DNA of 64,000 nt from Mobula hypostoma (taxonomy: Eukaryota), in the NCBI RefSeq assembly GCF_963921235.1, contig NC_086108.1:79424001-79488000 (forward strand), read 5' to 3'. Below the pieces are notes generated by a model. The model had not been told where the DNA came from and searched no databases. It was given only the letters and a program-made list of their open reading frames with translations. Made by a program: the position numbers and the translations under genes. Each line of letters starts with the position of its first letter. The stretch's first letter is position 1. Below, piece by piece: positions 1 through 64,000 of the stretch.

Positions 1-47
1 ACATCTTCAAGGTAAGGTGCCTCAAAAACCAGCGTCCATCATTTAAA

Positions 48-1250
48 TCTGAGTCATGTTTAATATCACTGGTGTGTATCGTGAAATTTGTTAACTTAGC
101 GGCAGCAATGTATGTGTATATGTGTATATAGTTCAAGGGTTCAATGTCCATTTAGGAATCGGATGACAGAGGGGAAGAAGCTGTTCTGGAATCACTGAGT
201 GTGTGCCTTCAGGCTTCTGTACTACTTGATGGTAACAGTGAGAAGAGGGCATGTCCTGGGTAATGGGGATCCTTATTAATGGATGTTGCTCTTCTGCGGC
301 ACCACTCCTTGAAGATGTCTTGGATACTTCTGAGGCTAGTACCCAAGATGGAGCTGACTGATTTTACAATTTCCTGTAGCCTCTTGCGATCCTGTGCAGT
401 AGCTTCCCCACACCCCACTCCCCCATACCAGACGGTGATGCAGCCTGTCAGAATGCTCTGCACGGAACATCCGCAGAAGTTTTTGAGTGTTTTAGGTGAC
501 AACTCACATCCCCTCAAACTCCTAATGAAATATAGCCTTTTTACAGCTTCTTTATATATTGGGACCAGGTTAGATCCTCAGAGATCTTGACATCCGGGAA
601 CTTGAAATTACTCACTCTCACCACTTCTGATCTCTCTGTGAGCATTAGTTTGTGTTGCTTCATTTTACCCTTTCTGAAGTCCACAACCAGCTGTATGGTC
701 TTACTGACATTGAGTGCATGGTGGTTGCTGCAACACCATTCAATTAACTGGTGTATCTCGCTGCTGTGTGCCTCTCGTCTTCATCTGAGATGTTGCCGAC
801 AATGGTTGTATCATCAGCAAATTTACAGATGGCATTTGGCTATGCCTAGCCACACAGACATGGGTGTTTTATGAGTAGAGCAGTGGGCTAAGCGCACACC
901 CCTGAGGTTTGCCAGTGTTGATCATCAGCGACAAACAGACATTATTATCAATTTGCATAGATTGTGGCCTTCCTGTCAGGAAGTTGAGGATCCAATTGCA
1001 GAGGGGGTACGGAGGCCTGGGTTCTGTAGCTTTTCAATCAGAGCTGTAGGAATGATGGTGCTAAATGCTGAGCTGTAGTCAATGAACAGTATCCTCAATA
1101 GGTGTTTGTATTGTCCAGGTGATCTAAGGCCACATGAAGAGCCATTGAGATTGTAGACCTATTGTGGTGATAGGCAAATTGAAATGAGTCCAGGTCCTTG
1201 CTGAGGCAGGAGTTGATTCTGGCCATGACCAACTTCTCAAAGGATTTGAC
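48..1250 (-). mobile_element. Rex1/Babar-clade LINE, degraded 3' part (RT C-terminus and 3' UTR)
   Basis: Minus-strand translation gives SILTGCITVWYG...AQDRKRLQ...KDPHYPGHALFSLLPS (ORF 209-517), typical of the Rex1 ORF end. Closely similar to the copy at 9617-10878. Confidence 0.85.
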
Positions 1251-1739
1251 AATGAAACTGTCATTGTGATTTCATTTATACTCTGGACTTTTTATAATTT
1301 TATGAGTAGTATTGAGGCCAGTTTTAAAATTTAAAATTTTTATGTCTTCTGAGTAAATTAATTCAAATTTAGAACAAGAATGTCTTGAAGAAGAATACTT
1401 TCATGCAGATTCACACTGTCAAACACAGACAAAGACTTTGTGAAATAAATGTCTTTCTTTTGTTTCCCATATCTTTACCTCACCTGGATGTGGCAATATT
1501 TCTTTGTTTATAGTGGACACAAATACTGTGTTGTTATCCCAAAGTATAGCAATGTAAGAATTAGGACCAGAGGTACCACACCTGGTCCTTCAATTCTACT
1601 CTGCCATTTATCAACATCATGGCTAATGTTCTGATGGAGGAAATTTGTCCTATTCGAAGTCCTTAATAATCTACCCTTCATTTTGAGCTCTCTGTCTGGA
1701 CATTTTAGCCAGAGGAAACATCCTCTTTCCAACTGGTAA

Positions 1740-2050
1740 TATATATAGGCATCCGTTAGTCTCATGAGACCGTGGATTTGTGCCTTGGAAGGTTTCCAGG
1801 GCGCAGGCCTGGGCAAGGTTGTATGGAAGACCAGCAGTTGCCCATGCTGCAAGTCTCCCCTCTCCACACCACCGATGTTGTCCAAGGGAAGGGCATTAGA
1901 ACGCTTACAGCTTGGCACCGGTGTCGTTGCAGAGCAATGTGTGGTTAAGTGCCTTGTTTAAGGACACACACGCTGCCTCAGCCAAGGCTTGAACTAGTGA
2001 CCTTCAAATCACTAGACGAATGCCTTAACCACTTGGCCACATGCCAACAC
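1740..2050 (-). mobile_element. tRNA-derived SINE, family A, copy 1
   Basis: Minus strand: A box TGGCCAAGTGG, B box GTTCAAGCC, CORE-like GTGTCCTT..CAAGGCACTTAACC. 12-bp TSD tccaac(t/c)ggtaa at 1728-1739 and 2051-2062. Homologous to 53880-54186 and 56713-57018. Confidence 0.9.
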
Positions 2051-2329
2051 TCCAACCGGTAAAGACCTTTGTTTTTAAAATATTATTCTTCAATCAATTC
2101 TTCAATGAGATTAAATTTCATTGTTCTGCACTCCTAGACTTGGGACCTGCCATCCAAAAACCCAACTACAATATCTTTGTTACACTGCCTCTGTGGTAAG
2201 AATTTTGTTTTTTCAGTTTAGAAGACCAATACTTTAGTTTTACAGTACTTCACTTGATGTTTAACCATTCCCCCATATAAGTATTGTAAGACATCTTTAC
2301 TCGTATACTCAAATATTCTCTCAATAGAG

Positions 2330-2740
2330 ACCAGTTTACCATTTATTTCCTAATTGCAGGCAGCACCTGCATGTTAGCTTTCAGTGACCTGTGTACAAGG
2401 ACACTGAGGTGCCTTTGAGCATCAACATTTTCTGCCTTTTTAAAAGGTGCTTAGCTTTTCAGTTTGGGACACAAGACACATTATCTTTCCATTTGCCATC
2501 TTCTCATCCGCTCACTTAGATTGTTTATATCCCCTTCAGGACCCAGACTACATCCTTCTTCCTCTTGATCATCCCATATTACCATCTGTAACTATAGAAG
2601 TATATTTGATCCACTTAAAATCAAAATCATTGATATGGACTGTGAGTAACTGGGGTCTAATCGCTGATCCCTATACCATCCACAGACTGCAGTGTGCAAA
2701 CATAGAAAAGACCTATCCATTTCCACTTTTTCTTGTGTGG
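2330..2740 (-). mobile_element. Old CR1 LINE fragment (RT region)
   Basis: Degenerate similarity to the CR1 RT region at 7500-7950 (acaaggacactgaggtgcctttg; gctgatccctat). Confidence 0.5.
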
Positions 2741-3354
2741 ATGTGTATTTTTGCTGGTTGAAATTCTCCGATCATTCCCTCTCCGACTGTTCAGAAATCC
2801 TGCTGGTTCATTGATTAGCACACCAGATAATGCCCTTGGTCTCCCCTAGGTGTCTGATTCCTACACTTCCCTGCAATAGTCTGGTGTACTGAAAACTTTA
2901 TTGTAACACTATATGGCATCTTAAAAATAATTATAAATAGTTGAAGCATTAACATGACTAACATCTGATAGCTTGAGAAACTGCTTGTGCATCACCATCA
3001 AAGTCTTGGGTGTGCTGGATTACTGGAGTTTCACTGTATAAGAAAGCCAGAGCAGGGTAAACAACAACCTCTCTGCCGAACTCTCTCAGTGGGTCACTGA
3101 GTATCTACAAGGGAAAAGGATTGAAACCCTTCATCAGAACCTGATAATATCCTCTTACTCCGACACCCTGCCCCCGCCACCCCAGTAATAGCACCACTCC
3201 ACCAAATCAATAAGCATGACTGGGAACCCACAGCATGAAAATTAAGAAGTTCGTTCATGTTGCCAGCTAGGAATCACTCATTCATCTGTTTCAAGTTGCC
3301 ACAAAAGTTAAGCTGGTTTGTCAGGTTTATTTATTTATTTAATGACTGACTGTC

Positions 3355-3595
3355 TGAGATACGGCGCAGAACAGGCTCTCCGGCCCCTCGAGCCACACCG
3401 CCTACCATTCCCTGATTTAATTCCAGCCTCAACATGGGAAAACTTACACTGACCACTATGTCTCTGGCTCATGGGAGGAAGCCCACACAGATCCGAGAGG
3501 AATGTACAAAGTCCGTACAAGTAATGGCAGGAAGTGAACTGGTGTCGCGTGTACTGTAAAGCGTTGTGCTAACCACTACACCAATGTGCTACCCT
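3355..3595 (-). mobile_element. V-SINE (HE1-like) remnant
   Basis: Minus-strand tRNA-like head GTAGTGGTTAGCAC, V-domain-like ...GTGGGCTTCCTCCCA, and a CR1-like tail gggccggagagcctgttctg. Confidence 0.65.
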
Positions 3596-5413
3596 CATTA
3601 TACCACTGTGGTGCTGATTTTAATTTTCATAAAATTGAAATCAATGTATTTTCTATTTGCCTCAGTTGTTTAGTGGTTTTATATTTTGCCCTCTTGACTT
3701 CGAGCTGCAAGGACTACATGATTCTTATCTTTGGTCCTTGTCTTACTCTAAGGTGGAAATGCTAAGGACTGCTTCACTGCAGATGAGCAACTAATTATCA
3801 TTAATAACTCAATTGAATAATGTTGGGTGTTAAATGTGAACAGCACTTCGGCGCAATGCTGTCCAATTTGTCAGAGTTTACAAGTAACTGAGCTCATAAA
3901 TTAATGATCACTTTGTTAAGTTGCTGGTGGATTGACATTATTTATAGAGCCAAAGATGTACAGCACAACCCCCTGCCCCCCCCCAGGACAAAAAAGGCTG
4001 GGAAAGGTATTTGTATCAGTGATTTCTGTCTTTGTATTAGCTACCTGTGCTTATCTGGCAAGTGATGTGTTTGGAGATTTCTTTTAAAAAAATTTGTCAT
4101 CCATTCCAATTTGAATTGCTGAGATGTATACTTTTAAAGCAGTGGCCTGTGAATAAAATTGCTAATTTTATACGGTAAATTTGTACAAGAAGAAACTCCC
4201 CCTGTAACTTTGAGGTCTAAAGCAGGATTAGAATAGCACGGTTTGAGCTGCGGTCAGCTTAGATTTTAAGCAGTTTGGCAAAGTTAGAGAGAAGGCAACT
4301 GGCAAACCGCATTCTTGGATCAGTTGCCATTAACAGCAACATATTGTGTATGTTGATTCCTTGGCCAATTGAGTTAGTGGTTTGGCTCAAAAGGAGGTTT
4401 TCTAGCGAAATGAAATGGTCTTGCATTCCAAACAGTAAAGTGTTGTGCCTCCATCTGAAGAGCTGGAGATTTAAAGTTGGTTATTATAGCACTTGGGTTA
4501 CTTTATCTTTTTTTTTATTATTCCTGTTTATTTTAGCTTTAAAGCTTGATATTCAATGTGCTCCAATGATATTCATCGCCAAGATTCATGCCACAGGAGT
4601 GCAGCAGATCTGCAGACAACATGATTTTCTTCTATCTTTACAGTGGAGTTGTTTAAAAATTTCAGTTAGGGTTGGGAACACTATATTAATATCCATAATG
4701 TTAGGTTGCTGTATTAGTGTAATGTCATGATGCAGAATCTGGACAAAGTTGATTCACTTCATTTGCTTGCTTCATGTTCTGCCTTTTGGGCAATTCATTT
4801 ATGGTTTTCTACATTTTTATTGCAATGAGCATTTTTTTGATCTATATTAGGTCACTTCCTGTACAGCCAGGAAGTAGTAAGTAGAAAAGCGCAATGGCTG
4901 GCAGTAGGCCGGAGGCTTATGTTAGGAGTGAAATAAGTTTTTAACCAAAAACATCCTGTTATTTACCCAGCAGAAGCATTGCTTTTAAGTTACTGTTATA
5001 TTGTTTAGAAGTTAAGCTTAAGGTAGCAATATGATTTTGCTGAAATAGAATGTCATTTTTGAGTTTATTAGATAATAACCTAGCTGCTAATGGTTTACAC
5101 ATTATTTATTTGTCAGAAACTTATAATATTTACCTGCAGGAAACTTAGCTAAGTTCTTACTTACCTCTGTATATTTACCTGTGTGAATGGAACAACCTGG
5201 TGATTTTACTGTATTTTGTTGTTGTTTCTCTTTTTCACTCCCTACTCAATATGTCATGCCATTAAGTCTGCAATAAAACCAAAGAGCTAGAAGGCTACCC
5301 CATGACTCTCATGTCATTTTTGGATGGAGTTTGGCTGACTGTCTAGTTGATATTACAACACCTCAGCGAGGGCCGTACACTTCACTATTGCTTCTGCTAT
5401 ATTGGAATCTGTA

Positions 5414-6435
5414 CAAGTCAAGTTTATTGTTATTTAACAATATATATGTAAATAACCATATAATGTATATAGAAACGAGGCAGCATTTCGCCAGACCAGG
5501 GTGTAAAGCACAATAGTACACGTAACACACAATAACTTAGGAAAGTAAAGATAAAATCTACAGATAAATCATGCATAAATTACAAACTAGAGTGTATAAA
5601 TTAAATATTGTAAGGTATGGAACATTAACCAATGACACTTTGAATATGATGTGGCTGGGAGCTCAGTAACCTAATGGCCTGAGGGAAGAAACTGTTTCTC
5701 ATTCTGACCATTCTTGTTTTTATGCATCATAGTCTCCTGCCTGGTGGTAGAAAGTCAGAGGATGCTGGATGGATGGCTGGGATCCTTAATGATACTGAAG
5801 ACTCAGCGTACGCAGCAGTCCTGATAAATCTTCCAGATGGATGGTAGGGAGACCCCTATGATCCTCCCTTTATCCCTTGAGGATAAAGGGGAAGCCTTTT
5901 AGGACTGAGATTAGGAAAAACTTCTTCACACAGAGAGTGGTGAATCTGTGGAATTCTCTGCCACAGGAAACAGTTGAGGCCAGTTCATTGGCTATATTTA
6001 AGAGGGAGTTAGATATGGCCCTTGTGGCTACGGGGATCAGGGGGTATGGAGGGAAGGCTGGTGCAGGGTTCTGAGTTGGATGATCAGCCATGATCATAAT
6101 AAATGGCAGTGCAGGCTTGAAGGGCCGAATGGCCTACTCCTGCACCTATTTTCTATGTTTCTATGTTTCTATTCTCACAGTCATTTGTAGGGACTTCCAG
6201 TCCAATGCACGGTTGTTCCCATACTAGATGGAGATGCAATTTGTCAGGATGCTCTCAATGGTGCTCCTGTAAAATACAGTTAAGATGGGGTGGGGAGAGC
6301 TTTGTTCACCTCAATCTTCTTAGGAAGTGGAGGTGTTGCTGTGCCTTGTTCAGGGAAGTGATATTAAGGGACCAGCTGAGGTCATCCATGATGTGAACTC
6401 CCAGGAACTCGGTGCACTTAACTCTCTACTGTGCA
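5414..6435 (-). mobile_element. Rex1/Babar LINE 3' fragment, interrupted by a CR1 tail
   Basis: Starts with a caagtcaagtttattg tail. Contains Rex1-like 'gtcaggatgctctcaatggtgc' and 'ctcaatcttcttaggaagtggagg'. Confidence 0.75.
5876..6170 (+). mobile_element. CR1 LINE 3' end (5'-truncated), nested in Rex1
   Basis: ORF2 C-terminus RKNFFTQRVVNLWNSLP...FKRELD, 3' UTR gggccgaatggcctactcctg, and a (TTTCTATG)n tail. Confidence 0.92.
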
Positions 6436-6573
6436 CTCCAAAAAACTAGTCACCATTCTTGAGGGGTAACTTTTGAAGTGGGTTACAAATTGTTTGAAAA
6501 ATTAAGAATCCGGTATCTGTAGGCAAATCTTTATCAGTGCTGGGGAAAAAAAAACTGTACTTCATCAGATTCT

Positions 6574-6658
6574 AAACACAAGATGCTGGAAATCCAAAGC
6601 AACACACAAAAAGTGCTGGAGAACTCAGCAAGCCGGGCAGCATTTATGGAAATGAATC
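6574..6658 (-). mobile_element. Penelope-like element terminal fragment
   Basis: gatgctggaaatccaaagcaacacacaaaaagtgctggagaactcagc is the reverse complement of the 3' end of the Penelope copy at 39520-40785. Confidence 0.8.
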
Positions 6659-8911
6659 TGCTGTTCTCCATGAATCATTTGAAGAGCTGACTAGTTTGTC
6701 ACTTAAAGTTCTATATTGTTTTCAGGTTGTCACTATGTATTTGATTATCCATTTAGTATTTATGCCAGTGTTAATAAAATTGTTTTACTCCATCCGAAGC
6801 TTCTTTTTCAACTGAAAATGTATATAATATTGCTGTTGATATTGAAGTTATGTTTAAAAAAAACAATAAGACTGGTTTTAAAATAAGTTAGGTGTGTTTC
6901 AGTATTTTATTCTTCTTTCCCTACTCAACATCACAGAGTTTAACATCATTGACAAAGCCATAAGACCATAAAATATAGGAGCAGAATTAGGCCATTTGGC
7001 TCGTTGAGTCTGCTCCACCATTTCATCTTGAATGATCCAATTTTCCTTTCATCCTCTGTCTTAAATATACATAAATATTTAGGCTCCACAGGTGCCTGTG
7101 GCAAGGAATTCCATAGATTCACCACTCTCTGGCTAAAGAATTTCCTCCTCATCTCCATTCTACCAGGATGCCCTTCTATTCTGAGGCTGTGTCCTCTGGT
7201 CTTAGACTCTCCCATCATAGGAAATATCCTCTTCACATCCACTCTATCAAGGCTTTCACCATTCAATAAGTTTCAATGAGGATTCTTATGAATTCTAGTG
7301 AATACAGGCCCAGAGCCATCAAATGCTCTTCACGTGACAAGCTATTGAATCCTGGAATCATTTTCAAAAAAACCTCCTTTGAACCCTTTTCATTTTCAGC
7401 ACATCCTTTCTAAATTAAGTGGCCCAAACCTGCTTACGTTACTCGAAGTGTGGCCTTACCAGTGCTTATAAAGTCTCAACATTACATCCTTAGTTTTACC
7501 GTATATTCTAGTCCTCTTGAAATGAATGCTAACATTGCATTTGCCTTTCTCACCACAGACTTAACCTGCAAATGAACTTTTAGGGAATCCTGGATGAGGA
7601 CCCCCAAGTCCCTTTGTGCCTCAGTTTTCTGTATTTTCTCGCCATTTAGAAAATAGTCAGCACTTTCATTTCTTCTACCAATGTGCACGACCATACACTT
7701 CCCGACACTGTATTCCAACTGCCATTTCTTTGTCCATTTTTCTAATCTGTCTAAGTTCTTCTGTAGCCTCTCTACTTCCTCAAAACTACCTGCCCCTCTC
7801 CCTATTGCCATATTGTCAGCAAACTTCAATTCATCCAAATTATTGACATATAACGTATAAAGAATTAGTCCCAACACAGACCCCTGTGGAACACCACTAG
7901 TCACCAGCAGTCAACCAGAAAAGGCTCCCTTTATTCCCACTCTTTGCCTCCTGCCAATCAACCACTGCTTTATCCATGAGAGAATCTTTCCTGTAATACT
8001 ATGAGCACATAGCTTGTTAAGCAGCTACATGCATGGCACCTTCTCAAAGGCCTTCTGAAAATCCAAGATCACAAGATCAATCAATTCTCCTTTGTCCTGT
8101 TTGTTATTTCTTCAAGAATTCCAACAGATTTGTCAGGCAAGATTTTCCCTTGAGGAAAGCATGCTGACCGTGGCCTATTTTATCATATGCCTCCAAGTAC
8201 CCTGAGACCTCATCCTTAATAATCAACTCCAACATCTTTGCAACCACTGAGCTCAACCTAACTGGCATATAGTTTCCTTTCTTCAACCTTTCTCCCTTCT
8301 AGAAGAGAGGAGTGACATTTGCAATTTTCCAGTCTTCTGGAATTATTCCAAAATCTAGTGTTTCTTTAAAGAATCATTACTAATGCCTCTACAATCTCTT
8401 CATCTACCTCTTTCTGAACCCTATGGTGTATACCATCTGGTCCAGGTGATTTATCTGCCCTCAGACCTTTCAGTTTCCCAAGAACCTAAACTCTAGAAAT
8501 GGTAACTTCATGACCCCTGATACCTGGAACTTCCACCGTCCTGCTACTGTCTTCCACAGTGAAGACTGATTCAAAATACTTATTCAGTTCGTTCGCCATT
8601 CTGTTGTGCCCTTTCACTACCTCTCCAGCTTCATTTTCCAGCCCTGCAATATCCGCTCTTGCCTCTCTTTCACACTTTATGTATCTGAAGAAACTTTTGG
8701 TAACTTTTAAAATATTATTAACTAGCTTACTTTCGCATTCCATCTTTACCTTCTTAATGACTTTTTTAGTTGCCTTCTGTTAGGTTTTAAAAGCTTCCCG
8801 GTCTATGAATTGTGCTCTATTACAGGTCCCCTCTTTGGCTTTGACTTCTCTTGTTAGCCACAATTATGTCATCTTGCCTTTAGAGTACTTCTTTCTCTTT
8901 AGGATTTATAT

Positions 8912-9217
8912 TGCCCAGTCTTTTTTTCTCTCTGTTTAGAATAGTGTTTTCTTTTTTTTTTATATAAAAATTTCTAATAGTCTTTCCTTTCTTCATAAAT
9001 TGTTAAGTAGAGAATGAATTACATTCCTTTTTTCTGTATTATACATTCTATATCAAATTTATACTTTGTAGATCAACACTATGTGATTCCTGATATTGTT
9101 TATTTTATTTTCTGTATGTACTGTTATTGACGTATATACCAGAGATATTCTCCTCCTGTTTGTATACACACTTTAAACAAAAAATCAATAAAAAGATTGA
9201 AAAAAGAAAAGAAAGAA
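8912..9217 (+). mobile_element. L1-like 3' UTR with A-rich tail, inserted in CR1
   Basis: T-rich UTR, then AATAAA and an aaaaagaaaagaaagaa tail. 11-bp TSD aggat(t/g)tatat at 8901-8911 and 9218-9228. Confidence 0.7.
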
Positions 9218-9616
9218 AGGATGTATATATCCTGTGCCTTCTGAATTGCTTCCAGAAATTCCAGGCATTGCTCCTCTGCCGTTATCCCTGCCAGTGTTCT
9301 TTTTCAATCAATTTGGGCCAACTCCTCTCTCATGTCTCTGTAATTTCTTTTACTCCATTGCAATACTGATACATCTAACTTTTGCTTTTCCTTCTCAAGT
9401 TTCAGGAAGAATTCGATCATATTATGATCATTTGCCCTGAAGAGTTCATTATCATTAAGCTCTCTAATCAATTCTGGTTCATTGCACGACACCCAATCCA
9501 GAATAGCTGATGCCCTAGTGGGCTCAAGCACAAGCTGTTTTAAAAATCCATCTTGTAGGCATTCTTGAAATTCCCGCTGATACGATCCAACACCAACCTG
9601 ATTTTCCCAACTACCT

Positions 9617-10878
9617 CAGAATCAGGTTTATTATCACCAGCATGTGACATGAAATTTGTTAACCTAGCATCAGCAGCAGTTCAATGCAATATAGAATCTA
9701 GCAGAGAGAGAGAAAAAAAATAAAACATAATAAATAAACAAGAAAATTAATTACGTATATTGAATAGATTTTTTAAAAATGTGCAAAACAGAAATACTGT
9801 ATATTTTTTTTAAAAAAGTGAGGTAGTGTCCAAAGCGTCAATGTCCATTTAGGAATCGGATGGCATAGGGGAAGAAGCTGTTCCTGAATCACTGAGTGTG
9901 TGCCTTCAGCCTTCTGTATCTCCTACCTGATGGTAACAGTGAGAAAAGGGCATGCCCTGGGTGCTGGGGGTCCTTATTAATGGACACTGCAGTTCTGAGA
10001 CACTGCTCTTTGAAGATATCCTGGGTACTTTGTAGGCACGTACCCAAGATGGAGCTGACTAGATTTACAACCTTCTGCAGCTTCTTTTGGTCCTGTGCAG
10101 TAGCCCCTCCATACCAGACAGTGATGCAGCCTGTCAGAATGCTCTCCATGGTACAACTATCGAAGTTTTTAAGTGTATTTGTTGACATGCCAGATCTCTT
10201 TAAAGTCCTAATAAAGTATAGCCGCTGTCTTGCCTTCTTTATGACTACATCAATATGTTGACGCCCAGGAACTTGAAGCTGCTCACTCTCTCCACTTCTG
10301 ATCCCTCTATGAGGATTGGTATGTGTTCCTTCATCTTACTCTTCCTAAAGTCCACAATCAGCTCTTTTGTCTTACTGACATTGAGTGCCAGGTTGTTGCT
10401 GTGGCACTATTCCACTAGTTGGCATATCTCACTCCTGTACGCCCTCTCATCACCACCTGAGATTCTACCAACAATGGTTGTATTGTCAGCAAATTTATAG
10501 ATGGTATTTGAGCTATGCCTAGCTCAGTCATGTGTATCTAGAGAGTAGAGCAGTGGGCTAAGCACACACCCCTGAGGTGCACCAGTGTTGATCGTCAGCG
10601 AGGAGGATATGTTATCACCAATCTGCACAGTCTGTGGTCTTCCGGTTAGGAAACCAAGGATCCAATAGCAGAGGGAAGTACAGAGGCCCAGGTTCTGCAA
10701 CTTCTCAATCAGGATTGTGGGAATGATAGTATTAAATGCTGATGTGTAGTCGATGAACAGCATCCTGACGTATGTGTTTGTGTTGTCCAGGTGGTTTAAG
10801 CTGTGTGGAGAGTCATTGAGATTGCAGCTGCAATTGACCTATTGTGGCAATAGGCAAATTGCAATGGGTCCAGGTCCT
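9617..10878 (-). mobile_element. Rex1/Babar LINE, 5'-truncated, nested in CR1
   Basis: RT motifs [15 protein letters not shown] and [14 protein letters not shown] (10524-10763). C-terminus HPGHALFSLLPSGRRYRRLK (9889-10188). tcagaatcagg tail. Confidence 0.92.
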
Positions 10879-12884
10879 TTTAATACAATGTATACCCTTG
10901 AACATAAAGCTCTGAGGTATAATCTCCTGTCAGCCATGATTCACTGATGCCTATAACATCATACGTGCCAATCTGCAAGTGTGCTACAAGTTCATCTACT
11001 TTATTCCATATACTGCACGCATTCAAATACAACACCTTCAGTCCTGTATTCACCCTTTTTGATTTTGTCTGCCTTTTATGTCGCAACTCATCCTGTTGAC
11101 AGCAATTTTGCCCTGTCAACAGCTTTTCCTCACTACACATTGCTTCTGTTTGTAAACCATCTACCTCATCTTCAGCACTATTATCCGCTTTTCCTACAAT
11201 ACTCTTGCATTGAAGTGTATGCAGCTCAGGACACTAGTTGTACCATGCTCAATCTTTTGATTCCTGAGTTTGTCTGAGGTCTTACCAACATCTGTCTTCA
11301 CAACCTCTCCACTCACTGTTCTGGCATTCTGGTTCCCTTCCCCCTGCAATTCTAGTTTAAACCCCGCCTTGCAGTGTTAACAAACCTTCCCATGAGGATA
11401 TTAGTGCCCTTCTAGTTCAGGTGCAGACTGCTCCATCTGTACAGGTTCCACTTTCCCTGGAAGAGAGCCCAATGATCTAAAAATCTTATGCCCTCCCTCC
11501 TACACCAACTCCGTAGCCACGTATTAAACTGTATAATCTTCCTAGTTCTGGCCTCACTAGTGCATGGCATGGGTAGCAATCTTGAGATCACAACCTTGGT
11601 TGTCCTGCCCTTTAAATTAGCACCTAACTCTCTATGCAGAACCTCGTCACTCGTCCTACCCTTGTCATTGATACCTACATAGACCACAACTTTTGGTTGT
11701 TCACCACAGTATGCCTCTTCTCCCTCTTCCCTTCTGAGCTGCAGAGCCCGACTCAGTGCCAGAGACCTGATCACTGTGACCTTTCTCTGTTAGACCAACA
11801 CCCGCAACAGTGTCCAAAGTGATAGAGCTGTTGTTGAGGGGGATGGCCACAGGAGTACTCTGCACTGGCTCCTTAACCGCTTTCCCCTTCCTGACTGTCC
11901 CGTCTCCTGTGTCCTGCACCTTGCATGTAACTACCTCCTATCTATCCCCCCTCAACCTCCCAAGTGATCCAGAGTTCATCCAGTTCCAGCTCCAGCTGCT
12001 TAACACAGATTGTTAGAAGCTGCAGCTGGATGTACTTCTTGCAATTGCAGTCGTCAAGGACACTGAAAGTCTCCCAACTTTCCTTCATCCCACCAGAGGG
12101 GCATTCCATTTTCTTCTCTTTTGCTTTCTCTGACTGAAGCCTCAAAGAACTAATCCCTCACTATCACCACTCTGACTCTGTCCACTCAGACAACTGCTGC
12201 CCTTGCCCCTCCCTGCCTTGCCTCTTGCTAATCAATCCCAAATGCTAGTTGGTTGCTGGTCAAAGCTCTTTTTCGCTGTTGTGAACTACTGCTGATTTTT
12301 CTACTTGGACAATGGACCTGAGTGAAATCCCTTCCTCAAAATTTCTGATGTATGGAATGGTTGCTGATCAAAGCTCTTTTTTATGTGTAATGAAAGCCCT
12401 AGCTTTGGATTTGATACACTGAATAGAATTTGCTGTTACGATGTCAAACTGCTGTTTAAAAATGCTAGCTGGCAAAAAAATGACAAACCATGCGGCAAAA
12501 TCAGACTTACTCACCATATACCAGCAGGCCCTAGGACCAGAAAGAATTCCATCTATTGAAAGTAGAGCTTGATTATGAAACTAATCAAGTTGTTCATTAT
12601 GAAAGAATATTCTTCATAATTGCCTGTTGATTCTTTAGGAAATGGGAGCAAGCCATTCAGCTCCTCTTGGTTTGGATCATGGTTCATGTACATCTTGCTC
12701 AGGAACTCACCTTTGTTCCATTTTGATATTCTTACCAAACAAAAGCTCATCGTTCTCTGTCGTGGAGCATCCACAGACATTTGGTACCATTTGAACTCTT
12801 AGCTGTAGTGGTGGAATATAAATGCTCCAGAATTGATCACACCAAAAGCTGTGCGCTTTCGCTGCTGTGTATTGTTAGGCAGAT

Positions 12885-13790
12885 GGCACATTGAGTCTGC
12901 TCCGCCATTTCATCATGGTTGATCCAATTTTCCTCTCAGCCCCAACCTCCTGCCTTCTCCCCGTATCCCTTCATGACCTGACCAATCAAGAATCTATTAA
13001 CTTTGCCTTAAATACACATAAAGATTTGGTCTCCACAGTTGCATGTGGCAAAAAATTAAACAGATTCACCACTGTCTGACTAAAGAAATTCCTTCTCACC
13101 TCCATTCTAAAAGGATGTCCCTTTATTCTGAGGATCTGTCCTCTGGTCTTAGACTCTCCCACCATAGGAAATATCCTCTCCACATCCACTCTATCAAGGC
13201 TTTTCACCATTCAATAAGTTTGAATGAGGTCAGCCCTCATTCTTCTGAATTCCAGTGAATACAGACCTAGAGTGATCAAACACTCTTCATATGACATGCC
13301 ATACAATCCTGGAATAATTTTCGTGAACCTCCGTTTTAACCCTCTCCAGTTTCAGTACATCGTTTCTAAGACCAGGGGCCCAAAACTGCTCACAGTACTC
13401 CAAGTGAGGCCTCACCAGTACTTTATAAAGTTTTAATATTACATCCTTGCTTTTATATTCTGGTCCTCTTGAAATGAATACTAACATTGCATTTTCCTTG
13501 CTCACCACAGATACAGCCTACAAATTAACCTGATGAAGGGCCTCGCCCTGAAACATCGACTGTACTCTTTTCCATAGATGCTGCCTGGCCTGCTAAATTC
13601 CTCCAGCATTTTGTGGGTGCTGCTTGGTTTTCCTACATCTGCAGAGTTTCTCTTGTCAGCAAATTAACTTTAGGGAATCCTGCACAAGGACTCCCAAGTT
13701 CCTTTGCACCTCAGGCTTTTGTATTTTCTCTCTATTTAAAAAATAGTCAATTTCAGTTTTTTCTACTGAAGTGCATGACCATGCACTTCA
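12885..13790 (-). mobile_element. CR1 LINE 3' fragment, interrupted by a Penelope mini-element
   Basis: LYKVLVRPHLEYCEQFWAP (13287-13508) and RNFFSQTVVNLFNFLP (12986-13210). Confidence 0.9.
13530..13659 (+). mobile_element. 130-bp Penelope terminal mini-element starting with a hammerhead ribozyme core
   Basis: Begins CTGATGA-agggc-ctc-gccct-GAAAC-ATC-gactg. 9-bp TSD caaattaac at 13521-13529 and 13660-13668. Confidence 0.85.
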
Positions 13791-14289
13791 TGTCAAGTGT
13801 TAATCAGACATGTCTTATCAGAAAAAAGATGGACAAATTCAATTGAGCTAATTACCTCCCGTTCAGTCTGTTGTCAATTCTAAGTTATAAAATGAGTATT
13901 CAGACACTTTGGAATTGTTTTTTCTTACTGCTGATCTATGATACCACTTCACTTTATATGGACAGCATGGATGAATTCCAAGTGTGAGGTGAGAGTGACT
14001 CCCATTGACATTGGAAAGATTTGATTGTGACTTTGGGGGACCTGAATGAAACTGAAGTCAAATGGAAGCAAATGAATTCTCGCCATTGACTTACTTCATT
14101 CCCAGAACTGTGGATGGTAATTGCAATCGTTGAAGGTTAATAATCTTAGACCAGGATATAACTGAACAGTCCCTCAGGAAGTTTCCTAAACTGAACTAAT
14201 TTCAGATAGAATCTTTCATCGTGGTATGGTTGTAAATATTACTTTCATTAGTATTTCCTCAACTAATAGTCTCTGCCTATTTGTAGAAA

Positions 14290-14770
14290 GACCTGGGCAA
14301 TATTCAAACATGGGGTGAAAAGTGGAAAGTAATAATTGTGTTCCATGTGTACTGGTTGTTGACCATTTCCAACAGATGCTAATTATTCCCCTTTGATTCA
14401 GTTATATTACCATCACCAATTATGCTACCAACAATGACCGAGTATCTTCAATGAACCAGCTACATGAATGTGGCAACTGGAACTGGTTAGAAGTTAGGAA
14501 TTCAATGGCAAGTGATACACCATCTGTCTCCTCTAACTCCTTCATTCAAGCTGGAAATGTGTTGGAAATGTTATCTACCTAACCAGATAAGGCCAATTCC
14601 ATCAACAGTTACTAAGTTTGATGCCATATTGGACAAAGCAGCCTCTTGATTGACAGCTGATGCATCAGTTTGTTCCCTTTCACCATTGGCATACTCCAGC
14701 TCCAATGTCTCCCAATTTTAAAAAAATCACTTCAGAAACTGGAAACCCCAAATTCAACAGCACTGTAGTT
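14290..14770 (+). mobile_element. Ancient CR1-group LINE relic
   Basis: Degenerate RT-thumb-like sequence (aagtggaaagtaataattgtg..gaccatttccaacag). A similar relic lies at 15310-15900. Confidence 0.45.
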
Positions 14771-15309
14771 GCAGCAAAAGCGTCAGGAGTTGAGTTACTA
14801 CCATCTTGTGAAGAACATTCAGGGATGACCATTAAGTTCTGACTTTCTTGGGACTCCCATATCCAGTGTATGCTCCAAAAACATGGGCATGTTGTTCAAA
14901 AGGGTGTTGATTAAGATTGCTGGTGGCCGATCTTCTCAGCCCACATTCTGTAAGACACAGTTGACTCTATGTACTCAGCAGCTTTCCTGTGTCAGCTTAT
15001 TTGAACTGAATTGGCTAAAGATTGGCATTGGTCCAACTACCACCTGAGGTACCAAGTCTAAACTTAGAAGCTGCTTTATTACCATTTAGGAATCAAAAGA
15101 ACTCTGCAACAATTGAAGATGGGGAGCTTCATGAAACCACGAGTATTGAGTAGATGATTCGTTTTAGAGCACCTCCAAATAATTTCAAACTCGTGATCAG
15201 TACTTCAGTCATTACTGAGAATTCATCAATTGCAAGTTAAGTCTGCAGATTCCTTAACACAGTTAATTTAGAGGCTCTGATGTTCCAAGTTTCTAAAGTA
15301 ACAAATGTT

Positions 15310-15905
15310 CCGGCGTGGGCTCATAAGTGGCATAAAACTTAGAGCAGACAAGTTGCAGTCTCTGATCAGCACCATCAGCACACTTGATTGATGTTCAAAA
15401 CTTGAGGGGACTGTTGAGCAAGAATTCAAATGGAGTCATAACATAAATATTATTAGAGTAGGTAAGAGACTAGATGTTCTGAAGTGACTGGCTCATCATT
15501 TAATCTCCAAAGTCTTTCCACCAGGTACAGATTGGGATCTGAGTAATACGTACTTGCCTGCACTGGTGTAGCTGCTGCACTTGCAAGAAATTAATAAAAA
15601 ATAAAGTCTGCTGCAGTAACACACCTCTGCTCTGTTGTACCTTATTTACAAAATGTGCTGTGGAATTCAGCAAAGCTTCCTCAGCAGCATCACACAAATC
15701 TTCCACCACCTCTTCGCAGGTCACAGACCTCAAATACATGGTGATATCATCACTGCCAATTTCTGTTTCAAGTGGTGTGCTCACTGTGACTCATGCATGT
15801 AACAATGTGTGAAAATTCCTGGGCTCAAACAGATCCTGCACCATCTTTTCTGGACAAATAGGATTGAACAATAAATGTCCAGTCTTGCCAGTGATGCCCA
15901 TGGCA
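15310..15905 (+). mobile_element. Ancient CR1-group LINE 3' relic
   Basis: Degenerate similarity to 14290-14770; ends in aataaatg..gccagtgatgcccat. Confidence 0.45.
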
Positions 15906-16469
15906 AGATGGTCAACTTTCAAAGAAATGAACCAAATTAATTAGAAGCTGTTTACTTTGAAAATTTTAATTTCTCTCTGCACCTTTCCTTTGAACACAGA
16001 ACTGTATTTTCTCTGCATCGCTTTGTAAAGTAATCCAGCAGTGGTAAGAAAGCAAGGTTTAGTTGGACTGAAGCCTGTGCTTATTCTTTGAAAGTACTTT
16101 ACAGTTTTACTGTTGAATTGTGTTTTTCAAACTCCTTCTGTAGTTTTGGATTTGGTGGGAAGGAATTATGGCTGTTGCTTCCATGGGAAAAATGTCACAA
16201 AGAGCTTGGATTAAATTATATGCTTCTGCCATGCGTCAACTCTGTTTTTTCAGAATGTGAAAATAATCAATCAGATTGCATGGACGTTCATTTCATTTTT
16301 CTTTATAGACCAAGCACATTTTGGACAATTATTTAATTAATTTTAATATTTTTAGTTTGATACATCAGTGAAGAAACAACTTTAAGATTTTGGCAACACA
16401 GTAAAATAATTTGCTTTTTTAAAAATTAAAAATAATTCTTAAAGTACCTTTACCCTGAGATTGCTTTGC

Positions 16470-16818
16470 ATTGAACCATTCTTTTGGTGGGAATGTTTTC
16501 ACTAGTAAGCAAGTCTGTGACCAGAGGGCAGACTCAGAATAGAAGGATATCCCATTAGAACTGAGATAAGAAGGAATTTTCGTCAGAGGCCGTTGTTTTT
16601 GTGGAATTCATTACCACAGATGGCTGCGCAGGTCTCTTGGGTATAGTCATTTGGGTATATTTAAAGTGGAGGTTGATAGGTTCTTGATTAGTAAGGGCAG
16701 TGAAGGTTATGGGCAGAAGATAGGAACATGGGGTTGAAAGGGAAAATAAATCAGTCATGATCAAATAGTGGAGCAAACTCAATGGGCTGAATAGTTGATC
16801 CCTATCCTATGTTCTATG
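16470..16818 (+). mobile_element. CR1 LINE 3' end
   Basis: gactcagaatagaaggatatcccattagaactgag..tggaattcattacc, ending in a tatgttctatg tail. Confidence 0.85.
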
Positions 16819-17242
16819 GATCACACTTGATGGTTATTTTGACTCAGTCTTTTAACGATTTAAATAGTTTGTCGAAATGTGATTGGATGAGAAGAACCAA
16901 AACAATTGGTATCTGTTATGAAAATTGTAAGAACTGGATTTTCTTTCATGAGCGAGGTTTTAAAATGACGTTGATTGTCCAGATTGTCCCACTACCAAAT
17001 CAACCATCTCAACACAATCTGTTCAGATGCCAGGAGTGCACAATATTTCTACCTTCCAGTTTGGGAAGCAAGAGGAATCAAGAATGGGCAAATATTATTC
17101 ATTTATGATGTAGCTACAGATGGTAATATTCTATTAATATTCAAATATTCTATTCAAATCTGGCACGACTGTACCTGTGCTGCTGTGGTGTTGGACATTA
17201 TAATGAAGTTTTGATTTTCGCTGCATTTTTGGAATGGAGTAA

Positions 17243-17395
17243 GAATCAGAATAGGGTTTATTATCACTCACACATCATGAAATTTGTTGTTTTGCGGCAG
17301 CAGTACAATGACATAAATACAAAAGTTAGCTAACAAAAAGAAATATCAAAATAATTAAAATAGTGCAAAAACAGAACAAAATAGTGAGGTAGTGA
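17243..17395 (-). mobile_element. Rex1-type 3' UTR/tail fragment
   Basis: gaatcagaatagggtttattatcact..gaaatttgttg..gcagcagtaca, the same tail as 9617-9830. Confidence 0.7.
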
Positions 17396-17699
17396 TGTAA
17401 AATCAAGTATGCGTATTCCATGTAGTTTTGGCAATGTTCCTGATTGCTTTTGTATACACCTTTGTATTTAATTTGAAAGAGAAGTTAGGGTGTAATGTTG
17501 ACGATTGTAGTAAGATGCCTCAAAGGTTTCCAAGTGAGAGAGGAGGCCAAGATAGTGAGGAATCTGAGCAGTGTGAAGGTAGTTTAAGAAATGGTGACGT
17601 GATTTTGGAATGAGAAGAATGAGATCAACAATAGTACTTGGTTTTATACCCATATTGTTGCATTTTATTTTCAATATGTAAAACTAGCTAATTAAAACC

Positions 17700-18014
17700 T
17701 CCTCTTCTCTTCGGTTGTCTATCGAAATCCGATGACAACATCCACTCCTTTAACGGTGAGATCTTTGACGACTGTACAGTTCTATTCTGGACCCACAAGC
17801 TCTGTTGCAGGTGGGACATGTATATGTAGTAGTGGTGGCAACCATGGCTGCATTTCTCCTGGCTCTTTTCTGCTGTCTTCTGGTTGTTCTTTCCATCTCC
17901 AGAATACGAACCCCGTCCCTGCACAGCTGTCACCAAGTGGTACGGTCAGCAGCAACATCCTCCAGGTCCTTGCGTCTAATCTTGCACTTCCTTAAAGCAT
18001 TCTTCGTCTGATCC
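17700..18014 (-). mobile_element. RTE-clade LINE 3' end with C-terminal zinc finger
   Basis: Minus-strand frame KNALRKCKI..DVAADRTTW*QLCRDG..YTCPTCNRACGSRIELYSRQRSHR* (stop at 17750-17752), then a short UTR and a gaagagaagagg tail. Confidence 0.88.
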
Positions 18015-18454
18015 TTATATATGGTAGATGAAAACCAGTGGTATATGAAAATGCCAAGTGTACATACAACTTCCTTAATTTGTGTGGTAGAAGTTCAGCG
18101 ATCATGTGATGAAATCTCCAGTATGCAATAATCAGAATTGGCATACCCAGTGATTTCTTTGTTCACTTCTCTATTTCTGCCTTTTTCAGTAGGCTGTTAT
18201 TATGGTTCCATGTTATTATTCCAGAGGAGACATGGGCAGTTACTGTATGTTAACATTGTCAATGATTTCATAAATGATTTACAGTTAATTTGTTAGCTTC
18301 AAAATCCAACAATGTAGGGTAAAATGTATTTCCATATCTCTGTAATGGGTAATAAATTAAATGGGCCTTTGGAAGTCATAATTGGATCTTTGATATATGG
18401 CAATGCAATCATAATAATTTTGAAGGAAATATTGGGCATTGCTTTAAGAAATTA

Positions 18455-18760
18455 GCTTTATTTATCACATGTACATCAAAGCATATTGTGAAATGCATCT
18501 TTTGCATCAATGACTAATACAGTTCGAGGATGTGTTGGGAACAATGTCACAATGCTTCTGGCGCCAACGTAACGTGTCCAAAATTTACTAACTATTAACT
18601 TAATCTGCATATCTTTGGAATGTGGGAGGAAACCAGAGAACTCACGCAGTCACAAGAGAAGGGAAAAACTCCTCACAGGCATTGGCGGGAATCGAACCCC
18701 AATTAGTGATTACTGGTGCTATAGTGTTGCACTCACTGCCACACGACCTTGCCACCCCAC
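18455..18760 (-). mobile_element. V-SINE-like element with Rex1-type tail
   Basis: tctttggaatgtgggaggaaaccagag (V domain, reverse strand) and gggaatcgaaccc (B box, reverse strand). Confidence 0.65.
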
Positions 18761-18824
18761 AGTACTCAGTATTACTGAAAGAAATTTGACTATCAGTTTT
18801 AGGCTGAGGATTTGTGTGCTCACC

Positions 18825-19095
18825 ATTGGAGGGTTCTTCAAGGGCAGCCCTTCAAGAAGGCAGCGTCCATCATTAATAATGCCCTCTTCACATTATTAAC
18901 ATCAGAGAAGAGGTACAGGAGCCTGAAGAAGCCCATTCAACGATTCAGAAACAGCTCTGTCCTGTCTACCATCAGATTTCTGAATGGCTTGTGAAATCAT
19001 AAATCGTTACTCCTTTTTTTGCACTATTTACTTATTTTGTAAACATTTCTTGTGTCTTTGCACTCCACTGGTACCTCAAGGCACTAAATTCAGTA
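18825..19095 (+). mobile_element. Rex1/Babar 3' fragment
   Basis: KKAASII..SEKRYRSLK..RFRNS..IRFLN (ORF 18812-18994). Confidence 0.8.
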
Positions 19096-19099
19096 ATTT

Positions 19100-19810
19100 A
19101 AAAACAAGAGATTCTGCAGATGCAGGAAATCTAGATTATAGATTTATGGAAAGGGAACAGCAAAGATCCAACAAAACCATCATGCAAATTTAATGCAACA
19201 CATGGAGCTTAGAAAAATTGAAGGTTATGTGTAGGGTAATTCTAGGCAGTTTTTAAGGGTAAGTTGCATGGTCGGCGCAACATTGTGGGCCAAAGGGCCC
19301 GTAATGTGCTGTAGATTTCCATGTTCTATGTTGTACGTTCACACTCAAAATGCTGGAGAGCTCAGCATCTATGGAAATTAATAAACAGATGACATTTTGG
19401 GCTGAGACCCTTTTTCAGGACTGGAAGGGAAGGGGAAGGCACCAGCATAAAAAGGTGAGGAGAGGGAAGGAGGATAGCCAGAAAGTGATGAATGAAGCCA
19501 GGTGGGTGGGAAAGGTAAAGGACTGAAGAAGGAGGCATCTGGTAGGAGAGAAGAGTGGACCATGGGAGAAACAGAAGAAGAAGGGGCATCAGGGGGAGGT
19601 GGTAGGCAGGTGAGGAGAAGAGGTAAGAGGTTGGAGTGGGGAATAGAAGGGGATAGGGAAAAATATACCAGAAGGAGAAATCAATTTTCATGTTATCAGG
19701 TTGGAGACTACCTAGATGGAATGTGAGGTCCTCTGCCCTGAGAGTGGCCTCATCGTGGCAAAGGAGACAGCCACGGAATGGGAATGAGAATCAGTCTAAT
19801 TCCAATTGTA
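19100..19810 (-). mobile_element. Penelope 3' region, split by a CR1-type tail (about 19195-19340, + strand)
   Basis: Terminal aacaagagattctgcagatgc, degenerate hammerhead (reverse of cagtcctgaaaaagggtctcagccc) and a purine-rich tract. The insert ends in catgttctatgtt. Confidence 0.8.
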
Positions 19811-22446
19811 ATCATTTGGCTTTCCTAGGCTGATTGTGATTTAAAAAGTCCATTGTTTGCAGTTTGGGAAATTGTATAGTCATCTGAGGATGAATAATTT
19901 AATGAGTCCAAATTGTGGAGGTGACATCCAATAAGTGAGACAAAGAAACCACATTGGTCTAGTAATAGAGTTCTCCAAAGTATGGAGTTAATATTTTGTG
20001 GTCACAAAAGTGCTAACTTGAATGTAATCCATTTGGTGCTTGATTTCCAAAAGTGCTAGTACTAATTAGGAAAAATGACCCCATTGTGGAAGTTCTAAAG
20101 AAAAGCATTCTGGAGTGCAAAATACAGTGTTAGAAGACTTTGAAAAGAAACGATATGATGAGCCTTTGTTTGCTAATATCTCTCAAAGTGATTTACATTC
20201 TTCCTGTCTCTGCAAAAGTTAGGTTTACTGATCCTCCCACTTGGGAGCAGGAAACATGTCCACGTGTATTCTCCGCGCACCCTTCCCCTCGGAGTCGCAA
20301 CAAATAGGAGCTGGACTGAGCCAGGCAGAGCTGGGAGTGCTAAGCAGACTTGCTTGCTCGCTCTCTTGAGTCAGAGAGGCCTGCTGGCAGCCCCTCTTCT
20401 TGTGCCTGCTTGCTCACCCGCCAAGTGATTTCTATGACATTGTTTCTGTCCATTTTCCATTTACAAACTGATTCTGAACAGTTCTCTGGAAAGGAATCCT
20501 GCCATAACCCAGGCACTGCCTCTGTTTTTATTGTTCATCTTTTAAAGCCGTAATTTCAACTTAAGTTTAGAATTGTGATGCTTTATTCTAATTGTAAATT
20601 GATACTGTTGAAAGAAGTGCTCCCAATTGACTTCTTTTGAACTGAGCTGTTTTCAGTTGAGAGACTTTTTGAAGATCCTGAGTGCCGGTTGCAATGTGTT
20701 GTTCTGTTGAAGGGATAATGCCTTGATTTTAAACCAAGGTTCCATCTATATGACCAAAGTGAACACCTTTTGCTAGAGCAAGCAAGGGCATATATACTAA
20801 AGTTAACTTACTAGCAGTAATATTATGTTTGTGTTGTGTATGAGTTATGCGTTCTGCACCTTGGTCCAGAGGCAAATTATTTCTTTTGTCAGCATACAAG
20901 TTTGCTGTTGAGTGGCAAAAAAACTTGAATTTGATCTAGTTTGACACTGAACTTTTGCCAGCTTTTGCCTTCTCTAATTTCCTTTCATTCAAAAAAAAAG
21001 GGCACTTTCCTTTTATGGATTTCTTTTAATATTGAGTCGATGCAGATTGTCAGCGACGTGTGAAAAGAGCAGCATAAAATTCAGGCCACAGATGATTAGG
21101 AGGGTTTCTCTGCTCTGAGTGTGTAATAGGATATAACATCTCTCCTTGTCATGGATGAAGAGCTATTATTAATGTGGAGATGAATGTTACAGAAAGCCGC
21201 AGAAGTAGATTGGAATACACCTAATGAAAGGCTTTTGTCAGCTGTTTCAACACACTTTTGTCTGAGTTGTTACACAGTTAACACTATTAAAAGCTCTGGC
21301 GCAAAAGTTATATTCTCCTCTTGTACCTTGTAAAACAAAGCATGGATGTACACAATGCTGAACAAAGCATCCAGAATAGGTAAACTGCAGTGTAAAGGGA
21401 ATTGATCCTATTGATAGTGACCTGTACAGTGTAACCTGTTCACTGCTGCACATAAACACTGGTTAAATTCATGAAAACTAATAAAGCTTTCTAAGGTAGA
21501 ATGTTCTCATAACTACTTGAAATATTGATCATGGTCATTGCGTTAGTTCAGCTTCTTCATTTGTGAAGGACCTTTTCTTAAACCTTTCTAGACTTAAGGC
21601 TTTGTGCATTTTTAGCAATTATGATTAATAATGTTTCTTTTATACTTATTTACCATTTGAATTATGCAAGGTGATAGTGGGGATATGTGGGGGGCGGGAG
21701 GTTGGAGTTTGAGGATCAGTTCGCTCAATTTTGGTCATTTCTTCTCTAAGCACACAATGCCAGAATCCAAATCCACTACTCTGACCTTCTCTTCTTCACT
21801 CTGTTCACAAGCTAGCACCTCTATGTGTTAGTCATATGGAAATTCAACTATCCCCAAGTACAAGATTTGAAGGGGACCCAATTATTAGTTTATGAGATGA
21901 TATATTGATCATAAAGAAGTGGAAAGTAGTGTTGTGGATAATTGGTAAAAGAGCTGTGTCTTTAATGCTGTGAATTAGGATTCGAGGTGGCAGTAGAAGC
22001 TTACTCAGTTGTGACTATCTGAGCCATTTTTTCCAAAAAGCTGCAGGGTTATTGGAAGAGAGCAGAAAGCTAGTGCAGGAAAATGGAGGTGAGCTTCTGA
22101 AGTGCAAGTTATTATGGTTTTAACAGTGGTCCTCTTGTTTTGGGGAGGCCACCAGCTCTTTAGTGAATAGGGAGAAAATGTTTTTATTATGGGTCAGCAG
22201 GAATTCCCCTCAATTGCTGAATACAGTAGCCACGAATGGGAGAATGGGCATCAACTTAATGAAATTGTAATTCAATTGTAATTTGTGAATGAAGTGCTTG
22301 TTTATAGTACGTGATATATTATGAAGGAATCTGTGCTAAACTGAACAAAGGAAACCACACATCTGTTATCAATTTTATGAAAGTGTTAATGGTATTTTTA
22401 GGTTAGTGTTAATCAAAGACCCTAATAGTTATTATATCCTTAAATA

Positions 22447-23521
22447 TAATTGGGCACATCAGGACCAGCCCAATTAGGTGTCTGTCCAAATTAGCCAAAG
22501 TTTCATTGGAATAGTTAAAAAAAAGTATAAAAAAAGACAAATTATTGTTCAGCTGAGTAACAAATTATGTAATTAAATGAAATTCAGAACAAATTAGGAC
22601 ACTACCAATGCGACTATAAAACCGTGTACTAGTTCTTAACATCGATCGCTGGAATTCATCCAGTGTGTGCTGCAGTCCAGGGAGGGGTGCACCGCTGGTG
22701 AAGGTGCTTGTGTCCATTCTGGGGCAGTTTACTCACCTTTGGTCTGCACTGGGCACTCAACTCTTACCTGAGGTTCGAATTAGCACTTTGCATGTGACAG
22801 CAGCCACAATTCGGTGCACCGCTTTGACAGGCAGCCCACACCAGGTTAAGGGTAGCCGGCGGGCCTCATAGCCTGTCAAATAGGGACATGCCCACTTTAG
22901 TGTGTGAAGTCAGCTCTGCTGGACATATTATCAACAGTCAAGGCGGTTCTCTGAAGGGCATGTAAAGGCACAGAAGAAATCATGGTTATCCATTGCAACC
23001 AAGGAAGAGTCCAGTTTGTGATAACTATTCATACCACTAGACCTGGACTTCTGAGGTCGAGAGATTGGAATTGTCCCATTGCAATGGTTTTTCCACTTTA
23101 AAAACTTCCCCTGCATAGGTTTCACTGTCGTCGTTGGATATGATGGACAACTAACATGCTGCCATGTGCTTTTGACTAAAACTGTAAATGAACAAAATCA
23201 GCACAGGCACCTAGTGCAGAAAGAACTTAATAAGCCTTCATGCAATGCTTTTGACAATTGCATTCTCCAAATCTTCATTTTCATTGTAACATTCAAGATG
23301 GTTGTTTGATACTGTAGTATCTAACAGCTGCACAGTTTCTAGCGACTGATGCTAGTTAGAAACTGTTTGGCAACAGTCTCATGTCCCAGATAAGGGTATA
23401 GTGTCCCAAATAAACCAAGGGAACCCCGACTATTTTGTTGGTTTGATTTTGTTCTTTAAGAATTTTCCCAAATAAATGGCTGCCCCAGTTAACCAATAGA
23501 CCAATTAACCAGAATCCACTG
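22447..23521. mobile_element. pogo/Tigger-like non-autonomous DNA transposon remnant
   Basis: Right end CCAATTAACCAGAATCCACTG|TA (TIR starting CAG followed by TA) with ccaatta/taattgg subterminal motifs. Left end eroded. Confidence 0.6.
22674..23155 (+). mobile_element. Non-autonomous RTE-type retroposon nested in the Tigger-like element
   Basis: No ORF. Its 3' end gtcgtcgttggatatgatggacaact resembles the RTE tail at 17710-17740. Approximate TSD (g/a)tgctgc at 22667-22673 and 23156-23162. Confidence 0.6.
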
Positions 23522-24349
23522 TATATACTCTGTTTTATGTCTTGTATTTTAAAGTCCAGGCTTTTCTTGAAATGTCCCTTTTTAATGGTGGTTGTGTAAC
23601 CATACCAATGACTAGTTTTGCTTTTGCAAAGCTTGGTAGTGCCCAAGGTCAAAGATCAGAATCAAGAAGATAGTATGATGCATAGTTAGTGGTCTTGCGG
23701 GGTGTTAGGCTTCACTAGAGTTCATGATATGTATTCAAAGATCATGGGGAATGTTATTGGGTTGGTTGCAGAGTGGAGAGGATAGTGACTTGGCAGTTGC
23801 CTCAGTGGCAGTGGAGGTAGGTGATGATATGGTGTGTGACAAGGTAAGCGATGGAGAGTAGCTAATTTATGTTTAAAGATAAAGTTCCTAGCACTGTGTT
23901 GAGATCTGTTTCAGAGGCAGCAGCAATAATAAATACATACATTGCTGCTTTGGAGGTATCTGGAAGCATTGGAATGAATTGACTCTTTCTGGTTTCTACC
24001 CGCTTGGTTCAGTCGCACTCAGTTAAGTAAACCTGCATAAACTTGCTGTCCTTGAGAGCAAACATTCCAAAACTGCTATAAAGTCTTGGTAGCTTTGACA
24101 GACAAAGTCGAGCCTCCTGTGAAGGGTCATCACTTAACATGGCCTCAGTGATACGCAGCCTGAGCACTTCCTGTGCTCCAGGAGGCACCAGTGTTATAAG
24201 GTGGGTGGGAGGGTGTGGAAGAGGTACCTGCACTCTCATTTTAGCTGAGATGTATGTGGCTTGGCTGGGACAACATAGTCCAAGGGGAATCCAATGTCTC
24301 CCCCCAGACTGTATTCTTTTCCCAGGCAACAGTTGGGACATAATTCATT

Positions 24350-24970
24350 GGAGCATAGGAGAATGAAGGGTGATCTTGTAGAGGTGTGTAAAATTATGAG
24401 TGGCATAGTGCACACAGTCTTTTTCTAGGAGTGACAATCAAAGACATTTTTAAGATAGGGGAACACACAAAAGATGCTAGAGGAACTCAGCAGACCCGCA
24501 GCATTTATTTAAAAAAAAGTACTTTTGATGTTTTGGGCCAAAATGTTGACTGTAGAGTCCTGCCGAAGGGTTTTAGCCCGAGATGTTGACTGTATTCTTT
24601 TTCCATAGATGCTGCCAGGCCTTCCGAGTTCCTCCAGCATTTTGTGTGTGTTGCTTGGATTTCCAGCATCTGCAGATTTTCTCTTGTTTGTGGTTTAAAA
24701 TGAGGGGGTTGAGGTATATATTAAAAAAAAACAGTAACCTGAAGGGTAATCTTTTCACCCAGAGAGTGGTCCATATATTGAATTTGTAGAGGAAGTGGTG
24801 AGGCAGATAAGTTAACATATTTAAAAGACATTTGGACAGGCATGTGGATAGGAAAGATTTGGATGGATATGGGCCAAATGCAGGAAAATGGGACTAGCTT
24901 GGATGGATACCTTGTTTGGCATAGACTAGTTTCTTCAATGGGCCTATTTCTGTGTTGTTTGACTCCATGG
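24350..24970 (+). mobile_element. CR1 3' end interrupted by a Penelope palindrome (24461-24690)
   Basis: ggagcataggagaatgaagggtgatcttgtagaggt..KGNLFTQRVV..gggcctatttctgtgttgtttgactcc. Confidence 0.8.
24461..24690. mobile_element. Inverted pair of Penelope terminal fragments
   Basis: The arm acacacaaaagatgctagaggaactcagcag is complementary to gagttcctccagcattttgtgtgt. Confidence 0.85.
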
Positions 24971-24999
24971 CAGTACTCAGTGTGTATGATGTCATCCCA

Positions 25000-25505
25000 C
25001 ATGTGATGGAAGGGAAAGTATGTCATGACTATAAGGGTGAAATTCACTGGAATGATGGTCTGCATCCTCTTCCAAACCACCATAGTCGACATTGAGGTTC
25101 TCCTTTGGTACTGTTGGACGGGCCATGCTGTGGCAGCCTGACACCAGACTCCCAAAACTGATACACAATTCCAAGCTCTCTTGTGTGAGGAGATGACCAA
25201 ACAGACAGATAAAAAGATTCAAGAATGTATTCAAATGACCTCTGCGGCCCTCTGGCTCAGGCTATCCAAAGAAGAGATGGGTCATTCAGGATCGTGGTGA
25301 GGATTTTGAGAGAGCAGAGAAGCCCTGCGTAGGTGAAGGAACAAGTGTGGCACTTCTCAGGCTATACAACTGCCCCATTGTCATTTTGTGGAAGAGTTTG
25401 CCATTCCCACATTGACCTCATTAGTCATCTCAGAACTTACAGAACGGAAGTGGCAGCTAATTGATCCCAAGGGACTTCCAAAGAAGAGGATGATGATAAT
25501 GAGAA
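25000..25505 (+). mobile_element. Old RTE LINE 3' remnant
   Basis: WTGHAV..PDTRLPK fragments, zinc-finger remnant CGRVCHSHIDLISHLRTY, and a gaagaggatgatgat tail. Confidence 0.7.
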
Positions 25506-26278
25506 TCTGCATCCTGCAGTGTCGGGCCCTGTTTCTAATGTTGAGTAGATGCCCACAAATAGATACATCTGCATTCTGCTCTGCTAATAAGGGATTTTTT
25601 TGGTTGTGTGGTGCTAAGCCACTAGGGTGCCTTTCTAGGATATGTTATTTTGTAGTAAGAGGCGACAGTACAGAGCATCTGATCATGTTAGAAGTCTAAC
25701 AAAGATGAGCAGAGAATTGATAGAGAAGTTGTTTTAATAATTGCACCCGATGGGGAAATTGAAAATGTCACATTCTTGGCAATGGCTGTGAACAGTTTAA
25801 AGTTATTAAACACACTGCATCCATTTAAATAACAGATCATGATGCTTCATGGCATGAATGAAATAATTTTAAAGTCTTTTTCAAGAAATTGGTTGCTTAT
25901 AAGAGAGGAGAAAGGAGGAAATATTATCATTAAGCAGCTTGGGAAAGGGGTATTGAGGGAAATGTTCTTCCTTAAATTTCATGGAAATCCCTTTCTCTCT
26001 TTTTTTTTCTCTTTACCTTTCTCCTTACTAATGATCTCCTTCTCAGACTTGATCTTGATCTAGCCACCATTTCTCTTCATTGCCAGAGGTTGCTGCGTAT
26101 TATTTGGTTGACAATTAAATAACAATATGGATTTGTGAAATGTGGCTGTTGTGAAAGTAGCATGAGTAGCTGAGTTACTCTTTGCAGTGCTGTGCTGAAG
26201 CAGCATTATTGGGTGGATTCTTCGCAGTGTTCCCCATTGATGTGAAGAATTGGCTGAAAAATGTGAGATGAAGTTTAA

Positions 26279-26616
26279 GCAACGCAAACAAAATTCTGGG
26301 GGAACCCAGCAGGCCAGGCAGCATCGGTGGAAAAGAGTAATCAGTCGACATTTTGGGCCGAGATCCTTCATCAGGACTGGTAAAAAGATGGGAAGTCAGA
26401 GTAAGAAGGTGGGGGGAGGGTACCTAGTTTTTTTCCTCCATCCCCCCCCCCCCACACCTTACTCTGACTTCTCAACGTTTTTTCCAGTCCTGATTAAGGG
26501 TCTCAGCTGAAATGTTGAGTGATTACTCTTTTCCATAGCTGCTGCCTGACCTGCTGAGTTCCTCCAGAATTTTGCTTTGTTGCTTGGATTTCTAGGACCT
26601 GCAGATTTCCTCATGT
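26279..26616. mobile_element. Head-to-head Penelope terminal palindrome with two hammerhead motifs
   Basis: About 140-bp arms (26279-26420 versus 26445-26586). Minus-strand CAGTC-CTGATGA-AGGATCTCGGCCC-AAAATGTC-GACTG at 26342-26379, and a plus-strand copy at 26485-26520. Confidence 0.9.
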
Positions 26617-26617
26617 A

Positions 26618-27365
26618 GATCAAGTTTAATGCAGTCAAGTGTGAGGCATTTCTTTGGGAGGCGAAGCAGAGTAGGGTTTACACAGTGAATGGTAAGACAC
26701 TGTGTGTGATAGAACAAAGGGATCTGAAATACAGATTGATAATTCCTTGAAAGTGACATCACAGATAGCATCACAAAGCGAGCTTTCGGCATATTGGCTC
26801 TCATAAATCAAGGTACTGATTACAGGAGTTAGGATGTTATTTTGAAGTTGTAGACGATGTTGACGAGGCCATATTTGGAGTACTGTGTGCAGTTCTGATC
26901 ATAACCCAAAGGAAAGATATCAATCAGATTGAACGCGTACAGAGAGTATTTAATAGGATATTGTTGGAACTTGATGCCTTGAGTTATGGGGAAAGGTTAG
27001 GACTTTACTCCCTGGAGCTTAGGCAGATGAAGGAAGATTTGACAGAGGTATACAGTACAAAATTATGAGGGGTATAGACAGGGTAAATGCAAGCAGGCTT
27101 TTTCCACTGAGGTTAGGTGAGACTAGAACTGGAGGTCATAGGTGAAAGATGAAATGCTTAGGAGGAAGCTGAAGGGGAACTTCTTCACTCGGAGAGTTGT
27201 GCGAGTGTGGAGTGAGCTGCAAGTAAAGGTGGTGGATGTGAGTTTGATTGCAAAATTTAACAGAAGTTCAGGTAGGTGCATTGATGGGAGGGAGTATGGA
27301 GGGAAGAAACACAAGTTGACATGGACTTGATGTGCTGAAGGTCCTGTTTCTGTGATTTCTGTGAA
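26618..27365 (+). mobile_element. CR1 LINE 3' fragment
   Basis: aggccatatttggagtactgtgtgcagttctg (RPYLEYCVQF) and GNFFTRRVVRVWSEL (27142-27330). Confidence 0.88.
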
Positions 27366-27489
27366 CACCTCAAAGTGCTCTGTCATTTAGTGATATGTTG
27401 CTGGTTTTCAGTTTCTTAAAGTGACATAGGTTTTCTAACTACAAGAAAGTGCTTGTACTGAATGAATGCATGCCACAAGTAATTGAGAG

Positions 27490-27593
27490 TTGCAAGTGAG
27501 GTCCTGGTGGGCTTGGACTATCTGGTGAAGAAAACTGCCCATTGCAAGTGAGGTCCTGGTGGACTCAGACTATCTGGTGAAGAATACTGCCCA
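27490..27593 (+). repeat. Direct tandem duplication, 2 x 52 bp
   Basis: ttgcaagtgaggtcctggtgg...tatctggtgaagaa(a/t)actgccca repeated head-to-tail with 4 mismatches. Confidence 0.95.
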
Positions 27594-28094
27594 TAAGAGA
27601 GATTTTCTCTGTGCAAAGGAACCTTTGCCCACAATGTACTTTGGTGAAGCCCACAGTGCAGGTAAATGCCATGTCAAATTTGATTGCTCCTTGGACTGGG
27701 AACAAAATAGGCAGAGGCTTCCTTCCTTAATTGAGTGAACTTTTGAATGTAGCTGCAAGCTGTGAGATGTTTAGAAGATCCGTGGTAGTGGCCTGGAGTG
27801 AACATGGGGTTTGGAAGCAGAAAATGACTCTGGCACTACCTTCATGGGTAGAGCTGTTCAAGCACACAATATGGGAGCCTGTATTTGTGGTCACAGGTCA
27901 CTGATTTAAATCAGGAGTAAGAATATAGTTTGAATGTTGTTTTTGGAGAAAACTCAGTGAGTAAATTCCATCTGTTCTTGTTCTGTGAATAACCAAGAGC
28001 TTCTGCTTTTCAGACTAATGAAGTTGAAAATCTTGTAGATTAATTTTGCATGTTGCGCCACTGTCATTTATAGTTTGTGTAGCTTATAAGTGAC

Positions 28095-28680
28095 CAAACA
28101 TTTTAATTCCAATTCCCATTCCCGTTCTGACATGTTGGACCATAGCCTCCTCTCATTCCAAGATGAAGCCACTCTCTGGGTGGAGGAACAACACCTTATA
28201 TTCCATCTGGGCATCCTCCAACCTGATGGCATGAATATAAATTGCGTCTTCCAGTGAAATAAATTCTCTCCGCCTCCCCTCTTCTTGCCTACCCACTTGG
28301 CTTCACCCATCACCTTCTAGCTATCCTCCGTCTCCTTCTCCCACCTCTTTATTCTGGTGCCTTTCGCCTTCCTTTCCATCCTGAAGAAAGTTCTTGGCCT
28401 AAAACATCAACTGATTATTCATTTCCATAGATGCTGCCCGACCTGCTGAGTGCCTCCAGCATTTTGTGTGCGTTGCTTTGAATTTCCAGCATCTGCAGAC
28501 TTTCTTATGTTTAGATTAAGCAGATGCTGGGTATCTTGAGCAGCAACATAAAATGCTAGAGGAACTCAGCAGATCAGGCAGCATCTACGGAGGAGAATAA
28601 TCAGTTGACGATTTGGGCCGAGGCCCTTTATTTGACCTGTGGAATTCCTCTAGTATTGCGTGTTGATTTTGGACATCACT
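28095..28680 (+). mobile_element. Penelope 3' region followed by an inverted terminal copy
   Basis: cattttaattccaattcccattcc..EEQHLIFHLG, degenerate hammerhead cctgaagaaagttcttggcctaaaacatc, and an inverted copy at 28540-28630. Confidence 0.85.
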
Positions 28681-28961
28681 GCTGCTTATGTGCAGTCAGT
28701 CTCTGGCCGTTCTCTGACCCTCATTTCCCCATTTCCCTCAGCAGTACAACTGCAGATGTTTATCTGACGGAACTGCATGCACAGTTTTAAATAAATCCCA
28801 AAGCTAGACATGACCCCAGTTCTTTACAAAAGTAACTTCGATAATAGGAAGTATCAATGCCTTAGTTTGAGTCACACCTAAAATTTCAGTTGTTTTCGGA
28901 TCGGCAAATTCCAATTATTTTGTCTTTTTCAACTGCTTGGATAAAGTATGTTCAACTCTAC

Positions 28962-29145
28962 ATAATAATAATAATAACTTATAGAGCATTTTTCATACAG
29001 TTGGTGTGGTTCAAAGTGCTTTATAGTCACAAAATGCAAACATGACAATAAAATAAAAAATAAAAATAAACATGAAAATAAAAGACATAAAGATATTGGT
29101 TAAAAGCAAGGTTAAATAAATAGGTTTTAAGATGACATTTAAATT
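28962..29145 (-). mobile_element. L2-type 3' tail fragment
   Basis: (AAT)n, then ttatagagcatttttcatac..ttcaaagtgcttta, a typical L2-tail pattern. Confidence 0.55.
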
Positions 29146-30127
29146 TTGAAAATGTAATAGTATATTATGTCAAAATTAAAATACTTGCTTCCATATAAAT
29201 TCTTTTTAATATGCATTTCATATTTTAAAGTGATGTAAATTCTCTGAATGCTCCACCATTATTTAAGTACTCTGTCATAAACCGATCCAGTAATGACTAC
29301 TCATTATTTTATGCCAATTAGATAATGTAATATTCATATTTCCACACTCTGCTTACAAGTTGCCAATGTGCAGCAAATTTTTAATTTATCTGTTGATATT
29401 GTGGAGCCACTTCCTCACTCAGCCGATTTTTAATTTTGATTTCAATTATATCGCAGTTGTAGACATACACTTCCACACCAATGATTAACACTGGTGAGAG
29501 CAATGATGCACCTTCTCTCGCAACAGAACAATTGGAAAATGTAAATTGGAGCAGCAATGTGCTTGGTTGCACTCTACTTGATTAGCATTGTGCTCTTCCT
29601 TATTCTACAAGCAGATATATGGCTTTAAACTTATACATTCATCATGCATTTCATTCTGATTCACCATTTCCTTGTGCTGCAAATACAAAGCCAGGTTATT
29701 AATTTTTCTTTCATTAGAATGAGTTTATTTGGTCTGGAAGGAATAGCATTTACATATTTAAAACTGCTTGAAGGGTTGTGTGTTTTCCCATCCTGTTTGA
29801 GTGATTTAGATCTTAACATGGGTAATTGCCTGAATGCATTTGTTCCAAATGTGAGCACAGTAGGGCTTAACAGTAGCAATGTATCCTGAAAGATTTATTT
29901 AGAGAGGAGCAGTTTGACATTCAAAGCACCAAGTTTTTACTGCTCATTATCTAGTAAAACTTTGAAACAAAAATAGTACATTTAAATACAATGTTTCTTT
30001 TTTTCTAATTTTCTTACTTTTGCCTGTAGCATCTGTGTCCATGGTTCTTTTTGCTTCAGATTTCATACTCTGTCACCACCTGTTAATTGTAATAAGGTTA
30101 AGGTTTATTAGTTTACTTTTCCTGTGA

Positions 30128-32326
30128 ATGTTTTTTTTGGGCATTTCTTTGGGAGAGTTCTCTTGCCCTATGCAAGCAGCCAGCAACTTCCTGTCGTCTA
30201 TCATGCAGGTCTTAGACGACGGCAAGCGGGAGAGTCTGGATCAGCCACTGACCCTGGACGAGCTGACAGGCTCCATCCGTTCCTTTGGGTCGGGTAAGAC
30301 TCCCGGAAGCGACGGCTTACCGGCTGAGTTGTACTCGGCTCTGTGGGACTGGATGGGCCCAGACCTGCTGGAAGTGTACAACGCTATGCTTCTGGCCGGC
30401 AGTATGTCTGAGTCCATGAGGAAGGGCATCATCACCCTCATCTACAAGCAGAAGGGGGAAAGGGAGGAAATTAGAAATTGGAGACCCATCTCTCTCCTGA
30501 ATGTGGATTACAAGATCCTGTCCAAGGCTATCACCAACAGGGTCAAGTCTGCTCTGGGACAGGTGATCCACCCGGACCAAACCTGTGCTGTACCGGGCAG
30601 GAAGATCTCAGACAGCCTCGCGCTGCTGAGGGACACCATCGCCTACGTGCAGGACAGGGGGGTGGACGCCTGCCTGGTCAGCTTGGACCAGGAGAGAGCC
30701 TTCGACAGGATATCGCACACGTACATGGCGGACGTGCTCTCCAAAATGGGATTTGGGGAGGGAATCCGGAATTGGATTAGACTGCTCTACACAGACATCT
30801 GTAGTGCAGTCCAGGTCAACGGGTGGGAAACAGACAGCTTCCCCATCAGGTCTGGAGTCAGGCAGGGCTGTCCCCTCTCCCCTGTCTTGTTTGTCTGCTG
30901 CATAGAACCCTTTGCGGAAGCCATCAGGAGGGATGAGGGCATAAGAGGGGTGACGCTGCCAGGCAGTGGAGGGACCCAAGTGAAAACCTCCCTGTACATG
31001 GACGACGTCACCGTCTTCTGCTCTGATCCGAGGTCAGTTCGCAGGTTGATTGGCACCTGCGAACAGTTCGAGCTAGCGTCGGGGGCCAGGGTCAACCGCA
31101 TGAAGAGCGAAGCCATGCTCTTCGGCAACTGGCCTGACCGATCCAGTGTCCCCTTCACCATCAGGTCTGACCACGTGAAGGTGTTGGGGATCTGGTTCAG
31201 AGGGGCTGAGGCGTGCAACAAGAACTGGCAGGAGCGGACTGCCAAGGTGAAACAGAAACTGGGACTGTGGGGAGGGCGCTCCCTGTCGATAATGGGCAAG
31301 AACCTGGTCATCAGGTGTGAGGTGCTCTCAGGGCTGCTGTACTTGGCGCAGGTCTGGCCCGTCCCCCGCTCCTACAGCTCAGAAATCACCCAGGCTGTCT
31401 TCAGATCCGTCTGGGGATCCAAGATGGAGCGGGTGAGACGGACCGTCATGCACAAGTCCCTGGACAACGGGGGCAAGAACGTCCCCAATGTTGCCCTCAC
31501 CCTGATGGCCAGCTTCATATGTGGCTGCATCAGGTTGTATGTAGAACCCAGGTATGTGGGCACCAAGTACCACTATGTGCCCAGGTTCTACCTGTCGCCC
31601 TGGCTACGAAGGATGGGTCTGGCCCCACTCCCGCGCAACGCCCCAGTCAGCTGGTCGTTGCCGGCATACCTGTCCTACGTAGCAAAGTTCTTCCAGGAGA
31701 ACGCCTTTGACCACAGGGCCATCAGGTGGTGGTCGGCACGTAGTGTCCTGCAGGCACTGCAGGAGAAGGATGTGATGGACACAGTGGGGTGGTTCCCTGA
31801 GCAGACTGTCCAGTTCATCTGGCAAAATGCCTCATCGCCAGATCTCACCAACAGGCACCAAGACCTCGGCTGGCTGGCGGTGAGAGGGGCCCTCCCAGTC
31901 AGAGCCCTCCTGTACGCCCGGAACGTCGTCTCCGCACCCCACTGCCCACGGGAGGACTGCAGTGAGGAGGAGTCTGTGACCCACCTCTTTGTACACTGCC
32001 AGTTCGCAAAGAGGGTGTGGAGGAGGATAGACAGTCTAGTGTCACATTTCATCCCCAGCAGCTGCGTAACAGAGGACTCTCTGATCTACGGGCTGTTCCC
32101 GGGGATGCACACGGAGACCAACATCCGGTGCTGCTGGCAGATCATCAACTCGGTGAAAGACGCTCTTTAGTCGGCCCGAAACTTGATGATCTACCAGCAC
32201 ATGGAGATGTCCGTGGGAGAATGCCGCCGACTGGCACATTCTCGGCTGCAGGAGTACGTGCTGAGGGACGCACTGAAACTCGGTGCAGCCACTGCAAGGG
32301 CCCGGTGGGGAAGGACCACAGTATGA
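30128..32326 (+). pseudogene. Tx1 ORF2 remnant: reverse transcriptase plus CCHC zinc-binding domain, no endonuclease, premature TAG at 32168-32170
   Basis: Motifs PGSDGLPAELY, NWRPISLLNVDYKIL, LDQERAFD, GVRQGCPLSP, YMDD and CPREDC..ESVTHLFVHC. The frame continues after KDAL* (W expected) as SARN..RARWGRTTV* to 32326. Confidence 0.92.
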
Positions 32327-32540
32327 GTTTCTCCACCCGTGGGAGTGGGAGGGGTCGATGGGCAGGGAGTATACCCCTCAACAATGATATGGTAAACTGA
32401 ACTACTGGAGTGCCACGTGGGTGGCTATAAATACGGATATGTACTGAGTATAATGGAAACGTATGTAAAGGATGAAAAGTTATTGAATGGTTTATTGTAT
32501 ATATTTATTTTTGAATAAAGTATATTTTGAAATTAAAAAA
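30132..32540 (+). mobile_element. Young 5'-truncated Tx1-clade (L1 superfamily) non-LTR retrotransposon
   Basis: GC- and CpG-rich block with an uninterrupted RT frame, 3' UTR, AATAAA at 32514-32519 and an A-tail at about 32535-32542. Recognisable ORF2 starts at about 30177. Confidence 0.93.
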
Positions 32541-32584
32541 AATGTATTTTGCTAGAAAGCTACACACAAGAGACAACAGGAACA

Positions 32585-32930
32585 AGGAGCTAGCTGCTGG
32601 AGCAAGTCAACAGGCTGAGCAGCATCTGGGGAGGCAAGGGGATCATTGACTTTTTGGGTCAAGACCCTGCACCAGATATCCTGATGCTTGACCTGCTAAA
32701 TTCCTCCAACAGTTTGTTTTTTTTGGTAGGAAACTATCTGGTATGGGTACAGTACTTCTGCTTGTGTTGATGAAAGTCGAGCTACCTTTCACCAGCTAAC
32801 TCAGGAACCTGTCCAGTCTATATTTCCAGATCACAAAAAAAAAATCTGCATGTGCTGGAAATCCAGAGCACACCACTCAACATGCTGGAGAAACTCAGCA
32901 TGTCTGGGAGCATCTATGGAAATGAATAAC
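32585..32930. mobile_element. Degraded Penelope terminal fragments (inverted pair plus a single copy)
   Basis: gctggagcaagtcaacagg and acctgctaaattcctccaac; tctgcatgtgctggaaatccagagc at 32845. Confidence 0.65.
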
Positions 32931-33324
32931 CATATAACCATATAACAATTACAGCACGGAAACAGGCCATCTCCTGATAGACCACATTCTATTCAGTAAG
33001 CAAGTCAGTTTAGTCAGCTCACTATCACTAATAATCATAAAATTGCATCATTTGACGCACAATCCTCACCAAAAAGGTAAAGATGTACAGTAATGTGGGT
33101 ATGGTAATTTAAAAATCAAATGGAGCTGTGGGAGCTTCACCATTGGGCTTACCTGTGGGCCATATGATGATATCATAACAGTTTTCATCGTACAATATTC
33201 TTGCCTGAGTCCAAATTCTTTACAATGCACTCAGGATACTAGTTTATCACAACCGCACAAATATTTTACCTTCTGGGATGTACTACATCGTATATATATT
33301 AATCTTATATAATGCACTATAATA

Positions 33325-33640
33325 AGCAGTTGACGTTTCAGATTGAACCCCTTCTTCAGGACTGAGAAGGAAGGGGGAAGATGCCAGGATAAAAGGGTGG
33401 CGTTTATATGTGAAGCCATGTGAGTAGGGAAGGTAAAGGGCTGGCGAGGAAGGTATCTGATAGGAGAGGAGCATAGACCATAGGAGAAAGAGATGGAGGA
33501 GGGGACCCAGGAGGAGGTGATAGGCAGGTGAGAACAGGTAAGAAGCTAGACTGGAAAATAGAAGAAGAGGGGAAGGGGAGGGAATTTTTTTTACTGAAAG
33601 GAGAAATTGATACTCATGCCATCAACTTGGAGGCTGCCCA
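33325..33640 (-). mobile_element. Penelope 3' region
   Basis: Minus-strand CAGTC-CTGAAGA-AGGGGTTCAATCT-GAAACGTC-AACTG hammerhead motif, plus a purine tract. Confidence 0.85.
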
Positions 33641-33794
33641 ATAATAGCTTGTAGCTCAGGAATGGTTATTTGCAAAGGATTGAAATAGGTGACATTAGCA
33701 CCGTCTGCATTGGTGGTTCATTGGAAATTCCTCACACTAGTGCATGCTCACAATTTCATGTTTGTGTCAAGATAGGAGCAATTCAAAGAACAAA

Positions 33795-34632
33795 GCCTGA
33801 TGAATCATCTCAGTCTGAAACATTGACTGTTTATTCCCCTCCATAGATTCAAGATTATTTAATGTCATTTCCAGTGCACAAGTGTGAAGGAGAACATAAT
33901 GATTGTTAATCCAGATCTGATGCAGCATATAGAAACACACTAAGATAAATAATACAATAATATGAAAAAACACAGATACATAATATAGCTTATATACTGT
34001 GAATAGATCGATTATATATGCATAAAGTGACACTAGGTACAGGAGTGTCTGTACTTAAGATGACTGACAGGAAATGATAAAGTAGTGGTGGGGTTGGGAT
34101 AGGGGTTGGAGGTGTTGATCAGCCTTGCTGCTTGGGGAACAGCCTTACTGTTTTTGAGTCTGGTGATCCTGACATGAATGCAACATAGCCTCCTCCATAA
34201 TGGGAGTGGGAGAAACAGTCCATGAGCAGGGTGGGTGGGGCCCGTCATGATGGTGGCTGGCCTTTTTCCTTTGGTGGTGGGTGGGTTGGTGCCGGTGATG
34301 TGTTGGGCAGTTTTGACTACTCATTGTAAAGCCTTTCTGTCCGCCACAGTGCATTTTCTGTACAATGCAGTGACGCAGCCTGTTAGGATGCTTTCCAATG
34401 CACTACAGTAGAATGATGTGAGTGTGGATGTGCAAGGTCCAGCTATCTTCAGCCTCCTCAGAAAATAGAGGCGTTGGTGATCTTTCTTGATGGTGTAGTA
34501 TGTGTTTTGGGACCACAAGAGGTTGTGCAAGTTGCGCCCTCCCAGGAGTTTGAAGTTGACTTTACTGAGTTCCTCTCAACAATTTTTGTGTGTTGCCCTG
34601 GGTTTCCAGCATCTGCAGAATCTCTTGTATTT
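33795..34632 (+). mobile_element. Penelope mini-element split by a Rex1 insertion
   Basis: cctgatgaatcatctcagtctgaaacattgactg..ccatagat at 33796-33848 resumes as ctgagttcctc..gcatctgcagaatctcttgt at 34565-34632. Confidence 0.8.
33849..34560 (-). mobile_element. Rex1/Babar 3' fragment
   Basis: QRLYFLRRLK..ESILTGCVTALY (34321-34530), HPAHGLFLPLP, and a ttcaagatt tail. Confidence 0.88.
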
Positions 34633-35699
34633 ATGATCAAACAAGAAACAGTTAAATTCTGAGGGAAATAAGAGATCTTTTGAAGAAAATTATTAACAAC
34701 TTCATAGAGAATATTTTGCTTAATAATTTGAATGCTCCAGTGGATTACTACACTTTTTCCATGCAAATCAGCTAGTTTTTTTTCTCTCTGTCTTGCAGTG
34801 CAAGTGATTTGGCAGCTGGTCCAGTACAAAATTAGCTGGAGTACAGCAGGTAGAAATTGAGGAACATTTATTAGCAAGAATAAAATGGCATCTTAAGCAG
34901 TGCAGTATGTTGAATAAATTCTTTCTGAAGCAACTAAATTCTTTCCCAAAAATAAAAGGACATAGAAATAAGTAATTTTCAGGGATACTTTACCTAGAAA
35001 ATCATGCGCTTAGTCGGCTCTTTTCATACTTGATACAGTGACACCTTCCTATAACCAAATACAAAACAGTGTTATATTTATTGACTAATTGTACAGTCTG
35101 TTCAAATAAAGATTAATTAATTTACAAATAAACATATTTCCATTGCTCTTCCATTTCAACGTACTGAAATATTGCAATCTGAACAAGTGCCATAATATTT
35201 TACATTGTGTATAAAACTTGATGACATTGATATTTTGTTAGGTGCGAATAAGCAAAATAAATTTCAAAAATTATGGGCAAAGTTGCTTCCAAAGAAGGAA
35301 TATTAAAAGATGTAGTTTCTTTGAAAAGGAGGAGGGCATGACCATGTTGTTCATTGACAGAGGAAAATAGAAACACAGAGATAATGACCCAGATAGCCTT
35401 TTCCTTCAGTATAAAATTTAATGATTCTGTGATAGAATCCTATATCCTAAACCTATTGTAAGGGCACAAAGTCAGAAGGGTGCAATTTATAGTAATCCTC
35501 TATATTATATACTTAGCCACTGAACTGTGAAAATATGCAGCATGCCTTTTGAGGTTCATAATCAATTTTATTTTCATTTCCTGTGAATAAAACGTAGATA
35601 CCCAATTTAAATCCTACCAGATGTTTCTTTTGTAAGATAAGAAGTTATGTCATTTCTAACCATGAGGGATAAAAATTGCAATATAGCCAAATGGATGTA

Positions 35700-38600
35700 A
35701 AATAGAATCAGAGTGTTTTGAGGCAGCAGTACATCGCAATACATAAAACTATAAATTACAATAAGAAATATACTGTGTATTAATGTATGTGTGTATATAA
35801 AATAAAAAAGGAAAGGTACGTTGCATCCGGAGTGTGTCTGGTTAGCGGATGATTTCCCTTCACGCCTCTCTGACGTAGTGGGGAACCATGTACGAGGCAA
35901 GTTATAGCAGTGGTTTTCCATTGCCTTCTGCTGGGTGAGTTTCCAAGAGATCATCAGCTCGTAACCCAGGATGGATGGAAAACATGCAGGGGAGCTGGCT
36001 GGATTTGAACTTGGGACCTTTCGTCCTGAAGTCCGGCACTGATGCCACTCCGCCACCAGCCGGGACCATGTATATAAAATAAGTAGTGCAAAAATAGAGA
36101 AAAAAATGGAGAGGTAGTATACATGGATTCATTGTCCATTCAGAAATCTGATTGCAGGAGGGTAGAAGCTGTTCCTAAAATGTTGAGTGTGTGTCTTCGA
36201 GCTCCTGTACCACCACCTTGAAATGGGCACGTCCTGGGTGATGGGGGTCTTTAATGATAGGTGCTGCTTTTTTGAGACATCGCCGTTTGAAGGTGTCCTC
36301 AATACTGGAGAGGCTATTGTCCATGGTGGAGTGGTTGACTTTGCAACTTGCTGCAGTCTTTTCTGATCTTGTGCAGTGGCCCTTACATACCAGATAGTGA
36401 TGCAGCCAATTAGAATACTTTCTACGGTACATCTGTAGAAATTTGCAAGAGTCTTTGTGACATACCAAGTCTCCTCAAGCTCCAAATGAAATATAGCCTC
36501 TATCATGCCTTCATTGTAATTAGCATCAGTATGTTGGTCCTAGGATAGGTCTTCAGAGACGATGACACCCAGGAACCTGAAACTGCTCACACTTTCCTCT
36601 GCTGATCCCTCGATAAGGGCCTGACTTCTCCTTCCTGAAGTCCACAACTAATTCCTTGGTCTTACTGCTATTGAGTGCAAGGTTGTAGTTGCGACACCAG
36701 TTAAGCAGCTGATCTCTTTTACTTCTGTAGTCCTCCTCATCACCGTCTGAAATAGTAGTGTGTTTGGCAGATTTATAGATGACATTTGAGTTGTGCCTAG
36801 CTTCACGGTTCTGGGTGTAGAGAGAGTAGGGCAGTGGGCAAAGCATGAAGTGTGACAACATTGATTGTCAGCGAGGAGGAGATGTTATTTCCAATCTGCA
36901 GAACTGTGGTCTCCCGATATGGAAGTCAAGGATCCAGTTGCAGAGGGAGGTGCAGAGGCCCAGGTTTTGGAGCTTGTTGATTACTATGAAGGGTATGATG
37001 GTATTGAACGTTGAGCTGCAATCAATGAACAGCTGTTTCGCCTAGGTACTGTTATCGTCTAGGTGATCCAAAGCCAGTGAGATTGCATCTGCTGTAGACC
37101 TACTGTGATGATTGGCAAAATGCAGTGGGTCCATGTCCTTGCTTGGGCAGGAGTTGATTCTGGCCATGACCAACCTCTCAAGCATTTCATCACAGTAGAT
37201 GTGAGTGCAACTGGCTAATAGTCATTGCGGGAGCTCACCCTGCTCTTCCAGGGCATTTGTCGCCCCATTTAAAGCAGGTGGGAAACTCCCATTGCAACAA
37301 TAAGAGATTGAAAATGTCCTTGAACAGTCCCACCAGTTGGTTGGCATAGGTTGTCGGTCCCCTAACAGGTGCATCAACACCATGATGCCTTGTGAGAGTT
37401 GACCCTCATAAAAGATGCTCTGACATCGGACTCCTAGTCAGAGATTACGGGGTCACCAGATGCTGCAGGGATTTGCACAGGTTTAGTTTTTTTCTCCCTT
37501 TCAATGTATGCATAGAAGGCATTTACCTCATCTAGGAATGAAACAGCACAGCCATTCGTGAGGTTAGGTTTTGCCTTGTAGGAAGAAATGGCCTGCAAAC
37601 CCTGCCTGCCAGAGTTGACATGATTCTGTTTCTAACTTCAATTGGAGTTGTCTTATAGCTGTTAAAATATTCTTCCATAGATCATACCTGGACTTCTTGT
37701 ATAGTTCTGGGTCATCGGTCTTGAATGCCGCAGATCTAGTCTTCGGCAGACTACAAATCTCCTGGTTCACCCATACCTTTTTGTTTGGGCATGTCTGGTA
37801 TGTTCTTGAAGGCATATAATCATCCACACAGGTCTTGATAAAGTCAGTGATAACTCTGCTGTATTCATTCACATCTGAAGATGAATCCCTGAATATCATG
37901 TAGTTCACCAACGCAAAGCAATCCTGAAAAAGCAACTCTTCCATCTCCCTTGACCACGTACTCTTGGTCCTCACCACTGGTGGTGCAGTCTTTCATCTCT
38001 GGCTGTACACTGGGAGTAGAAGTGCAGCCAGGTGATCAGACTTTCCAAAGTGCAGGCGTGGGATGGTGGTCAAACTGTGATCAAAATGTCGGCTCTTCTG
38101 GTTTCACAGGTGATGTGTTGGTGGTAATTGTTCAGAGACTTTTTAAAGCTGACCTGATTGAAATCCCCTGAAAGGATAGGGAAGGTGTCAGCATGCACTG
38201 ATTTGTGACTTCTGATCACGGTGCTCAGCTCCTCCAGTGCCTGCCTGACATTGGCCTGAGTTGGATTGTACACCGCTACGAGGGTGATGGTGGAAATCTC
38301 TTGTGGTAGGGAAAATGGACAACACAACCAGTAGATGTACCAGGTTGGTGAGCAGGACTGAGACAGAACCATCACTTCTGTCCACCACAATGAGTTACTA
38401 ATGAAGCATACTCCCCCTCCTCTATCTTTAAAAGACTCACTGACCTGTCTTTGCGGAGAATGGTGAAGTCATTGGGCTGCAGAGCAGCATCCAAGATCAC
38501 AGGATTGAGCCATGTTTCCGTGAAGCAAAATACACAACAGTTCCTAATATCCCTCTGGTACTACAATCTTGTTCTGAGGTCTATAATTTTATTTTCCAGA

Positions 38601-38905
38601 GACTGTACATTCGCCAGCAGAATAGTCAGGAGTGGGATACTGAGGCCTCTGCATTTCAATTGTACCTGTAGTCCAGTGCGCCTTCCTCACTTCCTGTTTT
38701 TTAAAGGGGAACTGCACTTGCGAGCTGAGTCAGACTTTTGGGATCCATCAGTCTGATAGATTTTTAAAAACGTTTTAAAATGACGTTGCTTACGGCAGTA
38801 CCTCTGGCTGTGACCGTGGATTTCAACTGTAGTAAACGGGAATATCTAATGATTCCCACCAGAGCTGTAAGCAAAGAGTCACCACTTATCGGTGCCATCA
38901 TGATA
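35700..38905 (-). mobile_element. Near full-length degraded Rex1/Babar LINE (APE endonuclease plus RT)
   Basis: 5' ATGATGGCACC start region; ANVQSLENK..CCVFCFTETWL; VAVYNP..GDFNQ (38070-38390); RT; LALNSSKTKELVVDFRK; ESILIGCITIWY; 3' UTR. Confidence 0.92.
35806..36068 (-). mobile_element. tRNA-headed SINE with RTE-derived body, family B
   Basis: A box TGGCGGAGTGG, B box GTTCAAATCC, motif GAAGGCAATGGAAAACCAC (Bov-A/Sauria-SINE-like). Perfect 14-bp TSD tgtatataaaataa at 35792-35805 and 36069-36082. Confidence 0.88.
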
Positions 38906-39091
38906 TAGGCATGCTCTCTACCTATATCAGGGCTATATTTATGTTTTAACTTATGAACATTCTCGGTAATAAAATGATCACTACTGTGTGTTGCCAGGTT
39001 AGATAATGGAATGTGCATCTTGGTAAATAGAACCAAAATTTCATTCTTGTCTTTTGAATTGTTTTTTGTCCACTACAATTATGAAGTGTAG

Positions 39092-39180
39092 CAATGCACA
39101 AAAAAAAAATCCTGGAGGAACTCAGCAGATCAGGCAGCATCTAGGGAGGAAAATTAACAGTCAATATTTAGGGCTGAGAA
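39092..39180 (-). mobile_element. Penelope terminal fragment
   Basis: ctggaggaactcagcagatcaggcagcatcta..acagtcaatatttagggctgaga. Confidence 0.8.
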
Positions 39181-39519
39181 AGCTGAGTGTTTAAAGAAAA
39201 GATTATTACTTAAAGTATTTACTTGCATTGCATAAGTCTTGGAGTTGTGAAATATTGAGATTTTCAAGAAAAAAAAGACATTTTCAACCATTTTGGATAC
39301 AAGTACTTTTAAACTTTCATTCTTGGTTTGTCATCTTACACACCCCACAATTAGATGCTTGCAGTGTAATTGTTGGTAAGGATCTAATTTTCTTTATTTT
39401 AACTCACATGATGACCCAGTCTTAGAACACAATCCACTTGCAGTAAATTTCAGAGCAGAGCACGAAAGATGATTTTCTTCTCCTAATGAGCATAGTGGGG
39501 GGAAAAAGACATATATACT

Positions 39520-40785
39520 CATTAATTCCTCCTCTACTTCATTGACAACTGCACTGATGCTGCTTCATGCGCCTATGCTGAGCTCATCAATTGCATCAAT
39601 TTTGCCTCTAACATTCAACCTGCCCTTAAATTCACTTGGTCTATCTCTCCCCTTTCTTGATTTCCCGGTCTCCATCTCCGGAGGCAAACTCTCATACAAC
39701 ATATTTTATAAACCTATCGCTTCCCATGGTTATATTGACTATAGCTCTTCCCACCGTGTCTCCTGTAAAAACATTGTTCCCTTTTCTCAGTTCTTTTATC
39801 TCTGCTACATATATTCCCAGAATGCAGCTTTCCTTTCGAGGATATCAGAGATGCCCCCCCTTCTTCAAAGAATGGGGCTTCCATAAGATATAGGAGCAGA
39901 ATAGAATAGAATAGAAATTTCCCTTCCGCCACCATGGATGCTGCTTTCACCTGCACCTCCTCCATTTCCAGAACATCCATGCTCACCCCATCAGCCTCTA
40001 CATACAACACATCATCCATCCTCACAAAGGGATCCAACTACCAAACCTGTCTTTACCTTCCCCTCCCTCTCTCTGCTGTTCACAAGGATTGCTCCCTCTG
40101 TGATTCCTTTGTCCATTCATCCTTCCCCACTAATCTCCCCGCCCGGCTCTTATTCCTGCAAGTGACTTAAATGCTACACCTGACCATTCACCTCCTCCCC
40201 CATCTTCATTCAGAGGCCCAAACAGTCCGTCCAGGTGAAGCAACACTTTACTTGCAAATCTGCTGGGTCATCTGTCATGGCTGGTGCTCCCAATGCAGCC
40301 TCCACTACATGGGTGAGACCCATCATAGATTGAGGGACAACTTTGTCGAGCACCACCACACCATCTGCCAAAAGTGGATCTTCCCGGTGGCCAAGCATTT
40401 TCCTTCCCCCTTCCCTCTTCTTCTATTCCCCATTCTGGGCCTTTACCTCTTCTTGCCTGCCTATCACCTCCCCCTGTGCCCTTCCTTCTTTTCTCCTATG
40501 GTCCACTCTCCTCTCATCAGATTCCTTCCTCTCCAGCCCTTTATCTTGCCCACCCGCGCAGCCTCACCTATCACCTTCTAGCTATCCTCCTTTCCCTCCT
40601 CTTCCCCCCCCCCACCTTTTTATTCTGGCATCTTTCCCCTTCCTTTCCAGTTCCAAAGAAGGGTCTCAGCCCAAAACATCAACTGTTTATTTATTTACAT
40701 AAGTGCTTCCTATGCTGCTGAGTTCTCCACCATGTTGTGGGTGTTGCGTTGGATTACAAGTGTCTGCAGACATTTTTGTGTTTCT
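39520..40785 (+). mobile_element. Penelope-like element, 5'-truncated and frameshifted (RT C-terminus, GIY-YIG endonuclease, pLTR)
   Basis: YFIDNC (YIDD-like), PALKFTWS, LPFLD, FYKP..YIDYSSSH, and the GIY-YIG-like FTCKSAGSS / CSQCSLHYMGETHHRLRDNFVEH. Degenerate hammerhead at about 40648-40685. Confidence 0.9.
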
Positions 40786-42499
40786 GTAATGTAATACTTT
40801 ATTTTCTCACAGTGGGCAGTGTTTGCGGTCAGCATTTAAAGACCATGCCCTTGCTGTTAGATTAACATGCCCACGACTTCTGTTGCATGTTTAATAGTTT
40901 TACTTTCGAGTGAAGAAATCTCTGACTATTGAGCTGGTTCATCTGATTGGACATCTGCTGTTAGTCCCCAGTAGCTTGGGCTTGCAATGCACACAACTGG
41001 CTGTCAGACAATGAGCCTGCTTAACTCCCAGCTCAACTGAAGACATCACTTTCTGTGACAGATGATTGGCGTGGAAAATGTTGATTTTTTTTTGTCTGAG
41101 ATTTCCATCTAAATGATGTGGAAAATGTTTAATTTTTAAAATATATATTCTAATATATATTCTATGTAGCCAACCTTCATATAATTGTCTGTCCAAAACC
41201 TTGTTAGCTGTTCAACTAAACAATTATAAAAACAAAGTTACATTAAATTTACTCTCTTACTATAGAGTCCCAAACAGATTCAGAGGTTGGAACCCTGGGA
41301 AAGGTTGGCGTGATACTTGGCTGGAGCTTCTCGGCCTTCAGAAGCCCAGTAGCATTAAGCTATCCTGGGATGCCGGCTTGCTGAATGGCAGAGGCTGCAA
41401 GCAGAGCTACGGTTGGTAAAGGCACCTCCCAGCAATGTGCTGAGGGACTGGCTTTGTCATCGAGCAGGCAATCGGAAGGTGACGAGTTTGGCAATCAACC
41501 ATTCTGTCAGTCTGCTGCCTTTTAACCCGGAATGAAGATAAATTTCAGGAGTTACTCCAATAATTGCCAGTCCATGGGTAGAATGCTCCAACTGAATAGT
41601 GCCTTTTTAGATGAAGCGTATTTTTGAAATTTAATTTTTCACAGACTATCTACTAAAGCACAGCATTTTTTTGTGTTGCATTTGGCAGAGCTATCAACTT
41701 GTAAAATAACGATTACGGTGAACACAGGAACAAATATTTATGTTCTCTGTAATGTTTTCATAAATGTACTTTTTCATTCAAAATATGATTAATTTGCTAA
41801 CACGGTATTGAATGAGAGGGAAAGCAAGCTCCGTTTTGCGATAGTGAGCTTCAGGAGGGTATGTTCACTACGTCTACAGTACTGGATAGGCCACCACCAT
41901 ATTCACGGAAACATTTCGTAAATGGAAAAAGGTTTATTATTACAACATTCTGCTATTGTTGTTCATAGATGATTTAGCTGATGGTACTCAGTACAAAATC
42001 TTCAAAGTTGTTTCAGTAACCATCCTATAAGAAGGGTTTGATGTTTTAAGATGTGACTCAGATAGTTCCATTTGCAGTTCAGTTTAAAACTTATTAAAAT
42101 TGAACAAAGGAAGTGAATGAGAATAGTTGAAAGAAATAGTCATCAAGTATTCTAATCAAGGCAAACAATTTGGAAGTTGTTGGGGAAAATAATTGAAAAT
42201 GGATAAGTTTGCACATTTAGTACTATTAAAGTAAGGTACTGTCTTCCTTAGGAAACAATTCTCTCATGAACATAAGAATTAGACAAACCTCTGTATGGCT
42301 GTGCAACATGGGCATTAGTAGTAAGACACAAAGGAATACTTTGGCTAAGGGCTCTCTTACTTCAAGTTTTGGTGCATTTTCAACAAGGATAGTGAAGTTA
42401 TGGTGTTTTGCATTTGGGTGCTCAGGAGCAAGGTTGAAAGTGATGTAGGAGTTATAAATGTACTCCAGCAAGACATGGTATTGAAGATTATGTTATATA

Positions 42500-43279
42500 A
42501 AAAACTATTGTTTTTGATCATCAGACTAAAAGCTAGGTATGGGGTTAGCCAAACACTGCACATCATCAAAAACACACCATCCTTACTGTGAAGCACGGTG
42601 GTGGCTGCATCATGCTGTGGGGATGCTTCATTGCAGCAGGCCCTGGAAGGCTTGTGAAGGTAGAGGGTAAAATGGGTGCAGGGAAATTCTGGAGGAAAAC
42701 CTGATGTAGTCTGCGAGAGAACTGCGAATTTGGAAGAAGATTTGTTTTCCAGTAAGACAATGACAGCAAGCATAAAGCCAAAGCTACACAGGAATGGCTT
42801 AAAAACAACAAAGTTAATGTCCTGGGGTAGCCAAGTCAGAGACCAGACTTCAATTCAATAGAGAATTTGTGGCTGGACTCGAAAAGGGTGAAAAGGGCTG
42901 TTCATTCACAATCCCCATGCAATCTGACAGAGCTTGAGCAGTTTGTGAAGAAGAATAGGGAAAAATTGCAGTGTCCAGATGTGGAAACTGAATGGAGACC
43001 TATCCACATAAACTCAAGGCTGTAATTGCTGCCAAAGGTACATCTACTAAATACAGACGTGAAGAGGGTGAATACTTATGCAATCAATTATTTTGTATTT
43101 TATATTTGTAATTAATTCAGATCGCTTTGTAGTGAACTGTTTTCACTTTGACACAAAAGACTCTTTACTGTTGATCAGTGTCAACTAAAGCCAAAAGACA
43201 AAAGCCACTGTGATTCAATGTTGTAAAACAATAAAACGTGAACACTTCCAAGAGCGGTGAATAGTCATTATAGGTACTG
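42500..43279 (+). mobile_element. Tc1-like DNA transposon, 3' half (transposase pseudogene plus right TIR)
   Basis: [37 protein letters not shown] (WPSQSPDLNPIENLW motif) and AVIAAKGTSTKY. Right end ggtgaatagtcattataggtactg|TA. Confidence 0.92.
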
Positions 43280-43471
43280 TATATTTTAAGCAGCATATGT
43301 TAGTACCTCAATTTAGTATGCTTTAATAAGCCAGAGGCCACAGCTTTCCAAAGATTCATGATCCTCAGAGAAAAGAATCCTCCACAATTTTTTCTTAAAA
43401 TACATGGTACCTCATTCTGAACTTAAATCATTTTTGGGTGGGAAAACACTATCACTGTATCTACCTTATAC

Positions 43472-43772
43472 GTTTCAAAGTAAATTTATTATCAAAGTAC
43501 ATATTTGCCACTGTATGCTACCTTGAGACTCGTTTTCTTGCAGGCGTGTAGAGAAAAATAATGAAATACAATAGGATCTTATGAAATACTATAAATTACG
43601 AAGACTGACAAACAATGTGCAAAAAAACAAAACGTGCAAATAATAAAAAAGTAAATAAATGATACTGAGTTGTAAAGTCCTTGAAAGTGAGTCTGTAGGT
43701 TGGAGAATCAGTTCAGCATTGAGGTGAGTGAAGTTATCACTGCTGGTTTAGGAGCTCGATGGATGTAGCATA
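43472..43772 (-). mobile_element. Rex1-type 3' UTR fragment
   Basis: ttcaaagtaaatttattatcaaagtacata..gaggtgagtgaagttatc..ggtttaggagc. Confidence 0.6.
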
Positions 43773-43799
43773 TTATGATCATCCTGTATCCGACTGACT

Positions 43800-45600
43800 C
43801 CAATGAGTGTCGGTCCAACCTACTCAGCCTGGCCTTCATCAGACAACCCCTTTATTCCAGGAAACAACCTGGTAAATCTTCTTTGAACTACCAGCAAAAT
43901 AAATTTCTTTCAATGAGGAGACCAAACTTGTGTAATACTCCAGATATGTCCTCACCGATGAGGTGTGCAGATGTAGTATGACTTCCCAACTTTATACACC
44001 CCATTATCTTTACAAGCAACCCACATTCCATTTGTCTTCCTGCCATATGTACAGACTGTCTTCATACATGCAAGATTTGCCTCTTGCTCTGCTTTTTTAT
44101 TCTTTTAGCAAACTTTCTCTACATTATTGTTCATCTGCCATCTTATGCCCACTGGCTTAACCTATCTATATCCTTATGTAACTCCTTGGTGTTCCTCAAC
44201 TTGTTTTCCCACCCACCTTTGTATCATGACTAAATCTGGACATCCTCCAAGAAGACCACAGCCTTGTTGTTGGGTTTGGAGGCTTGTGTGCCTCAAGGAC
44301 CCAGAGGGCTATATTGGCTGGAGTGAGGGCTTTACGCTTTGGCTCTGAGTAGCGTCACCCATGCCGAACAGGTCAAAGGGTAGAGGACAGACTAAGAATG
44401 TTCCAGGTTCAGGGGTTCTGCTTAGGGCTAACAACCCTGACTGGTCAAACAAAATTGTTACAGAAACAGCAATGAAGAATTCTTCTACATTTGAGTGTGA
44501 TGGTATTCCTGAGATCCACCCGGGATGCATGACTGAGAGTAGTGAAAACCGAGAGGAAGCTACTGACATGAAGAAGGAAGCCCCGAACCCCGCCAGAGAT
44601 GGAGGACCTTCACTGCTGCCCTAAACGCCAGTGGTGTAATGGGCAGAAAAAAATTCTGGATATAATACATTCAGTTCCTTCATCGAAGTCATTAGTACAG
44701 ATTGCAAATAATTGAAACCCCAGCACTGATCCCTGTACAGCATAATCAGCTACAGCTTACCAGCCTGAAAATGATTCATTTACTTCTGATTCTCCATTTT
44801 CTCTTCATTAGCCAATTCTGTATTCACATTAATACATTATTCCCAATGTCATGAACTCGTATGCTATGCAGTGACCTTGCAAATTGCTTGTGCACCATTT
44901 TGCTTGCCTCCACGAAATCCAAATATACCTGCTACACCTTGTTTACCACATTTGGTACATTGTTGAAGTACTCCAGTAAGGTTGTCAATCACAAAACAAG
45001 TTGGTTTTCCTTTATTGTTTTATGATTTACTAAATATTCTGCACTTCCCTTCATTTTCCCAATGACTGATGTTCAGCAAACTGGCCTATATTTTCCTGCT
45101 TCCTGCTTTCCTTCTTTCACGAATGATGATATGACATTTGAGGTTTTCCAATACACTGAAACCTTTCCAGAATCTCAGGAATTTTGAAAGATCACAATCA
45201 ATGGATTCACCATTTATGGAACTGCTTCAAAACTCTCCGATGCAGGCTAGCATATCCAGAGGACTTAATAGCATTTCATAGTTTTCCCAGCTCCTTTTCT
45301 TTTACAATGCTGATTGATATGATGGTGAAAAGTTCCTCCTTTTCCTCCTGATTCTCACCAGTTACTGGATGTCTATCGTGAAGACACACAAAATATTTAA
45401 CAAGTGGTGTTCAATCTGAAACATTAATTCCATTTCTCTTCTCGTTGACTTTGCTTGACCTGCTGTGTGTTTCCAGCATTATCGGTTTTGTTTTACAAAA
45501 TATTTGTTTGTAGTTTCTGTCATTTATTAATTTCCTGTTAATAATTCCCAACTCTCACCCTTTTTTGTATACTTCTAGGAGTCTTACTATTTTTAGCTGC
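43800..45600 (-). mobile_element. Old CR1 LINE fragment (RT region), interrupted
   Basis: ccccagcactgatccctgt (reverse of QGSVLG), atactccagatatgtcctcacc, aactggcctatattttcctg. Confidence 0.7.
44244..44650 (+). mobile_element. Bipartite non-autonomous RTE retroposon (RTE 5' UTR fused to RTE 3' end)
   Basis: 5' gccttgttgttgggtttggaggcttgtgtg..gtcacccatgccgaacaggtcaaagg resembles an RTE 5' UTR. 3' tggaggaccttcactgctgcccta..gggcag. Imperfect TSD aa(a/t)tctgga(c/t)at. Confidence 0.75.
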
Positions 45601-46029
45601 CTTGCTAATTTACTGTCATTTGTTTTCTGAGTCCAATTATTTATTTTTAATCTTCCTCTTATAATTTCCAAAAGATTCCTAAATCGGTAAAGCACCAATC
45701 TTTGTAGCATTAAACTTACTCTCTTTCAATTCGATACAACCCTTAATTCCCTTTGTTAACCATGGCTGGCATGCCTTTTCCTTCTCTAGTTTTCAGAATT
45801 AACTATATGAAAAACAATAAATAGACATTTTCTATTGACACAGTGATTTGCTTAGAAGAAAAAAAGAAAATTTTGCTTTAATGAAGAATAAAGAGAATAC
45901 TATACATTAGGAAAAATGTGTACTACATTCTAGATGAGAAGTTCAAAGCTTTTCGAAAAATCAATTCAAAAATTAATAAACATGACTACAGAGTTGGTGA
46001 AGTTAATGAACAATATTTCATTTTTCAAT

Positions 46030-46182
46030 AACACACACAAAATGCTGGAGGAATTCAGCACGCCAGGCAGCATATCTATGACAACATCAACTCTTCATTC
46101 CTTTACATAGATGCTGCCTGGCCTGCTGAGTTCCTCCAGCACTTTGCCTTGGATTTACAGCATCTGCAGATTTTCTCGTGTT
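46030..46182. mobile_element. Inverted pair of Penelope termini
   Basis: tgctggaggaattcagcacgccaggcagcat versus atgctgcctggcctgctgagttcctccagca. Confidence 0.88.
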
Positions 46183-46299
46183 AATAGTTAATTTTACATG
46201 ATTTGAACACAAGAAAAATGTAACAGAACAGCTTACTTCAGTTAAACTGAAATATAACAGTATGATACAACTAACAATGGCAGTAATTTATGTGTAGAC

Positions 46300-46492
46300 A
46301 GGATTTTAGGGAACCTTCTTAAACACTTTGAAGGTCTAGATGGACAGATTTGAAGTCTACAGGGAGTTTGAAAATGATAGGGATTTGGCAGTGGAGCTGA
46401 GGCTAAGATATGGTGAGCCGTGTTTTTATTGAATCGCAGTGCACGTTTGAGAGCCTGTATGGTTTACCTATGATACATTTCTTATGTTCTGG
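46300..46492 (+). mobile_element. Old CR1 3' tail
   Basis: gtggagctgaggctaag..gagcctgtatggtttacc..ttcttatgttct. Confidence 0.6.
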
Positions 46493-47626
46493 TGTTTTCA
46501 TTGTCTTCGGGCATCCTAAAGTTCCTCACAGCGAATTAATTACTGTTATAGTGTCTTGAATTTTGTCAGGTAACTAAATGTACTGTTGTAACCTCTTTAA
46601 ATAAATGGCCCATGTCCAGCTGGAGGAAAGGTGGGATTTTACATTTTAGCTTAAAGCTGTTCTATTATATATCAAAAAATATTATTAAAAACAGTTGTCA
46701 AGAAGTCCTCAGTCTGAGTGTTAGTGTGACACAACCACATGGAAGTCATTCAGCATCCTAATAAATGTTGTTGGAGGGTAGGGGAAAAATCAGAAGCATG
46801 CATAGTAGGGTAATATCAAAAGTGAAGATGAGTCCAAATTAAAAAATAACCTCTTATATGATAGGTTGTAAACTGACTGTTACAAAATCAGATAGTTTAC
46901 AAAAAGGACAATTAATAGTTGTTACATCAGTAACTTCCTATCTCTGTACTATTTAACAACATAATTCACCTCGAAAGAGAACTTGATGAGAGGATCAAAA
47001 AACCTCTATTTTTAGCAAATTGAACTACACATGTTAGGAATGACAAACTGAACCCAAGCATCAGACTTCTGTCCCCTGTACCTTTCTATGTGACTGTGAA
47101 AGGTGAATCGTGCACTCCAAAAATGAATTTGAATTTGTACAGCTTCAACATTCAACGTTTCGCGGTCACTTGGGACTAATAGTTCAGCAGAAACTACTCT
47201 CTTGAGAGAACCAGCCCACAGTCTCCAGATTCTCGTAAGCATTGGTGGCTGCGTCAGGTAGCCTCAGGATATTCGCCCAAGGCTGTGCTCAGGGTGCAAT
47301 GTGAATCATTCGCAATGCAATGAAAGTCTACAGGAAAGCTCTCGGGAAGTTATGCATTCAAAGTAAAATGTTATTTTACCTTTCCCATTAACAGCTGGGA
47401 GAACCTTGCCTACTATTGCTCAGTCTGGAGAAAGCAGGGTCAAGGCTAGTACAGTCACCAAAGAATCCAAGCAGAGGTATATTTGCAAGATAAAAACTGA
47501 TTCTGCTTTAACCTCCAGATCCCCTTTAACCCCTGTCAAATTGTAATTTCCATATCCAGCTACTGACTTCGTCCTCTGCTTCAGCACCATCTCAGGATTA
47601 AAAAAAATATGAGCTAATTACTACTT

Positions 47627-47930
47627 TCAGAGTCAGAATCAGGTTTTATATCACTGGCATACGTTGTGAAATTTGTTGTTTTGCAGCAGCAGCAGTACAT
47701 TGAAAAAAATCTATAAATTACAATAAGACGTAAAATCTAATATAAATCTGATGGTGGAGGGGAAAAAGCTAGTCCTGGCAAAGGGTCTCGGCCCGAAACG
47801 TCAACTGTACCTCTTCCTATAGATGCTGCCTGGCCTGCTGCGTTCACCAGCAATTTTTATGTGTGTTGCTTGAAATTCCAGCATCTGCAGATTTCCTCGT
47901 GTTTGCCTAAAACATTGAGTGTGTTTTCAT
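47627..47930 (-). mobile_element. Rex1 tail containing a + strand Penelope mini-element (47771-47905)
   Basis: tcagagtcagaatcaggttttatatcact. The insert begins agtcctggcaaagggtctcggcccgaaacgtcaactg. Confidence 0.8.
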
Positions 47931-48874
47931 CACCTCTGATTGTCATCTCCTCCCCAGCCTTGGTACACTTACTGATAAACCATATTGTACTCTGAAATCA
48001 TCGACTATTTATTCTTCTCATGGTCAGTCTCTCTCAAGACCCCAGTTCAATTTAAATTCTGCATCCGACATAGTAACTTGCACTATTATAATTGTGATTT
48101 ACTTTCTTTGTACACTACTGCTACTAAATTTCAAAATGATAAAAAAAAATCATTGCGTAGAAGTCGGTGATAATAAGTCTGATTCTGATACTTCTGGACC
48201 TATATTTGCTGCCCAGGCCCATCAGCACCTCAGTTTTAAAATTATTATTCATGAGCTTAAATCCTTTCCTTGAGAAAATTAGAGGAGTCACAATGGTTGG
48301 TATGTTAACTGGTCACTATAAGTTGCCCTTAGTGTGTTGGTGAGTGATAGATTCGAGGGGGAAGCTGGAATATTGGAGAATAAGATGGAATTTATGTTTA
48401 TGAATGCTTGATGGTCAGGACAGACTCAGTGGACTGAAAGGCTTCTTGTCTCCTATATGTCTCCATGATTCAATGAAGAACTTAGTATTCCTTCACACCT
48501 TGTCTCTTCAATTACCACATCATTTATTCTGTGTTCTCAACTGTTTTTGTCCTTGGTTTTGTTACCCGAATCTCCACAACCCACCCCCAACCTGCACCCC
48601 AAACCTTTCTGCCTTTCACCTCCTTGGTTTTCCAATGTTTACTTTTGTTCTTGCCTGACTTGTGAGCCAATTTTGGACACAAGAATTTGTTAGTGTTCTG
48701 TATAAGTGAATGTTTTTGTAATTTATATTCAGATTGTGTTTGTGACTTCTGACACTGATGTCTTTGACACAACGTATTCATCTATTCTATCGTGCGGTTC
48801 TATTGAACAATTCGCGCACAAATTAAATGTTGACTCTACAATATGTGAACTCTCTTCTCCAATCTTCATTCATT

Positions 48875-49370
48875 TATCTGAGGCCTCTGCTGGTCAGAGT
48901 TGATCATGGATATTGCGCTCCAGCTGTCTAGATATACAAGCCTGGGCAGTACGATATGAAGAGCAAGCTGTTGCCCGTGTGCAAACTGCCCCTCTCCATG
49001 CATCTGAGACCAATAAAATTTTGGCACCAGAAGTGTTGCAGGAGTTGCCAGTCAGCATTGAACTCATTGGGGTTGACTCCCAAGGTCTTCCCCATGAGTG
49101 GATAGAGCCGCAAGGCAGCAGGATTTTCCTTCTCCTAGTTGAGCTGCCAACCACAGCTGGTTTTAAGGCACCAGTAACCTGCCTTTGCCCCTTCTCCTGT
49201 CAGTAGAAATGGTTCTGCCGGCTTAGTAGTTAAACCACACGTGAACGCCAGGAGCTGGATTTGTTGTCAGATGCTACTTGAGGCGCGCGCCATTGGGAGT
49301 ATTTAATAGGTAGGGGAAGCTTGTCCCCATTACCACCACCCCCCAGCTATAACAACCTTAAGGAACCAAG
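48875..49370 (-). mobile_element. Non-autonomous RTE/RTE-X-like retroposon
   Basis: No ORF. Its 3' module is shared with SINE family A (gcctgggca..tatg(g)aaga..gttgccc..tgcaa..cccctctcca). taggagaaggaaaa is an RTE 5' UTR-like motif. Confidence 0.6.
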
Positions 49371-49799
49371 GGAATCATTGAATATTGTCCCTTCTAGATA
49401 TGCTTTCTTACCCCTGTCCTGTTAACCATGGGACTGCACCTTGTGCGTGCATTCTGCCAGCCCTGCTCATTATGTTCCCATCTCCCCTCCAGCCTTGAGC
49501 TGCCTTTACACTTGATTGCTTCCTTACATTTGGTACTTATTGTTTAGGTTTCCAGTGATTCCCTGTGTATAAGGCTGTCTGGCAGCTCTTAATAATTCCC
49601 TTAATCATTTAGCAAATTCTGTTTTCTTGCTCGCATTTTATTTTACTTGGATGGAAGAAGGAGTATAACAGGTAAACGGTGATACAGGGACATTTATGTT
49701 TGTTTTCAGTTGGCATACAGCAGTTACTTGGTATGTTTCTTTAAACCATTTGGTTTCAAACAATGCTCAAAGAAGTGACAAACTTACCTTCAATCTTAA

Positions 49800-50025
49800 G
49801 CAACACACTCAAAATGCTGGAGGAACTCAGCAGGCCAGGTAGGATCTATGGAAAAGAATAAACAATTCACATTTCAGGCTGAGACTCTTCGTCAGGACAG
49901 AAGAATCACGGCCCAAGATGTTGACTGTTTACTCTTATCCATAGATGCTGCCTAGCCTGCTGAGTTCTTTCAGAATTTTGTGTGTTGGCTTGGATTTTCA
50001 GCATCTGCAGAATTTTTCATGTTTG
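49800..50025. mobile_element. Inverted pair of Penelope termini
   Basis: caacacactcaaaatgctggaggaactcagcaggc versus gcctgctgagttctttcagaattttgtgtgttg. Confidence 0.88.
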
Positions 50026-50330
50026 CTTTCAATCTTTTTATGTCTGTTTACTTCTGGGACATCCTAATGCTAACTGACTTTCTGCTTTCCCATGGCAGAG
50101 AGAAAATTGTATACAGGTCGACCTTCATTAATCTGACTACCTGTAATCCGGTTCCTTCGATAATCCACACTGATTTAAAATTTTCCGCGCAACTGTAATT
50201 TCAAATTCTCCGGGCCACCATACCAATCGCATTGTTTTGGTTGTGCTAGATCTGTTCATGTGTTGCTGCGCTCTTGTAAGCACAGACAGGCGATTCCTGC
50301 TTGTTTTCCTGCATTTATAAATATCATTTG

Positions 50331-50483
50331 CGTGAGGCGCGGCGGCCCAGCACCTGCCCGTCTCACCCGCCAGCGGCGGGGGAGCTGGCGCGCGCTGGGT
50401 CAGTCCACCCTCTCACCCGCCTGCCAGCAGTCGCACACTGCCCTCCAGCATCGCCTGGCCAGCGCTCCGTTCTCTTCTGCCTA
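50331..50483 (+). other. Probable rDNA ITS2 3' portion
   Basis: Very GC-rich 153-bp segment directly abutting the 28S 5' terminus. Confidence 0.7.
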
Positions 50484-50578
50484 TGACCTCAGATCAGACG
50501 TGGTGACCTGCTGAATTTAAGCATATTACAAAGCGGAGGAAAAGAAACTAATGAGGATTCCCTCAGTAACTGCGAGTG
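50484..50578 (+). rRNA. 28S rRNA 5'-end fragment (orphan pseudogene, 95 nt)
   Basis: TGACCTCAGATCAGACGTGGTGACCTGCTGAATTTAAGCATATTACAAAGCGGAGGAAAAGAAACTAATGAGGATTCCCTCAGTAACTGCGAGTG matches the conserved vertebrate 28S start, with CpG>TpG changes. Confidence 0.95.
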
Positions 50579-50616
50579 CAATGTAGCCTTTGGGGTAACT
50601 GCAAAACTGCAAAATG

Positions 50617-50707
50617 GAGAATGGATCAGCTCATGATAAAATGGCGGAGCAGACTCGATGGACCGAATGGCTGGCTTCTGCTCCTTTGTCTTATGGTCTT
50701 ATGGTCT
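50617..50707 (+). mobile_element. CR1 extreme 3' tail inside the Tigger-like element
   Basis: aatggcggagcagactcgatggaccgaatgg..tcttatggtcttatggtc. Confidence 0.85.
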
Positions 50708-50968
50708 TTGCTATCGCTTAGCTCACGCTTGAGTGCTGATAGTGGGTGCGCTTTATTTTTGCCAGTGGGGAGGGGGGGATTGTTACTTGCTGCCGCTTAC
50801 GCGCGGGAGGGAGGGAAGTGGGGGGGGGAACTTAGGGGTTCTGACATTTAACTGTCGTTCCTTTTTTGGGGCACTCCTCTGTTTTGTAGATGGTTGCGAA
50901 GAAAAAGCATTTCAGGATGTATATTGTATACATTTCTCTGACATTAAATGAACCTTTGAATCCTTTGA
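50708..50968 (+). mobile_element. 3' part of a retroposon with a Rex1-type tail
   Basis: G-rich body ending catttctctgacattaaatgaacctttgaatcctttga (short tandem tail). Confidence 0.55.
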
Positions 50969-53879
50969 TATTTTAAAGGTATGATGAAGCGGTTAGCTAT
51001 TGCTTCATGTGATCCTTCTGTAATTCGGCATTTTCACTAATCCGGCACTCCTCAGGTCCCAATGGTGCCAGATTATAGAAGGTTGACCTGTAGTTAAATA
51101 TTCTTCTCTGTAACTGTAGGGAGGATATTGGGCCATGCCAATAGTTATTAGGGCTGGTGAACATAAACCTGGTCAGAGATTTTTTGGAATGTCTGAAGCT
51201 GGCATTGATAGAACTTGAATACAAGGCAGCCAATAGTGAAATGTAGAAAATTATTGATACTCAAGGTGCTTAAATTTGGAATTTGCAGAGAACTGAGAGT
51301 TCAAGACGGGAGGCAGACCACAAAGGATTTGAAATCACTGAAGAATTTTCAAACTGAGCTCAGTAACTGAGCAGGAATCAGTATGAGGGCATTACAATCT
51401 GACAACAAAGGAAACTGAATAACTGCAGACTTCTGAGGTGTCTTTGATGTTGAATTAAATTTACTAATCTGCACTTTTTAACATCAATTCTTTTACTTTG
51501 ATTAACTGAAAAAAGACATTGTCTGTTGCTCATTTGTATAACATACCACATTCACTAAGTTTCCTTACATCTTCTGTCTTTCTCTGAAATGGAAAAAGTT
51601 AATTTATTGCAGGTTGTGTGTATCCGTGCTCTTCAGCAGCTTCTGTTGTTTTAAAATGGTGAAAAGATTCAGTTTTGTAGGCAGAGCTAAAAAACCTAAA
51701 AATTCTTCAGTGGCCATTGAGAGGTACACTTTGTGCCACTTCAAAGCAAATTATGTATGAAATTTAGACCAGGCAAATCCAGTGATGAAGTGCAAGTCAG
51801 AGAGGACCTGCAATCAGGGATTGGATCATCAAGTTAGGATTGGGTCTGTGGTTGGAATTTACTGGAGAATCAAAGGCCAGGCTTGGAAGCTGGGGTCAAG
51901 TTGGAGCATCAGAGCAACAATTTTTGAAGGATTGATGCATCACATGGATAGGGGTTGGGTGTGTGTAGATAGATCATCGTAAATGGAGCTTTGTGTGAGG
52001 GAAGCAGTCATGCTAGAGAATCAACACTCTGAGTGGTGTTGTCTTGGACATTTGGGGTTAGTGACAGAGTGTACTGTTTGTTTTGGAAGGGGTTTCCTAA
52101 GGAAGCTATGCTAATAAGAAAAGGTCTTAACTGAGCAGGGTATGAAGTTTGCTCAGGGAAGCTTTCTTTAAGTAACACCTCCAACAGTAAAGCAACACTG
52201 CTTAAAAGACATAGTTTTTCAGATAGCATTCAGTGAATTACATGGTTCAGAACTATGCAGGTTAACTTTTCCTGCCGCACAATAGAGGGAGAGAGTAGCA
52301 ATAGTGGCAATGGTGATGTTTTTGGGTGCTTCGTGAGGTAAATGTGATGCTCACGCAAAGGTGCTACTCTGACATCACCTACCAAACCCAGAATCGAGAA
52401 GGACACGGGCTTCTTGGGAACACTGCACCCTACACAATCCCCTGCATCCTCATTGTCGCTATATCTTAATTTTGGAGTTCACTGCCCAACAGAGTATTTT
52501 CAGCAAGAGGGTTATAGTGGTGAAGGACTGCAGCTAGGACCATCTTTTCACGACCAATTATTGTTAAGGAATAAATCCTTTCTTTGTCAGGGACAGTAAG
52601 AACACTGCCCTCCACCCCCCCGGAAAAAAAATTATGGCTACTCAGAGAGAAGCCAGTATTTATTTAAGTAGGCTAAATCTGTTGTCCCAGGGTTGGTTAA
52701 GAGGTCTCTTTATGTTGGTTGGTGATTGCACATTTATTGGAAAACCTTGCAACAAATGACAATGTAGGTGCAGTTTCTGCAATATGTAGCTGATGTTTTT
52801 GTCTCATTGTTGGCATTTAAGCATTTTGGCAAACCACCTTAGAAGTAAGAATTGAAACTAGTGCTGTGTAAATTTCAGATTAGCAAAATAATCAGGATGT
52901 AAAGGATTTGCAAAAGTGGGATTTGTAGTATTTACGAGGCAGGCATCGACAAATGCCATCTCCCACAGGAAACACAGTTAGGTATTCTAAACTTGAGGAA
53001 AACACTATATTTACTCCTGTGCACTCCCCATTTGGTTTGCTGCTTAATATTTTTTAGCTTTCAATTTTATCAATAAAACCACTTTGTGACTATGGTTATG
53101 CTGCATGTTAAAATATTTGATGGAAGCCTCCAAAGGGTGATGTCATCAGAGAGGTTCTGGAAATGGCAGATCAGCATTGCAGGGAAACAATTAGTTATTT
53201 GTATTTGGAGGCTGTGTTTTGTAGAGCTTAGATACATTATTAATGAAGCATTTAGCAATTACGATAAATTAATCTGCTCTTGAGAGTGTTTGCTCAGGTA
53301 AGATGCCTTATTAGCATATCTGATGGATCTGCTGTCAGGTACTGATTAAACCAGTCGCCGTCGGAGACTCTCTTGGGATAACGATGAATAAAATGTTGAT
53401 ACAATAGAGAATTTTTAATTTTGGGGGTAGTTTTGAGAAAGGACTATCTGACCTGTGAAGATTTCGGCATTAATCGACTATGTTTGTGCAGAGTTGTTAC
53501 ATATTTCTTTCTCTTTCCGTTTTCCTCTATCTTAAAAAAAAATCTTAGGAAGCCTGCTGCACACTGAATATCATTTGGATATTTTGTTTGACATGACTTG
53601 ACATTAATGCTTTAATGGTTATAGTCGAGCGATTTTTGGCAGAATCCCACGAGTTTTTTTTCAATGTTGCTGATAAAATTTTGATTCTAACGTACTTTAA
53701 GCAAAATTTCTCTTTATTGGTTTAGTGATTAAAATATAATTTTAAAAAGTACACTTAAAATTATATGTACCATTCTGCACATTTGCATTAACTATTCTAT
53801 TAGGTTGGATTGCATAAAGAAATGCAAAGACATGCTGCAGAACATTGTCAACAGATTTTAAGTGTATTTAATGATATTT

Positions 53880-54186
53880 GGGCACGTGGGCACGTGGTTA
53901 AGGCATTGGACTAGCGATCTGGAGGTCGTGAGTTCAAGCCCCAGCTGAGGCAGTGTGTTGTGTCCTTGAGCAAGGCACTTAACCATACAGCGCTCTGCGA
54001 CGACACTGGTGCCAAGCTGTATCGGCCCTTGCCCTTCCCTTGGACAACATCAGTGTCGTGGAGAGGAGAGACTTGCAGCATGGGCCACTGCCGGTCTTCC
54101 ATACAACCTTGCCCAGGCCTGCGCCCCGGAGAGTGAAGACTTTCCAGGCACAGATCCATGGTCTCGCAAGACTAATGGATGCCTTA
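53880..54186 (+). mobile_element. tRNA-derived SINE, family A, copy 2
   Basis: Homologous to 1740-2050. B box GTTCAAGCC. Perfect 14-bp TSD atttaatgatattt at 53866-53879 and 54187-54200. Confidence 0.92.
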
Positions 54187-55749
54187 ATTTAATGATATTT
54201 TGCATGTTTGTTGAAATATCTTAGTAATATTACTGGGGTAAATCTCATCAATCCCAAATATGCTTCGTTTGTGTCCCAATCTATGGAGAATTATCAAGAT
54301 TAGTACAGACTAAAGAAATAATACCTGTGCTAATGCTCAAAATGGGTACCAATCTTGATTGGGTAGTGATAGGAATGCCTATGTGTTTTGCATCAGAACG
54401 TTTTGCTGGGTAATCCTTAAGCCATGTAGGCCGTCAAAACACTAAGTGAGTTTTTTATGTAATGCAGAATGACAAACCAGTTGAAATTGGGAAAGGAAGA
54501 ATGTGCCGTTATTTATTGCCACATCTTCATGACAGTTCAAAGTCACAGAGAAAATGTGTCATCCAATTTACCTGCAGCAAAGGATAAGATGATCTGTCTG
54601 CTTTAGGTTGAAAATGGGAATGTTTTCAGAGGGGCACTGTAAATCTTTGCAGTTTCTGTTTGCGTAGTCCAGTGGATCTGAACTTTCCTGTCTCGTGTGT
54701 TGACAGACAGGCTCTTATCTAAAAGATAACCACAGCCCCGACACCTCACCACCCCATCCCCACCCCCCAAACCTCCTTCACCCTGCCAGTCTACAATCTG
54801 CAGTCAGGTTTATATCCAGATTTGTAAACACTACCAATGAAACCAAACTGACATTGATTTAGCACCATTGAGGAAGCAGCACTAATAAAAATGTTTTTTT
54901 ATATGCCTTCAGACATTCAAAATTCAGGCATTCCAAGCCAACAAGATAGATTGTTAAATTTGTTCTGATAACTGGCTTTGTAAATGCATTGTGAGTGAGG
55001 TCCTGAAAGACTCATTCTGTATAACAGCACTGTGATTGCATTTGGCTTTTGTAACCTTCATCCGGGGAGGAGATAAATCAGTGAGGATTCCCATCTGCAT
55101 TGCTGTCTATCAATCCTGTTGAAAAAGACACATATGTAGGTTGAGTAGCAGGAGTGGGTTTGACTATGATTTTGTTTCTCACTTCCTGAGTCCCTGGCTG
55201 ATGCTCACTATCTAAATTTGCACATGAAGAATTATATTCACAAAAAAATACTGGTTACTGACATGCATCAAAATAGATGCAGCAATAAAAGAAATAAAGA
55301 CAAAATATTAAAGGAGAGACGGAGCAGTGAAGAGCTATTCTAAATGAATAAACTAAAATCAACAACAAAGGAAAGGGTGGCCAATGAGTATTGCAGCTTT
55401 TACAATACTTCTCTCGAGACAAGATGGCCAGCTGGTAAAATCACTGGTTCCAGGCCATTAAATGGAGCTGTTTTCAGAGGCTGTGGGTAACTTTGGCATG
55501 ACATTAACTTTAAATAAAATGTGAAATTCTAATGGGAAAATTGGCCTTTGAAGACAGTGTGGCATTAAAAATGTCCATAGAACAGTTGTATGCTCTGAAA
55601 TTCATGAAACCAAAGGATGAAGCACTACTTCGGATCATTCGTCATGAATTATATTTGTTGCATGCAAGAGAGTTCTCTAAAAGTTGCCACCAGAAGAATG
55701 GTGGGGGTAGGGTGGGGTGGGGAATCTCGTTGAAACCTGTCAAATGTTG

Positions 55750-56088
55750 GAAGGCCTAGAGTGGACATGGAGAGGATGCTTCCCATAGTGGGGGAGTCTA
55801 GGACCAAAGGGCACAGCCTCAGAATAGAATAATGTCCCTTTTAAAACAGAAATGAGAGGAGGGAGTTCTTTAGCCAGTGGGTGTTGAATTTGTGAAATTT
55901 ATTTCCAGAGATGGATGTGGATGCCAAGTCATTGGGTATATTTAAAGCAGAGATTGATTAGTAAGGGCATCAAAGGTTATGAGGAGAAGGCTGGAGAATG
56001 GGGTTGAGAGGGATAATAGTCAGCCATGATGGAATGGCGGAGCAGACTTGAGTCGAATGTCCTAATTCTGCTTCTGTGTCGTATGGGC
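55750..56088 (+). mobile_element. CR1 LINE 3' end
   Basis: gagtctaggaccaaagggcacagcctcagaatag..aatggcggagcagacttg..ctaattctgct. Confidence 0.88.
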
Positions 56089-56712
56089 ATAATTCTTGTG
56101 TTGTGTAAGTACCAAATAATCTGACTTCATAGTATGTTAAAATAATGACAGAGGTGAGGCTTTTTGGTTCACTGAGTGTGTGGGCATTGAAAAAGACCCT
56201 ATAGCACTTAGTCATGGCTTTTCTGGTTTCATCTAGGGACTGTGTTTATTCCTCAAATTCCATTTGTGGTAGTGTGTTCCAGTCCTCTACTGCCTTCTGG
56301 GTGAAAGTGTTTTCTATTTCCTTACCTCCTTCCTAATCCAGCCACCAGTTACCACCCCCTGTTTTTTTGGTCCATTTATTTACTCTTTCTGGGACCTTTG
56401 TTGCAGTGTACACCTCAGTTGTACGGTATCTGTCGCTGGCCCTTAGTGAAGGAAACGAGCCTGTAGAGTATTAGAGTTCTAACGCACAGAAGCTGGTCCT
56501 TTGGCCCATCTAGTCCATGCCAAACATCCATCTGTACTTTAACCAATCTTTTCTCATAGTTTTCCAATCCTGGGCACATATGTATAAATCTCCACTGCAT
56601 CCCCTATTGAGCAACTGCATGTTTTCTATAATATGGTGACCAGAACGTTGTGCGGTATTGAAGCTATAGTCTAACAAGGGTTAGTCGTTTTATAGCTGTT
56701 AAAATAAATTAA

Positions 56713-57018
56713 ATAGGCATCCGTTAGTCTCATGAGACTACGGATTTGCACCTTGGAAGGTTTCCAGGGCGCAGGCCTGGGCAAGGTTGTATGGAAGACC
56801 AGCAGTTACCCATGCTGCAAGTCTCCCCTCTACACGCCACTGATGTTGTCCAAGGGAAGGGCATTAGGATCCATACAGCTTGGCACTGGTGTCATCGCAG
56901 AACAATGTGTGGTTAAGTGCCTTGCTCAAGGACACAACACGCTGCCTCAGCTGAGGCTCGAACTAGCGACTTTCAGATCACTAGACCAACGCCTTAACCA
57001 CTTGGCCATGCGCCAACA
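56713..57018 (-). mobile_element. tRNA-derived SINE, family A, copy 3
   Basis: Very similar to 1740-2050. A box TGGCCAAGTGG, B box GTTCGAGCC. Confidence 0.92.
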
Positions 57019-57576
57019 AAAATATATGGAACGCTTCATGAATTTGTGTGTCATATAGCTGTTTATATCTTTTATATGTATTATCTCACACTTGACGCAA
57101 TTAAATTCTATTTGTTACTTTTCTGCACATTTGTTCAGACCATCTTTATTCCTTTCCAGTCTCCTTTGCATCTAGCCTATTTGGACTCTCCTTGTAAGTG
57201 GAATGCTTCATCCCAGGCTGTAGATTTTGAGGAGGGGTAGGGTGTGATTTAAGAAGAATGATCACAAAATAATATTAAGCCTTTGAGGTTAAATTTGGCA
57301 TAGACTAGATGGGCCGGAGGGCTGCCTTCTGCGCTATAGAGCTGTATGACTCGACAGGCTTGTTTCCTTCACTGAGGAGTCCTCTGGGATTAATGGTAAA
57401 TCCTCCAGTGATTAGGGTCATACCTGGCAAACAGGACACTGTTCACAAATTTCATCAGGAAAGTATTTTTAGCCCACGTTTCAGTGCCCTCCTAACTGGC
57501 AGTCTGTCTGCATCATGAGAGGAGTTACAAATCTTTCGGAAATCAAAGGAGCAAGATTGGACTGGGAGGTCACATC

Positions 57577-57865
57577 ATGGCAGCGTAGTGGTTAGCTCGA
57601 CACTATTAAAGCTTGGGACGCCGGAGTTCAGAGTTCATTTCTGGTGTACTCTGTCAGAAGTTTGTGTGTCCTACCCGTGAGCGCGTGGGTTTCCTCTCAG
57701 TGCTTTGGTTTCCTCCCACATTCCAAAGGTGTATCAGTTAGTGGTGTAATTGGTCATTGTCAATTGTCCTATGATGTGGCTCGGGTTAAATGGGTGGGTA
57801 GCTGGGTGGTACAGCTCGTTTGGCCGGAAGGGCCTATTCCACACTGTATTTCTAGATAAAATAAA
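57577..57865 (+). mobile_element. V-SINE (HE1-like)
   Basis: Head gcgtagtggttagc, V domain gcgtgggtttcctctcagtgctttggtttcctcccacattccaaag, CR1-like tail gggcctattcc and an A-rich end. Confidence 0.85.
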
Positions 57866-60204
57866 AGTAGTTAATGAAAACTTTGTGCAGTAACATCCAA
57901 ATTACTCATCCTAATATTCAATGGAAGCACATCACTGAGTCATCTATGCTTCTTGAAGATTGACCAGAAAATTAACTGTACTGGTGGTTTCAATATTACT
58001 AGCAAAAGAGTAGGACAGAGCCTGTGGTCAGCGTAGTTTTGTCTACTTTCTGACTTCCTGAAGGTTTTACAGCACCTACAAAGCTCAAGTAATGTTGTAC
58101 TATATTTATGTCATACCTCACTGGAATAATACTGTCCAAGATGGATTTTTTTTTGCTCAGTCAGTATTCCTGGCACAGGGCTTGCCATTAACCCCATCCA
58201 TTTACTGGCAAATTGCAATAAATTACATATAATCAGCAGGATGCATTGTAATAACCGGCTATGTTACATTAGCATGACTTCCTCTGATACTGCAATGACT
58301 AGGAAAGACCTGAGCAACAAAGTATTGGGAGAAACAAAATAACAGTTCCTTTCTGTAATCACACATCATCTTGACCTGGACGCATAAACTGTTTCCTCAT
58401 GTCACTGGGTCATTATCCTGGAAATCCCACCTCAGTACCATGGGGTGTATACCACAATGACTGGATTGCTTCATTGGGAAAAACCAACACAGATTTCTCA
58501 TGAGAATAGTTCAGGCTGGTAGTAAATACATACTTAACAGAGTTGCCCTTGTCTCAGGAACAATAAGTTTTTGCATGGAACGCATGCAATTTGGGTATTC
58601 TGGAATATATTTGTAAAATGTCATTTCCTCTATGACATTTTACTGATAATCAGCTAGTTTGCTGATCTGTGTTGGATAAAAGGGAGCATAATGCACACTA
58701 CATTTGGCGTATTCTTGTCCTTTTTGCTTCTGTGTGCACGCTGTCGTAGCTCACTCTCGACTGTCATGGCAAGGGTGGTGAGATTATCTGGAATGTGGCT
58801 GCATTTTTGTGTGTTGACATCTGAGAGGGACTGTGCTCTGAGTTCTTTGTGTATGGCACGTGGCTCAAGTGACTAGTTTCCAGCTGACTGCACTAGGATT
58901 AAGTACCAGTGTACTGTGTGATTTATTTTCATATCTCACTCTTGTTTGTGTGCACAAGGGCTTTAAAAAATAGTGTAGCGACAAAAGAATGTCTTGAAGA
59001 CTTATTAGAGGGATCTTGCTCTCTGGTTTATTTTCCTTTTGTCAAAAATAGAATATTATACTTTTTTTCAAACTAACACATGAGGGTGTTAATCTCATTG
59101 GAGGAACTAGCATATATGGTTTCCTGAACCTAACTCTGGGACTGAGCTGAATCGGAACACTGATGAATTCACTTTATATCCTGAGGGCGCTTCAGTGATC
59201 TCGTCACTCCAACTGTGTTTTAATTTATCTTCTTCACACTCTGGGGTTCGTGGAGGACCTCCAAGCTATTTCGCTGCCCCACTCCCCATCTGCTCTCACT
59301 GTTGGTAGCATGAGTGAGACTCCTTCTCTTCCTTGTTTTTTTTGTTTTAAAGATACATCTGTGCAAGAGAGGATTATTTAGCTGACACAACCAGAAGTAT
59401 ATCTCTTACATGTGTTTTACAGAATTGTGTTAATGACTGCATTGCTTCAGGGATGGGAAATATATTAGAGAATGACAGGGAATGGCAAAACCAAGTATAA
59501 AAAGGAACATTTTAGTTCTGTTTGTTATTAAGTGAAGGGTTTGATCCAAGTTAAAAAGGTTATTAATGGAGTTCAAGATGATATTCCTTTCGCAGAGTAA
59601 ACTAAATTATAACCATTGAGTATGTCAAGGTTCTTTTGCCCTTATTTATTAATTATTTTATCCCTTCCTCTGAAATATTGTGCGCAAGACAATACAACTG
59701 CCTCTTGGTATTACACTAATGGGTCATTCAAAGTCAAGTGCTCAAAGGAAGATTGAGCTTATGAAAGATGTGCTCCCCAAGAGAAGTCTTAAGCTGGAGG
59801 TTTAAGCCTCTTTTCTGTCTGATTCTTCCTGTCAGCTTAGTTAAATGATGAGTTGGGCAGTGTGCATCTCATTAACTTCTACAAAACATAAAATTCAACA
59901 GAAATGAACTAAAGTGTGGAGCGTGGGTAGAGCGTGGGTCAGAACTAAGTTATTACTTTTTTTGGAACTCAGCAGGAAAATGTACAGACGACAAACAGGT
60001 AAAGATGTTTGAAGTCATAATGAACTTGTTGATCCAGAGCAACACTTTAAGTACTTTTGCCGACTGGATTCCAGAATTGGCATATTACTTAGCCTGATAA
60101 CATATACATAACTCAACCTTATAACATATATATTATACTTTTTCCTTGTCAAATGGCAATGAGAGAACCCACACATGGTACTTGGTTTTTCAAAATTCAA
60201 ATAA

Positions 60205-60545
60205 AGATGTGTATTTGGTTGGTGTATTTCAAAAACTAAGACATCCCAAAGTGTTTCCTAGGCAGTTAAATACTCATTAGGTACAGTGACTGTTGCATTG
60301 TAGGAAATGGTGAGCAATTTGCTTATGAGGCTCTGAAATAATGACCAGATAATTGATTTTAGTCCTCTTGATTGGAGGATAAATATTGTGCAGGTTTCCG
60401 GCTGAATTTTCTTGCTCTTCTTAAATGTTCCATGACATCTTTTACATTAATTGAGTGGGCAAATAAAGCTCCTGTGTAATTTCTCAATATTACTTTAAAG
60501 AAAGACCTTTAGTATTTTGCTTTCAAGCATGAGCCATCAGAACGA
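60205..60545 (-). mobile_element. Ancient DeuSINE (AmnSINE1/SacSINE1-like) relic
   Basis: gacatcccaaagtg..taatgaccagataat..ggataaatattg..ccatgacatcttttaca..gggca follows the Deu-domain pattern as I recall it; degenerate. Confidence 0.6.
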
Positions 60546-60994
60546 GTTAGGATTATTCATAGTGATGCAAGACCACATTGAAACTCCTTCAGATGTACTT
60601 GTAAATGAGTTGAAATACCATTGCGAACACTGTGATAAGTATTAGTAAGTAGTGGTTCAAGTGGTATGTTTGCTTGAAAAAGTAACCTTTGACATATGTG
60701 AAAAAACAAATGCTATAATAAGTTGAAGAGCTTTTCTTCATCCATGTAAGGGTGCACAGGCAAGTTTGTTTTCAACATTATTTTGAAATTTTTCCATGGC
60801 CTTCACCTCTCCTTGTCGTTAACCTTCTACACCCTCTACATTAGATGTGTTCTCCCATTTCTGGCCTTTTCTCAACCCCTTTGTCCCTTCAGCACGACAG
60901 ATTTAGGAATTTACTTCCTTTTTCTTCTTTTCCCTCTTTTGGTCACCTGTGCTACTATCTCATTTGGGTTGGTATCAAATTTTCTTTGATAATT

Positions 60995-61645
60995 AAACGA
61001 CGCCAACAAGACCAAGATATTGATAGTGGCCTTCAGGAAATGGAAGTCGGGAGAACACCAACCAGTCCTCTTTGAGGGGTTGGCAGTGGACAGGGTGAGC
61101 AGCTTCAAGTTCCCGGGTGTCAACATCTCTGAGGATGTGGTGAGGACCTAGAATCACAAAGAAGGCACACCAGCAGCACTACTTCATCAGGAGTTTGAGG
61201 AGATTGGTATATCACCAAGACGTGTAGAATTCTGTAGGGGTATGGTGGAGAGCATACTGAATGGTTGTATCACATCCTGACATGGAGGCTCCAGTGCACA
61301 GGATCACAAGAAGGTTCAGGGGGTTGTGACTCAGCTGGCTCGGTGACAGGCACAACCCTCCACACCATTCAGAACATCTACTAAAGGCAGTGTATCAAGA
61401 AGGACTCTCATCCATCTGGGGCATGCCCTTTTCTCATTACGACCATCGAGGAGGAGATGCAGGAGTCTAAAACCCACAGTGATTCAGACCATTTTAAGAT
61501 TTCTGGGTGGTCCATGAACATTAACTCATTCATTCTTTTTTTTTGCACTATTTATTTACTTTATAATTTATAGTAATTTAATGTTTTTGCCTTGTACTGC
61601 TACTGCAAAGCAACACATTTTCCATCGTGCAAGATCCCGATTCTC
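60995..61645 (+). mobile_element. Rex1/Babar 3' fragment
   Basis: caacaagaccaag, gagcagcttcaagttcccgggtgtcaacatc, gagagcatactgaatggttgtatcac, gggcatgcccttttctc. Confidence 0.85.
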
Positions 61646-61964
61646 TTAAAGAATGCTTTCCTGCAATTGCTGAGAATCCTTATTGCCTGAATAGTTATCT
61701 GGGAAACGTTCTAGATGCCTTTAAAAAAGGATCTCAAGGAGTATGTTTTTGTGGAAATGTTAGAGCTCAAAGGAAAGGGAAGCAAGGAACTGACAGCATT
61801 CTTTTTATCAACTTGATTTGATTGGTTTTGCAAGGCTTTAAATTCATAAATGGAATCTTGTTTTCATGGACAACTCCAGCATTTAGTCTTCGTCCCTTAT
61901 TGTCCTAAAGAAGCTGGCACTTGTGAATCTTTTTATTTGCAAAGATTTTATGAACTACAAAATT

Positions 61965-62472
61965 TGGTTACAATTGTACAAGTTTTGGTGAAGCCATATC
62001 TGGAGTTTTGGTCCTCTTACATGAGAAACAGTGAGATTCTCCAGGCTAAATTCTGGGAACAGAGGATTGACCAACTAAGAGAGGCTAAACCTGTTGGCTC
62101 AGTACTCTTTGAAATGTTGAAGGCAATGATATTATTGAAATGTAAAAATCATAAGGAGGCATGACAGGATAGTTGCTCATGTTTTCACTAGAGAAAGAGT
62201 CTCAGATGAGGGGACATAATTTTAAGATTAAAACAACAGGGCATAAAAATTTATTTTTATAGAGGGTCATGAATCTTTAAAATTCTCTATCCCAAAAAGC
62301 AGTGGAGACAACCTCATTAAGTGTATTTAAAGTAGAGGTGGATAACTTTTTGAAAGAAGAGGTAAATTAGTGCACTGGGGAACTAGAGTGATTCGGCCAT
62401 GGTAATATTAAATTGCAGGACAGGCTTGAGGAGTCTGGTGGTCTATTCCTGTGTCTATTTTCTTGTGCTTTT
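61965..62472 (+). mobile_element. Old CR1 3' fragment
   Basis: VLVKPYLEFWS, agagggtcatgaatctt, and a tail ending ctattttcttgtg. Confidence 0.7.
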
Positions 62473-63564
62473 GTATTCCCAGATCCTGTGTGCAATGTTT
62501 ATCTGCTTCAGAATATGGGCAATTTGGCTTAGTTCTCATTATGCTTCATTTTAACTCCAGTGTCTTAAGGTGGTATAGGGTAGGCTGGCAAGAGTAATCT
62601 GGTTCTTTGGCTTTGCAGTCCTTGCAACTAATAATAGTCACTATACGTTGAAATGAAAGGCAACGAGGGTGTACTAATTGTGGAGTGTTAGTAGTAGCCT
62701 GGGTGGCCCTTGTGTTCTGTGCCAGAAATTTAGCAAATTGCATTAAACATGCATAACTTCTGAGTCTTGTATACCTAATTAAATTGTTGACAAAAAACAC
62801 AAATAATTGTTTGCATGCATTTTCCTTAGCTATCTGAAGGATCAACAGGGACATGCTGCTTTTATGACTTAAATAGAATTACTTTAAAGTACTGTATATC
62901 TTCAACTGGGCAGGAGTTTTCATATTTCCTGCATCTGGACTGAAATGAACTTTACTATTGAGCTGATTCAATGGTTGGATCCTTGGAAATGAACAGCAGC
63001 TTTATTGTAACACCTAGATTTATCTTTCTAGTAAATTTGGTATTTGAATGAATGATTTAAGACGTTTATGTATGCGTGTAAAGTTTAAATACTCGTGGAA
63101 GCTTATAGTTAAAAATTTTCATGAGCAGAACAGTGTAATGGTTTCATATGACCCCACAGCTTTATTCACAATATAATTTCAAGAGACTTAGCTCCCACAG
63201 GACGTGCTCCCCACAAAAAAAAACTAATGAAAGTATTGTTGAAGTTACTTGGAGTGGAAGTCTTTCATCCAGCCAAATTTTAATCAGACTCATGATTTCC
63301 TTCCAAATCAAGTGCAAGAAGTATTCATCACCTCATTCATATATGTGATGAAATTAAAGAAAAACTTCACTGTTTGAGCAATACCTTATGCTTCCAGTAC
63401 GCCATGATCAAGCACACTTATTATACAGTCGATAGAAATTCAATAAGATGTATCAACAAAATGTGAAATAAGCATAAATCTAGGTTTAAAGCTCAAGAAG
63501 AAATGTAGGAGTATAAGGTGAAAGTTTTTTTTAATTAACAGAAAATAAATCAGGTTAATAATGG

Positions 63565-64000
63565 TAAACACGCCAGATTCTGAAGATGCTGGAAGTCTTG
63601 AGCAACACCCAAAATACTAGGGGAGCTCAGTGGATCAGGCAGCATCTATGGAGGGGAAGCAATCAAAGTTTCAAGCCGAGACCACTCATCATGACTGAAA
63701 AGGAAGAGGGCAGCGTCCAGAGTAAGAACGTGGGTGAGGGAAAGGATTACAAACTGGCAGGTAATTCGTGAGACCAGGTGAAGGGGATGAACTAAGAAGC
63801 TGGGAGGGGATTGGCCAAAGAGGCAAAGGGCTGAAGAAGGATGAATCTAATAGGAGAGGGCGTAAACCATGGAAGAAAGGGAAGGAGGAGGGGAACCAGA
63901 GGGAATGATTGACAGGTGGGAATAGAAAGGATGAGAAGGTAACCAGAATAGGAAATGGAAAAAGAGAGAAGAAGGGAGGGAGGAGAAATTAATGGAAGTA
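63565..64000 (-). mobile_element. Penelope 3' region, running off the window end
   Basis: aaacacgccagattctgaagatgctgg terminus, degenerate hammerhead (reverse of cagtcatgatgagtggtctcggcttgaaac) and a purine tract. Confidence 0.85.

Follow-up and report, generated by a model that had tools for sequence, protein, structure and literature searches.

Structure and surroundings of the element

The element occupies 50112-51092 of the window, by which we mean the whole 64,000-nucleotide stretch of DNA that was analysed. Two transposon arms with terminal inverted repeats (TIRs) enclose the end of an ITS2 and the start of a 28S rRNA gene, a short spacer and the tails of two retroposons (Table 1). The window itself is repeat-rich, non-coding-looking vertebrate DNA of about 40% GC with repeats of a ray-like kind, and no second copy of the element was found within its 64 kb.

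Table 1. Features of the element. Organism C is one of three organisms whose public sequencing runs were used.
Feature	Position	Strand	Remarks
Left TA (target-site duplication)	50112-50113	.	Read in the sequence; right partner at 51091-51092
Left TIR, 24 bp, CAG start	50114-50137	+	20/24 against right TIR
Left arm, Tigger-type	50114-50329	+	Three TAATCCGG-like repeats; 50114 to about 50177 common with a MITE of about 155 bp
ITS2 3' end, about 154 nt, CpG-decayed	50330-50483	+	73% GC; P0001/P0002 match from about 50329-50332 onward
28S rRNA, first 95 nt	50484-50578	+	Rfam RF02543, E 4.9e-13; P0002 44/51 aa over 50424-50576
Spacer, 33 nt, short tandem duplication at 3' end	50579-50611	+	In at least two other copies
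CR1-type LINE tail, 5'-truncated	50612-50708	+	Five further copies in window; loose ends at 50616 and 50708
Second retroposon, 3' part with short tandem tail	50709-50968	+	Depth about 10,000 rising to about 960,000 toward 3' end; loose ends 50949-50968
Right arm	50969-51090	+	TAATCCGG-like repeats at 51021 and 51038 facing the TIR; 51001-51090 common with the short MITE
Right TIR	51067-51090	-	20/24 against left TIR
Right TA	51091-51092	.	Organism C orthologous flank match ends exactly there

A preliminary description of this locus had noted CAG-starting TIRs of 24 bp that agree in 20 places, a TA on either side and subterminal TAATCCGG-like repeats, and all of these are present in the sequence. 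The repeats lie at 50129, 50144 and 50161 on the left and at 51021, 51038 and 51075 on the right, and the inverted-repeat listing gives the TIR pair as 24 nt at 88% when counted from the TA. Inverted pairs anchored on a TA and agreeing in at least 21 of 24 letters within 5 kb number eight in the real window, as against none in any of ten block-shuffled windows; the remaining seven sit in interspersed repeats. A 14-letter TIR pattern, scanned over the window, gave two matches where 0.78 were expected, and since 15 of 100 shuffles also reach two, this pattern is poor evidence when taken alone. The element had also been described as lacking a transposase, and indeed none of its six scanned frames matched Pfam at the set thresholds.

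The two retroposon tails that had been recognised inside the element were likewise confirmed, the first by its other copies in the window and the second as a very high-copy, 3'-biased repeat. One copy of the first tail, which we take to be CR1/HER1, lies directly downstream of a reverse transcriptase-like frame at 7482-7910. This tail is probably a later nested insertion into the present copy rather than cargo of the family. Contigs that carry letters other than those of the window cross the second tail into the right arm (50933-50988) in all four public runs described below, and the second tail may therefore be a second cargo in a subfamily. A protein search with the frame running through spacer, CR1 tail and retroposon returned 42 candidates, none significant.

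Several other repeats were observed in the surroundings. Just left of the element, two copies of a very common short repeat lie head to head (49798-50025) and form an inverted repeat of 86 nt at 79%. An Rfam match to MIR869 falls on this pair, and like a match to ST7-OT4 it lies far under the gathering score; both were rejected. In a GC-rich block at 30128-32170 (plus strand), an open frame of 680 aa contains RVT_1 and zf-RVT domains; it is a fairly intact LINE ORF2, presumably Tx1-like. Three copies of a repeat of about 310 bp, 83-90% alike, lie at 1742-2049, 53881-54201 and 56701-57018; we assume that it is SINE-like, and ARAGORN found no tRNA gene in these copies. The 3' part of an old LINE occurs in four copies that are 66-77% alike, three of about 1.1 kb (134-1240, 9812-10879 and 36101-37181) and one partial (61021-61487).

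The rDNA fragment and its join to the left arm

The earlier reading of a GC-rich, ITS2-like segment followed by the first 95 nt of 28S was borne out in both parts. The Rfam model for eukaryotic large-subunit rRNA (LSU_rRNA_eukarya, RF02543) matches at 60 bits with model positions 24-103 at 50507-50585; by the model alignment the 28S begins at 50484, and good agreement lasts to 50578, which gives the 95 nt. A whole-window Rfam scan at gathering level had missed this piece. The segment before it was recognised through a protein collection, queried with a chance open frame at 50179-50511. A word-index search gave one match among five candidates, P0001 (E 2e-15), a spurious open reading frame on a contig of 11,176 nt, with a sister frame, P0002, on a contig of 11,175 nt; these contigs are probably true rDNA units. 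P0001 matches from about 50329-50332 to 50508 and beyond this continues as the start of an intact 28S; the first 100 residues of P0001 show no relation to the left arm. By this homology to a probable rDNA contig, together with its base composition, we identify the GC-rich segment as ITS2. Host sequence that is not itself transposable-element sequence thus lies between the TIRs, as it does in Pack-TIR elements.

A full HMMER search with the same frame returned three matches, P0001 and two weak ones, P0003 (E 3.5e-4) and P0004 (E 6.2e-4), both on ENA contigs of about 400 kb. The weak matches cover the left arm only (50170-50331 and 50227-50334) and represent diverged, cargo-free relatives of it that part from the window at 50331-50334. 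The onward sequence of P0003 could be the start of a decayed transposase; profile and protein searches found no transposase there. Since the rDNA matches start and the cargo-free arm relatives stop at the same few bases, the join is pinned to 50330-50332 from both sides, and at 50329-50334 the peptide matches from the two sides share about one codon. The left join had been placed within 50310-50350, which stands and is here refined; at the other end of the rDNA, where a second junction had been named, the 28S match ends at 50578 and a separate piece, the spacer, follows.

From 50329 on, P0001 and the window differ in 15 residues, and CpG decay can account for nine of them, a count for which no baseline was computed. 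The fold of the ITS2 was rejected as evidence, because a long hairpin formed but its z value was only 0.10. The cargo comes without a promoter region and is decaying, and on these features it is best read as a functionless passenger.

Probable affiliation with the Tigger transposons

The preliminary description had assigned the element to pogo/Tigger, and this assignment is supported, by end structure only, through the TA flanking both TIRs, the CAG start and the TAATCCGG repeats. The TIRs are short (24 bp, within the limit of 40 bp) and of type 1, with Tigger-type end motifs, and the orthologous flank in organism C ends at the TA. Compared by eye, the ends resemble those of four Tig1-like Tigger entries (TA, TIRs of 23-26 bp and repeated TAATCCGG) and the layout of the right arm is that of the Manduca Tig1-like end. 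According to the available part of the source (PMC7386202), the Tig1-like Tiggers of arthropods (Ceratitis, Manduca, Papilio and Polistes) likewise have a TA target-site duplication and a CAG-starting TIR of 23-26 bp that holds TAATCCGG, with the motif repeated subterminally; the Ceratitis TIR agrees with that of the element in 17 of 24 letters with one gap, by eye. Those Tiggers are described there as autonomous, with a DD33-34D transposase, whereas the present element has none. The sole cartilaginous-fish Tigger entry seen in the supplement of the same paper has a different TIR, and no Tigger entry in the accessible part of the Gao et al. (2020) supplement begins with the TIR of our element.

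A partner transposase (CENP-B_N/HTH_Tnp_Tc5 plus DDE_1) was found neither in the frames of the element nor in the onward part of P0003, which is a weak test. The TIR pattern had no match in metagenomes and a shorter version had 14, none extending beyond 21 nt; two further TIR-pattern matches in viral contigs were judged to be due to chance. Taken on its ends, the element would behave as a non-autonomous Tigger.

Other copies in public contigs

Contigs of four public runs from three organisms (four of the 23 runs listed) were aligned to 50020-51370 at 80% likeness. The runs contain 79-83% (organism A), 56% (organism B) and 12% (organism C) of sampled window words, and the two runs of organism C are one sample. 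In the right flank, organism A differs from the window in none of 306 letters, organism B in four of 308, and organism C in 23 letters and three gaps over 269. The depth, which is not a copy number here, is 8.5-10 in the flanks, 2,700-8,500 in the left arm, 2,000-6,100 in the ITS2 part and 2,300-4,600 at 50988 in the right arm; at the left TIR bin it goes from about 10 to about 46,000 in organism A. Contigs with a letter other than that of the window number, per run, 44-56 at 50410 in the ITS2, 33-89 at 50208, 50266 and 50319, and 19-62 at 50988. The organism A run lacks the letters of its own locus at 50530 and 50988, which a human-match filter or an allele may explain.

Pieces were listed for the 32 longest of about 95,490, and 28 of these cover 50143-50605. 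Their divergence from the window over the arm-rDNA region is 11.8-18.6% (median 15.6), and the listed pieces, being the longest, are also the most diverged. The join between arm and ITS2 is bridged by at least 31 letters on each side in 18 of them, two from organism A, four from organism B and six from each run of organism C, all at single-copy depth (5-18). Twelve of the bridging pieces, all from organism C, extend at least 31 letters into the 28S, and because the two runs are one sample these rows stand for about six loci. As for the rest, five pieces cross the join by 17-30 letters, one record (two rows) has arm and 28S with a variant stretch between them and three begin within the ITS2. 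None of the 28 breaks off at the join with letters left unmatched. One organism C contig runs over 50143-50533, from the subterminal repeats into the 28S.

With bridging copies in organisms A, B and C, the join of arm and ITS2 is a trait of the family, and several copies share the same cargo join, as in multicopy Pack-TIRs. Whether the rDNA had moved with the element was the central question of the preliminary description, and these diverged copies in all three organisms lean clearly to the answer that it did. Other copies do exist and do carry the rDNA, the two points on which the proposal had been made to hang.

The family members differ to the right of the 28S piece. The spacer was found in an organism A contig to 50599 and in an organism B contig (depth 2 only) to 50605, each about 15% off the window, whereas three organism C contigs depart from the window at exactly 50578 and continue for 99, 101-195 and 850 letters. 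By these results there are at least two subfamilies, the older of which may hold more of the 28S. In organism C the ITS2 cargo also occurs in forms whose central part has been deleted or replaced (joints 50337-50382, 50337-50419 and 50342-50427), one of them at about four-copy depth. Among the contigs and joints listed, none connects a 28S piece with a right arm in any copy but this one and none crosses the whole stretch from TIR to TIR, and both TIRs with the target-site duplication were seen in this copy alone.

At 50410 a single high-depth contig makes up 1,377 of the depth of 2,014 in organism B and 2,008 of 2,716 in organism C, if it covers that place. These contigs may be real rDNA, in which case about 64-70 single-copy equivalents are left. 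At least dozens of copies is a safe figure, and hundreds are possible.

The insertion site and a short cargo-free MITE

The orthologous contig of organism C matches 51091-51359 and ends at the T of the right TA, beyond which 122 further letters do not fit the right TIR. The left flank bin of the same organism is covered at a depth of 11.8-12.7, about single-copy. An empty TA site in a relative had been suggested as a check on the insertion, and the right flank, stopping at the TA, agrees with it; a joint from left to right flank was not among the joints listed for organism C, so that the empty site is read from one side. The locus is thus apparently empty in organism C. Since this organism has the cargo-bearing family and apparently no insertion here, the simplest reading is that the present copy arrived loaded.

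Joints that connect 50162-50167 with 51001 in organisms A and B indicate a cargo-free MITE of about 155 bp with the same ends. The TIR bins are about nine-fold deeper in these two organisms than in organism C. From the greater depth of the short MITE in A than in C we conclude that transposase acting on these ends was still at work once the lines had split, and the difference points to a burst of the MITE in one lineage.

Proposed origin and spread of the family

We consider it quite probable that the locus holds one copy of a multicopy, non-autonomous pogo/Tigger family (Tig1-like) with a built-in rDNA fragment, the end of ITS2 and the start of 28S, as a passenger. An internal part of a Tigger would have been replaced once by rDNA from 50330-50332 onward; the position of the join is observed, and the mechanism would most likely be template switching while a gap was repaired or the DNA replicated. 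Tan et al. propose template switching for multicopy Pack-TIRs (PMC8277862, in the available part of the text). A reverse-transcribed piece of pre-rRNA is an alternative source of the cargo. The derivative, keeping both ends and the binding repeats, would then have been multiplied in trans by Tigger transposase, reaching dozens of loci or more before organisms A and B split from C or at about that time. This copy would have entered a TA in the line of A and B with the cargo already aboard, as the apparently empty site suggests, and later the CR1 tail would have been inserted and the whole copy would have decayed as methylated DNA. In a bolder version, which seems to us rather doubtful, the vertebrate cut-and-paste family would number several hundred copies and have dispersed rRNA-coding DNA through the genomes of rays, an older subfamily carrying a longer 28S. 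The cargo, co-oriented with a retroposon tail that part of the copies have in common, would have come from reverse-transcribed pre-rRNA and then been passed to the DNA transposon, a route from RNA by way of a DNA transposon to rDNA pseudogenes.

Multiplication of the arm-ITS2 join by a route other than transposition is unlikely; the copies would then be segmental or tandem duplicates, or decayed units of an rDNA array that had once taken in part of a Tigger, and both ends would be present only in this copy or in a few. Such a history would fit with the fact that no second copy is visible end to end, and the organism C contigs that continue past 50578 could be running through further 28S. However, copies 12-19% apart at single-copy depth do not suit a homogenised array, the contig counts at 50988 in the right arm are comparable in magnitude to those in the left arm, and this copy has both TIRs and the TA in unique flanks that are apparently empty in organism C.

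Perhaps the spreading unit was instead a retroposed chimera, made of pre-rRNA or an element transcript with a retroposon tail and copied by a LINE reverse transcriptase, which the TIRs merely frame. The ITS2-28S piece and both tails are co-oriented, and the non-window contigs at 50988 extend 46-56 letters each way, up to about 36 nt into the second tail, in organism C as well. Yet the boundary of the insertion in organism C is the TA outside the right TIR and not a tail, and other copies run from within the left TIR region into the cargo, so that we regard this reading as very improbable. The cargo itself may be of retro origin, but spread of the entire unit by retroposition does not agree with these observations.

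A single event in which rDNA entered a MITE already resident here, giving a single-copy Pack-TIR by gap filling, had been held equally open in the preliminary description. It would be the usual case in animals (four multicopy Pack-TIRs are given in the available text of Tan et al., PMC8277862) and cargo-free arm relatives and a short cargo-free MITE do exist, but it is largely refuted and has hardly any probability left, given the same join in at least six organism C contigs, two of A and four of B and an organism C that seems to be without this locus.

Comparison with known elements

The statements in this section follow those parts of the cited sources that were available. Pokey and mPok of Daphnia (piggyBac; Elliott et al. 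2013, PMC3849761) are also a DNA transposon family carrying sequence of the rDNA unit, namely 200-bp IGS repeats and an ITS2 piece of about 48 bp. Pokey uses a TTAA site in the 28S, resides in the rDNA and exchanges cargo with it (mean divergence 5.3%), and its cargo is non-coding spacer. In contrast, the present element targets TA and lies in unique DNA of a vertebrate host, and its decayed cargo includes 95 nt of rRNA-coding 28S. Neither a fixed TTAA site in 28S nor a cargo kept in step with the rDNA was found here: the TA site lies in single-copy flanks and the copies are 12-19% apart, with decay of the CpG type.

The multicopy Pack-TIRs of Tan et al. (2021, PMC8277862) are also TIR elements that enclose host sequence and moved afterwards, with TcMariner among the two commonest carriers. 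There are four multicopy cases in 100 genomes, an example having three copies, whereas here the cargo is rDNA and the copies are at least dozens; the main text of that paper, as far as available, mentions neither rDNA, rRNA nor shark. The MER6/MER6A MITE (PMC6887750) is likewise a TA-flanked, non-autonomous element of Tc1/mariner type with a 24-bp TIR, in which a foreign sequence captured once gave hundreds of vertebrate copies, although its cargo is a V-SINE and not rDNA. SINE28 (Longo et al. 2015, PMC4994717) is also a vertebrate mobile element with 28S sequence. It is, however, a retroposon from the 28S 3' end, Pol III-transcribed and present at 27 human loci, while we find 28S positions 1-95 with ITS2 inside TIRs, and neither a 28S 3'-end head nor retroposon ends of the kind that rRNA-headed SINEs have.

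Novelty and significance

Scattered rDNA signals in fish are often attributed to transposons from co-localisation alone. Among the literature matches listed, no vertebrate DNA transposon with 28S cargo was found; Repbase, Dfam, the supplementary list of Tan et al. and bioRxiv supplements could already include the family. A term search of elasmobranch genome papers, within the text available, returned no mention of Tigger, and the table of rDNA-bearing elements in a 2024 review (PMC10946416), as far as accessible, has a single DNA transposon, Pokey, and none from vertebrates. A Tigger family that carries rDNA is probably undescribed so far.

If our reading is true, it provides evidence at the level of sequence for a vertebrate cut-and-paste element that multiplies a fragment of rDNA, coding part included, in copies that far outnumber the multicopy Pack-TIRs on record in the available text of Tan et al. 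(PMC8277862). Such copies can inflate estimates of rDNA copy number from read depth and confuse the annotation of rDNA.

ITS2 assays with a reverse primer at the 28S start are in use for sharks, and faint pseudogene bands have been reported. The site of this primer presumably falls in the 95-nt 28S piece, and the copies may yield side bands in such assays. The copies would also preserve an old ITS2 end, which can be compared with the ITS2 of the present day.
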